DNA from: Anolis carolinensis | Lineage: Eukaryota | Assembly (NCBI RefSeq): GCF_035594765.1 | Contig: NW_026943822.1 | Coordinates: 21,475,769-21,539,768 of the forward strand | Direction: 5' to 3' | DNA: 64,000 bases | Shown here: positions 1 to 64,000 of the stretch, in pieces | Layout of the letters: every line of letters begins with the position of its first letter | Numbering within the stretch: the stretch's first letter is position 1 | Position numbers and translations under genes: made by a program | The notes under the pieces: generated by a model | Databases searched by the model: none | What the model saw: the letters and a program-made list of their open reading frames with translations, nothing else | Told to the model about the DNA's origin: nothing

Positions 1-360
1 CGTTCCATGTCGGGCTCCCGGTGTCTCTTTTTAGGGGGGCGTCTCCCCCAAAAGGGACCCCCAGGCCGGAGCAAAGCCCCCCAGTGCCAGGGCTGGGTCT
101 GGGGGCTCCATGGAGGCGCCCCAGAGAGCAGGAGAGGGCGAGAGTTTCCCTTGCCTTCTTTCGCAGCCCACTTCGGGGAAACACACCAAGCCCCAGCCTC
201 GTCGGGGAAGAGAGGAGGGTCCGGAGGAGGAGCGCGCCCCCGAGCAGCCGCGGGAGCGCGCACGCCCTTCCTGGGAGGGGGAGAGGGAGGGAGGGAGGGA
301 GGGAGGGAGGGAGGGGACGAGCCCAGACCACCTCCCAGCCTAAGACCAGGCGAGGAGGGC
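1..360. promoter_or_regulatory. GC/CpG-rich promoter-like island of an unidentified neighbouring gene
   Basis: High GC and CpG, (GGGA)n tract; minus-strand ACATGG at 5-10. Confidence 0.45.
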
Positions 361-398
361 TATCACAGTCAATAGAGCCAACATGCCTCTCACACACA

Positions 399-471
<73 letters not shown>

Positions 472-480
472 TGTGCAAAA

Positions 481-1427
481 GCAAAGTGAAGAACCTGCTT
501 TGATTGAAGTCAAAAATCAGAAACTCCTCAAAGCACAGCAGACAAAAAAAAACCAGTACAAGAAAACCGCACTACAAACTAGAGCTGACAGCTGGCACAA
601 CAAAACACTGCCTGGAAAGTTCCTTGACAAAATTGAAGGAAAAGCTGATAAGGAGAAGACCTGGCTCTGGCTCACGAATGGGACCCTGAAGAAGGAGACA
701 GAAGGCCTGATCCTTGCAGCCCAGGAGCAAGCCATCAGAAAAAAGGCAATTCAGGCCAAGATCAAAAAATCAGCTGATGACCCAAAATGCAAACTCTGCA
801 AGGAAACTGACGAAACCATGGATCATATCCTCAGCTGCTGTAAGAAAATCGCACAGACAGACTACAAACAGAGGCACAACTATGTGGCCCAAATGATTCA
901 TTGGAACTTATGCCTCAAGTACCACCTCCCAGCAGCAACGAACTGGTGGGATCACAAACCTGCAAAAGTCTTGGAAAATGAGCACGCAAAGATACTGTGG
1001 GACTTCCGAATCCAGACTGACAAAGTTCTGGAACACAACACACCAGACATCACAGTTGTGGAGAAGAAAAAGGTTTGGATCATTGATGTCGCCATCCCAG
1101 GTGACAGTCGCATTGACGAAAAACAACAGGAAAAACTCAGCCGCTATCAGGACCTCAAGATTGAACTTCAAAGACTCTGGCAGAAACCAGTGCAGGTGGT
1201 CCCGGTGGTGATGGGCACACTGGGTGCCGTGCCAAAAGATCTCAGCCGGCATTTGGAAACAATAGACATTGACAAAATTACGATCTGCCAACTGCAAAAG
1301 GCCACCCGACTGGGATCTGCACACATCATCCGAAAATACATGACACAGTCCTAGACACTTGGGAAGTGTTCGACTTGTGATTTTGTGATACGAAGTCCAG
1401 CATATCTATCTTGTTTGCTGTGTCATA
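481..1427 (+). mobile_element. 5'-truncated R4/Dong-like non-LTR retrotransposon (restriction-like endonuclease)
   Basis: ORF end with CxxC..H..C knuckle, RHN, PDI..IIDVAIP..K..RY (PD-D/ExK); flanked by (TAA)n on both sides. Confidence 0.88.
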
Positions 1428-1689
1428 ATAAAATAATAATAATAATAATAATAACAACAACAACTTTATTTTTGTATCCCGCCTCCATCTCCCTGAAGGG
1501 ACTCGGGGTGGCTCACATGGGGACAAGCCCAATCAACATGGATTAAAGCGTAGATTGATAAAATTAAAACGTTATAGCCACATAAAACAACGTTAACACA
1601 ACATCAATTTACAACCTGAGCAGTAATAATTGCTGAAATAACATTTCACAATCTAATCAATTAAAAACAGCAGGGTCTAAAACGTCACT

Positions 1690-1925
1690 TAAAATGGGTT
1701 GTTGTGAGTTTTCCGGGCTATATGGCCACGTTCCAGAAGCATTCTCTCCTGACGTTTCGCCCACATTGATGGCAGGCATCCATATGTTACAACTTCTGAG
1801 GATGCCTGCCATCGATGTGGGCGAAACGTCAGGAGAGAATGCTTCTGAAACATGGCCATACAGCCCAGAAAACTCACAACAACCCATTTTAGGTGATTCC
1901 GGCCCTGAAAGCTTTTGACAACACA
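1690..1925. mobile_element. Palindromic Penelope-like terminal-repeat fragment with minimal hammerhead motif
   Basis: Inverted arms; CTGAGGA-T-GCCTGC..GTGGGC-GAAAC-GTC at 1796-1830. Same repeat family is attached to a GIY-YIG ORF end at 35.6-35.9 kb. Confidence 0.75.
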
Positions 1926-3004
1926 TGATTAACATGTTTCAAAAACAAACCTCACCTGCACTTTGAATTGGGACTGGAAACTTTATCGGCAGCCAGTGGA
2001 GCCGATTCAATAGGGGCGTCATCCGCTTCCTATAATTAGATCCAGTTAGCAACCTGGCTGACGAACTTTGTACCAGTCGCTGCTTCCGGGCCATTTTCAA
2101 AGGCAGCTAGAGCGCATGGCATTAGTCCAGTCTAGATGTAACTAAGGCGTGGACCGCTGTGGCCGAGTCAGGCTCACAGATTCGAATCCGAAGAGCAGAG
2201 TGAGTGCCCACTATTAGCCCCAGCTTCTGCCAACCTAGCAGTTCGAAAACATGCAAATGTGAGTAGATCAATAGGTACTGCTCTGGTGGGAAGGTAACGG
2301 CGCTCCATGCAGTCATGACCTTGGAGGTGTCTACGGACAATGCCGGCTCTTCGGCTTAGAAATGGAGATGAGCACCAACTCCCAGAGTCGGACACAATTA
2401 GACTTAACGTCAGGAGAAAACCTTTACCTTAAATACATGGAGGGCCAAAGTTTGCTCCATACAATGTCCATACAATGCAGTTTCAAACTGGATTATATGG
2501 CAGCGTAGATGGGGCCTTTGTTTATTTCCTCATTCTTGGCCCCCAATGTCAACACCAGCGAATAGCGGAGAATCAGGGGAAGGTGATTTCCATGCCTTTG
2601 GACAACTTCGCACAACGTTACAGCACGATTTTTCGTACAACAGTGACATCTACTGTCTCTCCACTAAGAGAACCATTTTTGCATTGAAATTTACCACGGC
2701 CAAAGTTTCCCAGCAATAGGATTCAGAGACGGGAATCGGGAATTATTTCTCCAAGGAAATAATGCATCTACGCTGTTGAATTAATGCAGTTTGATGCCAC
2801 TGTAGCTAACATGGTTTAATCGTAGGAGATCGTGGGATCTGCAGTCTGGTAGCTTGGACTAGAGAGGGATAAAGACCTTGTAAAACCACAACTCCCAAGA
2901 TACACCAATGCAAAAAAAATATATAAGAGCGGTCAAATGTATTCCAGCAAACTTTTTATTCAAAATATGCACAGGTGAAATTAAACAACCGAATCAAATA
3001 CTTC

Positions 3005-3270
3005 TTGTAGTGAGTTTTCCGGGCTGTGCATGTTCCAGAAGCATTCTCTCCTGACGTTTCGCCCACACCTATGGCAGGCATCCTCCGAGGTTGTGAGGTC
3101 TGTTGGAAACTAGGCAAGTGGGGTTTATGTAATGTCCAGGGTGGGAGGAAGAATTTTCATTTGCTTGAGGCAAGTGTGAATGTTGCAATTGGCCAGATTG
3201 AATAGCCTTGATGCTTCAAAGCCTGGGGGGGAATCCTTTGTTGGGAGGTGTTAGCTGGCCCTGATGGTTT
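3005..3270 (-). mobile_element. Penelope-like element fragment
   Basis: Same terminal-repeat sequence as the other copies. Confidence 0.7.
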
Positions 3271-4917
3271 CAAAATCCGTTTGAAACCACTTCTTCTGTA
3301 AGGCATCCTTGTTCATATAATCAGCAGACTAATCAATAAACATCTCTATCTAACTATCGATCTATTTTAAAGGCACCCAACGACGACAATATTTGAGTTT
3401 GATTTTTTTTTAATGGATTTGATTATTCAGTTTTAATTTTCCTGAACAATCCAATGCTCAGCTTCCAAGAGGTGTGGACTGTAGTGTCTTGCTGAAGGAC
3501 CTGGACATTCCTACAGATGTTTTTTTTAAAAAGTAGCAATTAAAAAATATGCATTGAGATTTGTAGACAGGAAACACAATTTTAAAAAGCAATGTTAAAA
3601 AAATGATATTGCAGAGCTATGTGTTGAAGTTTGAAAACTTTTGGCGAATTGAAAAACCCAGATACTAATTGGGGAAAAGGAGAGTTATATTCTTCCTGTA
3701 ATCTGGTAGTGTGGAGCCTTGTGCCGGCTGAACTGCTGACCTGAAGGTTGGGTTGCTGACCTGAAGGTCGGCGGTTTGAATCCGCGAGATGGGGTGAGCT
3801 CCCGTCTGTCAGCTCTAGCTTGCAGGGACATGAGAGAAGCCTCCCAGCAGGATGGTAACATGTCCAGGCGTCCCCTGAGCAACGTCTCTGTAGACGGCCA
3901 ATTCTCTCACACCAGAAGCGACTTGTAGTATGTTCTCAAGTTGCAACTGCATCTGGAGCAACGATGAGACCTAGATGATTCTTGGAAGATTTGGGGCATG
4001 GAAGTGGGTCCAAGCACGGCCTTGGAGATTATTTCCTCGATCTTCTTGACACCAAACTCAAGAGATGAATGATCTCGTGGAGAAGAAGGAGACACTCACT
4101 AAAAAAAACGAAAGGAACTAGAGTGAGAGTTTCCATACCAATCACATCAAGCAATGATTCAGACCAAAACTTTGAAAAGTTAGATTTTTTTGAACAGCAA
4201 ATCCTAGTATCCCGTATCCCAGTGTTTCTCGAACTGGGGTCTCCAGATGTTTTTGGCCTTCAACTCCCAGAAATCCTAACATCTGGAAAACTGGCAGGGA
4301 TTTCTGGGAGTTGTAGGCCCAAATCATCTGGGGATCCCAGGTTGAGAAACACTCGTGTTCCAGGATACGACTTTGCTCTTCTAAACTAACTGGGTCAACT
4401 TCATCCCATGCAATAAGGAAAGTGTTGGGGACCATTGTTTATCCCTGAAGCTTCGTTTGGAAATTAAACAGATTTTCCTGCCCTCCTCACATGTGAAATT
4501 TGATATTTTTACACATCTCTATGCAGGGAATTAAAAATATAGTCAATTGCCAAATTGACTTGGGAATCTTTAGAAATGGCAAAATAGTTGAAACTCACAG
4601 TATGAACTTGTGTCGTGTAATGGGCTCTGTCAGTAGCCATTTCTGATGAAGAAACGTATGACGCGTATGATGAATTCCTTAGTCAATCTAACCCAGTATG
4701 GTTGTTGTTGTTGTCCGGCACGTAACCAGTGGAGCTACTGATTTAGTAAGCAACTCAACAAAACTTATTTATTTACACCCCGCTTTATCTCCCCGAAGTG
4801 GACTCAAAATGGGAAATGTAAACACCATGTTGGGATGGGAAAGGATATCATTAAAAACACAAACATTGTAGTAGGAACTTGTGAGTCTCCTTGTGGAGAG
4901 AAAAAATGGGGTATAAA

Positions 4918-4959
<42 letters not shown>

Positions 4960-5090
4960 AATATAGTAGTAGTAGTAGTAGTATTAATCAATTTAATTGT
5001 TTAATTTACTCAACTGCTATCAATTTAACAATATAATAATATATAATAATCATATTATACTATACTAATATTATAATATATTGTATTGTA

Positions 5091-5727
5091 TCTATATATA
5101 TAAACGGGTAATGAAATTTCAGCCTAGGACAAAACAACAAAACTACACATCCCAGAAACACTAAACTTGGCAGCACAACCCCTCATCCATGCCTCTATGT
5201 TCATACAACAAAAAGAAAAGAAAAATAAAGTCCTAATTAGAGGGAGAGGAATAATTGTTTTTATCCAATTGCTGCCAGTTAGAAGGCTAAGTTCCGCCCA
5301 CTTGGTCTCCTAGCAACCCACTCAGCCCAGGGGACAGGCAGAGTTAGGGCTCACTTAGGCCTCTTCCACACTGCCTATAAAATACAGATCAGATTTTAAC
5401 TGGATTACAGTATATGGCAGTGTAGACTCAAGGCCCTTCTACACAGCCATATAACCCATTTATAATCTTATATTATCTGCTTTGAACTGGATTATCTGGA
5501 CTCCACACTGACATATAATCCACTTCAGTGTGCATTTTATACAGCTGTGTAGAAGGGGCCTCATATAATCCAGTTCTAAGCAGATAATATAAGATTATAA
5601 ATATAATATGTAATAATTACTGTGATATAATAATACAGAACAATATAATCTCTAAAATCAGGACAGTAAATAAAGAACAACACTCTGAAAGCATAAGCCA
5701 CAGCAATGCGTGGCCGGACAAAGCTAG
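5091..5727 (+). mobile_element. Non-autonomous Helitron
   Basis: A|TC...CTAG|T, no TSD, subterminal hairpin GCCAC..GTGGC. Confidence 0.8.
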
Positions 5728-6084
5728 TATACATATAATATTGATAATATTCTGATGTAATACAATGTAATAATAATAATACACTATTATAATTGTACAT
5801 TTATATTACATGTAATATTACTAATAATATTGCTATATAGTCGTTTAGTACAATATAATAATATATAATGCTTATGTAGTGCTTATATTGTGCTATACTA
5901 ATAATATAATATATTGTATGTATATATAAATTGTAAGCCACCCTGAGTCCCCCTCGGGATGAGAAGGGTGGAATATAAATGTCAATAATAATAGAATTCC
6001 ATACAACCCTGAATCCATTGTTTCATTTACCCACGTGTCAACAGCAACAAAACCACATCCAATCTCAACTTCTGAGGCACTCAC

Positions 6085-8673
6085 CATAAACCCGTCTTCA
6101 GATTCATCAGAGCTGCTGATCATAATGCTGGCGGGCTCTGCAAGCGGATGAATGACAGTCAGCACCACAAGCAATGAAATTATAAGCAGACTTGATCTAT
6201 ACAGTGGACTCTGGGTTGGGTTCCAGGATCTTTCGTGGAGACCAAAATCCATGGATACTCAAGTCCCATTGAAATAACGGCATAGTCAAATGTGTGGGGA
6301 TTTGTAAAGAGGCACCATGATGTAATGGGTTGACTGGAAAGGCATGTGTTGGCAGCTGATTGGCTGAGCATGCCAGGAGCCAGAATTCTGATTGGCTACT
6401 ATCTCTAGCCCGCTGCTGTGACAAACAGTTTTAACTGCCACTTTCACCTCGGAGAGTGAAGAGAGTGCTGACTGGAAACAGTCGGGATGGAAATGGTTGC
6501 CAACTCTCCAAAGCCTGGTTATTTATAATAACAACAATAACAACAACAACAACTTTATTTTTGTATACCGCCTCCATCCCCCCAACGGGGACTTGGAGCG
6601 GCTCACATGTAGACAAGCCCAATACAAATCACATAACATCATAAAATCAACAGTTAAAACAAGAAGCATCACATTTAAAAACAAATTAAACAGGTCACAG
6701 TTTAAAATGTAATAATAAATAGAGTAAACTAATAGATGTATTAATAATAAAAAATAGAGTAAAATAAATGTAAAAGTAACAACAATAATAGAGTAAAATA
6801 ATAAATGTAATAATAACTAATAGAGTAAAATAATAAATGTATCAATAACAATAATAATAGAGAAAAATAATAAATATACCATATATACTTGAGTATAAGC
6901 CGACCTGAATATAAGCCCACCAGAACCCTCACCCGAGTATAAGCCGAGGAAGTATTTTTTCAGTCCTAAAAAAGGGCTGAAAAACTAGGCTTATACTCAA
7001 GTATATGCAGTACATCAAATAGACAAAGCATTTATATTTATAAGGCAAATGAGACATATTTAAAGACTGTATAAAAGGACTGTTTATTCCCTCTGCTCTC
7101 TGTGTGAATTCAGAGACTGCTGCATATATTGTTGCCCTGTTTGACCTTTCGAACTGAAGTAAAGTTACTGTTACTTGTTACACAAGCCTGAGTGACACTT
7201 TATTATACTGCAGGGTATATTTTGGCTCAGAAACTGTGGCAATGCTTCTATTTATTTATATCTACAAACTCCAACAAAATGGTCTCCCTTATAGAAAAAA
7301 GCTAAAACGCAATTGGCTCTTCTGTTTTGAAGGCCCCGCTTCTTAGTTGCCTACCTTCGTCGGCATCCCCGGGCGAAGAGTTCTCCACGATCTCGATGGA
7401 ATTGACGAATTCTTTCTGCTCTTTCTTTGGGGTGGAGCTTTGGGGAGGAGGAGGCGGCGTGCTCCGAAGGACCTCTTGGACGTACCGGCTGGAGGGCTCC
7501 CCGGGCTCAACGTCACCATCTTCCATCTTCAGGGCCTTGGCGCAGGCCTGGATGCACTTCTCGGTCTGGTTCAGAGAGCGCTTCAACGGGGAGGTGATGG
7601 ACGGGGCCTAAGAGGAGAACGCTGGCGTCAACATCATCCTGATCCCAGCACAGGATGACAGGTGACCAATGGAAAAATTCGGGGAGACTTCTTTTGGAGG
7701 ACAACTCCCAAATGGCCATGCTTTGACCACCCTTGCACCTAGAACAGTGGTCCTCATGTTGTAGTGATCCCCAACCATAAAATTATTTTCATTACTACTT
7801 CGTAACTGTCATTTTGCTATTGTTATGAATCGTAACGTACCCGTATATACTCGAATATAAGCCGACCCGAATATAAGCCGACCCGAATATAAGCCGAGGC
7901 ACCTAATTTTACCACAAAAAAAATGGCACTTTTTAGCCACTACAGCTGAGTAACCTCCTTCCCTGATGATATGATTTATTTGCACTCTTAGCACTTTGGC
8001 CTAGATTCTTTGAACCTAATCCATGATTTTAACATTTTATCTTGTACTAGCGGTGCCCGGCCACGCGTTGCTGTGACAAAGTGGTGGTGGTATTGGTTAA
8101 AAATTGTTGTGTAATTTTTATTTGACGTTATTTGTATTTTTTAATTAATTTTATTGTAAGTTATCTTTTTATTTATTATATTTTATTATTTTCTTGTATT
8201 ATTTTTAGTTATTTTCTGTTATTATAGTATTTTATTGTATTAATGTTTTTAGTATTTTTAATTATTTTTTAGTGTTTTTATTATTTTTATTGGGTTGCTA
8301 GGAGACCAAGTTGGAGGAGCTTAGCCTTCTAACTGGTAGCAATTGGATAAAAGCAATTATTCCTCTCTCTCTCTCTCTCTCTAATTAGGACTTTATTTTT
8401 CTTTTCTTTTTGTTGTATCAACCTAGAGCCGTGGATGATGGGTTGTGTTGTCAAATTTCGAGGTTGGGGGGCCTGTAGTTTTGTTGTTTTGTGGGTCACC
8501 GTGACGCCATCACTCTTTTATATATATAGATGTGGTTTTTATGACTTGTTTTTATGGTTTGATTATTGGTTTCATTGGTTTTCTTGTCTTGTTTTTATTG
8601 TTCTGTTCGGGCTTGGCCCCATGTAAGCCACCCTGAGTCCCTTCGGGGAGATGGGGCGGGGTATAAGAATAAA

Positions 8674-8709
<36 letters not shown>

Positions 8710-11700
8710 AAAACTGGGAGAACTTATTGACCCAAATATAAGCCGAGGGTGGAAAATGAAGCAGCTGCTAGTAAATTTCAAAATAAAAATAGATACCAAT
8801 AAAATTACATTAATTAATCAAGGCATCAGTAGGTTAAATAATGTATATACATATGGATATAGATATACAGGTACATGGATCTATATGTACCGTATATACT
8901 AGAGTATAAGCCGACCCGAATATAAGCCGAGGGTGGAAATTGAAGCAGCTGCTGGTAAATTTCAAAATAAAAATAGATACCAATAAAATTACATTAATTA
9001 ATCAAGGCATCAGTAGGTTAAATAATGTATATACATATGGATATAGATATACACATACATGGATCTATATGTACCGTATATACTAGAGTAAAAGCCGACC
9101 CGAATATAAGCCGAGGGTGGAAATTGAAGCAGCTGCTGCTAAATTTTAAAATAAAAATAGATACCAATAAAATTACATTAATTAATCGAGGCATCAGTAG
9201 GTAAAATAATGTATTTAATGCAGCAATACTCAATATGCCATAATGTAAATACTGGTGGAGTTTGTAGAAAATAAACCTTGATATTTGGGAATTGCAGTTG
9301 CCGGGATTTATAGTTCACCTCCCTATCCCACTTGGAGTCTCAGAAACGCTGATCTAGAGTATGTTTAGCCCCTTGGCCAGTTCAGTTTAGACCAAAACCC
9401 AGAGTAGATTAAAAAAATACAACCATAGAAAGGAGAGCATTGAAGACACAGAGATCAAACGACAGTCGAGACAAGGAACTTACAAATCCACGCAGAGAAC
9501 TTACAAATCCATGCAGCGTCTTTGCGAGGCTGATGGTGTACATGGGAGTAACCATCTTCATCCCCTGAGGCCGCAGTGGCGTTTTCTCCTCCTGTGTTGA
9601 AAAATAAACAAGAAAAAACACAAATCTGGAGAGTGTTAATACCAAGGAGGCACCTTGGATGACTTCGCAAATACAGAGTCTCAAAATACAGTTCGTTCTC
9701 CATATTTGCTAGGGTATTTCCCTACCAAACTAATATATTGTCCACGTTTGGAAACTATTTGATGCACATATTTTTATGTACAGGGTCCATACCCTAAAGT
9801 ACAAACATTTTTTACCATCTTGTTTTGGTAAAGGATATTCTCTAGGCCTAAATATCCTGCAGGGCATCAGATCCCATCAGATCTTGAAACCAAGGATCAC
9901 CCTTGGTTAGTGTTTGGACTGGAGGCCCACCAATGAATGCCAGACTTGAAGGAACAAGCTTTGTGGCTCCCAAACAAGAAATATCCTCACAATAAGGGAC
10001 ACATGGCAAGCTATCGCAACTCTTAACTCACCGAATTGACCGCCGGAGCAGAGGGGAGATCAGCAGATTCTGCAAAACGAACTCCATCTACAAGAAGGAA
10101 AGAGGATAAAACTTGTCATTGGTTCCAATGAGATGATCGGGACCCATTGGACCTCGACACGATCGGGACCCGTCGAGCCTCGACACCATGGGGACCTGTC
10201 GAGCCTCAACACTGTCGAGACTGTCGAGCCTCAACACGATCGGGACCCATCGAGCCTCAACACCGTCGAGACCGTCAAGCCTCAACACGATCAGGACACG
10301 TCGAGCCTCAACACGATCGGGACCCGCCGAGCCTCAACACCGTCGGGACCCGTCGAGCCTCAACAACGTCGGGACCTGTCGAGCCTCAACACGGTCGAGA
10401 CCCATCAAGCCTCAACACGGTCGAGACCCGTCGAGCCTCAACAACATCGAGATCCGTCGAGCCTCAACAACATCGAGACCCGTCGAGCCTCAACAACATC
10501 GAGACCCGTCGAGCCTCAACAACATCTAGACCCATCTAGCTTCAACAACCTAGTTTGTAGCAGCCACAAAAACAAAGTTTCTGAGGTATAACAACTACTT
10601 TCAAAGTAAATACTGTGCAATTAAACAGGAAATAACATTTCCAAACAGGGAACAGAACATTTTTCACATTTTGTTGCATAGTGTTATTCGTCAATGCCAA
10701 CTCAATTCCAATAAACAATCTCTGTTTCATCGTCCACCAACCTCTTCTCTTGCTTAATCCAAACCAACGTCCACAATCCGGAGAAGAAACAACCAAGGGA
10801 CATAGACTTGGAACCAGTTTTGGGGGATCTGCTTACCCTCCTCTCCTTTGACTCTCTTGTAGAGAACCTGGAGTTCGCTTTTGACGTCTGCAAAGTTTTC
10901 CGTCTGGGCCCGGAACCCAACGGCTGGCGCTTCCACCCTCCGGAGGTCCTCCAAAGACTCCCGGATGAAGGGGTGCAGGTCCATCACTTCTTGGTCCGAG
11001 GCGAAGGAGTTCATCTTCTCCACCAACTGCTCGCTGGTCTCCATCCTCTGGACCACGCTCTCCGCGCTCTGCAGCTTCTTCTCGACGGCCTCGCGGTCTT
11101 GGCGGAGCTTCCTGTCCACCTTCTCCAGAAGCTGGTCCCCCTTCATCTGGATCCAATCCATCATCTCCTTCACCTGGGCTTGGATCTGGTCTCGGGTTTC
11201 GTTGCGGACCTTCTCCATCTCCTGCAGCCTTTCATGGATGGAGTGGCAGGTGTCCTCGTAGCTCTTCTTCTTCTCCGACAGCAGCTCCTTCATCCTGACC
11301 AAGTCTTCCTTCCTGTTTTCGATTTCCACCCGGATGTCGCAGTACATCTTGGCACCGTAGTGTTCGCTGTCCAGAATGGCACAGGAGCAGCAGAAAGGTT
11401 TGCAGCAACCCCGGCAATAGAGACTGTCAACAACAACAAATAGTCTGCACTATGCAATAAAACAACAACAAATAGTCTACACTAGGAATGCAGTTTGGCT
11501 TTTTTGCAGGTCCACCAGCGGTGGAAAAAAGTCCCCACTTGATCCCCACATTTCCAACATTTATTTGACATTTTGTTGTAAAAAAAATTGATAATTTTTG
11601 GGGGTTCAGGTACCATCTATAAAGTATTTTAATCCAATTTCTTTCATTTTAGCCTAAAAATTTAGCCTATTATTTTTCTCTATTATTGCTGCTACTATTG

Positions 11701-12656
11701 CATTTATTTTACTCTATTTTTATTTTTATTATTAATACATTTATTATTTCACTCTGATCTTATTATTATTATTATTGCATTTATTATTTTACTCTATGTA
11801 TTATTACATGTACTTGAAAGAGGAGCAATTGAAAGTGTTGATCTAAGGTTAAGTTTTGCTATTCTAGGAGGATAATAAGAAGATACCGACACTAGAAATA
11901 GATAGACAAGAAAAGGTATTTAAAATTTTTCTAAAGAAACTGTGCGACAGATGGAAGTCTATATTTTTCTTTTTTATTTATATTATTTTGTTTTATGTTC
12001 TGTTATGTTGTTGTAGTTGGTTTTTTTTTTACTTTTTAAAATCACAGAATTCACTATGTAATGTCATTTTTATTATTTTATGTCTGCATTTGTCTACCAC
12101 AATTCAAAAAATCACTAATAAAATTATTTAATTAAAAAAAGGAATACAGTTTGGTACTACTTTGACTGGCATGCCCTCACCTGACAAGCTGGTCGCTATG
12201 GGCAGGGTCCGAGCAGAAGAAGCGGCTGGACTTCCTCGTCCCCTCCAGGAAACTCAAAGCCGTGTCGTTCTTCAAATCGCTCAGCTTTTGGGCCTCGTGG
12301 CTCTTCTGCTTCAGGTACCACTGGTGGGCGTTGTAGCACACCAGGCAAAGAAACTCCTCGCACTCGGGACACCAGAACGCCGCTTCACTCTGGCACCGAT
12401 CGCACACCAAGTCTTTGCTGTCGGCAATCTTCCGGAAGGTGGTCAGCTTGGCCTGCAGGTGGGCAAAGAGCAGGTTGTCCTGAATCGGGGCCCCAGCGTG
12501 CCTCTGGATGTCGATCTTGCACGCTGGACACTGGCCGATGGGCTTGCTCTCGTCCAGGCACTCGGCACAAAAGGTGTGGAGACAAGGCAGGAGCTTGGGG
12601 TCCTTGGCTTCTTTCATGCATTTCTTGCACTTCAGGAACTGAAAGTCCTCCTCCAT
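6085..12656 (-). CDS. PML: PML (TRIM19) promyelocytic leukemia protein, multi-exon; C-terminal exons beyond 6085 uncertain
   Basis: Exons (minus): 12659-12181 (ATG 12656; RING CKKC..CLH..C..C..CPAC and B-box1), 11423-10837 (B-box2 SLYCRGCCKPFCCSCAILDSEH and coiled coil), 10087-10032, 9591-9505, 7607-7355 (LKME, K490-like SUMO site), 6137-6085 (IMISSSDESED phospho-SIM). All GT-AG and in phase; clear similarity to human PML (EEFQFLRC..., IYCRGCSKPLCCSC, VVVISSSEDSD). Confidence 0.93.
6293..7276 (+). mobile_element. Solo LTR (family A) with nested insertions
   Basis: TG...CA, TSD AAATG, ATTGG boxes, AGTAAA. Confidence 0.78.
8047..8530 (-). mobile_element. Non-autonomous Helitron
   Basis: Same termini and shared internal core. 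Confidence 0.8.
9845..9945 (+). pseudogene. Degenerate 5S rRNA-derived sequence (pseudogene or 5S-SINE head)
   Basis: GATCCCATCAGATCTTG..TGGTTAGTGTTTGGA..GAATGCC aligns by eye to 5S GATCTCGTCTGATCTCG..TGGTTAGTACTTGGA..GAATACC. Confidence 0.55.
10135..10548. repeat. CpG-rich ~25-26-bp minisatellite
   Basis: Unit ~CGAGACCCGTCGAGCCTCAACAACAT, about 16 copies. Confidence 0.9.
11812..12140 (+). mobile_element. Probable L1 3' UTR fragment
   Basis: GATGGAAGTCTAT motif shared with 39287, T-rich tract, AATAAA and short A tail. Confidence 0.5.
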
Positions 12657-12739
12657 TCCCTGCAGGAAAGGAACGGAAGAGGGTGAGTGACAAGAATTGG
12701 GCAACCAGACATCCCAACACAAGATAGACCAGGTATAGA

Positions 12740-13328
12740 CCCTTTGCAATTATCTCAATGCAGGAAAAAATAGTTATCACAACGCAAGATGGACCAGTTA
12801 TTCCAACGCAAGATGGACCAGTTATCCCAACGCAAGATGAACTGTTTATCCCAATGCTAGATGGACCAGTTATCCCAATACAAGAAGGACCAGTTATCCC
12901 AACGCAAGATGAACCAGTTATCACAACACACGAAGGACCAGATATTCCAACGCAAGACAAACTGTTTATCCCAACACTAGATGGATCAGTTATCCCAATG
13001 CAAGATGGACCAGTTACCCCTTTGCAATTATCCAAATGCAGGAAAAACCAGTTATCTTAATGCAAAATGAACCAGTTATCACGACACAAGAAGAACCCAT
13101 TATTCTAACACAAGATGAACTGTTTATCCCAACGCTAGATGGACCAATTATCCCCTTGCAATTATCCAAATGCAGGAAAAAACCACTTATCCTAATGCCA
13201 GATGAACCAGTTATCATAACACAAGAAGGACCAGATATTCCAATGCAAGATGAACTGTTTATCCCAATGCAATATGGACCAGTTATCCCAATACAAGATG
13301 AACCGGTTATCACAACACAAGATGAACA
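12740..13328. repeat. 24-bp minisatellite with higher-order structure
   Basis: Unit AGTTATCCCAACGCAAGATGGACC, punctuated three times by TTGCAATTATC..ATGCAGGAAAAA. Confidence 0.9.
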
Positions 13329-13535
13329 GGGTTGCTGTGAGTTTTCTGGGCTGTATAGCCATGTTCCAGAAGCAGTCTCTCCTGACGTTTTGCCCACATC
13401 TATGACAGGCATCTTCAGAGATTGTGAGCTTTGTCAGCTGCCACAGATGTGGGTGAAACATCAGGAGAAAATGCTTCAGGAACATGGCCATACAGCCCAG
13501 AAAACTCACAACAACCCAGTGATTCTGGCCATGAA
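13328..13535. mobile_element. Degenerate palindromic Penelope-like fragment
   Basis: Inverted arms of the same repeat. Confidence 0.65.
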
Positions 13536-13653
13536 TCCCAGCAATAGTGTGGCAAACATCAACTATAGGATTTATAGGAGTTGCCGTGTAGTTATGTAAT
13601 TCTCATTTAAAGGGAGTAAAGGGACAAAAAAATCAGCTAGTGTGTGTGTGTGT

Positions 13654-13880
13654 GAATTGTTTCCTTGTTTACTAGTTAGTGTCACCGGTGTATGTAAGTC
13701 TATGTAAGTGTGCATTTTATTGACGATTCATAGAATTGTTTCCTTGTTTACTAGTTAGTTTCACTGGTGTATGTAAGTCTATGTAAGTGTGCATTTTATT
13801 GACGATTCATAGAATTGTTTCCTTGTTTACTAGTTAGTGTTACTGGTGTATGTACGTCTATGCAAGTGTGCATTTTATTA
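13654..13880. repeat. ~78-bp tandem triplication
   Basis: GAATTGTTTCCTTGTTTACTAGTTAGT... three times. Confidence 0.85.
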
Positions 13881-14616
13881 ACAAGTGCATTTGATCCAGC
13901 TTTGCAGTTTTAATGCAGCTTTGTAGTTTCAGCATTACATATTATACATTGTTGCTTTTTAAATATTATTATTATTGTTTTTCAACTATGTTTTCTTTCC
14001 TGTTGAATTAAAAAACAATTACAAACAGTGGCTAAGAAATCAATGGGAGGTAAAGAGAGTTTTGCAAAGGGAAAGTAAATAAAAAATGCAAGAAAAAGCC
14101 GATGTTAACCATTCACCCATCCGCTGAGCATGTTTGAGCTTGTGTCACTGTAAGCTCCCAGATTATTATAACTGTTGCATTTCAAGGAAATGTTTGCCTT
14201 AATAATTCACTTTAAGCCAACCAAAAGCATGCATTTTTATTTCCTGAATCTTAAACTGAAGTTTTTCAGATACCACTTTAACTCAAGGCCCTTCCAGTCT
14301 TCTTCGGGAGAGATAAAGCGGGGTATAAATAAATAATACAACAACAACAACAACAACCATAATTTCATAGCAATGTGGGTCCTTCCAGACAGGCCCTATA
14401 TCCCAGGATCTGATCCCAGATTATCTGGCAGTGTGGACTCACATAAACCAGTTTAAAGTAGAACACCTGGGATCAGATCCTGTCTGGAAAGGCCCGCATT
14501 GCTATGGAATTATGGATGTTGTTGTTGTATTATTATTTATTTATACCCTGCTTTATCTCTCCCGAAGAAGACTCAAAGCAGCATAACATAAAAGCATTGG
14601 CATGTCATTTCAAATA

Positions 14617-14939
14617 CAGTAGAGTCTCACTTATCCAACATAAACGGGCCGGCAGAATGTTGGATAAGCGAATATGTTGGATAATAAGGAGAGATTAAGG
14701 AGAAGCCTATTAAACATCAAATTAAGTTATGATTTTATAAATTAAGCACCAAAACATCATGTTATACAACAAATCTGGCAGGAAATGTAGTTCAATACGC
14801 AGTAATGCTACGTAGTAATTACTGTATTTACGAATTTCGCACCAAAATATCATGATATATTGAAAACATTGACTACAAAAATGTGTTGGATAATCCAGAA
14901 CGTTGGATAAGCGAGTGTTGGATAAGTGAGACTCAACTG
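14617..14939. mobile_element. Tc1/mariner-type MITE
   Basis: TA|CAGTAGAGTCTCACTTATCCAA TIRs; five copies in window. Confidence 0.8.
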
Positions 14940-15379
14940 TATACAAATATGCAAACATAAAAACAGGATTAAATATAAACAGTATTAAATAAATTCCCAT
15001 TTTAAAAGTTTTGCAAAGTCTTCAGTCGTCTCTGCAAAAGAAAGAAACCTTGGTGCCTCAACAAACTACAACTTCCTGGATCCCATTGTATTGAGCCATA
15101 GCGGTATCAAACTGCATTAATTCTATAGTGTAGATGCACCCTTAATTTCTCTAAAAGGCAACGTGGTGGTTTCCCAAGGATTTCCATTAATTTTGTTATT
15201 TTGGGAGAGCATTTAACACACACCCCAGCCATTTCCTCTTGCTAACTTGCAGAATTATTTCCTTTTTCAATTGCAAAATAAAGACTTTTCGCTCTTGTTG
15301 ATTTGCAGATTTCGGGGACAAAGGGGAACCCATTGAAAGAATGAAGGCCAGAACAATCAGTCTGGTTTGCATGTCTCCT

Positions 15380-15770
15380 GGGTTGCTGTGAGTTTTCCGG
15401 GCTGTATGGCCATGTTCCAGAAGCAGCATTCTCTCCTGACGTTTCGCCCACATCAATGGCAGGCATCCTCAGAGGCTGTGAGGTCTGTTGGAAACTTGGC
15501 AAATGGGGTTTATATACCTGTGGGAGTAATAACTCTTATCTGTTGGAGGCAGGTGTGAATGTTGCACTTATCCAGCTTGATTAGCATCAAATAGCCTTGC
15601 AGCTTTAAAGCCTGGCTGCTTCCTGCCTGGGGGAATCCTTTGTTGGGTGGTGTTAGTTGGCCCTAATTGTTTCCTGTCAGGAATTCCCCTGTTTTCTGAG
15701 TTTTGCTCTTTATTTACTGCCCTGATTTTAGTGGGGTTTTTTAGAGGAAACAATCAGGGCCAGCGAACAC
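15380..15770 (-). mobile_element. Penelope-like element 3' fragment
   Basis: Terminal repeat with intact hammerhead motif (15435-15475, minus) and ORF tail LKN..IR.VNK. Confidence 0.72.
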
Positions 15771-15872
15771 CATTTTTGAAATCAGCAAGTCAAATATATC
15801 CAGAAACAGGGCTAAACGTTGGAGGGACCCAAATGTGCATTGGCCAGTGTAGTAGTAGTAGTAGTAGTAGTA

Positions 15873-15905
<33 letters not shown>

Positions 15906-16606
15906 TTGTACACAATGGATAAGAATGATTAATAAACAATATAAATAAATTAATTATCAATAATAATCAATAATAATGATCAATAATGTGATAATTATTG
16001 TTTATTTTTATTATTAATATTCATCATTATCAATAATATAATATATATAAAGTAATTATAACATAATAAGATTACCATTAATAGTAATCTATTTTATTAT
16101 TAATATAATAATTGGTAATAATACAATCATAGCTGAATTATATAATAAGATTATTAATATAATAAGATTAATATAACTGATGACATATAATTATTATATA
16201 ATAATTGACAATATAATAATAGCTAAGTATTATTAATATAATAATTGATAATGTTAATTATATAATAATTAATGATCATATAATAATAGCTGAATTATAT
16301 AATAAGATTATTAATATAATAACTGATAATATATAATCATTATATAATAATTAACAATATAATAATAGCTAACTATTATTAATATAATAATTGATGATAT
16401 TAATTATATAATAATTAATAATATTATAATAGCTAAATTATATAAGATTATTAATATAATAACTGATAATATATAATCATTATATAATAATTAACAATAT
16501 AATAATCTATTCTATTATTAATATAATAATTGATAATATTAATTATATAATAATAAATAATATAATAATAGCTAAATTATATATTAATATAATAACTGAT
16601 AATATA

Positions 16607-16929
16607 CAGTAGAGTCTCGCTTATCCAACGTAAACGGGCCAGCAGAACGTTGGATAAGTGAATATGTTGGATAATAAGGAGAGATGAAGGAAAAGCCTAT
16701 TAAACATTAAATTAGGTTATGATTTTACAAATTAAGCACAAAAACATCATGTTAGACAACAAATTTGACATAAAAAGTAGTTCAATACACAGTAATGCTA
16801 TGTTGTAATTACTGTATTTACGAATTTAGCACCAAAATATCACGATGTATTGAAAACACTGACTACAAAAATGCGTTGGATAATCCAGAACGTTGGATAA
16901 GCGAGTGTTGGATAAGTGAGACTCTACTG
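16607..16929. mobile_element. Tc1/mariner-type MITE
   Basis: Same TIRs, TA flanks. Confidence 0.8.
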
Positions 16930-17368
16930 TATAATCATTGTATAATAATTAACAATATAATAATAGCTAATGTTAATAATATCATTAATAATAACAATTA
17001 ATTAATTAATATAAATAATAATAATGCTCAATGCTGTAGGATGATGGGAGTTGTAGTCTTCTCTTTGGCACAGAAGACCTTGCAAGACTACAACTCCCAC
17101 AATTCCTGATCCTGGGAAGTTCCAAGTGGGGCCAAAGTGCCTTCCTAGATGCTGTGCACGCATTGTGCACGTCTGAATGGAGGCCCAGACCCGTGTCAGA
17201 CGCGTACACACACCCACTATATTATTCGGCATTAGCAAAGCACTTGCCTCGGAGAACAAAGCCGGATGGAGCTGCTATTTTCTTTCTTTCTTTTCTTTCT
17301 TTTCTGCTCCAAACCAGAATCCGGATTCCCTTGATCCGGATCGAGCAGCGTTTACACGGCGGTTTGGA

Positions 17369-17380
17369 AGTTTCGTTTTC
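17369..17380 (-). promoter_or_regulatory. ISRE in the PML promoter / first exon
   Basis: AGTTTCGTTTTC = AGTTTCNNTTTC consensus, in a CpG-enriched patch upstream of PML exon 2; PML is an interferon-induced gene with an ISRE at its 5' end. Confidence 0.7.
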
Positions 17381-17481
17381 TCCTCAGTGACGAAGGCAGG
17401 GGAAAAAAAGAAGAAGAAGAGAAGGAAATTTAAAGAGAAAGAGCGTCCCGGAAAACCCGCCCCTTCCTTTCCAGCGGGAGA

Positions 17482-17500
17482 ACTACAACTCCCAGAATGC
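17482..17500 (+). promoter_or_regulatory. ZNF143/THAP11 composite motif next to a GC box
   Basis: ACTACAACTCCCAGAATGC; CCCGCCCC at ~17456. The short core also occurs in local repeats. Confidence 0.5.
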
Positions 17501-17789
17501 CCCGCGGCTCTTCGGCTCAGAAATCGAGATGAGCACCACGTCCCAGAATCGGACACAACTGGACTTGATAAACCTTTTACCTTGACTGAAATGAGTTAAA
17601 TTAGCCTCCCTGTATAAAACGGTACCTAAATTTCCTACTCGGACAGATGCAGAAGCATTCTCTCCTGACGTTTCGCCCACACCTATGGGCAGCCACCCTC
17701 AGAGGTTTCAGGAGGTAAATTAGCCTCCCTGTATAAAACGGTACCTAAATTTCCTACTCGGACAGATGCAGAAGCATTCTCTCCTGACG

Positions 17790-18056
17790 TTTCCACAGGT
17801 ATATAAACCCTACTTGCCTAGTTTCCAACAGACCTCACAACCTCTGAGGATGCCTGCCATGGGTGTGGGTGAAACATCAGGAGAGAATGCTTCTGGAACA
17901 TGGCCAGACAGCCCAGAAAACTCACAGCAATGAGTGGTTCCATCTTCGACAACACAACTACAAACCTCACAACCTCTGAGGATGCCTGCCATGGGTGTGG
18001 GTGAAACGTCAGGAGAGAATGCTTCTGGAACATGGCCAGCCAGCCCGGAAAAGCAA
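17790..18056 (+). mobile_element. Tandem Penelope-like terminal-repeat fragments
   Basis: Two direct copies; hammerhead motif at 17973-18013. Confidence 0.7.
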
Positions 18057-18558
18057 CCGACTGGTGCTTTACCAAATTACAAATCCCAGGACTGCATAGC
18101 ACTGAGGCATGGCAGCTAAAGTAGAGTCAAGCTGCATTGATGCTACTGTGCTTGTCTGTTTGAGGCAAGTTTGAATCTTGCTGGTTTGCTTGTTGATGGG
18201 AGGAACTGGTTTTGGTTTGCCTCACCACAAAGCCAGTTTTCGGCATGTTTTCCTGGTTCAACGGTTCAGCTTTTTTGCAAGTCAACACAGCTGCAGCTGG
18301 GGCAAGAAATGTCCAAAAGCTTCCTGCTCAAGACAAGAAACGTGTGTTTCTCAGAGAGTTCTAGAGGCCTTGGTTTCATAAGTAGCTTCAGAATTGTGTC
18401 TTGAAACAGCTCATTTCCATTAACCAAGAAGTAGTTTCCACCCCAAAAGGTTTCACACCTGATGCTACGTTGCTGCAACAATGGACCTTAGGTGTTGCCC
18501 ATAAAGACCTCCAGAAACTCATTCTTCCAACTGATGTTGGGCTTCTTCACCAGATGCC

Positions 18559-19486
18559 ATGGGCCTTTCGGAGACCTTGTTGGTCACCTTGGTTTGTTGG
18601 GCAACATCTCAGGTGGCTTCCTACGACCCTTGGGATTATGCCCAAAGGAGCCCGGTGGCTTGGAGGTCTTTGGAAAGCGGTCCTTCTGTGGGGCAGAACT
18701 ACCCATGGAGTTGGGTGGACGCCTCCCAGCCGAGGGTCTTGTCCCCCTTGACCCCGGTCAGCGCCAAGTGTGGGGAGGCTCAGGTGGAGGTGGCCGTCAA
18801 GAGGGACCTCTTTGGCACCGGGAGGCTCGTCCAAGCCACCGACCTGACGTTGGGCTCGCCTGGGTGCCCACCCACCTCCTTTGATGCCTCCCAGGACACG
18901 GTCATCTTTGACGTTGGGCTTCACGAATGCGGCAGCACTTTGCAGGTATTGATTTGTTGGACAACATCTCAGGTGGCTTCCTACGTCTCATTTGTATTAC
19001 TTTTAAAGAGAGGCTGGAGGGCCATCTATCGGGAGTGCTTTGATTGTGCTTTTCCTGCACAGCAGGGCGTTGGGCTAGATGGCCCACATGGTCTCTTCCA
19101 ACTCTTTGATTCTATTACATTATTATTATTAATAATTATTATTGTTGTTGTTGTTGTACTCCTTGGAGGCTTTTAAAGAGAGGCTGGAAGGCCATCTGTC
19201 GGGAGTGCTTTGATTGTGCCTTTACTGCATAGCATAGCATAGCCCATGTGGTCTTTTCCAACTCTGTAATTACATTGTGTGGTTGTGGTGTTGCAGCTGT
19301 GTTGTGTTGCAGCTGTGTTGTACTGTTTTTATATTATTATTTTAGATTTAGATGTTGAACATTTTAAATACATTTAAATACTCAAAATCTCCACATTGTC
19401 AACATAAGAGTACCCATAACATGTTAACTATCTCATTTATAATGAAATAGCCTTTACACATTTTTCTGTTCTGACCAAAAAGATAG

Positions 19487-19534
<48 letters not shown>

Positions 19535-19725
19535 AGATAGATAGATATCTTTCTGTAGCCTTAAAGTATAAAAGTAAATTTCCCACTGAGTAAATAATTC
19601 TCATTTAAAAATAAGTTAAACATGGCACAATCAAGCAAACTTAAGCACTTCCAATTCTTGATTTTAGATTTTCAAATCTTGATTTTGGCACTATCAAATT
19701 CCAATCCGTGGGAAAGCATTAATGC

Positions 19726-19756
<31 letters not shown>

Positions 19757-20000
19757 TTAGAAACACAAGATGAGTCCACAGCAGACACTCTGCTGGCTGT
19801 TGTATTGGATCACATTATTATCAATACAACGACGTTGTATGGCACAGCACACAAGATAGATATGCTGGATTTCGTTTCGCAAAACCACAAGTCGAACACT
19901 TCCCAAGTGTCTAGGACTTTGTGATGTATTTTCTGATGATGTGTGCAGATCCCAGTAGAGTGGCCTTTTGCAGTTGGCAGATGGTGATTTTGTCAATGTC

Positions 20001-20052
<52 letters not shown>

Positions 20053-20140
20053 TTATTAGAAACACAAGATGAGTCCATAGCAGACACTCTGCTGGCTGTT
20101 GTATTGGATCACACATTAGACATAGTCTAGGACTGTGTGA

Positions 20141-20180
<40 letters not shown>

Positions 20181-23100
20181 GATACCCTGTTTTATCTCTC
20201 AAGGCTCAAAAGAGGCTTAACATAAAAGCAGGATATGGCTGAATAGATTATAATTAACCCTTATATGTCTTCTAGATGACTCCGGACTCCTTGGTCTACA
20301 GCATCAGCCTTTACTACAACCCAACTCCTGCTGCCAACGCCCTCATTGTGAGAAGCAGCCCAGCCGAAGTCCCGATCGAGTGTCACTATCCAAGGCAAGC
20401 GGATCAAATTTATTTATTTTATTTATTTACAGTATTTATATTCCGCCCTTCTCACCCAAAGGGGACTCAGGGTGGATCACAATGTGCACATAGATGGCAA
20501 ACATGCAATGCCATATACACATAGAGACAGAGACAAAGACAGACACAGAGGCAATTTAACCTTCTCCAGCTTCCTGAGGGTATGCTCAATTCCAGCCACA
20601 GGGGGAGCAGCTGCTTTATCATTCACTGTGATGCCGAGTCCTTGGATACTTCCTCACTTCCGATTTTTATGGTGTTGTAAATTAGTTAAATTGGCCTCCC
20701 CACATAAGTGGTACCTATATTTCCTACTTGAAAGATGCAACTATCTTTCGGGTTGTTTAGGTCAACAACGAGCAGGGCTATTTTTTATTTTAATTGTCGG
20801 GTGCTCACTCCAACACGGGCTGGCCTTGAACTCATGACCGTTTGGTCAGAGTGATTTATGAGAACATGGACTTTCCATGACCTGTACCAAGACTTACGCT
20901 GAGGATTCTGGATGAATGGATTTTAATCTTGGATATGTTTTAAAAAAATTATATAATGTGATTTTATTTTGCAATGGTATCTGCTTTTATGTGAATTGTT
21001 GTTTTGTACACTGTTTTTAGGCATTGAATTTTTGCCTATTTATTGTGAGCTGCCTCGAAAGGCGGGGTAAAAATGGTGTAAGTAAATAAATTTATTGCAG
21101 CTGGCTACTAACCAGCCTGCGCCACAGCCTGGCCCAAATGAAGTCTATTTAACTTCACCGTAGGAATTTCCAATTCTTTTTTTCCCCTTTTCCAGGCGAA
21201 ACAACGTCAGCAGCAAAGCCGTGCAGCCAACCTGGGTGCCCTTCAGCTCCACGCTTTCTGCAGAACAGAAGATGAGCTTCTCCTTGCGCTTGATGAACGG
21301 TATCTCAAGAACTGTTCCAAAGCCCAAACCACTACGTCAATATTATGCAATTGTGGGAATTGAAATCCAAAACTTGGAGGGCCAAGTTTGCCCATGCCTG
21401 GTAATTCTAGAGAGCCTAGAGTTCCTTCTAGGTAGAATCTTATAATACATTTTTGCTTTCTAGACGACTGGACCACAGAGCGAGCTTCCAGCGGTTTCCA
21501 ACTCGGAGACGTCATGCACATCCAGGCTGACGTGGATACGGAGAACCACGTCCCCTTGAGGCTCTTTCTGGATAGCTGCATGGCCACCCTGAGCCCAGGC
21601 GTGGATTCCACCCCAAAATATCCCATCGTTGACTACAAGGGGTAAGGTATTTTTTAAGGATTTCATCCATTACCTTATTATTCGGGCTCCTGTTGATAAC
21701 AGCCAGTAGGTGGTTAGGAATTGTGGAAGTTGAAGTCCAAAATGTTTGGATTTGTAAAAGGCACCATGATGTAATGGGTTGACTGGAAAGGCATGTGTCG
21801 GCAGCTGATTGACTGAGCCAGCCAGGAGCCAGAATTCTGATTGGCTACTGTGAGAAATGATTTTAACTTCCATTTTTCACCCCTGAGAGTGAAGAGAGAG
21901 CGGACTGGAAACAGTCAGAAAGGAAATGGCTGCCAACTCTCTGAAGCCTGATTATTTCTGAGGCAAATGAGGCATATTTAAAGACTGTTTAAAAGGACTG
22001 TTTGTTCTCTCTCTTCTCTGTAGGAATTCAGAGAGACTGCTATATATATTGTTGCTCTGTTTGACCTTTTGAACTGAAGTAAAGTTACTGTTACTTGATA
22101 CACAAACCTGAGTGACACTTTATTACACTGCAGGGTATATTTTGGTTAAAGCTTCTATTTATTTACATCTACAACCTCCAACACAAAACACCTGGAGGGC
22201 TGAAGTTTGCCCATGCCTGCTGTAGAATCATTCTGGAAGAACTAGATAAATGAAACCATGGATTCCAGTCCTGTGTATATGGAAGTTTTACTGTTGTTTG
22301 CATTACTGAAAATTTACAAAATGTTCCTATTTTCTAGCTGCCTTGTTGATGGGAGGTCGGATTCCAGCTCGGCTTTTGTGTCCCCAAGACTTAAAGACAA
22401 CTCGCTCCAGTTCACAGTAGATGTCTTCAGGTTCACCGAAGATCCCAGAGATCTGGTGAGCAACCATCTTTCTCAGTTTAGTTCTTGCACCTTGACTTGA
22501 CTAATATGGGTTTGTGTCTCCTTTGTTGGAGGTTGTAAATGTAAATTAATAGAAGCTTTACTACGGTTTCTGTACCAAAATATACCTCTCAGTCTTCATC
22601 TGCCTTGGAAATAATCAGGCTTCAAAGAGTTGGCAACCATTTCCTTCCTGACTGTTTCCAGTCAGCGCTCTCTTCACTCTCTGAGGTGAAAAATGGAAGT
22701 TAAAACAGTTTCTCACAGTAACCAATCAGAATTCTGGCTCCTGGCTGGCTCAGCCAATCAGCTGCCAATACATGCCTTTCCAGTCAACTCATTACATCAT
22801 TGTGCTTTTTACAAATCCCCACATTCTTAATACTTTCTGGTAGATCTATATAACGTGCCACTTGAAAGTTACTGCAGCTGACCAGGCTCCCGATTTGGAG
22901 AACAAGGCTTGCTCCTTCAACCAAGCTAGTAATACGTGAGTTGATTCCTTGCCCTTGGCTCCTATGGCAACATCTGGAAGGCTGTATGGTGCAAAATTGG
23001 ACCTATATGTCACTGTGTTTTCTTCTCTCTCTTCCACTTACTCCAGTTGGGTTCCAGTTGAAGGCACCAGGGACATCTGCACTTGCTGTGAAAGCGGGAA

Positions 23101-23688
23101 CTGTGACCAATTCCAAGGCCAGCCAAGGCGGATCAACCCCTGGGAGAGATGGGGCCGAGGGAGGAGGTCGGCCAGAGCTTCAGCTGCCAAGCAAGGTATG
23201 TTCAACATTGGTTTAATGCTCCACAAAACCAATTTTGACAAGTCCATTCTCAAGGGCGAACCCCATATTTCCAAGCCTTGGAATCCTACTGTTGACTCAG
23301 CAGCCTGAACCTCAGATTGAGGAACGAGGGATTCAGGTTCCCAGTCTCCCCGAAAGGCCTGTAGTGTTGGAGGATGAGGAACGGAGAGTGCAGTTTCAGG
23401 TTCCCACAGGAAAGGCTGGAGTAGATGAAACCAGCCAGGTGCATACCGACATGGGAATGGAAGAAGGGAGGACAGAAGATTCTTAGCTGAATGATGAGTC
23501 TCAGAGAAATAACGAGCCAACTGACCTTAATGAGTTAGATTCCTTAGATAGGGCTTAGCGTTTGGAATTCAGAGTTCGGCGAAGTGTGAGAATCGCAAAT
23601 AGAAGGGAGGTGAGAGGGCAGAGAAATGCCTTCATGTTTTGCAAAGAGTCCCGAGTCCCTGTGGGGAGATGGTGGCGGGGTATAAATA

Positions 23689-23727
<39 letters not shown>

Positions 23728-25116
23728 AAGGGGTGCGTTCGGGGGAAAGCCTTTGTCAAAGCAACTCTTTCACGGAGAAGCAAGTTCTAGTTTTCCTGCT
23801 GTATCTTGGAGTCTATTGCCTTCTATCTATCCATGTTCCTGGGGATTAGCCATGCTGTCTTTGAATCTTGTTTTATGCCTTGTGAGTTCCTGACATATTT
23901 CTGTGGATTGTATTTTTATTTATAACTGACTTTTGGTGCTTTACTTTTGCTTTCTAAAGAACTTTTTATTCTTTAACTTCAATAAACTTTAAAGGCTTAA
24001 ACATGGTGTGCAATTTGTGCATTAGAGCAAGGTGAATTCCAACCTATCACTGTTCCTTCTCTTGTTCCTACCATAACACCTTCCCAGATTGGGAACTTGA
24101 GTCTCAGGATGACCCCATATCTAGGGTCTCATGTTGGGTTTCCTGTGGTTTGCATGGACAGAAAGACTGGTCCAAACAAAGAGTGCTCCTCAACCATTGT
24201 TTCTCAGTTTAATTCTGAGAAGTCCTTGGGCAGGAATGCTGGGAGCTTAAGTCCCAAATATGTAGAAGACCCACATTTGAGAAATCTTCAACACATTGAG
24301 GTGTTATCTACCTTCACTCAAATCCAGGTATGCTGAAGGAGGTGGAGACGGACGTGATGTTGGGCCCGATCCTGATCTTGGATGCCTACCTGACCTCCAG
24401 GACCTTTGCTGGACGTCAAAGCGAAGCAACGGGATCCTCGGCAGAATATGGTACAGTTGGCACACAAACATCAATGATGGTTGGAGGCACCTATGCCATT
24501 ACGGTGGGATAAACGTTCCGTGATTTAGTCCGAACTGGATGTTGAAATCCTAACTCCACCAATGGGTTCAGCACCTAGGACAGTGATGGCCAACCTATGA
24601 CACGCGTGTCAGCACTGACACGCCTAGCCATTTTTGCTGACACGCTGCCGCATGCAGATTGATTGGATGACTAATGCCTTTTGTGGCCAAATTCAGTGTG
24701 ATTTGGTCCAGTGGTTTTGTTGTTTACTCCATGGGAATTATGCACTCTATATATATATACAGTAGAGTCTCACTAATCCAAGCTAAACGGGCCGGCAGAA
24801 GCTTGGATGAGCGAATATCTTGGATTATAAGGACTGATCAAGGAAAAGCCTATTAAACATCCAATTAGGTTATGATTTTACAAATTAAGCACCAAAACTT
24901 CATGTTATACAACAAATTTGACAGAAAAAGTAGTTCAATACGCAGTAATGTTATGTTGTAATTACTGTATTTACGAATTTAGTACCAAAATATCACGATA
25001 TATTGGAAACATTGACTACAAAAATGGCTTGGATTATCCAGAGGCTTGGATAAGCGAGGCTTGGATTAGTGAGACTCTACTGTGTGTATATATATATATA
25101 TACACACACACACACA

Positions 25117-25156
<40 letters not shown>

Positions 25157-26002
25157 CTATTATTCTATTATTGTAGCATATTATTATATTACTAGCTGTG
25201 CCCGGCCACACGTTGCTGTGGCGAAGTATGGTGGTATGGGAAATAAAGTATTGAGGAATTGGTGGTAGTTAAGGTAAAGGGTCCCCTGGGCTGAGTGGGT
25301 TGCTAGGAGACCAAGTGAGAGGAGCTTAGCCTTCTAACTGGCAGCAATTGTATAAAAGCAATTATTCCTCTCTCTCTAATTAGGACTTCATTTTTCTTTT
25401 CTTTTTGTTGTATCAACCTAGAGGTATGAATGAGGGGTTGTGTTGTCAATTTTCGAGGTTGTGGGGTGTTTACTTTTGTTGTTTTGTCCACTGCCGTGAT
25501 GCCATCACTCTTTTATATATATAGATTACTATTATATTATTATATTATTCATTGCTCATGACTACATTGAAACTACAATAGAGAGAAATCAGCGTGGAAA
25601 CTGCAAGAGGTACCATAGATTGTTGTACATGGAAATAATGGTAGTAAATAGTTTTTGATTTATTAAATACAGTTATATATTACAATTATATATTTTTGTT
25701 AGTTAAACTATATATATTGTGAAATTATGTTTTTTTTTTCCTCTCAAAGTGACACACCACCCAAGTCATGCTAGGTTTTTTTGGTGAATTTTGACACACC
25801 AAGTGCAAAAGGTTGCCCATCATTGACCTAGGAGAGTAACTTTTATAAAAATTCAGAATTAATAAGTGTCTTGCTTTTTGCAGATATGGTTCACACTCCT
25901 GGCATGTTGGTGGGATTCGTCTTGATGGCCGTGGCCACCATCCTGGCTCTCGCCACGGTCGGGATGCTCTGCGCTCGGAAGAGGCGATCCGGGACGTCTT
26001 GA
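18559..26002 (+). CDS. ZP3: Zona pellucida sperm-binding protein 3 (ZP3/ZPC)
   Basis: Nine in-phase exons: 18559-18945, 20276-20394 (GC donor), 21196-21299, 21464-21641, 22338-22455, 22844-22935, 23047-23195, 24328-24450, 25884-26002 (TGA). Signal peptide, ZP-N ([24 protein letters not shown]), ZP-C ([28 protein letters not shown]), basic cleavage site RRSAR, EHP ([10 protein letters not shown]), TM helix and basic tail. AATAAA at 26038. Confidence 0.95.
19002..19266 (+). mobile_element. Two short CR1 3'-end fragments
   Basis: GAGGCTGGA..GCCATCT..GGTCTCTTCCAACTCT matches 59100-59210. Confidence 0.7.
19821..20001 (-). mobile_element. Short R4/Dong-like 3' fragment
   Basis: Matches the ORF end and 3' UTR of the other copies; sits in (TTA)n. 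Confidence 0.8.
21743..22183 (+). mobile_element. Solo LTR (family A)
   Basis: TG...CA, TSD CAAAA, inserted in a MITE. Confidence 0.8.
22524..22823 (-). mobile_element. Solo LTR (family A), internally deleted
   Basis: Reverse complement of family A; TSD TCCTT/TTCTT. Confidence 0.72.
23290..24078 (+). mobile_element. Probable solo LTR (family B) in ZP3 intron 7
   Basis: TGTT...AACA, TSD CCTAC/CCTTC, AATAAA 23981, relict acidic ORF ending RRSVRIANR. Confidence 0.62.
24581..25825. mobile_element. Non-autonomous hAT element with nested MITE (24760-25082) and Helitron
   Basis: TIRs CAGTGATGGCCAACC / GGTTGCCCATCATTG; perfect 8-bp TSD ACCTAGGA. Confidence 0.85.
25192..25525 (-). mobile_element. 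Non-autonomous Helitron (nested in hAT element)
   Basis: TC/CTAG termini at an AT site, hairpin. Confidence 0.8.
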
Positions 26003-26429
26003 GAAGCTATGTGAAATAGACATCTTGGAGACTGCAAAATAAAGAATAATAATAAATTAAATAAATGAATACAATTATTTGGCTGGTTTCCTTCACTGCG
26101 GAAAACATGCTCTGGGTGGCCCATTGTTCCGGATCTTTGCTCTCAAAGGAACTACACTTTTTGTACATCTACATTGTTGGATTAATGCAGTTTTTATACC
26201 ACGTGAACTCAATACTATGGAGCAAAACGTCAGGAGAGAATGCCTCTGGAACATAGCCAGACAGCCCGGAAAACACACAACAACCCTGTGATCCCGGCCA
26301 TGAAAGCCTTCGACAACACATATCCTATTATGCTTATATTATTGATTGTTTATATAATTTTAATACGTTGTAAGTTGCTTTGGGTCCCGTGAGGGAGAAA
26401 AGCGGGATATAAAGATGTATTATTAGTAT

Positions 26430-27162
26430 TATTAGAAACAAGATATTATTATTAGAAACACAAGATATTATTATTATTAGAAACACAAGATATTATTATT
26501 ACAAACAAGATATTATTATTAGAAACATATTATTAGAAACATTAGAAACACAATATATTATTATTAGAAACACAAGGTATTAGAAACACAAGATATTAAT
26601 ATTATTACAAACACAAGATATAATTATTAGAAACACAAGATATAATTATTAGAAACATATTATTAGAAACATTAGAAACACAATATATTATTATTAGAAA
26701 CACAAGGTATTAGAAACACAAGATATCATTATTAGAAACACAAGATATCATTATTAGAAACACAAGATATCATTATTAGAAACACAAGATATTATTAGAA
26801 ACACAAGATATCATTATTAGAAACACAAGATATCATTACAAACACAAGATATCATTACAAACACAAGATATCATTACAAACACAAGATATCATTACAAAC
26901 ACAAGATATCATTACAAACACAAGATATCATTACAAACACAAGATATCATTACAAACACAAGATATCATTACAAACACAAGATATCATTACAAACACAAG
27001 ATATTAATATTATTACAAACACAAGATATTAATATTATTACAAACACAAGATATTAATATTACAAACACAAGATATTAATATTACAAACAAGATATTAAT
27101 ATTACAAACACAAGATATTATTTATTAGAAACGATATTATTAGAAACATTAGAAACACAATA

Positions 27163-27194
<32 letters not shown>

Positions 27195-27300
27195 GAAATA
27201 CAAGGTATTATTAGAAACACAAGATATTAATATTAAAAACACAAGATATTAATATTATTAAAAACACAAGATATTAATATTATTAGAAACACAAGATATT
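26430..27300. repeat. Minisatellite ATTA(G/C)AAACACAAGAT
   Basis: About 40 short variable units. Confidence 0.9.
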
Positions 27301-27634
27301 ATTATTTATTATTATATTATTTATTGCTCCCATGATTCCATTGTGTTGATCCATAGCAGTTAAAGTGATGGTAGACTGTATTCATTACACAATATAGACT
27401 TGTATTGCATCCTTTAAGACCCAAAAAAGGAACAATTAAAGTCATCAAAAATGAAAGTGAATGGGCAGCAGAAGGAGGAATCAAAATGAGACTGGAATCT
27501 AAATAGTTAACTCTGAGCTTTCAAGAGGTCAGCTGGTGCATTGAAGCTTTGCAATGATTGGCTAAAATAAAAAACAAGTCAGCTGATTCAATTTTTGCAG
27601 AACAGAGAAGACTGCCATCAGAAGCAAGAAAACC

Positions 27635-33982
<6,348 letters not shown>

Positions 33983-34385
33983 AAAACCATCAGGAAGGAA
34001 TAAAATTGTGTTTGGAATATATTTTTATTTCGTCTCCGATTCGTGACCCATCCCTGCATTTTCTTCTTCTTCTGTATCACCGTCGGTTTCTGTTCCATTT
34101 CAATTAAAACTCTCCTTGTCTCTGGTAATGGAGTTTGTGATATTTTTTTTTCCCCAAAAAAGACCAACTATTGGATTGACGTCTCCTTTCTTTCTTACCC
34201 TTTGGAATTGGGACTCATAGTACCTGCCTTACCTGGGCTGGATCTACACTGCCATATCATTGTATATGAGACAATAAATCAGTTATATATTTTTATATTT
34301 TATACATTTAATCTCCATGCGCACTCACCACCCATGGGATGTTTATTTATTCATCCTTACTAATAATAATAATAATAATAATAAT

Positions 34386-34593
34386 GTTGTCGAAGGCTTT
34401 CATGGCCGGGATCACAGGGTTGTTGTATGTCTTTCGGGCTGTGTGGCCATGTTCCAGAAGCATTCTCTCCTGACGTTTCGCCCACATCTATGGCAGGCAT
34501 CCTCAGAGGATGCCTGCCATAGATGTGGGCGAAACGTCAGGAGAGAATGCTTCTGGAACATGGCCACACAGCCCGAAAGACATACAACAACCC

Positions 34594-34658
<65 letters not shown>

Positions 34659-34860
34659 TTAATAATTGAGTTGTCGAAGGCTTTCATGGCCGGGATCACA
34701 GGGTTGTTGTATGTCTTTCGGGCTGTGTGGCCAATGCATTCTCTCCTGACGTTTCGCCCACATCTACCTCACAACCTCTGAGGATGCCTGCCATAGATGT
34801 GGGCGAAACGTCAGGAGAGAATGCTTCTGGAACATGGCCACACAGCCCGAAAGACATACA
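34386..34860. mobile_element. Two palindromic Penelope-like fragments separated by (TAA)n
   Basis: 34409-34593 is a near-perfect palindrome; second at 34670-34860. Confidence 0.75.
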
Positions 34861-35026
34861 TTAATAATTGACCTCCAAAATGCATATATATTCTTTTAGT
34901 ATTGGAGCACTTTCTATCATTATTTTATAACTTTTACTAATAGAAGTCCTTTTGCAAAGTTTTAAAGTTTGTGAACTGCTTTGAATCTCAAAGGCTCCTT
35001 TAAGAGGCTGCCTATGTTGTAGGGAA

Positions 35027-35185
35027 ACTACAGTTCCCAGCATGCTCTGCGACGCCTCTTGCCCAATGGCAGAGTGAGTTTCCTTTGCAAGGTTTGCTTT
35101 GCTGCAGGAAAAGCTTGAATTGTTCCTGCTTTGATTATACAACAAGCAGCCTTTGGTTATGCAAAAGCAGCACCTCGTGGCTCAG
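35027..35185 (+). promoter_or_regulatory. Probable NEIL1 promoter and non-coding exon 1
   Basis: ACTACAGTTCCCAGCATGC motif, CCAAT, then strong donor CAG|GTGAGT at 35185. Confidence 0.55.
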
Positions 35186-35254
35186 GTGAGTTCACTCCAA
35201 TCAATATTAAATCATATTGAAAAAATAAAATATTAATAAATTAATCAATACATA

Positions 35255-36148
35255 TGTGTTGTCGAAGGCTTTCATGGCCGGGATCACAGGGTTGTTGTAT
35301 GTCTTTCGGGCTGTCTGGCCATGTTCCAGAAGCATTCTCTCCTGACGTTTCGCCCACATCTATGGCAGGCATCCTCAGAGGTTGTGAGGTATGGAGAAAA
35401 CTAAGCAAAGAGGTTAATATATATCTGTGGAAAGTCTAGGGTGAGAGAGGTCAGTGTGAATGTTGTGTAGTTAATCACTTTAATTAGCATTGAAAAGCTT
35501 ATCTGCTGTCTTCTTCCTGCCTCTGGGGCATCCTTTGTTTAGAGTCGTTAACTGCCCTTGGTTGATTCATGTCTGGAAATCCTCTGTTTTCAGAGTATTG
35601 CTTTTTATTTACTGTTCTGATTTTTGAGTTTTTTAATACTGGTAGTATACAGAATACTATTTGAGAACACAAAAATGCTGGACCATTCTAACAACTATCA
35701 TGTCAGACTACACAGAGAAGCCATTGAAACCCACAAGCATGTGGACAACTTCAACAGAAAGGAAAAAACCATGAAAATGAACAAAATCTGGCTACCAGTA
35801 TTAAAAAACTCAAGAATCAGAACAGTAAATAAAAAGCAATACTCTGAAAACAGAGGATTTCCAGACATGAATCAACCAAGGGCAGTTAACGACTCTAAAC
35901 AAAGGATGCCCCAGAGGCAGGAAGAAGACAGCAGATAAGCTTTTCAATGCTAATTAAAGTGATTAACTACACAACATTCACACTGACCTCTCTCACCCTA
36001 GACTTTCCACAGATATATATTAACCTCTTTGCTTAGTTTTCTCCATACCTCACAACCTCTGAGGATGCCTGCCATAGATGTGGGCGAAACGTCAGGAGAG
36101 AATGCTTCTGGAGCATGGCCACACAGCCCGAAAGATATACAACAACCC
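35255..36148 (+). mobile_element. Penelope-like element: GIY-YIG ORF end between inverted terminal repeats
   Basis: ILFENTKMLDH..YHVRLHREAIETHKH..NFNR..WLPVLK is a typical PLE GIY-YIG C-terminus; ~355-bp inverted arms. Confidence 0.85.
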
Positions 36149-36519
36149 AATCACTACATAAATAGGGAGTTTAGTTTCCTCCTGCAAAAGCAAACCTCTG
36201 AGGATGTGCAAAGTTTCTTCTTCTCTCCGGCTTTACTCTCTCTCTGTTTTGTGCTATTGTGTATTAAGGGGCAGCTTTTAAATAATAATACAAATAATAA
36301 TTATAAAACCTTAGTTATATACTGTCCTATCTTCTCAAGGGACTCAGGGTGGTTTCCAACATGATAAAAACAAAACAGTACAATACGCGCGATAAAAACA
36401 GAACTATACAACAATTTAAAAATAATACAAGTAATCAAAATAAACACACAACATATGATCCAAACAATGAAAAATAAAACTAGTAACAATACTCCATAAT
36501 ATTATAATAGTATCATAAT

Positions 36520-36883
36520 AATAGAGCTTTTGAATAGCCCATAATATTAAAATTATGTCATAATAATAGAGCTTGTGTATCCATAGATTTAATAATAATA
36601 ATTTGAATATCCCATAATAATAATAATAATAAATCTCGTTTGCTGTGTCATACTATGTCTTTTTGTCAATAATAATAATAATAGAGCTTGAGTATCCACA
36701 GATTTAATAATAATGATTTAATAATAATAATAATAGAGTTTTTGAATATCCCATAATAATAATAAATTTCTTTTGCTGTGTCATACTATGTCTTTATGTC
36801 AATAATAATAATAATAATAGAGCTTGAGTATCCTCAGATTTAATAATAATAATAATAATAATAATAGAGTTTTTGAATATCCC

Positions 36884-36922
<39 letters not shown>

Positions 36923-37174
36923 CTCATTTGCTGTGTCATACTATGTCTTTGTGTCAATAATAATAATAATAGAGCTTGAGTATCCACAGATTTAATAATA
37001 ATGATTTAATAATAATAATAATAGAGTTTTTGAATATCCCATAATAATAATAATAATAATAAATTTCTTTTGCTGTGTCATACTATGTCTTTGTGTCAAT
37101 AATAATAATAATAGAGCTTGAGTATCCACAGATTTAATAATAATAATAATAATAATAGAGTTTTTGAATATCCC

Positions 37175-37216
<42 letters not shown>

Positions 37217-37375
37217 CTCGTTTGCTGTGTCATACTATGTCTTTTTGTCAATAATAATAATAATAATAATAAAACTATAATAATAATAGTATAGTAAAAC
37301 TAATAATAATAGTAAAACTATAATAATAGTAAAACTATAATAATAATAGTATAGAGCTTGAGTAGCCACAGATTT
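36520..37375. repeat. Composite array of R4 3' ends and (TAA)n
   Basis: TTTGCTGTGTCATACTATGTCTTTGTGTC alternating with AGAGCTTGAGTATCCACAGATTT and AGAGTTTTTGAATATCCC. Confidence 0.85.
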
Positions 37376-37998
37376 TGGATCCTGGAACCAAACATCAGCG
37401 GATAGATATAGATAATAACACTATCTATTATTTTCCATTCCTATTGAGTTGCATTGCTGGGGAGGGAAAGGTAGTATAGTTTGCACAACAAATAAATAAT
37501 ACTACATTATGTCTGCCATCCATTACACTATATATATAACACATTACACTATGTAACACAAAGAGGTGGGATATAAATATCATTTCCTAATTGTTTCTAT
37601 GATAAAAACATGGAAAAAGCTTATTAAAACTGCGAAAAATTTGTTTATACGGAACGTCCTGCAGCACATTTTGCGATCGTTTTTCAATGAATATCCCATC
37701 GAGTCTCAACCAATTCAACTTAGTTTCTGGCAGCCACAAAAACAAAGTTTCTGGAGTAGAACAACTACTTTCAAAGACAGTATGGCACAATTAAACAGGA
37801 AATAACACTTTCAAACCAGGAAAATGTTTTGTTTTTTTTTTCTTCAAATTTTGTTACATAATGTTATAGTCAGGATTGCCTTCTCCATGCTGGTACATGA
37901 CCCAAATTTATTTATTTATTTATTTATTTGCGACATTTATATTCCACCCTTCTCACCCCAAAGGGGACTCAGGGCGGCTTACAAGTTATATTATATTA

Positions 37999-38341
37999 CT
38001 AGTTGTGCCTGGCCACGCGTTGCTGTGGCGTTGTCTAGTGCTGTCTGTATTTTATAGGCAGTGTGGAAGAGGCCTAAGTGAGGCCTAACTCTGCCTGTCC
38101 CCTGGGCTGAGTGGGTTGCTAGGAGACCAAGTGGGCAGAGCTTAGCCTTCTAACTGGCAGCAATTGGATAAAAACAATTATTCCTCTCCCTCTAATTAGG
38201 ACTTTATTTTTCTTTTCTTTTTGTTGTATCAACCTAGAGGCGTGGATGAGGGGTTGTGCTGCCAATTTTCGAGGTTGTGGGGTGTTTAGTTTTGTTGTTT
38301 TGTCGGTCGCCAGGATTCCACCACTGTTTTATATCTATAGA
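37999..38341 (-). mobile_element. Non-autonomous Helitron
   Basis: TC/CTAG termini, hairpin; ends 77 nt before the NEIL1 acceptor. Confidence 0.8.
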
Positions 38342-38420
38342 TTAGTATAGCATAATATTAGTATTATTAATGCTAATAAATTGATTTATTAACAAATCAA
38401 TGCGTCCTTGGTTTCTAGCT

Positions 38421-41400
38421 ATGCCGGAGGGTCCAGAGCTGTTCCTAACCAGCAGGTACATCAACGCGGTGTGCAGAGGACTGGTTTTTGCTGGGAAAGT
38501 GGAGAAGTCGGAGGTGAGCAAGAACCCGGCCGTGCCCTTTGAGAGCGATGGGTATGTGGTCTCCTCCACGTCTCGGGGGAAAGAGCTGAAGCTGACCCTC
38601 GCCCCGGTCAAGCGGGAAAAGGGCCACTCTCCCTCCGGAGACGGGATCCGTCCAAACCGAGACCCGAAAGCCATGGACGTCGTCTTCCGTTTCGGGATGT
38701 CCGGCGGCTTCAAACTGGTCCCGGTCGCCGAGATGCCCAAGCACGCCCACTTGCGCTTTTACTCGAAAGAGAAACCGGTCCGAGTCCTTTGCTACGTCGA
38801 CGTCCGGCGCTTCGGCCGATGGGAGGTGGACGGCGACTGGCAGGCGGAGCGAGGCCCCTGCGTGATGCTGGAGTATCAGAAGTTCAGGTGATAGATAAAG
38901 ATAGAAACAAGGAGATCTTATTTAATTACCTAATCACCGCAGCTAGAATGAACTTGGCGAAACTTTGGAAGGATAAGGAGATGCCGGGGATAAAAGGATG
39001 GATAAATAAAGTCTGGGAGATTATGAATATGGACAAATTAACATATTTACTACGAAATAATCATGGCAAACCAATGAAACAGACAAATTGGGAAACGGTC
39101 AAAAACTATCTGAGGGAAGAAAAATATAATGTGATTATTTAGAATAGAGAGTAAGACAATAAATATAAAATACCGAGTTAGGTGTTTTAAGATGAAACAA
39201 TAAAGTAGAGACACTAGAAAAAATGGTCCGAAGGACTACAACATGGTTTAGAATTAACTAAGAATTTCACTAGATACTGTGCAAAGATGGAAGTCTATGC
39301 TATTTTTAGTCGGTGCGGTGGTTGGATTTTCCTGTGTTTGTTTTGAGTTTATCTATTATTACTCTGTTATTATTCCAATTCCCCATTTCCCCCTCACTGT
39401 CTCGTGTTTATGTATTTTCGTTTTTTCTGCGTACTTTTTTTTTCTTTTTTTCCTGTCTTTCTTTTATTACTTTGATTGTTAAAAACTCCAATAAAAATTA
39501 AGTTGAAAAAAAAAAGAAGTTCAGGTGAGTTGCAATGCTAGGCTAGATCAATAGGAATCCAGGCCGTCCCTGAGTTACAAACATCTGACTTACGAATGAC
39601 TCCTAGTTAAGAACAGGGCTGGACTAGATGGCCTTCAGGGGTCCCTTCCAAACCTATGATACTATACCTATCTTGCATATATCTGTATCTATATCTATGT
39701 ATATACACACACATAAATAAGAATAATAATAATCGCAGTGATGTTGACCGGCTATATCTGCCTAGAAGATCAGGGGGCAGAGGACTCTTACAAGTAAAAC
39801 AAGCAGTCAAAGAAGAAGAACATGCTCTGGCAGAATATGTCAAGCAAAGTGAAGAACCTGCTTTGATTGAAGTCAAAAATCAGAAACTCCTCAAAACACA
39901 GCAGACAAAAAAAACTAGTACAAGAAAACCGCACTACAAACTAGAGCTGACAGCTGGCACAACAAAACATTGCATGGAAAGTTTCTTGACAAAATTGAAG
40001 GAAAAGCTGACAAGGAGAAGACCTGGCTCTGGCTCACGAATGGGACCCTGAAGAAGGAGACAGAAGGCCTGATCCTTGCAGCCCAGGAGCAAGACATCAG
40101 GACAAAGGCAATTAAGGCCAAGATCGAAAAATCATCTGATGACCCAAAATGCAGACTTTGCAAGGAAACCGACAAAACCATTGATCATATCCTCAGCTGC
40201 TGTAAGAAAATCGCACAGACAGACTACAAACAGAGGCACAACTATGTGGCCCAAATGATTCATTGGAACGTATGCCTCAAGTACCACCTCCCAGCAGCAA
40301 AGAACTGGTGGGATCACAAACCTGCAAAAGTATTGGAAAATGAGCACGCAAAGATACGGTGGGACTTCCGAATCCAGACTGACAAAGTTCTGGAACACAA
40401 CACACCAGACATCTCAGTTGTGGAAAAGAACAAGGTTTGGATCATTGATGTTGCCATCCCAGGTGACAGTCGCATTGACGAAAAACAACAGGAAAAACTC
40501 AGCCGCTATCAGGACCTCAAGATTGAACTTCAAAGACTCTGGCAGAAACCAGTGCAGGTGGTCCCGGTGGTGATGGGCACACTGGGTGCTGTGCCAAAAG
40601 ATCTCAGCCGGCATTTGGAAACAATAGACATTGACAAAATCACGATCTGCCAACTGCAAAAGGCCACCCTACTGGGATCTGCGCGCATCATCAGAAAATA
40701 CATCACACAGTCCTAGACACTTGGGAAGTGTTCGACTTGTGGTTTTGTGAAATGAAATCCAGCATATCTATCTTGTTTGCTGTGACATAATAAAATAATA
40801 ATAATAAATAATTTTGGTAGCCGTCTTGATCCGTTTCAGGGAGAATGTGCTGAGGAACCTCTCCGACAAAGCCTTTGAGAAGCCCATCTGCGAAGCTCTG
40901 CTGAATCAGAAATATTTCAACGGCATCGGCAACTATCTCCGGGCAGAAATCCTCCACCGGTGAGTCAATATTTGACCACGTTTCGAAAGTCAGAATCGCC
41001 TGGGTTGCTTTTGGAAACGTTGCTGTCCGATACCAAAGGCTCTTCATTTAGTGAAATAGTCACAGAAAAAACCAAACAAGGTTCCCAATGTTTCAGAAAA
41101 CCTTCTGCCAGGTTTTTAAGCAACTTATATATTTTTATGTTGTTTTATGCTGTTTTATACAATATTGTTATTGTATATACTCAAGTATAAGCCAACCCGA
41201 ATATAAGCCGAGGCACCTAATTTTACCACAAAAAAACTGAGAAAACATTGACTCCAATATAAGCCGAGGGTGGTAAATTTCAGAAATAAAAACAGATACC
41301 AATAAAATTACATTAATTGAGGCATCCGTAGGTTAAATGTTTTTGAATATTTACATCAAGCTCAAATTTAAGATAAGACTGTCCAACTCTGATCAAATCA

Positions 41401-42003
41401 TGATTCTCATCTTCTTCAGTGTAAATGTGCTTATGTATCCTTTTAATAATAATAGAGTAAAATAATACATGTAATAATAATAAATACAGGAAAATAATAC
41501 ATGTAATAATAAATAGAGTAAAATAATAAATGCAATAATAATAATAACAAAATCAAAGTGAAGTAATAAATGTATTATTATTAATAATAAAAATAGAGTA
41601 AAAGAAATGTAATAGTAGCAAGAATAATAGAGAAAAATAATAAATGTAATAATACCAATAATAATAGAGAAAAATGATAAATGTAATAATACCAGTAATA
41701 ATAGAGAAAAATAATAAATGTAATAATACCAATAATAATAGAGACAAATAATAAATGTACCATATATTCTCGAGTATAAGCTGACCCAAATATAAGCCAA
41801 CCAGGACCCTCGCCTGAGTATAAGCCGAGGGGGGCTTTTTCAGTCTTAAAAAAAGGGCTGAAAAACTAGGCTTATACTCGAGTACATACAGTATATTGTT
41901 TTTAATTTCATGGATTGTTTTAACTTACGTCGATGTTGGGCTCGTGCCCATGTTGGCCACCCCAAGTCCCTTTGGGGAGACGGAGGCGGGATACAAAAAT
42001 AAA

Positions 42004-42055
<52 letters not shown>

Positions 42056-42644
42056 CCTTTAGCACTTCCTTACTTGTGACTTATTTGTAGGTTGAAGATC
42101 CCTCCCTTTGAAAAAGCTCGGACCGTTCTGGAGGAGCTGCAGCATCAGGAAAAGGTGAGAAAAGATATTAAAAAGGTGAGAGTTGAACAGGACAGAGACA
42201 TAACCAAAAAGAGTTGGCGCACCACCAAAGTACAACTCCCATGATCCCAAAACATAGAGCCATGGCAGTTCAAAGTGCATTTACTTCTGGTGTTCATTGT
42301 TATTGTCCACATTCAATTTCAGGCTCTTTTTCCAATGTTTACATATTTATTTCATGCATCATTATGCACACAGTCTATGAAAATGTGCATATTCTTTGCA
42401 AATACCTCTAATATCCTAGGCTCTTGGGAAGAACCCGATATTTAAAGAAGAATCCAGACACTTGGACCTAATGTGCATGTGTGCTGTAATGTTATGTATA
42501 TGTAATCAATATAATAATAATAATAATAATAATAATAACCCTAATAATACATCACACAGTCCTAGACAATTGGGAAGTGTTCGACTTGTGATTTTGTGAA
42601 ACGAAATCCAGCATATCAATCTTGTTTGTTGTGTCATACAATAA

Positions 42645-42694
<50 letters not shown>

Positions 42695-43434
42695 CCCAAG
42701 TGTCCTAAACACTTGGAAAGTGTTCGACTTGTGATTTTGTGATACGAAATCCATCATATATATCTCGTTTGCTGTGTCTTTGTGTCAATAATAATAATAA
42801 TAATATTGCGACTTATGATTTTGTGATACGAAATCCATCATATATATCTCGTTTGCTGTGTCTTTGTGTCAATAATAATAATAATAATATTGCGACTTGT
42901 GATTTTGTGATATGAAATCCAGCATATATCTCATTTGCTGTGTCTTTGTGTCAATAATAATAATAATAATATTGCAACTTGTGATTTTGTGATACTAAAT
43001 CCAGCATATATCTCATTTGCTGTGTCTTTGTGTCAATAATAATAATAATATTGCAACTTGTGATTTTGTGATACGAAATCCAGCATATATCTCATTTGCT
43101 GTGTCTTTGTGTCAATAATAATAATAATATTGCAACTTGTGATTTTGTGATACGAAATCCAGCATATATCTCATTTGCTGTGTCTTTGTGTCAATAATAA
43201 TAATAATATTGCAACTTGTGATTTTGTGATACGAAATCCAGCATATATCTCATTTGCTGTGTCTTTGTGTCAATAATAATAATAATAATATTGCAACTTG
43301 TGATTTTGTGATACTAAATCCAGCATATATCTCATTTGCTGTGTCTTTGTGTCAATAATAATAATAATATTGCAACTTGTGATTTTGTGATACGAAATCC
43401 AGCATATATATCTCATTTGCTGTGTCTTTGTGTC

Positions 43435-43474
<40 letters not shown>

Positions 43475-43700
43475 TTGCAACTTGTGATTTTGTGATACGA
43501 AATCCAGCATATATCTCATTTGCTGTGTCTTTGTGTCAATAATAATAATAATAATATTGCAACTTGTGATTTTGTGATACTAAATCCAGCATATATCTCA
43601 TTTGCTGTGTCTTTGTGTCAATAATAATAATAATATTGCAACTTGTGATTTTGTGATACGAAATCCAGCATATATATCTCATTTGCTGTGTCTTTGTGTC

Positions 43701-43737
<37 letters not shown>

Positions 43738-44051
43738 TTGCAACTTGTGATTTTGTGATACGAAATCCGGCATATATCTCATTTGCTGTGTCTTTGTGTC
43801 AATAATAATAATATTGCGACTTGTGATTTTGTGATGCGAAATCCAGCATATATCTCATTTGCTGTGTCTTTGTGTCAATAATAATAATAATAATAATATT
43901 GCGACTTGTGATTTTGTGATACGAAATCCATCATATATATCTCGTTTGCTGTGTCTTTGTGTCAATAATAATAATATTGCGACTTGTGATTTTGTGATAC
44001 GAAATCCAGCATATATATCTCATTTGCTGTGTCATACTAGGCCTTTGCGTC

Positions 44052-44087
<36 letters not shown>

Positions 44088-44547
44088 TTTCTCTCCATCT
44101 TGTAGGCTTCTGACCTAACACTGAGCAAGAAGGTGAAGCTGAAACGGGAGAACCCGGACTTGTTGGAGCTCTGCCACATCGTGCCAATGGAGGTCATTAA
44201 TTTGGGTGAGAACTACAAATCCCTTTCCATTATAGGCCTATTATTCCCCTTTAATATCCATGAGGTCCAGAATTGATCCAGTTTGATACCATTTTAGCTG
44301 CTAAGGAATGGTGTGAGTTGTAATTTGTTGAGGCACCAGCCTTCTTTGGGCAGAGAAAAGCAAAAGACCTTGTAAAACTACAACTCTAATGTTGAGACAT
44401 GGAAGTTCAAGTAGCGACAGACTTTGATTTTTAACGTCTTTTAAATTTATTTGTGTGTTTGTATTTGATATTATTGTATGTTGGTTTTATATCTGTAAGC
44501 CGCCCCGAGTCCCTCTGGGGAGATGGTGGCGGGGTACAAAAAATAAA

Positions 44548-44583
<36 letters not shown>

Positions 44584-47500
44584 GACACAACGACATTGTA
44601 TGACACAGCAAACAAGATAGATATGCTGGATTTCGTTTCACAAAATCACAAGTCAAACACTTCCCAAGTGTCTAGGACTGTGTGATGTATTTTCGGATGA
44701 TGCGTGCAGATCCCAGTAAGGTGGCCTTTTGCAGTTGGCAGATCGTAATTTTGTCAATGTCTATTGTTTCCAAATGCCGGCTGAGATCTTTTGGCACGGC
44801 ACCCAGTGTGCCCATCACCATTGGGACCACCTGCACTGGTTTCTGCCAGAGTCTTTGAAGTTCAATCTTAAGGTCCTGATAGCGGCTGAGTTTTTCCTGT
44901 TGTTTTTCTTCAATGCGACTGTCACCTGGGATGGCAACATCAATGATCCAAATCTTGTTCTTTTCCACAACTGTGATGTCTGGTGTGTTGTGTTCCAGAA
45001 CTTTGTCAGTCTGGATTCGGAAGTCCCACAGTATCTTTGCGTGTTCATTTTCCACAACCTTTGCAGGTTTGTGATCCCACCAGTTCTTAACTGCAGGGAG
45101 GTGATACTTGAGGCATAGGTTCCAATGAATCATTTGGGCCACATAGTTGTGCCTCTGTTTGTAGTCTGTCTGTGCAATTTTCTTACAGCAGCTGAGGATA
45201 TGATCAATGGTTTCATCGGTTTCCTTGCACAGTCTTGCACCCTTGCACAATAATAATAATAATTATTATTATTATTACAGTGTAGATACATCCTTGTGTT
45301 TTAACATTCGCTCTTGTTTTCTCCCCAGACAGCGGCAAAGGTTACTATTCGGATCACCCGGAGGACCACACGGCCTTTGAAAAGTGGCTTCAGTGCTATT
45401 TCGTCCCAGGCATGAAATCCCTCAGCGATTCAAATGGCAGGACCATCTGGTTTGAGGTCAGAACAGAATGAGGCAGATAAATATTTTGGGGAAATCATGA
45501 AGCTGCAGTGTGTGGGGTCCCAATTTATTATTTAAAGTCATTAAGGCTGCATCTACACTGGGGAATGAATGCAGTTTGATACCACTTTAACTGCCATGGC
45601 TTAATACTGTAAGAACTTCCACATTTGCATAAGCTGCGAGTATGCAACTATAAGTGAGCCCATCAATCGTGTGTTGTTTACAATCTAGCGTCGGCAAGTA
45701 GCATCTCAAGCGGCCACTGTGCAAGTCCTACTTTTCTGAGTAAATAGGCTATTTACTATAAATTGTAATTTTTTAATGATTTATTGAAAAACCGCGAAAA
45801 AACAAGTCCGCGAAAAGCGAACTGCAAAGTAGCGAGGGAACACTGTATATCAATTCTGGAGTAGGCAGATTCTCAGGATTTGTACCACTATTGGTGTGGT
45901 AGGTTCCCAGCAATAAAATATTAATTGTATATGGCTTTTTTTTGCCTTGATCATATTCCCAAAATAAGAGGGTGGAGAAATGTGATAATAGATAAATGAT
46001 GTGTAGGTATGTTTGTATGTATTAAATGTGCAAGCTACTCACAACACAAAATATAAGATAATATTAATAAAAATATATATGTAAAAAAATATTATTGGTG
46101 TGATAGGTTCCCAGCATTGAAATACTAATTGTATATGGCTTTCTTTTGCCCTGATCATATTCCCAAAATAAGAGGGTGGAGAAATGTGATAATAGATAAA
46201 TGATGTGTAGGTATGTTTGTATGTACTAAATGTGCAAGCTACTCACAACACGAAATATAAGATAATATTAATAAAAATATATATTTTAAAAATTATTATT
46301 GGTGTGATAGGTTCCCAGCATTGAAATATTAATTGTATATGGCTTTCTTTTGCCCTGATCATATTCCCAAAATAAGAGGGTGGAGAAATGTGATAATAGA
46401 TAAATGATGTGTAGGTATGTTTGTATGTATTAAATGTGCAAGCTACTCACAACACAAAATATAATAATATTAATTTAAAAATATTTTTAAAAATATCATT
46501 GGTGTGATAGGTTCCCAGCATTGAAATATTAATTGTATATGGCTTTCTTTTGCCCTGATCATATTCCCAAATTTGCTTTCCTTCCCATTATAGGGGGATC
46601 CTGGACCGATGGCCCCAAAAGGTGAGCATCAGATTTCCATCCTTCTCAACACTTTCCTAAATTATTTTCTAAATGTAGATCAGGGTAGGTAATGTGTAAC
46701 TATGGGGCCTGAGCTGCTGAACTTGCTGACCGAAAGGTCAGCAGTTCGAATCCAGGGAGCAGGGTGAGCTCCTGCTGTTAGCCCCAACTCCTGCCAACCT
46801 AGCAATTCGAAAACATGCAAATGTGAGTAGATCAATAGGGAAGGTAAAAGCGCTCCATGCAGTCATGCCAGTGGCCACATGACCTTGGAGGTGTCTACGG
46901 ACAACGCCGGCTCTTCGGCTTAGAAATGGAGATGAGCACCAACCCCCAGAGTCAGACACGACTGGGCTTCGTGTCAGGGGAAACCTTTACTTTTACCTTA
47001 ATGTGTAACTTAGGGATCCCAAAGTTTGTTTCAATAGACCTCAACTCCCTGGCAAAATAGAACAATACATTATCTCTCATCTAGAAGTGGCAATTCACCT
47101 TGTAAAAGGATGCATGCATTGCTCGACATTAAAAAAAAATATTCATTTTTCCATATCCAAAATGAACTTTCAGCTATTTCTGCTCCTGTTGTGTCTCTTT
47201 CTTGGGTATTTTTGCAGCCTTCAAACAATCTCAGTGCCTGTTTGGAAGTCTATCTATTACAAGTCTGGAACAAAACAGCATTATTTTGAGCTGATTCTAA
47301 CAAAATGATATGTTTTTTCATATCAGGAGATAAACCGCGCAAGAAACGGTTGCAGGTCAAAGCGATTCCTGAAGTGTCAAAGGAGAAGCCAGGCAGGAAA
47401 CGGCTGCAAGTTAAAAACGATCCATTAAGTCCCAAGGTAATTAGATTGGTGGAGTGCGGCTTGATGGCTCACCCATAGCCTACATTTTCGCTTGATATGG

Positions 47501-48854
47501 TTTAATTTGGTCCACAATGTTTTGGTTCCCTCTTTCTCACTTTTACATCCCAGAAATTGGAAATGTGATTTTTTTATTGTCTTTAATCAATGTTTTATGC
47601 CGTCTTGGTTTTAGATAAAGAAGCCAACAATGGCAAGGAAAAAATCCAAGACCAAGACTCCTCCCAAAGTGGCCGAGGAGACGAAGAGGCCTAGGAGGAA
47701 GCCGGGGACCAAAACGGCCAAAGAAAGGGAAGATGCGGCCATGGCCAATGGAACGGGGACGCCCAAGACCAGGCCCAGGAGAAAGAGCTCCGTCCTCCAA
47801 GACTCCCCGGTGACGGACTCCGGATCCAGGAAAAAACAGGCCTCTACTCGGAAAAAGAGGGGTGAGAAGTGTGTTGAGGGTTGTAGAAAGAAATAAATAG
47901 AAGCTTTACCACAATTTCTGAATCAAGATAAACCCTGTAGTATAATAAAGCGTCACTCAGGCTTGTGTAACAAGTAACAGTATCTTTACTTCAGTTCAAA
48001 AGTTCAAACAGGGCAACAATATATATACAGTAGAGTCTCGCTTATCCAACCTCCACTTATCCAACGTTCTGGATTATCCAACGCAGTCTGCCTTTTGGTA
48101 ATAAAATGTTTTTGTAGTAAAATGTTTTCAATAAATTGCGATGTTTTGGTGCTAAATTCGTAAATACATTAATGGCTACATAACATTACTGTGTATTGCA
48201 CTGCTTTTTCTGTTGATTTGTTGAAAAACATGTTTTGGTGCTTAATTTGTAAAATCGTAACATAATTTGACGTTTAATAGGCTTTTCCTTAATTCCTCCG
48301 TATTATCCAACGTTTTTGCTTATCCAACCAGTTTATGTTGGTTAAGCAAGACTCTGCTGTAGCTGTCTTTCTGAATTCACACATAGAATATAGGGAATAA
48401 AGAGTCTCTTTAAACAGTCTTTAAATATGCCTCGTTTGCCTTATAATCAGGCTTCAGAGAGTATGGCAGCCATTTCCTCTCTGACCGTTTCCAGTCAGCT
48501 GCTCTCCTCCCTCTCCGAGATGGAAGTGGCAGTTAAAACCGTTTGCCTCATCACCAAGCTAGAGATAGCAGCCAATCAGAATCCTGGCTCCTGACTGGCT
48601 CAGCCAATCAGCTGTCGACACCTGCCTTTTCCAGTCAACTCACATCACGGTGCCTCTTTTACAAACCCTTACAAAGTGTAACTATTCTGCAAATCAGTTG
48701 AGACAATTTTATGAGACTGTGGGATGGAACATAATGGTGAGACTTCTATGTATTACATTTCCACTGTAGAGGAGCCAGCTAATATCTGTCTTTTCTCCCT
48801 TTAGCTAAAGCAGCTGCTGCTACGACACGATCCAGGCGGGTGAAAATTGAATAA
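38421..48854 (+). CDS. NEIL1: Endonuclease VIII-like 1 DNA glycosylase
   Basis: MPEGPEL catalytic N-terminus, RGKEL, FRFGMSG, DVRRFG, H2TH FNGIGNYLRAEIL, GRTIWF, basic C-tail. Exons 38421-38887, 40840-40959, 42091-42154, 44106-44205, 45329-45456, 46594-46621, 47327-47436, 47615-47861, 48805-48854 (TAA). Probable non-coding exon 1 ends at 35185 (CAG|gtgagt). Confidence 0.95.
38892..39514 (+). mobile_element. 5'-truncated L1-type LINE at the NEIL1 splice donor
   Basis: ORF2-like C-terminus (ITAARMNLAKLWK..W), T-rich UTR, AATAAA 39490, poly(A), 14-bp TSD AGAAGTTCAGGTGA. Confidence 0.85.
39734..40786 (+). mobile_element. 5'-truncated R4/Dong-like element
   Basis: DVDRLYLPRRSGGRGL plus REL domain; TAA flanks. 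Confidence 0.9.
41170..41891. mobile_element. Mariner-type MITE (TATACTCGAGTATAAGCC family)
   Basis: Inverted termini; related pieces at 6720-7011 and 7841-9200 (latter tandemly triplicated). Confidence 0.7.
42695..44087 (+). repeat. ~80-bp tandem array of R4 3' UTR plus (TAA)n
   Basis: About 16 copies of ACTTGTGATTTTGTGATACGAAATCCAGCATATATCTCATTTGCTGTGTCTTTGTGTC(AAT)n. Confidence 0.9.
44584..45236 (-). mobile_element. 5'-truncated R4/Dong-like element
   Basis: Same REL ORF on the minus strand, flanked by (TTA)n. Confidence 0.88.
45889..46571. repeat. ~204-bp tandem repeat (3.3 copies)
   Basis: ATTGGTGTGATAGGTTCCCAGCA recurring at ~45890, 46094, 46298, 46498. Confidence 0.88.
46706..46999 (+). 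mobile_element. Sauria-type SINE
   Basis: tRNA-like head (GTTCGAATCC), conserved body, ACCTTT-like tail; second copy ~2178-2430. Confidence 0.75.
47872..48673 (-). mobile_element. Solo LTR (family A) with nested Tc1/mariner MITE
   Basis: TSD AAGTG; starts 10 nt into the last NEIL1 intron. Confidence 0.8.
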
Positions 48855-50086
48855 CGCAGAATAATATTTTCAAGTATTGTGCCTTATGACGATCTGTTCT
48901 GGATACAGCGGTGGATAAATGCCCTGATGTTGCTCCCATTGCCTTCTGCAGCTGGTGGCACTCAAGAAACGTCTGGAGGCATCAGGATGACAAGCTTCTC
49001 TTTGCTTGGGCTCTTCTGTCTCCTTAAACGCAGTAGGATTAGCGGCCAAAGCACTTTCTGCCAACTGCTTTCTGCAATATTGCTGGAGTATCAATAGAGC
49101 AGACCATGCAGGTGAAAAGTTAGTGGAAGATCTTCCTGCCATGAAGCTTAGATCTTCCAGATCAAACAGCATTAACAGTCTGCTCCAATATGCCTTACAT
49201 AAAAATAATTGCACCAATGCGTAATATGCAAGAAGACCCAAACTTGATGGTACTGTATTGCATCTGACCATTTTCATCTCCCAAACAAATATAATTTTGC
49301 TATATTTTATATGAAATTGGGTCTATATTCCTGCCGTCTGAAGAGCAACAGACATGATGCTATACATTATAAAATAAGATTTGACCCTATCTCCGTACCG
49401 CCTAGACTTGAAATCGTGGTGCGTTTCATGATTACTGGGTTAAATCGTTTGTATCTTACTGTCTTCTTTTTGATACACATTTTAAAAACGCTATATGATG
49501 CTAATAAAATTTATTTTTCCAATGTCGTGATCTTGCTTGAAGGTGGCCCTGTTATCAGTTTGAAACAGACGTTTCACAAGAAAAATACTATATTAGGCTA
49601 ATAAAATTTATTTTTCCAATGTTGAAGGAGGGGGTTGTTAGCAGTTTGAAACGGACAATTGACAAGATCTGTACATCTAGGCTCCATATTTTTATTACTG
49701 CCAGTTTCTAAGAGAATTAAATTCACGTTGAGTCCCAGCCAAATTGGGAAGATAAATCAAGATGTGTATGTTGAACATCTCTTATCCAGAAAGCTGAAAC
49801 GCTCCAAAATAATCCACCTAGATAGCTGAGATTGTGACATTTTTCTTGTTGGTGATTCAATGTGCACAAACTTCATTTCGTGCATAAAATCATTACAATA
49901 TTGTGCATAAGATAGATAGGAAATCATAAATTAAGTTCTTTGGTCCCATCTCCATGATATCTCTGTATGTTTATGTAAAAAATGCAAAAAGAATAATTAA
50001 AAATAATCCCACTCCCTATGTCATGATTAACAAACAAAATGAACCCGAGGAAATGATGGAACAACTTTCTCCAAGATGCATTGAAT

Positions 50087-51152
50087 TCAGCTTTGTCTTT
50101 TCAAGACCAGCAAGATAGATAGCACTTGGAAAGGCGTAAAGGAAAGCTCCAGACCACATTCCTCCAGTGCAAAACGATGGCTAGGATCGGGCCGTTCAAG
50201 GAGGTCGCACCTAAGAAACAAGAAGGTGATAATACAGTGAAGAAATTGGATTATTGAACCATGTCCCATGACTTTAGCTAGCATTTTGTCACCTCCATGC
50301 AATGGTCTACATATGGCAAAGGGAATTCTGTCGAGCTCAGAATGGTGTTGGGCTGTGGCTCCCACCAACCCAAACCATTAAATGACTAGGAGTTGCACAT
50401 ATACTTATGATATATACTTACATGATTGCCTCTTGGATCGGAAGACATGTTTGGAGCCAAGTAACTACCGTACTGCCATGAGATTCGTAGAGGCGGATGA
50501 CCAGTGCATCTGTTCTGTCTTCAGCCTGGAATATACAACGATAATCTAAGTTCCTTCAAACTCCAGCCTAAGAACAAGGTGGAAAACATACTGTTCAACT
50601 GCACAGCTGGGCTGTGGCACAGCTGGCTAATAACCAGCTGCAATAAATCACTACTGACTGAGAGGTCATGAGTTCGAAGCCCGGGTCAGGTTAAGCCCCC
50701 AACCATTAAATAGCTCGGCTTGCTGTTTACGTAAAGACAGTTGTATCTGTCAAGTAGGAAATTTAGGTACCGCTTTATGCGGGCAGGCTAATTGAACTAA
50801 TTTACAACACCATAAAACTGCCAGCAGCAGGTGGAAAGGAATGAGGAAGTACAGCACTCGGTGTCACTCGTGGACGATGAAGCAACAGCTCCCCCTGTGG
50901 CCGGAATTGTGAAGCTGGAAATGTTAAACGCCTCTGTGTGTGTCTATACTGTATGTTGTTTGTCTGATGGCATTGAATGTTTGCCATATATATGTTCATT
51001 GTAATCCGCCCTGAGTCCCCTTTGGGGTGAGACAGAAGGGTGGAATAATAATAAGAAGAAGAATTAGTTCATTGTATATCAGTGTAACGGCATCAATTGC
51101 CAATTGTAAGCCGCCCTGAGTCCCCCCAGGTGAGAAGGGCAGGGTATGATTG

Positions 51153-51183
<31 letters not shown>

Positions 51184-54100
51184 AACTTTATTTATATACC
51201 GCCCTATCTCCCGGATGGGACTCAGGGCGGTTTCCAATCATAAAAACAACACAAACATTACATAGCAACATAATAACACAGTATTAAGCAAAATAAAATA
51301 ATACAATTATAGCAATAAATAACACTTACATGACCTGATCAAGGGGACGGGAACCATAAACCCAATATATTAAAATGTATCATAATATAAATACTGCAAA
51401 TAAATAAATGAATAAATAAACTACCTACATACCCAATAGTTAAGGATCATGGGCTCTGTAGTCCACTAGAACTACAAGCATGTGATGAACCATGGGCCTT
51501 GTAGTCCTGCTCAGGACATTGTAATCCCTGATGAAGATGAAAACTTGGGTTTTTTACCTTCCCAGTCTGAACTGGATTCCTCTCAGCCAGATCCTTCCCA
51601 GGCAGATCTGGAAACCTTGCACCTGCAAGAAAGTTGTGCCCCAGAAGTATGTCAAACAACCCCAGAGCCTACTTCTCCCGTGTTCTTGCGCCGGGAGTTT
51701 TGTAAACAACAGAGAAGTTTGGATTCAGCTTCGCGCAGGAGTGCGAGGATAGCAGCTAAGAATGTTGCCAATTAACATTGGTTCTCGTGAGAATCTTTAA
51801 GGAGTTTAACATCTGGTCTCAGAGTTTAGCTTTCGTTTCTGATTCCCAGAGAACCGCTTTGGTGAGAAAGTTGGACTCTATATAGGTGTTTTGCCCGCGT
51901 AGCAACTTCGCGGAGTCAATTCGTCAGCCTACGGAGCGAGTTGTGTCTGGACAGCGCGCTCCGATTCAAGCCTCGCTTCAGCTCAAGCCTTGCCTTGCTA
52001 TCCAGCCTTCGCCTTGCTTCCCAGCCTTTGTTTACCGACGGACTTTGCCTTGTTTCCCAGGACTAATCCTTGCCTTGTTTCACGGATTTTACCAAGTTAT
52101 TCCACGGACCTTGTTCTTGTTCTTAGTTACCTTGTTCCACGTTCAAGCCTTGTTTCAAGTATCAAGTTATTTCCTAGCCACGCTCAAGTTTTATGGACTA
52201 AGGACCTTGTCATCTCCCCTCACTTTGCTTGGCAAAGTGAGTGTTTCGGTTATTGGATTACAACTTTGGACCTTAATATTTCTTATTGGACATTGCTTTT
52301 TTGGACTAATTCTGACCTTTCCTGAAGGGTCTAATTCTGGACTATTTTCTATACTTGTTTTTATTAACTTTATATATTCCTTCAATAAAGATATTAGTTA
52401 GATTCTGGCCTCTGTGTATGGTTATTGGTGCCTCTGCCGCCTGGGTCGTGACAGTTTGACTCCGCCACCCATAAGCACCAACTAACCGAGGCCAGGATGT
52501 CTACCGGAGCCGCGCCGGCTGGACAGCCGCTCAGCTACACCATCAGCAAGGACGAAGTGGACCGCATCCGTGACAGACTCAACGCGCAGGATGGAGAAAT
52601 AAAAGGGTTGAGGGAGCGCGGAGTTCGCCTCCCGGCCATGGCGTTGCCTACCAAGTTTTCTGGAGAAGCTGCTAAGGTTCATGTTTTCCGCCGCCAATGT
52701 CAAGCTTATCTAGAGGCCCGTGATGCCGAGTTTCCCCAAGAAGACATCAAGGTGGCGTGGGTCTACAGTCTTCTAGACGGACCAGCGGCTAGCTGGGCGA
52801 CGGCCCTGTTTGATCAAGCCTCCCCCCACCTAAGTTCAGCACAACGCTTCTTGGATCACCTTAAGGAGACCTGGGGAATCGAGGACAATTTGGAGGCAGC
52901 CGGTCACAAACTCCGGCGCCTCCTTCAAGGAGACAGACCCATGTCTCAGTACATAGCCGAGTTCCGCGTGCTGGCCCACAACACCGGCTGGAACGATGTA
53001 GCCCTCAGAGGACAATTTCGGGAGGGTCTCAACATTGAAATGCTGGAAGAAATCTCCAAGGTGGATCCTCCCCAGACCCTCGAGGCACTCATTGATCAAT
53101 GTTTACGGGCTGAAGTCATGATTGCCAACAGGAAACAATGGGTTCGAGGCCAGGGCGGTAGAGCCGGGGCAAAACCCCCCGCTCCCGCCAGTGTTCAGCC
53201 ACGTCCGGTGTGGAGACCCCCACCGCCAACCCCATACCCCAGAGGAGGCGAGGAGGTGCCGATGCAGTTGGGCAATGTGCGTCCCAGACTAGATGCCGCC
53301 GAGAAGGCCCGTCGTCAACGCTTGAACCTCTGCTGGTACTGCGGGAACGGGGGCCACTTCGCCAGAGAGTGCCCAGCCAAAGGGAAGCCTGCCGCCCGTC
53401 TTGCGGCGGCGTCCTCCACGGAGTCGAAGGCGTCTGAGCCGACTGGCACACAGCCGGCGGGGGAAGCCAACGACCGGGTGTAGAGAGGCTCGCCAACCCG
53501 GTCAAAAAATCCATCCAAGAGCCGCCAACCGGGGTCCTGTTCCTTCTCGTGGTCACATTATGGTCAGCAAAAAGGGGACCCGTCATGATCCACGCCATGA
53601 TAGACTCTGGAGCTACCAACAATTTCATCGATAGAGAGTATGCCGACTCTCTGGGATTACAATATCATGATTTCAAGAATGCCCGTGTGGTGCAAGCCAT
53701 AGACGGCCGCCCCCTCAAGACGGGCCCCGTAAGCCAGTGGTCGGAACCCACCAGGATGTGGATAAGGGAACATATGGAAGAGATTTCCTTCTTTGTTACC
53801 GAGGTTCCCCATTTCCCTGTGATTTTGGGAATTCCATGGCTGACACTCCACGACCCTAACATCTCCTGGTCCAACAGAGAACTGCAGTTTGCTTCACCGT
53901 ACTGCCAAAACCATTGCCTCGTAGCCAAGGTATGCCATGCCACAGACTCCGAGCCCATCATCACCTTGCCAAAGAAGTACTCCGAGTATTGGGATGTATT
54001 CAATGAGAAAGAAGCCGAAAAATTACCCCCACATAGACCTTATGACTGTGCCATTGACTTGGTGGAGGGGGCCCCGATCCCGCGAGGGCATCTCTACTCC

Positions 54101-57100
54101 CTGACTGAACCAGAGCAAGAAGCTCTCAGGGAATTCTTAGAGACAAACCTTCGCAAGGGGTTCATCAGACCCTCTCAATCCCCAGCCGCCTCCCCAGTGA
54201 TGTTTGTGAAGAAGAAGTCAGGGGAATTACGCTTGGTGGTGGACTACAGAGCATTGAACAATATCACCAAGCGGAACAGCTATCCCCTGCCCTTAATCTC
54301 GGATCTACTGGACCGACTTCGAGGAGCCAAGGTCTACACCAAGCTGGATCTTCGGGGGGCTTATAATCTAGTTCGCATCAGAGAAGGGGACGAGTGGAAG
54401 ACCGCCTTCCAGACTAAATTCGGATTATTCGAGTCCCGAGTTATGAATTTCGGTTTATGCGGAGCTCCCGCAACGTTCCAGCATTTTGTCAACGATATTT
54501 TTCAGGACTATCTAGACAGATTCTTGATAATCTACCTGGACGATTTTTTGGTGTTTTCCAGATCACAATCAGAACATGAGAACCACGTCAAAATGGTGTT
54601 GCAACGACTGCGGGATCATGGACTTTATGCCAAGCTAGAAAAATGCGCTTTTGATCTACAAGAGGTAGATTTCCTTGGCTACCGCATCTCGCCTCTAGGG
54701 CTTTCCATGGATCCAGCCAAAGTTTCAGCAGTATTGGAATGGCGGGCGCCAACTAACAAGAAAGAGGTGCAGCGTTTCTTGGGGTTCGCGAACTACTACC
54801 GCAAGTTCATTCCAGATTTTGCCCGCTGGTCCGACCCCATCACTAGCTGCATCCGTGGAAAGCAGCCTTTCCGCTGGACTGATCAAGCAGAGAAAGGGTT
54901 CCAGCAACTGAAGAAACTATTCACCTCCCAGCCAATTCTACAGCACCCAAATCCTGGAACCCCTTTTGTGGTGCAAGCGGACGCCTCTGATGTGGCAATT
55001 GGGGCTGTACTCTTACAACCGGTGGGCGATCACCTCCACCCCTGTGCCTTTTATTCTCGTCAACTAACCACACCAGAGAGGAATTACACCATTTGGGAAA
55101 AAGAACTACTGGCCATAAAGGCAGCCTTTGAAACTTGGAGACATTGGCTAGAAGGGGCCAAATTCCCCATTGAAGTCCACACTGATCATCGTAATCTAGA
55201 ACATCTAAGAACTGCCCGCAAACTAAATCAGAGGCAGCAACGTTGGGCTTTATTCTTTGAACGTTTCAACTTCCAGATCCATTATGTGACCCCAGCTCAA
55301 ACCAAGCAAGCAGACGCCCTGTCACGTAAACCGGAATACGCTGCAGGACGCAAGGAGACCTTTGAATCCCAACTGCTACAACCTGAGAACTTTGCCACGC
55401 TCACAGTGGGGAACACCAAATCCAGTCCCATTGGTTCAACTTCCCCTACTCCAGGACCCATCTGTGCTCAAGAAATCAGGGCTAGTCAGCAAGCAGATGC
55501 CTGGGCGCAGGACCAACTTCGCCAAGGTCTGCATTTTCCCTTTTCGCTTAAAGATGGGCTGCTCTGCTATAGAAATCATGTTTATATCCCACCCGGACCG
55601 GGCAGGGAAAAAGCGCTTCGTCTGTGTCATGACTGCAAACCAGCAGGACACTTCGGACTATTTAAAACCATGCATTTGATCCTAAGAGATTTTTGGTGGC
55701 CCAAGATCCGCAAGGATGTGGAAAAATATGTCAACACCTGCCCAGTATGCCAGCGCTCCAAGATACGAAGGGAGAAGCCCTCAGGGCTTTTGCACCCCCT
55801 TCCTACCCCATCTCGCCCATGGGAAATAATTTCCGCGGATTTCATCACTGACCTACCACCTTCCTGTGGATTCACCACGATCTTAGTGGTGGTGGACCTA
55901 TTCACCAAGTTAGCCCATTTCATTCCCTGCGAAGGCCTCCCCACGGCCAAAGAAACTGCGGATCTATTTCTTCAGCATGTTTTCAGACTACATGGATTGC
56001 CCAAGAGTTTAGTCACAGACCGTGGATCTCAATTCACCTCTCGTTTTTGGAAGGCACTACAAAAACTACTGGGCATAGACTCTCGCTTATCTTCAGCTCA
56101 TCATCCCCAAACAGATGGGCAAACGGAGCGCACCAATGCCACTTTGGAGCAGTATCTTCGCTGTTATGTAAACTACCAACAGGACAATTGGGCTTCTCTG
56201 TTACCACTGTCTGAGTTTGCCTACAATAATGGAGTTCAAGCTTCTACAAAAGAAACGCCGTTCTTTGCAAACTACGGTTTCCATCCACGTTTCTTTCCCC
56301 CTGTCATTGAAACTTCAGAAGTTCCCGCAGCAGAGGATTGGCTGCAGGAACTCACAGCGGTGCAACAACTTTTGCTCCAGCAACTGGACCAAGCCAAGGA
56401 GGACTATAAACGCCACGCTGACAAACACCGCCAGCCGGGCCCCGAAATCAAGGTAGGAGATCGGGTTTTTCTGTCCACTCGCTTTCTGCCCTCCCACCGC
56501 CCATGCCGGAAGTTAGATGCCCGCTTCATTGGCCCCTATCCAGTGGTGGCGCAATTAAACCCCGTGACTTTCAAACTCCAACTTCCGCGTTCAATGCGCA
56601 TTCACCCAGTGTTTCACCGTTCCCTGCTCCTTCCGGCGGATGGTGTGCGTCCTGATACAGACCAACCGGCCCCCCCTCCTGTTTTGATGAATGGGGAGGA
56701 GGAGTTCGAGGTTGAGGACATTTTGGATTCTCGCTTTCATCGCCGCCGCCTACAATATCTCATTGACTGGGTGGGTTTTGGGCCTGAGGAACGCTCTTGG
56801 GAAGACGCCTCCACAGTCCATGCTCCTGATCTAACCCGTCGCTTCCATCTGACCTATCCCACCAAACCGCGACCTCGCGCCTCGGGGAGAGGACCCCAGT
56901 TTGGGAGGGGCCCTGAGGAGGGGGATAGTGTGATGAACCATGGGCCTTGTAGTCCTGCTCAGGACATTGTAATCCCTGATGAAGATGAAAACTTGGGTTT
57001 TTTACCTTCCCAGTCTGAACTGGATTCCTCTCAGCCAGATCCTTCCCAGGCAGATCTGGAAACCTTGCACCTGCAAGAAAGTTGTGCCCCAGAAGTATGT

Positions 57101-64000: not shown

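Follow-up and report, generated by a model that had tools for sequence, protein, structure and literature searches.

A polymorphic, 5'-truncated L1 duplicates the splice donor of the first coding exon of NEIL1 in Anolis carolinensis

Introduction

Retrotransposon insertions at an exon boundary which duplicate the splice site are of a known kind, represented by the merle allele of the dog and by insertions in NF1. In merle (PMC7349775), an antisense SINE with a target site duplication (TSD) of 15 bp segregates at the boundary between intron 10 and exon 11 of PMEL, where it affects an acceptor, is tuned by the length of its poly(T) and causes a visible phenotype. The insertion described here, in NEIL1 of Anolis carolinensis, is likewise a non-LTR insertion at a boundary with two competing splice sites. 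However, it is a sense L1 at a donor, the rival site was not seen in use and it has no known phenotype. The L1-endonuclease-dependent insertions of NF1 (PMC3219598) share with it a TSD in the range of 7–20 bp. They start from a nick at an AA/TTTT-like site (the consensus being TTTT/AA), which the inferred nick in NEIL1 resembles in part, and some of them lie at splice sites. Those are de novo disease alleles which all disturb splicing, through exon skipping or cryptic sites, whereas normal splicing continues in a carrier of the NEIL1 insertion.

Polymorphic L1s have been described in Anolis carolinensis itself (PMC5389967) and are, by protein match, of the same clade and species. They resemble the NEIL1 insert in being 5'-truncated with an intact 3' end and in being polymorphic for presence or absence. 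Truncated L1s are abundant there and LINE polymorphisms in the anole are mostly rare, whereas the NEIL1 insert was placed on an inferred three of the four chromosomes of the two DNA-like runs examined, is present in the window and lies at the donor of a coding exon. The terms NEIL1, exon, intron and splic- are absent from the main text of PMC5389967, and no paper on this NEIL1 L1 locus was found in a literature search that fell short of most subscription papers.

Two further systems bear on the possible consequences of such an insertion. In human tumours, intronic polyadenylation is promoted by variants that weaken donors, and the effect is greater where the intron is AT-rich (PMC8501991). A U1 site predicted to be weakened, an AT-rich intron and downstream poly(A) signals are shared with NEIL1, although the tumour cases are point mutations, while in NEIL1 a single insertion imports the signals and is predicted to weaken the donor, and the 3' end is predicted. 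The AGGT model of intron gain (PMC3443670) shares the duplication of AG/GT on both sides of an insert that is formally removable without trace. It differs in that the L1 landed in NEIL1 on a donor already present, is removed together with the host intron and is followed by a second AG that has no pyrimidine tract. No paper that connects recursive splicing with transposable elements and TSDs was found in a search with most subscription papers outside its coverage.

Materials and Methods

The window, that is, the whole stretch of DNA which was analysed (64 kb of Anolis carolinensis), supplies all positions given below. Sequencing runs were searched with the query 38340–38891, which is free of L1 sequence. 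The search listed 24 runs, all of them assembled contigs and not raw reads, and the locus was contained in 20; two of the eight DNA-like and five of the twelve RNA-like runs were examined. As none of the 20 is recorded as RNA, RNA-like status was judged by spliced joints in the contigs. Run X1, labelled 'RNA?', was treated as DNA-like because a single contig spans intron and exon without a splice joint. Missing cover of the L1 in X9, X12, X14 and X18, and beyond 39431 in X17, was not counted as absence.

Results

The gene at the locus was identified as NEIL1 by protein search, with the exon 38421–38887 matching human NEIL1 at an E value of 8e-52. This exon encodes the N-terminal glycosylase (Fpg/Nei N-terminal) domain and shows 100% identity with the database NEIL1 protein of Anolis carolinensis, P0004. 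A nine-exon model with canonical splice sites yields a protein of 437 aa, and residues 1–330 of P0004 are identical to the spliced model, including across the 38887–40840 junction. The H2TH domain occupies residues 166–211 of P0004 and the Neil1-DNA_bind domain residues 263–301. P0004 (335 aa) departs from the window frame at residue 331 and then stops (window 47327–47436), in a manner resembling a one-base loss in its source. The window frame reaches 437 aa, a length which matches most full-length reptile NEIL1 orthologues among the matches listed. Judging from these sequences, the older annotation P0004 was likely truncated through an assembly error.

A 5' untranslated exon at ~35140–35185 is joined by splicing to 38419. 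By-eye comparison showed that the X9 contig lacks ~13 bases of this exon which are present in the window and in X18, likely an indel polymorphism. Single-base differences were also observed: 38614 G>A (Arg65 to Gln), for which X2 is heterozygous; a silent change at 38765, where C was found in seven of seven runs examined and the window base may be a private variant or an error; and 40900 G>T, also silent, found in X9 and X17, the X12 contig stopping just short of this position. In the GKGY motif, the lysine (model residue 254) falls within a predicted intron–exon hairpin at 45290–45375, whose energy of −15.6 kcal/mol is a figure without shuffle control. The human counterpart of this lysine, K242, is recoded by ADAR.

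The end of the first coding exon is part of an exact 14-nt direct repeat whose copies are spaced by 637 nt and enclose an L1. The features concerned are as follows (a slash within a donor marks the exon–intron boundary; the source of each assignment is given in brackets).

38419..38887, + strand: first coding exon of NEIL1 (start codon ATG, 38421; RNA contigs begin at 38417–38419 and join 38887 to 40840)
38878..38891, + strand: 5' copy of the TSD, comprising the last 10 exon bases and intron positions +1 to +4 (repeat search)
38885..38893, + strand: proximal donor CAG/GTGATA, exon end at 38887 (RNA joints to 40840)
38889..38891, + strand: in-frame TGA, met by any read-through (translation)
38892..39514, + strand: 5'-truncated sense L1 of 623 bp, polymorphic (TSD, protein match and run contigs)
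38892..39142, + strand: final 83 codons of L1 ORF2 with its stop (75 of 83 residues as in the C-terminus of P0001)
39143..39505, + strand: L1 3' UTR, 363 nt (AATAAA at 39158, 39199 and 39490; U-rich, AG-free stretch at 39348–39500)
39506..39514, + strand: L1 poly(A) tail of 9 A (run X2 has one extra A)
39515..39528, + strand: 3' copy of the TSD (repeat search; the X1 empty-site contig enters it from 38877)
39522..39530, + strand: displaced original donor CAG/GTGAGT, boundary between 39524 and 39525 (no junction from this donor among the RNA-like runs examined)
40840..40959, + strand: following NEIL1 exon, start of H2TH (RNA contig joints; spliced model against P0004)

The 14-mer was found at these two places only on both strands of the 64-kb window, in which a given 14-mer is expected ~2e-4 times by chance under equal base frequencies. 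An earlier reading made from the sequence alone had claimed a sense L1 in NEIL1, with a TSD across the exon–intron boundary and the original AG/GTGAGT lying 637 nt downstream of a proximal AG/GTGATA. The repeat proved exact at 38878–38891 and 39515–39528, the two sites were located at 39524 and 38887, and the identity of gene and element was confirmed by the NEIL1 protein matches and by the match of the ORF2 tail to P0001. The AATAAA at 39490 is likewise present.

The ORF2 piece is 90% identical to P0001, an anole reverse transcriptase with an RVT_1 domain which aligns over 6–1010 with human LINE-1 ORF2p (E 6.7e-129); R2 proteins match P0001 at 7.7e-23 or weaker. Truncation has removed ORF1 and the APE endonuclease from the insert. 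Pfam gave no match for the 82-aa ORF2 piece, and a second copy of the insert was not found in the window, where the search returned one weak 36-nt match. The insert contains four AATAAA motifs, at 39005 (within ORF2), 39158, 39199 and 39490, which lie 120–610 nt from the donor. At the inferred nick the bottom strand reads TTCT/GA, agreeing with four of the six positions of TTTT/AA, a consensus which is human, and the 14-bp TSD falls within the 7–20 bp reported for L1 in PMC3219598. The insert combines the traits of an L1-type insertion, namely 5' truncation together with an intact 3' UTR, a poly(A) signal and an A tail. We infer that this sense element arose by target-primed reverse transcription at a nick 10 bases into the exon.

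The duplication restored the exon end and donor positions −3 to +4; the changes are at +5 and +6 only, which are now L1 letters and turn GTGAGT into GTGATA. The CAG of the displaced donor is at the same time a formal AG/GT acceptor, with AG/GT standing at both ends of the insert. Reading past 38887 meets the TGA at 38889–38891 and gives a product of 156 aa which terminates upstream of H2TH and Neil1-DNA_bind, so that the immediate stop and the short product lacking H2TH that had been foreseen for read-through agree with the translation and with the domain positions of P0004. This TGA lies inside the duplicated target, and the empty allele therefore carries it too. The idea that the L1 creates the stop was ruled out, since the TGA belongs to the target site.

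The weakening of the proximal donor that had been claimed was borne out as a prediction only: predicted U1 pairing was −12.2 kcal/mol for the original donor against −8.2 kcal/mol for the proximal one, on a crude score of pairing with the U1 5' end, which is not MaxEntScan. The displaced donor has the strongest predicted pairing among the nine coding-region donor sites scored. The seven downstream NEIL1 donors range from −5.5 to −9.6 kcal/mol; two of them (−5.5 and −6.6 kcal/mol) are surpassed by the proximal donor and one likewise has no G at +5. Seven contiguous predicted U1 pairs are retained at the proximal donor. Donor positions −1 and +5 compensate for each other. With its pairing inside the range of NEIL1's own donors and a perfect exonic CAG to help, the proximal donor is thus predicted to be weaker yet usable.

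Both forms of the locus were found in the DNA-like runs. The X1 contig of the exon has a depth of 20.7 and breaks off at 38891, the final base of the TSD, where the assembly forks into an L1 contig (38862–38948, depth 12.2) and an empty site in which the 16 letters 38862–38877 are joined to 39515 onward. A simulated heterozygote with k=31 gave the same stop at 38891 and the same start at 38862 for both branches. The empty-site contig is of 91 nt in X1 against 46 in the simulation, its left anchor of 30 letters is one below the bridging rule, and the filled 3' junction is absent among the X1 contigs. In X2 this junction is present and the sequence runs unbranched from 38615 to 38948 into the L1 at a depth of 10.5, a value close to the combined depth of both alleles at the heterozygous SNP 38614. 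X2 is likely an L1/L1 homozygote; X1 could be a heterozygote or a pool, and both alleles exist either way. Taken together, the L1 allele is on an inferred three of the four chromosomes of X1 and X2, in addition to the window itself. The contigs give no linkage of the L1 to the SNPs 38614 and 40900. A fixed NEIL1 paralogue as the origin of the empty site was ruled out, there being no fork at 38891 in X2. The insertion at the NEIL1 donor is polymorphic in Anolis carolinensis, as the sequence-only reading had suspected, X1 containing the empty site alongside the filled 5' junction, and X2 the filled form only.

The 38887–40840 junction was present in all five RNA-like runs examined (four studies). 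X9 and X17 show it as a joint, whereas in X12, X14 and X18 it takes the form of loose ends of exon 3. In simulation, the spliced contig is broken at 40859 by an isoform that uses the distal donor and at 40864 by full retention. Neither break was seen in any of the five runs, nor was a 39524–40840 junction, the carrier X17 included, in contigs that can drop rare forms. The suggested use of the distal donor at 39524 was therefore not borne out. A distal-donor transcript would have its stop 633 nt before its junction, which would likely make the message a target of nonsense-mediated decay (NMD) and leave little of the 156-aa protein; low use of this donor may therefore have escaped notice.

Run X17 contains, besides a spliced contig of depth 13.4, a read-through contig (38859–39037, depth 9.33) with 33 letters before the insert and 146 within the L1. 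It makes up 41% of the summed contig depth, contig depth being a poor measure of level. At the acceptors 38419 and 40840, as at the donor 40959, X17 shows no branch, and adjacent bin depths correspond to exon-only values. Since branches would also be expected at these neighbouring sites from DNA or general nascent RNA, the leak looks specific to the proximal donor and does not rejoin exon 3. X17 thus carries the L1 allele and shows normal splicing alongside a leak. It should also be noted that position 40900 is T in the spliced contig of X17 while the L1-bearing window has G, so that the spliced RNA could stem largely from another haplotype. Further pieces, at 39008–39213 and, after a gap, at 39266–39431, may come from other L1 copies. 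One of these contigs ends at 39213, 9 nt past an AATAAA, in this single run; as a 3' end it was set aside for that reason. An A>G difference at 38961 occurs in the X17 read-through contig only and represents either an allele or A-to-I editing. The leak into the L1 that had been predicted is thus seen as an exon-to-L1 contig in one of five runs, while contigs do not reveal its strand, its level or its end, which had been proposed to lie at the AATAAA of 39490.

The NEIL1 intron with the L1 insertion also holds a second, unrelated 5'-truncated LINE (39840–40815, + strand), presumably of the R4/Dong type, which has an open frame of 265 aa (39919–40713; weak zf-RVT match, no PDB match) and ends in TAA repeats 25 nt upstream of the acceptor. 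Copies ~95% identical to it lie at 479–1449, 32299–33069 and 44599–45235, and head-to-tail arrays with units of ~80 bp, one of the arrays within a NEIL1 intron, are made of its 3' tail and TAA repeats (42700–44050 and 36620–37250). A very high-copy short repeat at ~39560–39670 begins ~35 nt past the displaced donor and has an X1 contig depth ~2000 times that of single copy. Upstream of NEIL1, and on its strand, a putatively COMMD4-like gene has its last exons at 33301–33983, ~1.1 kb ahead of the NEIL1 5' untranslated exon. Palindromic repeats at 33540–36150 look, presumably, Penelope-like, and by eye an element start at ~51450–53000 with a gag-like frame from ~52497 was assumed to be LTR-retrotransposon-like.

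Discussion

It is suggested, with somewhat better than even confidence, that the filled form is a tolerated, mildly leaky allele whose leak ends within the L1. The truncated L1 would have been inserted 10 bases inside the exon end by target-primed reverse transcription from the bottom-strand nick TTCT/GA, and the 14-bp duplication would have restored the exon with a weaker donor, at which most transcripts are likely still spliced correctly, the loss of the U1 pairs at +5 and +6 being offset by the perfect exonic CAG. A likely minority of transcripts would leak into the L1 and is predicted to end at one of its AATAAA signals, as weaker U1 protection together with four imported signals would favour intronic polyadenylation. 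The displaced strong donor would be outcompeted because it would define an exon of 1.1 kb, and NMD would remove whatever it produced.

A stronger effect is rather doubtful but carries some weight. In this case ~40% or more of the transcripts of the L1 allele would remain unspliced and be polyadenylated in the L1 to give a stable message for the 156-aa product, and the clean runs would be mostly from non-carriers. Such a hypomorph is consistent with X17, where the read-through depth of 9.33 against 13.4 spliced is confined to the proximal donor and where the T at 40900 of the spliced contig differs from the L1 haplotype of the window. X14, from the same study, is unbranched at higher depth, as expected of a non-carrier. 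The four AATAAA of the insert and the precedent in PMC8501991 point the same way. However, read-through was found in one run only, with a single depth figure per contig, and the proximal donor still has its seven contiguous U1 pairs by prediction. In addition, X2 looks homozygous and the window carries the allele, so that carriers are expected among the other four RNA-like runs: the chance that all four clean runs are non-carriers is 0.007–0.055 at an allele frequency like that of X1 and X2 and 0.43 at a frequency of 0.1, independent samples being assumed in both cases. Mice in which Neil1 is knocked out are viable, though they develop metabolic syndrome (PMC10546947), which makes viable homozygotes a weak argument against a hypomorph, and even a strong allele could segregate. 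The hypomorphic allele first proposed for this locus is accordingly possible: the outcome in which essentially all transcripts use 38887, which would speak against it, fits four of the five RNA-like runs, and carrier status is established for X17 alone.

It is unlikely that the insertion is a neutral scar, with a proximal donor equal to the original and an X17 contig that reflects DNA, or unspliced nascent RNA of an intron which is slow to be removed on the empty allele as well. One unbranched spliced contig in four of five RNA-like runs and a proximal donor energy inside NEIL1's own range would suit this explanation, but the three neighbouring splice sites in X17 show no branch, unlike DNA or general nascent RNA.

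Removal in two steps is very improbable. The duplicated CAG would serve as an acceptor, the L1 would be excised first and CAG/GTGAGT would be re-formed as a recursive site born of the TSD. The geometry is exact, with AG/GT at both ends as in the AGGT intron-gain model (PMC3443670), the U-rich, AG-free stretch 39348–39500 contains branch-like motifs, and the resulting mRNA would be identical to the one observed; in sequence, the splicing intermediate would equal the empty allele. Against this, the pyrimidine fraction before the AG is 0.20, compared with 0.60–0.85 at nine of nine real NEIL1 acceptors, and the candidate acceptor is preceded by AGs at 39501, 39515 and 39518, of which the first would yield a 22-nt exon with an immediate stop. 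That much of the splicing goes through the displaced donor at 39524, giving the truncated product, is the least credible of these explanations, as neither a 39524–40840 junction nor a 40859 break was found in any of the five RNA-like runs including X17, despite the highest predicted U1 pairing (−12.2 kcal/mol) and the possibility that NMD and assembler clean-up mask its use.

On the preferred reading of a tolerated, mildly leaky allele, the insertion is an ordinary L1 polymorphism in an unusual place. If removal in two steps were true, a transposon-born recursive site would have been caught while still polymorphic, in an allele which heals itself. Should the leak prove large, a model lizard would be segregating a common loss-of-function allele of a glycosylase of base excision repair, and the locus would exemplify how a short LINE can lower fitness by way of host RNA processing; selection against truncated anole LINEs has been discussed in terms of ectopic recombination (PMC5389967). 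The locus also forms a natural experiment: both alleles segregate, likely with homozygotes, and they differ only at +5 and +6 and in the imported poly(A) signals, so that U1 pairing, intronic polyadenylation and the choice between a proximal and a distal donor may be compared in a living vertebrate.
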